From assembly GCF_000143415.4 (NCBI RefSeq), contig NW_003314688.1, positions 1 to 6,656 on the forward strand: a DNA stretch of 6,656 bases, given 5' to 3'. The notes beneath the pieces were generated by a model. That model had not been told where the DNA came from. It saw only the letters and a program-made list of their open reading frames with translations, and searched no databases. This stretch comes from Selaginella moellendorffii (Eukaryota; Plantae; Lycopodiophyta). This document shows, in pieces, positions 1 to 6,656 of this stretch. The translations under genes were made by a program, and so were the position numbers. The number at the start of each line of letters is the position of its first letter. Position 1 is the stretch's first letter.

Positions 1-1
1 A

Positions 2-1142
2 TTCTTACGAAAGGCGTGGTGTCAAATGCTCAAGGTTGCTTCTTCGGCAGGAGAAATTCTCCAGGTAGAGTTAAAAGTTTTGGAGCTTGGTGCTATCTTT
101 CTTTATCTCTTTTTCTTGTTTTCTTTGCAGGCATTCATGGATCTGGAGGGAGCAATCGACGAGGACTGGATCTCTTCCTCGTACGAGTCGATCGAGCAAG
201 TTGGCAGACTCATCGGCATTCAGAGAAAAAATCCCCCCTGGATCCCGCAGACCTCCGCTGCTGTTGCTCTTCGACTGATGGTCTTTGACTCTTCGATCGC
301 CTACACCGAAGAACAAAAGCAGCAGCTCATGGACAGGCAACGAAGAGTAAGCCATCCATCCATTTCGCGTGTTCTTTTGCTTACTTTTTCCTGAGTTTTT
401 ACTTTCGTTCGTGTTTTTAAGTTGAGAATCGGTCCTTACGCTTCTCTCCTTCCAGGTTCCAATGAGAAGATCGAAAGGAGAGGCCCGCGAAGTTTTATAC
501 GAGGCTGGTAGTACTAGGCCGGCAGAAGGAGAGGAAGACAAAGAGACCAAGGAGGCAGAGTTTAATTCCCAAGAGGAGGAGCTACCACCACAGTTTTACG
601 AGAGGAGTGGTGGTGACTTTGGAGCTCATCCATCTTGGAGCGCTCGGCAAGAGAGCGCCGCCGTTCTACTGGAAGAGGAAGAAGAAGATGATGAAGACGA
701 AGACAAGAGGCTGGCAATGAAAGCTAGTGGCGAGAGTGACGATAGCTCGCAGATGAACTGGGAAGGCCAGGATTCTTTCGAGGAGCTCGAGCAGCCAGGC
801 CATGGAAGCCTCCATCATCTGGAAGAGCTGGAGATGGAGGAGGAAGAGGATGGATTGATGTTGGAAGAGGAGGAGGAGCTGAGTGACGAGGAAGAGGAGA
901 GCGAGGAGGAAGAGTTCCAGCAGGAAGCGTCGAGCAGTGATACGGACGAAGAGCAAAACAAGCACGACAACTTGGTGGTGGCCAAGAACTTGATCAACAT
1001 CAATGCGAGCTTGGAAGAAAGCGGTGATGATCTTCATACTGCTGCTGCTGCTAGCAAGATCAATGGGGGTTCCAGCGAGAGAGTTGTAAACTGCGGCTTG
1101 ACAAGCGAGTTAGAGTTTGAGCGGGGGACGTATGAGGAGTGA
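2..1142 (+). CDS. RLT: 3' part of a homeobox-DDT domain protein (RINGLET RLT1/RLT2-like, ISWI partner); exons <2-64, 131-346, 456-1142; 5'-partial
   Basis: The spliced translation is FLRKAWCQMLKVASSAGEILQ|AFMDLEGAIDEDWISSSYES...PPWIPQTSAAVALRLMVFDSSIAY...RR|VPMRRSK..., followed by a long D/E-rich tail and TGA at 1140-1142. It matches my recollection of the conserved C-terminal block of plant RLT proteins (RKxW..KL..ASS.EELLQ.LT.LE.AI...; PWIPQTTAAVALRL..LD.SI.Y). Two phase-0 GT-AG introns join the ORF-track ORFs 26..394 and 462..1142 in frame. Confidence 0.8.
65..130 (+). other. Spliceosomal intron (66 nt, phase 0) of the RLT-like gene
   Basis: Donor CAG|GTAGAG, a T-rich body and acceptor TTTTCTTTGCAG|G. 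Removing it deletes a hydrophobic stretch (VELKVLELGAIFLYLFFLFSLQ) that interrupts the RLT motif. Confidence 0.85.
347..455 (+). other. Spliceosomal intron (109 nt, phase 0) of the RLT-like gene
   Basis: Donor AGA|GTAAGC and acceptor CTTCTCTCCTTCCAG|GTT. Splicing puts 456 in the frame of the 462..1142 ORF. Confidence 0.85.
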
Positions 1143-1493
1143 GTGGAAGTTTTACTTTCTCCCATACAGCGAAGGTGTCTCTCTTCTCGGCGTACAGTTT
1201 GATTTGTGAATTCAACCCTGACTTTTGTATGTAATTTCTTCTAGGAAAAAAGGTTTCTTTATTCTATGAATTTGCTTTGAGATGTCCTAGATTAAACATT
1301 TGACAGAAGGGGGCACAGAAGAGACTCGTTCTTCAATTTCTTGATACTTAAAAAAGTGATGTGTGGGATTATGATTGAACGCTTCTAAGTCAGAATCTGT
1401 GCTACATGCAGAGCTCTCTACCTGATTAAGGTTAGGAAGAATTATAATCCATGTTTGAATTAAATCCAGAATATTCTTATTCTAGAGTCTTAG

Positions 1494-1517
1494 AACCCTA
1501 AACGTCCAAACCCTAAA
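1494..1517 (+). promoter_or_regulatory. Two telo-box elements (AACCCTAAA at 1494-1502, AAACCCTAAA at 1508-1517) just upstream of the second gene
   Basis: They match the plant telomere-repeat-like telo-box AAACCCTA (the second exactly, the first lacking one leading A) and end 16 nt before the ATG at 1534. A TATA-like TATAAT sits at 1443-1448. Confidence 0.6.
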
Positions 1518-1533
1518 GCTGAGGGTGGCATCG

Positions 1534-3194
1534 ATGGATGCATCGGAACTGGAGAGTGACGCAGCGGCATCGGAACTCGAGAGTGATGCAGCGGCTGAGT
1601 TGATGCTTTTGGAAGAGGAGCCATTCGTGAGAGGTAGTGTCAAAGCTTACCTTGCTCAGCCTATGAGGGCTGTGCCTGCTGGGGTTGACGCATATCATCG
1701 TTTCCTGTTGTCGACATCACCTCCTCTGGTGGATCTCTGCCCGCAGGACTTCGAGACGGACTGCTGGGATAGCTTCCTCTGTGATATGAATTCTTGGTTC
1801 TCTGGGCTTCCAGACAGGCCTCTGAGATCAAAGCCAGAAGTGCTGATCGATCTTCATTTCAGAGGTTTCCTTTTCTCAGCGGCTGACACGGTGCTGCAAC
1901 TCGTAAAGGGACCCAAGGATGTGTGTGCTGGCATGGCGAGCTATGCCATTGGGAACTGGATAGGTGCGCCGGAGCTTGTGGTGAGCAGCAAGGGCCATAG
2001 CCCGCTTGTTGTTGGTGTCATGGTGGGGGTCATTGACACGGGAGCAGTTGCGAGGGTCTATGCTTACATGCTGAGCAGTGGTTCTTCGTTTGGGGTCGTC
2101 TCATCCTACGCAGAGACGAAGTTTTGCGCGCGCTTGGACAACCGGTTTCTCTTGTCAGACCCTGTTCCACTTCCGCTTATCGGCATCAGGTTTCTGATTC
2201 ACATGGCTACTGGACACAGGGTGCAGCAGAGTACCAGGCCACTACCTTCTCCACGAGGCTTTGCGTCGCGCTTTGCGATGGGTGTCTTTGAGACGTGCTG
2301 CCATGTCGCAGGGGTGCATCGCATTGCCAAGATGGTCCACGAAGTGGGCAGCTTGGAGGCTCGGGATCTTCAGATTCTAGAGTTTTTGTCCGGGGCCACG
2401 GGAAGGATTTCCGCTGTTTACCGTGCTCTGTACAAGGGCAAAAACGTCGTCGTGAAGATCACGGACTTGACCACAGGTTAAAAGCTTATTTCTACCAGCC
2501 CAGAGCTTTCACCAAATTGTGATTGGCTTTTGCAGGTGTTACAAGTGTCCAAGACTGCTTGATGAAGTGTGTGAGGGAGGTGGATGCGTACATTCGGCTG
2601 CATAAGCTGCAGCGAACTTGTATCCCTTGCTTGTTTGAGTATGGGTTCTTGTGCGGCGGGATGTTCTTCTGTGTGGTGATGTCGGATGCTGGCAACTCGG
2701 CAGGAGAGGGGTGGTCGCCGGTCGATCAGGACGAGGTAGAGGCCGTCGTGTCTCGAGCACGAAAGGCTCTTGAGAGCTTTCATGCTCGTGGAGTGGCCAT
2801 GGGTGACCTTTGCGTCGAGAACATACTTGTTTGGCCACATGACAAGAGAGTCTCCATAGTCGGCTTTGAGGAGTGCCTGGTGGGTCCAGCTTGTTCTAAG
2901 GTGGCCATGGACAACGATATTATTGCTCTTCGCGAGTGTGAGCTTGTGTTACAGCAGATGGTGTTACAGGAGATGGCGTCCATGAAAGCGACGCGCTCAC
3001 GAGACACGAGGGGTACTGCCACAGCGGACTGGGAACTCTGGCTTGCAGACGTGGTCGATTCTGCCGAGTCTGGTGTGAATCTAGAGGATACAGAGGAGAC
3101 AGAGGATACAGAGGATACAGAGGATACAGATACAGAGGTTTGTTTCAGCTTTACTGCTATTAGGTACTTATTATGTCTTGCAGGAGTAAGCTGA
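1534..3194 (+). CDS. REase-fold (PD-(D/E)xK-like) plus atypical protein-kinase-like fusion protein, Crinkler/CR-effector-like, probably catalytically impaired; exons 1534-2476 and 2536-3137 (+3184-3189), or 2536-3194 if the last intron is not spliced
   Basis: The ATG is at 1534 (the ORF track starts at a GTG). The 59-nt intron 2477-2535 joins ORFs 1525..2481 and 2523..3194 in frame, inside the kinase N-lobe. Kinase motifs: Gly-rich FLSGATGRISAVY (2383-2421), VVVK Lys (2455), alphaC Glu in REVDAY..L..LQ...IP.L..YG (2577), H..GVAMGDLCVENILV (2781-2831) and IVGFEE (2856-2873). N-terminal domain motifs: WDSF (1765), helix Glu (1837), GAPELVV (1963), VVGVMV (2008) and AVARVYAYM......FGVVSSY..TKF..R.....LLSDPV (2044-2166). 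Confidence 0.75.
1540..1593 (+). repeat. 27-bp tandem duplication (2 copies, ASELESDAA x2)
   Basis: GCATCGGAACTGGAGAGTGACGCAGCG and GCATCGGAACTCGAGAGTGATGCAGCG differ at two synonymous positions. Confidence 0.9.
2477..2535 (+). other. Spliceosomal intron (59 nt, phase 1) in the REase-kinase gene
   Basis: Donor ACAG|GTTAAA and acceptor TTTTGCAG|GT. Splicing removes the TAA at 2479-2481 and restores the continuity from the beta3 Lys to the alphaC Glu (VVKITDLTTG/VTSVQDCLMKCVRE). Confidence 0.85.
3084..3137 (+). repeat. 9-bp coding tandem repeat (GAGGATACA)n encoding (EDT)n
   Basis: There are five full units (one is the variant GAGGAGACA) plus a partial GATACAGAG, ending exactly at the candidate splice donor at 3138. 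Confidence 0.9.
3138..3183 (+). other. Possible short terminal intron (46 nt, phase 0)
   Basis: Donor GAG|GTTTGT and acceptor TCTTGCAG|GAGTAA, with an abrupt shift to T-rich sequence. Splicing would end the protein ...DTE-E-stop at 3189. The length is borderline short. Confidence 0.45.
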
Positions 3195-4173
3195 CGAGGT
3201 TCTCCAGCTTTGTTCTTTCTGTGCTTTCTTGTTTTTTTCTTTTCCTTTGCTGTCTTACTTCTAATCCACTCACAAAGATTAGATATTCATGATATTTCCC
3301 AGCAGTTTGTAGAAGTTTTCTAGAGTTGCTAAGTGGTGGAATAGTGCATGGCCAAACTTCACAGTAAGCAAAGGCAGAGGTCCACAACGAACGGGAAGCT
3401 CCACAAAGCACCTCCACAAACAGCTTGCAGGCCGCCCAACATTTGCTTGTGAACAGTAACTTGTCAAAAGTTGGAGAGGAGAGCAAAGTCAGGTGGGACT
3501 CAGGCATCAGCAGCGGGAGCTGGCACAGACTTTGATGGTGAAGCCAAGGCTTCCTCCACCATCTCTATTCCTGTTGCTCATCTTTGCCTAAGAGGGTGTT
3601 GTGTGGAGGGTTCTTGTCTTTGAGGTGTTAAATTTGATTATAGTGATCACAGGCTTTAGAAAAGCTCGAATTAAGACGGTTCATTGATGAGGATAGTTTG
3701 AACAGGGCTACGGCCTGGAAGACAGGAGAACATCATATTATACATAGTAGAACATACAAGATGTTCACATTCTAGCTGACTGCCAGGACTTCCACCAATG
3801 CATGAAAGAACTGATTGCCACCTCCTGTGTTGCCACTGCAAAGCATTAGGACGCATTTGTATATTCTAGGCATCTTCTATGTACTGCGTGGCGCCTATGC
3901 CATTCACTTTTTTGACAGAATTTCCAGGAATGTTTGCTGTGGCGGTGGCGTCAAAGGGACTCCACCACTGTGTTGCTGGCTACGGCTGCTAGGTGAAGAC
4001 TGAAAAGGGAACAATGGCTTTCCTCACAACTCATATGACAAGGCAGCAGGTTTAAACCAATTAGTTTATGAGAGAAGCAAAAGATTTTTCCTGCAGCTTT
4101 TCTCTTTGGATTGCCTTGCCAAGCCTATGTGGTTTTCCAGAGGCAAAAAGGGATTGAATTCGTGAAGTTTAGT

Positions 4174-4273
4174 NNNNNNNNNNNNNNNNNNNNNNNNNNN
4201 NNNNNNNNNNNNNNNNNNNNNNNNNNNNNNNNNNNNNNNNNNNNNNNNNNNNNNNNNNNNNNNNNNNNNNNNN
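4174..4273. other. Assembly gap (100 N)
   Basis: Exactly 100 N, the usual placeholder for a gap of unknown size. Confidence 0.99.
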
Positions 4274-4648
4274 GGGGCATTTGAGTTAATTATGCAATTC
4301 AATATTCAATCTCTGAATTTTTTATTTCATACAAAGCCAAATGTATAATGCATAAAGTTGGACATGTTATGGCTAACACTTTGTTAAGATCTTGTGGTAC
4401 ACTTGCACTAATCACCCATGACAATGCTTTATGACTTGCACAATATTATGAGATATCACTTCTCCCACTTATAATTGCATATGTTTTAACTCCATTTCTT
4501 GTGAAAGATACTTTTGTTTTTATATGATGTTATAATTGCTTATGCTCAAAAGACAAAAGTAAAGACATAGTCATGGTTGTGACATTTGTTACTCGGTGTG
4601 TGATGAGATTACTTATATGTATTGGTGTCATTAGTGTTTCCTAGATTA
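4274..4648 (+). mobile_element. Degenerate Ty3/gypsy pol fragment (end of RNase H and the following linker)
   Basis: With one frameshift it reads IQSLN/FISYKAK...HVMANTLLR (4304-4389), resembling LQ.YDF.I.YK.G...H..ADALSR. It is followed by AL*LAQYYEISLLPLIIAYV, which resembles the post-RNase H 'AQ..D' linker. Confidence 0.5.
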
Positions 4649-4748
4649 NNNNNNNNNNNNNNNNNNNNNNNNNNNNNNNNNNNNNNNNNNNNNNNNNNNN
4701 NNNNNNNNNNNNNNNNNNNNNNNNNNNNNNNNNNNNNNNNNNNNNNNN
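4649..4748. other. Assembly gap (100 N)
   Basis: Exactly 100 N. Confidence 0.99.
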
Positions 4749-5145
4749 TGGGTGGAGGCTTTCACATCAATAATTCCTTATAGGTACTACCGTAATGGAA
4801 AGTTATGATATAAAAATTCTTTAGAGTAATAAGAGTTTTTTATCCTTCTTTTGGAATAACCATCAAGAGGTTCATTTAGCATCAATTCATCAATATTCAC
4901 TTTCCAAACTTTTTTTTATAATAAAAGGTCCTTTATTATTTTCTTTATATTGGTTGATATATGTTTAAAAATCTATCTTTTATTGCTTTGCTTGTTGCCA
5001 TATATTGCCTTCTACAATTGCATTAGTATAATCATGCTAAATGTGATTTTGAGACTTCTCCCCTTTATATAATACTCTTTCATATCTTTTTTATATCTCT
5101 TGTATTCTCTACTTTATCTTTTTATTTTCACCTCTATTTCCATCA

Positions 5146-6656
5146 TTGTTTTTTCCATTACTTTTATATTTTTTTTTTCTATTCTTCTATTCCCTTTTCA
5201 AATCACTTGAATGGTTTTTAGTTAAGGCAATTGACCAACTCAAGAAGGAGTATAGTGATCTCTTCACCTTTGATTTATCTTTTGAGGCTAAGATTGCATC
5301 CATCATCCAATTACAATTAAAGATGATTGACCAATTAAGATTTATTTTTAGCAATCGTTATAAAAAAAGATTAAAATCTTATATGCAAATAGTAAGGAAA
5401 TGTTAGAAAAAAATGTTATTTGAAAGTATTGAAATCCTTGAATATGTGAGCTTTATCTTGTGATAAATTTTAATAGGAGCATTTAATTTTATATAAACTA
5501 TTATGTAATAAACGATATAACTATATCAAATATGTACTCTCTTCCTGATACTATTGTTTGGGGAAAAATCATTAATTCACCAAGTTAAATCTTGTTTCTA
5601 AATACTAAGAAGTGTTAATGGTTGGGGAGAAAAAATACTTTTTATACATTATTTGATTTATACGAGTTCTTGGTGATGCTATTTGATTTGAACAATACTT
5701 TAACATAATAGATGATAAATAAAATTCTTTATAATATGTCAAAAATGGCATTGACTTCATCGATGATATCTTCATCCTTTTGAAAAGGATGTGGGAGGAG
5801 CACATTTGTGATATCCACAAAGTGTTGAAAAATTCATGGAAAGATAGTTTGAAATTAAAGTGATTAAAATGCACATTTGGGTCTAAAGACATGACTTATC
5901 TTGAGTATTATATTTCTCCTGAAGGCTTGTAAGTTAATCTTGATAAATTTATGTCATCAATCATACTTGCACCATTCCAAATGTTGATGAAGTTATCAAC
6001 ATTATTTTGTATTTGGTCTTAGGACTGCGAGTAAGCATTTAAGAAAAGTGTTAACAACTCTTTCAAAATTGGCAACTACACTTAATTTTTTATCTTGCAT
6101 ATATATACTTTTAGTATTGGTATCGAATGTGTCTTGATGCAAGAGAGCACAAGTGTGTTTAGTTAACATCATCCCATTGCATACATCAACTATATTACAA
6201 CTAATAAAAGTGAATTATTCCACAATAAAGAAAGTCTCTCAAAAAGTTTCATACATACTTGCATGGTTCTTTAATGTTGCTAGAGAGTAATTATATTACA
6301 ATCACTTTATTATTAAAGTGAAAGAATTTGAATAGTCATATTTTATAATAGAATTTAAAGCTTTAAATATATAACTTCGAGGTTATTTATTGCTTGGGGA
6401 GTTCTATAGTTGATATTAACATCTTTTCTTTAAGCTTCTTTTGCTTCTTTGTTTTCTTCTTATGTTCTTAATAAGCTTATTATTCTAATATTGTTGGATT
6501 TTCTAGATGAGAATATAGTGTCATTAGTAGTTGTTATGTTTGATATTTAATGTTTATAAGGTGCAAAAACTAAATTTACCTTCTCTTGACAAGGTTCATG
6601 AGATTTAAAAGGTTGAGTTGTGCATTTAAAGACTTCATTATAAGTTTAAGAATTTT
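5146..6656 (+). mobile_element. Highly degenerate Ty3/gypsy LTR-retrotransposon pol relic (pre-RT linker, reverse transcriptase, RNase H); it probably extends left to ~4749 and runs off the right edge
   Basis: Motifs are collinear on the + strand, with stops and frameshifts: LKKEYSDLF (~5239), KEMLEKNVI*KY*NP* (5394), NRSI*FYINYY..N..T...MYSLP (5472-5546; consensus DGS.RFC.DYR.LN..T..D.YPLP), FTKLNLVSKY*EV (~5576), YEFLVMLFDLNN (5661; YEF.VMPFGL.N), FIDDIFI (5756; YxDD), KCTFG....TYLEYYISPEGL*VNLDK (5867), FILHIYTFSIGIECVLMQ (6089; F.L.TDAS..G.GAVL.Q), HPIAY (6170), KKFHTYLHG (~6242) and **NLKL*IYNFEVIYCLG (~6346; RW.L.LQ.YDFEI.YRPG). RT followed by RNase H with these motifs is gypsy-type. 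Confidence 0.92.

Follow-up and report, generated by a model that had tools for sequence, protein, structure and literature searches.

An expressed, unannotated Selaginella moellendorffii gene joining a restriction-endonuclease-fold domain to a minimal kinase, with catalytic residues lost in both

Introduction

Crinkler/CR (Crinkler-RHS-type) effectors, for example CRN8 of Phytophthora infestans, carry restriction-endonuclease (REase) plus kinase C-terminal toxin modules, according to the account of Zhang et al. (2016) given in PMC5289972, and CR-type proteins have also been reported from land plants (PMC5289972). A preliminary description of 6,656 nt of Selaginella moellendorffii DNA (NCBI RefSeq assembly GCF_000143415.4, contig NW_003314688.1, positions 1 to 6,656, forward strand; this whole stretch is the window below) proposed that positions 1534-3194 encode a nuclease-fold plus kinase fusion resembling both these effectors and the Spok proteins of Podospora, with a possible role in cell death, immunity, allorecognition or spore-level drive. 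The questions raised by this locus are whether such a gene is really present and expressed in the plant, and whether its product could still act as a toxin. All features given below lie on the forward strand, and searches and folding were done part by part, with exon 1 modelled from this locus and the kinase from a paralogue.

Gene structure and expression

The locus is a transcribed three-exon gene (1534-3189) that codes for a 516-aa protein, as established from transcript contigs. The two open reading frames at 1525-2481 and 2523-3194 were confirmed in the window, and the proposal that they form one protein through a 59-nt intron proved correct: spliced contigs of 1704 and 1587 nt (runs X1 and X2 of one study) lack exactly the 59 bases of 2477-2535 (GT..AG, phase 1), the reading frame is preserved by their removal, and in P0001, the closest paralogue, a phase-1 intron of 43 nt interrupts the gene at this position to within one residue. 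Exon 1 (coding part 1534-2476, 314 codons plus one base) contains an acidic N-terminal tail, the REase-fold domain, a helical linker and the kinase N-lobe as far as strand beta3. Exon 2 (2536-3137) encodes the kinase from helix alphaC through a minimal C-lobe, followed by an acidic tail of EDT repeats. A second intron, overlooked at first (3138-3183, 46 nt, GT..AG, phase 0), is spliced out in the same X1 and X2 contigs; the coding sequence therefore ends as ...DTDTE-E-stop at 3187-3189 and not at 3194. The first intron as originally delimited was right, whereas the end of the gene was not, and the 18 C-terminal residues of the original translation are intronic. Exon 3 (3184-3348) comprises GAG TAA and a 3' untranslated region that extends to at least 3348.

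The resulting protein comprises an acidic tail, the REase-fold domain, a helical linker and a minimal kinase of Bud32/ELK-like type, and it closes with another acidic tail. Judging from the translation, its N-terminus is acidic and without a hydrophobic leader, and a signal peptide is not evident. An in-frame tandem duplication of 27 nt (1540-1593) encodes ASELESDAA twice within the N-terminal tail, and 9-nt repeats (3083-3130) code for the C-terminal (E/D)-T tail.

In X1 and X2, the gene reached the same transcript depth as its neighbour. Expression was seen in study P1, and none in two raw RNA-seq runs of study P4. Comparison of the window with the transcript contigs revealed three coding differences, all non-synonymous and none synonymous, which, together with the silence in two runs, would be consistent with relaxed constraint or with early decay. 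The gene product was missing from the public protein sets searched, and an exact look-up of the exon-1 reading-frame product in public assemblies returned no record. The 40-60-nt introns of this species can conceal real genes, which is a point for genome annotation.

The N-terminal domain has an REase fold and a degenerate active site

The REase-like (PD-(D/E)xK-fold) domain is encoded at 1636-2223 (residues ~35-230). In the AF2 model of exon 1, which is of moderate confidence (pLDDT 69), the alpha-beta-beta-beta-alpha-beta core is present (helix 110-123, strands 130-133, 148-152 and 157-163, helix 169-182 and strand 186-190). Structural comparison of this model by VIA-align gave matches to BpuSI (Z 9.6), HsdR (3h1t, Z 7.8), DrdV (Z 7.1) and 3ijm (Z 6.8), and ∼17 of the top 20 chains were REase-fold nucleases. 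The leading rows in Foldseek were likewise of REase fold (probability 0.98, E 0.013), with no PDB match at E 1e-3 or better. In the ESM Atlas, the top shape match was a Mucoromycota cluster annotated with Pfam Crinkler and Pkinase (TM 0.53 over 209 residues); HSDR_N clusters were also matched, and the best shape matches were fungal. When the kinase was left out, hhalign matched the N-terminal domain to the intact PD..ExK..QxxxY domain of algal and fungal relatives (95%, E 4e-8). The top language-model feature match of exon 1, used as a lead only, was a SPOK2_N cluster (0.83). At the sequence level, neither Pfam (E up to 1) nor NCBIfam returned a family for exon 1, and a PDB sequence search with it gave no match. 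With VIA-align, Foldseek, Atlas and hhalign in agreement, the modelled domain has the PD-(D/E)xK fold that had been suspected from motifs, all of which are present (W..F, PE, VVG and VYAYM...FGVVSSY..T.F..R....LLS.PV here, and E..AY..L..LQ...IP.L..YG in the kinase).

Although the fold is present, the catalytic D...(D/E)xK of the superfamily is absent in this copy. Alignments show that the counterpart of the PD motif is P146-E147 (1969-1974), with Asp replaced by Glu. The (D/E)xK site of relatives falls on strand beta3, VVGVMVGV (2008-2031), here without an acidic residue or Lys; algal, fungal and metagenome relatives retain ExK, as EVK in P0031, EQK in P0016, EIK in P0015 and EGK in P0014. The counterpart of QxxxY, a nucleic-acid-binding motif (PMC6660238), is R174-x3-Y178 (2053-2067), with Gln replaced by Arg. 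Based on these residues, the protein most likely does not cut nucleic acid.

A minimal kinase outside the standard plant families

The kinase N-lobe (2347-2475, residues ~272-314; structural kinase matches cover 270-314) has a degenerate glycine loop with a single Gly. The beta3 Lys is kept (K308, 2455-2457), as are the alphaC Glu (2577-2579; E14 in the alignment), which is invariant across the family, and, within the catalytic loop H-ARGVAMG-D-LCVE-N (2781-2822), both the catalytic Asp and the Asn. At the DFG position, G-F-E is found (2862-2870), the metal-binding Asp being replaced by Gly. The same D-to-G change occurs in paralogues P0001-P0004, P0006 and P0009, and also in P0005.

Exon 2 scored poorly against Pfam Pkinase (E 0.17, 11.7 bits versus a cut-off of 31.7), and the best Pkinase score among family members was only 4.5e-11. 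The catalytic loop resembles LanKC (NCBIfam, E 1.6e-7), and Pfam Kdo was matched by 6 of the 16 family members. The kinase structure was read from the folded paralogue P0001. About 40 residues follow the DFG position and make up a minimal C-lobe, which has one helix in the P0001 model. At least 500 kinase chains matched the P0001 kinase, the top ones being CurKC, PAK, CASK and PRPK/Bud32, and no preference for RLKs was observed among these matches. On the basis of Pfam scores, the minimal C-lobe and the structural matches, the kinase lies outside the standard plant families, in line with the short atypical kinase first described. It shares with Bud32/PRPK, Kdo/WaaP, RIO and LanKC a very short C-lobe that lacks an activation segment, but no membership-level score was obtained, and the present kinase differs in being fused to an REase-fold domain.

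Gly at the DFG Asp position is also found in CASK, whose chains rank 5-8 among the P0001 structural matches, although family and context are unrelated. CASK-type GFG kinases can function without Mg. Considering this precedent and the retained beta3 Lys, alphaC Glu, catalytic Asp and Asn, some kinase activity may remain; the residues suggest at best a weak, atypical kinase.

Family distribution and selection

Relatives were identified in at least 10 S. moellendorffii loci, three green algae, one fungus (Orbilia) and two metagenome proteins, and the land-plant members found by this search were confined to Selaginella. This range derives from a single exhaustive phmmer search in which exon 2 was the query, because word-indexed searches added nothing: the exon 1 query gave no match, and queries with family alignments (whole or N-domains only) returned known members and generic kinases only. 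Exon 1 aligns with full-length homologues as far as the point at which exon 2 takes over. Algal and fungal relatives, the Haematococcus and Orbilia proteins among them, retain PD...ExK...QxxxY and HGD...N...DFG, and the alignments establish homology of the family to these nuclease-kinase proteins, whose catalytic motifs are intact. In the present copy and its Selaginella clade, ExK is lost, Gln is replaced by Arg, the glycine loop is degraded and Gly stands at the DFG Asp position. Several paralogues have lost the catalytic Asp and Asn, which the present copy keeps.

True members of the family are already deposited for S. moellendorffii as 'protein kinase domain-containing' or hypothetical proteins (XP_024540239, EFJ21524, EFJ38190, EFJ16840, EFJ30599, EFJ38177 and others). 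XP_024540239 is 35% (exon 1) and 44-47% (exon 2) identical to the present protein and shares its architecture, intron position and D-to-G change. The present copy differs from these relatives in being a separate locus without shared synteny and in its long acidic tails. The present locus adds an expressed, unannotated gene to a barely described plant nuclease-plus-kinase family.

Three haplotype pairs of paralogues in the DFG-less clade gave a pooled dN/dS of 0.53 (P=0.02 versus neutrality), and the value for P0013/P0034 was 0.22. With ratios of about 0.5 in such pairs, family constraint is weak, but this is not free decay.

Comparison with Crinkler and Spok proteins

The likeness to Crinkler-type and Spok proteins that was noticed at the outset holds in structure and architecture. 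For CR proteins, it consists of an REase-fold domain followed by a kinase and of the Atlas cluster match; it is a likeness of fold and architecture, not of an active enzyme, and was judged from architecture, shape and the review description. Differences are also clear. The header (Ubl 'Crinkler' PF20147, LxLFLAK type) had no Pfam match at E up to 1, and residues 1-75 are modelled as helices, with no beta-grasp. Moreover, no signal peptide is evident, ExK and the DFG Asp are lost, and the gene is intron-bearing and resident in its host genome.

Similar to Podospora SPOK2/3/4, the protein places a PD-(D/E)xK domain with a QxxxY-type helix before an ELK-like kinase. The best HHpred match of SPOK3 is HsdR of Vibrio vulnificus (3h1t) (PMC6660238), which is also the third-best structural match of our exon-1 model (Z 7.8). 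In SPOK3, killing requires the nuclease catalytic Lys (K240), and resistance requires the catalytic Asp of the kinase (D667) (PMC6660238). The present nuclease domain has no counterpart of K240; the D667 equivalent (in GDL) and the Asn are present in exon 2, yet the DFG Asp is Gly. In contrast to Spok, the N-terminal coiled-coil, or domain 1, is absent, as is the C-x3-C-x13-C-x5-H-x7-H cluster: the linker has only CC-H-x4-H-x6-H (ETCCHVAGVHRIAKMVH), which is not conserved in P0001. No Pfam SPOK match was obtained at E up to 1. Literature searches for a connection between Selaginella and Crinkler proteins, or between Spok and Crinkler proteins, returned nothing relevant.

Functional interpretation

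What, then, is the present gene? We put at roughly 70% the probability that it is an expressed, unannotated family member derived from a toxin module, which has lost catalytic residues and is probably non-catalytic and weakly constrained. An ancestral toxin-type nuclease-kinase enzyme would have lost, in a Selaginella clade, its nuclease active site, the DFG Asp and a proper glycine loop; the disarmed protein would most likely serve as a non-catalytic module for binding or regulation, and would have been retained under weak purifying selection. A vascular-plant lineage has long kept this module after losing residues for both enzyme activities.

The gene may instead be a decaying relic, still transcribed but without function and turning into a pseudogene. 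Its lack of annotation, the loss of catalytic residues in both domains, the exclusively non-synonymous polymorphisms, the silence in two RNA-seq runs and an AT-rich, degraded region downstream of the gene are all compatible with this. However, the 516-codon frame is intact over two correctly spliced introns, and transcription in X1 and X2 is as deep as that of the neighbour. Furthermore, the D-to-G change is common to at least seven diverged paralogues, all with open frames and many non-catalytic motifs, and the pooled dN/dS of their DFG-less clade is significantly below 1. We thus regard decay without function as unlikely.

An active executor, either a Spok-like toxin-antidote or a Crinkler-like cell-death protein in which the nuclease kills and the kinase controls, would suit the domain order and QxxxY-type helix shared with Spok and CR modules, the multi-copy, fast-evolving family (omega ∼0.5), the condition-specific expression and the retained kinase Asp and Asn. 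On the other hand, the absence of ExK, the Gln-to-Arg replacement, the degenerate glycine loop and the DFG Asp-to-Gly change make a Spok- or CRN8-style nuclease toxin unlikely for the present copy, given the residues that SPOK3 needs for killing and resistance (PMC6660238), and neither the Spok cysteine cluster nor the Crinkler header is found. Such an activity is therefore improbable, and the suggested role in conflict, cell death or drive is weakened accordingly. Toxin-like architecture does not imply toxin activity.

Kinase-dead CRN8 is dominant negative on CRN8 cell death (PMC5289972). By analogy, the dead Selaginella clade, with the present gene in it, could be a host-retained dominant-negative 'antidote' or decoy. 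By pairing with active REase-kinase toxins, whether intact paralogues of the same genome or pathogen Crinkler effectors, it would neutralise them, or it would guard against them. This idea is speculative and we give it a low probability; if true, a Crinkler/Spok-type module would have been turned into a toxin-antidote or effector-decoy system in a plant. For the favoured reading of a non-catalytic derivative, Selaginella would be a place to ask whether disarmed modules serve as regulator, decoy or antidote.

Genomic setting and origin

Two telo-boxes (AACCCTAAA; 1494-1502 and 1509-1517) lie 17-40 nt 5' of the ATG, compared with 0.10 matches expected by chance. The gene upstream, which is both spliced and expressed, ends at 1142 and so leaves 391 nt to the ATG. 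This bears out the distance (∼390 bp) of the conserved chromatin gene described there, whereas its identity as RLT was not confirmed by Pfam or Atlas. A link to transposons, also suggested earlier, found no support: no terminal or direct repeats of transposon type flank the gene, and retroelement-like reading-frame pieces in the downstream region had no Pfam match. Rfam gave no match either.

In the exon-2 tree, green-algal relatives join the Selaginella proteins, apart from the fungal ones (support 90/92). The tree is otherwise largely unresolved (1 of 12 branches starred), and for this reason neither a donor nor a direction of transfer is drawn. It is very improbable that the gene was recently acquired from a fungal or oomycete source or is an assembly contaminant: the finding of land-plant members only in Selaginella, the relatives in a fungus and metagenomes and the fungal Atlas matches would fit such an origin, but intron sizes (59 and 46 nt) are those of the host and the first intron is common to a 35-45% identical paralogue, telo-boxes are present, a spliced host gene lies on the same contig and is found with this gene in transcript runs of one organism, paralogues on both haplotypes have housekeeping genes around them, and the green-algal relatives make recent transfer unnecessary. 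Hence, the earlier idea of a horizontal origin loses ground, and introns, telo-boxes, co-expression with the neighbour and the many paralogues support residence in the plant genome, as the preliminary description had argued against contamination. Shared synteny with P0001 was considered and rejected, since that paralogue is placed between p450 and peroxidase genes; other paralogues adjoin HEM4/GTPase or ribosomal L29 genes.

Gene structure and expression

Two plus-strand open reading frames lie in the window (1525-2481 and 2523-3194), and the preliminary description had joined them through a 59-nt intron into one gene spanning 1534-3194. This intron (2477-2535, GT..AG) splits a glycine codon (G|GT) and keeps the frame. 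When public runs of the same organism were aligned to window 1-4100, one Logan contig covered the gene in each of X1 and X2, two runs of one study (1704 and 1587 nt, respectively). Both contigs, starting at 1539 and 1546, ran to 2473, omitted exactly 59 bases with the frame continuous, and resumed to 3135, which confirms the proposed joint. A further 46 bases were omitted after 3135, and the contigs ended at 3348 and 3237. This second joint corresponds to an overlooked 46-nt intron (3138-3183, GT..AG), past which the frame reads GAG TAA. Thus, the gene is confirmed with its 3' end corrected from 3194 to 3189; the last 18 residues of the original reading frame are intron sequence, and the protein has 516 residues (314 + 1 + 200 + 1). 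Two telo-boxes lie 17-40 nt upstream of the ATG.

Homology independently backs the first splice, because the gene for the nearest S. moellendorffii paralogue (P0001, XP_024540239) has a 43-nt phase-1 intron (L001:10926-10968) at the matching spot, one residue off. In addition, the alignment of exon 1 spans the first ~300 residues of full-length homologues and ends where exon 2 begins. Introns as tiny as these (43, 59 and 46 nt) lead to mis-annotation of the nuclease-kinase family: of two older annotations of the P0001 locus, P0020 reads into the 43-nt intron and continues in an unrelated frame, and P0021 omits much of the kinase.

X1 and X2 could be recognized as transcript assemblies because they also contain the spliced upstream gene, whose joints (65-130 and 347-455) were confirmed by raw RNA-seq reads of runs X16 and X17. 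Word depth of the window gene in X1 and X2 (31 and 20) was similar to that of this neighbour (26 and 23). In X16 and X17, the neighbour was covered 15-50 fold and the window gene essentially not at all. Its expression is therefore conditional.

Relatives of the window protein

Searches and folds were performed separately on exon 1 (window:1534-2475) and exon 2 (window:2538-3137/3191). A word-indexed homology search with exon 1 gave no match, and exhaustive phmmer with exon 2 against 1.84 billion representatives identified 17 proteins. Ten of these, including the nine best, were from S. moellendorffii, labelled 'hypothetical' or 'protein kinase domain-containing'; the others came from green algae (Tetrabaena, Monoraphidium and Haematococcus), the fungus Orbilia brochopaga and two metagenome contigs. 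With cluster members and matches from a later search, the S. moellendorffii family comprises at least 10 loci or haplotype pairs. P0001 was the closest protein (35% identical in exon 1 and 44-47% in exon 2). The window gene is unannotated in the collections searched, since no protein matched the gene itself and an exact look-up of the exon-1 reading frame returned no record. In the exon-2 tree, the window protein paired with P0001 (84/91), and a Selaginella/green-algal/JGI-metagenome group was separated from an Orbilia/ENA-metagenome group (90/92); no other grouping was resolved.

A restriction-endonuclease fold and an atypical kinase

An AlphaFold2 model of exon 1 with 15 homologues (pLDDT 69 overall, 80-90 over residues 150-230) had an alpha-beta-beta-beta-alpha-beta core. 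In a structural search against representatives, the BpuSI nuclease domain ranked first (Z 9.6, 136 residues), and the next nuclease was Vibrio vulnificus HsdR (Z 7.8, overall rank 3), followed by DrdV, 3ijm, TT1808, EcoRI, EcoR124I HsdR, BsaWI, SgrAI, NucC and Hjc; restriction-endonuclease-fold proteins accounted for about 17 of the top 20 matches. Such proteins were also on top in Foldseek against the PDB (best E 0.013, probability 0.98), with no match at E 1e-3. A shape search of the ESM Atlas returned first a Mucoromycota cluster with Pfam Crinkler and Pkinase (TM 0.53, residues 27-314), then an Ascomycota kinase cluster (TM 0.56) and several bacterial HSDR_N clusters. Profile-profile comparison restricted to the N-terminal domain, between the Selaginella clade and the algal, fungal and metagenome relatives, gave 95% probability (E 4e-8), with the alignment spanning the QxxxY helix and the strands after it. 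On the basis of the model, the structural matches and this comparison, both the suggested PD-(D/E)xK fold and homology to intact nucleases are supported.

The kinase likewise fell outside standard plant families, as had been proposed. Exon 2 matched Pfam Pkinase only at E 0.17 (best of any family member, 4.5e-11), and the NCBIfam LanKC model matched its catalytic loop (E 1.6e-7). The P0001 model (kinase part pLDDT 80-93) matched at least 500 kinase chains, with CurKC, PAK, CASK and PRPK/Bud32 near the top and plant RLK-type kinases not favoured. About 40 structured residues follow the DFG position, forming one long helix in this model.

Loss of active-site residues

Active-site residues were read from family alignments of Selaginella with algal, fungal and metagenome relatives. 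The relatives have a PD-type Asp, ExK on strand beta3 in several cases (EVK, EQK, EIK, EGK) and mostly QxxxY, whereas the window protein has PE, VVGVMVGV (neither acidic residue nor Lys) and RxxxY, respectively. The acidic residue of ExK was absent in all Selaginella members examined. In the kinase, the glycine loop (GxGxxG in some relatives, P0014 and P0032) keeps one Gly. The beta3 Lys and alphaC Glu are present, as in the relatives, and of the catalytic loop (H-x-x-G-x-x-H-G-D...N in the relatives) both Asp and Asn are retained, one or other of which is lost in several paralogues. The DFG motif (DFG, DFE, DLG or DLE in relatives) reads GFE; this Asp-to-Gly change is common to P0001-P0006 and P0009, and P0013 retains the Asp. 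It should be noted that two Haematococcus lacustris sequences of one 90%-identity cluster, P0012 and P0032, read IIGFGHA and IIDFGHA here, so the change marking the Selaginella clade also occurs between near-identical algal sequences, or reflects a sequencing error.

Comparison with Crinkler and Spok proteins

Modules that combine REase and kinase account for about one sixth of CR C-termini, and land plants have CR-type proteins; in CRN8, the REase-like part is needed for cell death, and a mutant with a dead kinase behaves as a dominant negative (PMC5289972). The Podospora spore-killer protein SPOK3 consists of a coiled coil, domain 1, a PD-(D/E)xK domain with QxxxY, a Cys cluster and an ELK-like kinase; K240 is required for killing and D667 for resistance, and its best HHpred match is V. 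vulnificus HsdR (PMC6660238), the rank-3 structural match of the window protein. The window protein shares the two-domain module and its order with both systems, but has neither the Crinkler header nor the coiled coil and Cys cluster of Spok, and lacks the catalytic residues that the two known mechanisms require. It would work neither like a demonstrated Spok nor like CRN8, and the most fitting description is a disarmed relative of this module.

Selection and the status of the gene

Among S. moellendorffii haplotype pairs, dN/dS was 0.44 for P0006/P0018, 0.44 for P0019 versus its other haplotype (L004), 0.63 for P0001 versus its other haplotype and 0.22 for P0013/P0034. The three DFG-less pairs pooled gave 0.53 (20 synonymous and 35 non-synonymous changes), below neutrality (p 0.02). 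Between the window gene and the transcript contigs, all three coding differences (I264M and, in exon 2, S106A and D125G) were non-synonymous, a number too small for a test.

The reading of a resident plant gene with a nuclease fold and an atypical short kinase, Crinkler/Spok-like in build, was upheld. The window gene is most likely a retained, weakly constrained, non-catalytic derivative. The main rival is a slowly decaying relic; the loss of catalytic residues in both domains would fit it, and the pooled ratio below neutrality in the DFG-less pairs speaks against it. A decoy or antidote against active nuclease-kinase toxins seems improbable. The suggested active conflict or drive role is unsupported for this copy, because its nuclease site is dead and its kinase crippled.

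Genomic setting

The paralogues sit among ordinary genes in both haplotypes, and their loci show no synteny with the window-gene locus. No inverted or direct repeats were found flanking the window gene, and no evidence of its recent transfer or transposon linkage was seen. In the P0009/P0019 paralogue (L004:6001-7487 versus L005:6001-7494), the L004 haplotype carries a 4-nt coding insertion bridged by an annotated 'intron', and this copy may be frameshifted.

Past two 100-N gaps in the scaffold (4174-4273 and 4650-4748), GC content falls from ~50% to ~25% (4290-6656). Reading-frame pieces at 5735-5860 and 6167-6271 resemble, by eye, Ty3/gypsy reverse-transcriptase and RNase H motifs with many stops; a Pfam search of these short pieces gave no confirmation.

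The upstream gene (1-1142, plus strand) is represented by its 3' end (exons to 64, 131-346 and 456-1142; both introns GT..AG) and encodes a long acidic D/E-rich tail. Named RLT in the preliminary description, it obtained no family support from Pfam or the Atlas. It was expressed in all four runs; in its raw reads, alternative alleles made up ~50% at many positions and ~40% of reads had a 3-nt deletion at 836, as expected for two haplotypes. Finally, a 46-nt segment shortly before the window-gene ATG (1464-1509, plus strand), including the first telo-box, also forms the end of a far commoner transcript contig (depth 166 and 123 versus 31 and 20 for the window gene). The remainder of this contig has no counterpart in the window, and the boundary lacks a splice-site dinucleotide; the contig probably represents another locus with the same promoter or UTR sequence, or else haplotypes that differ here.
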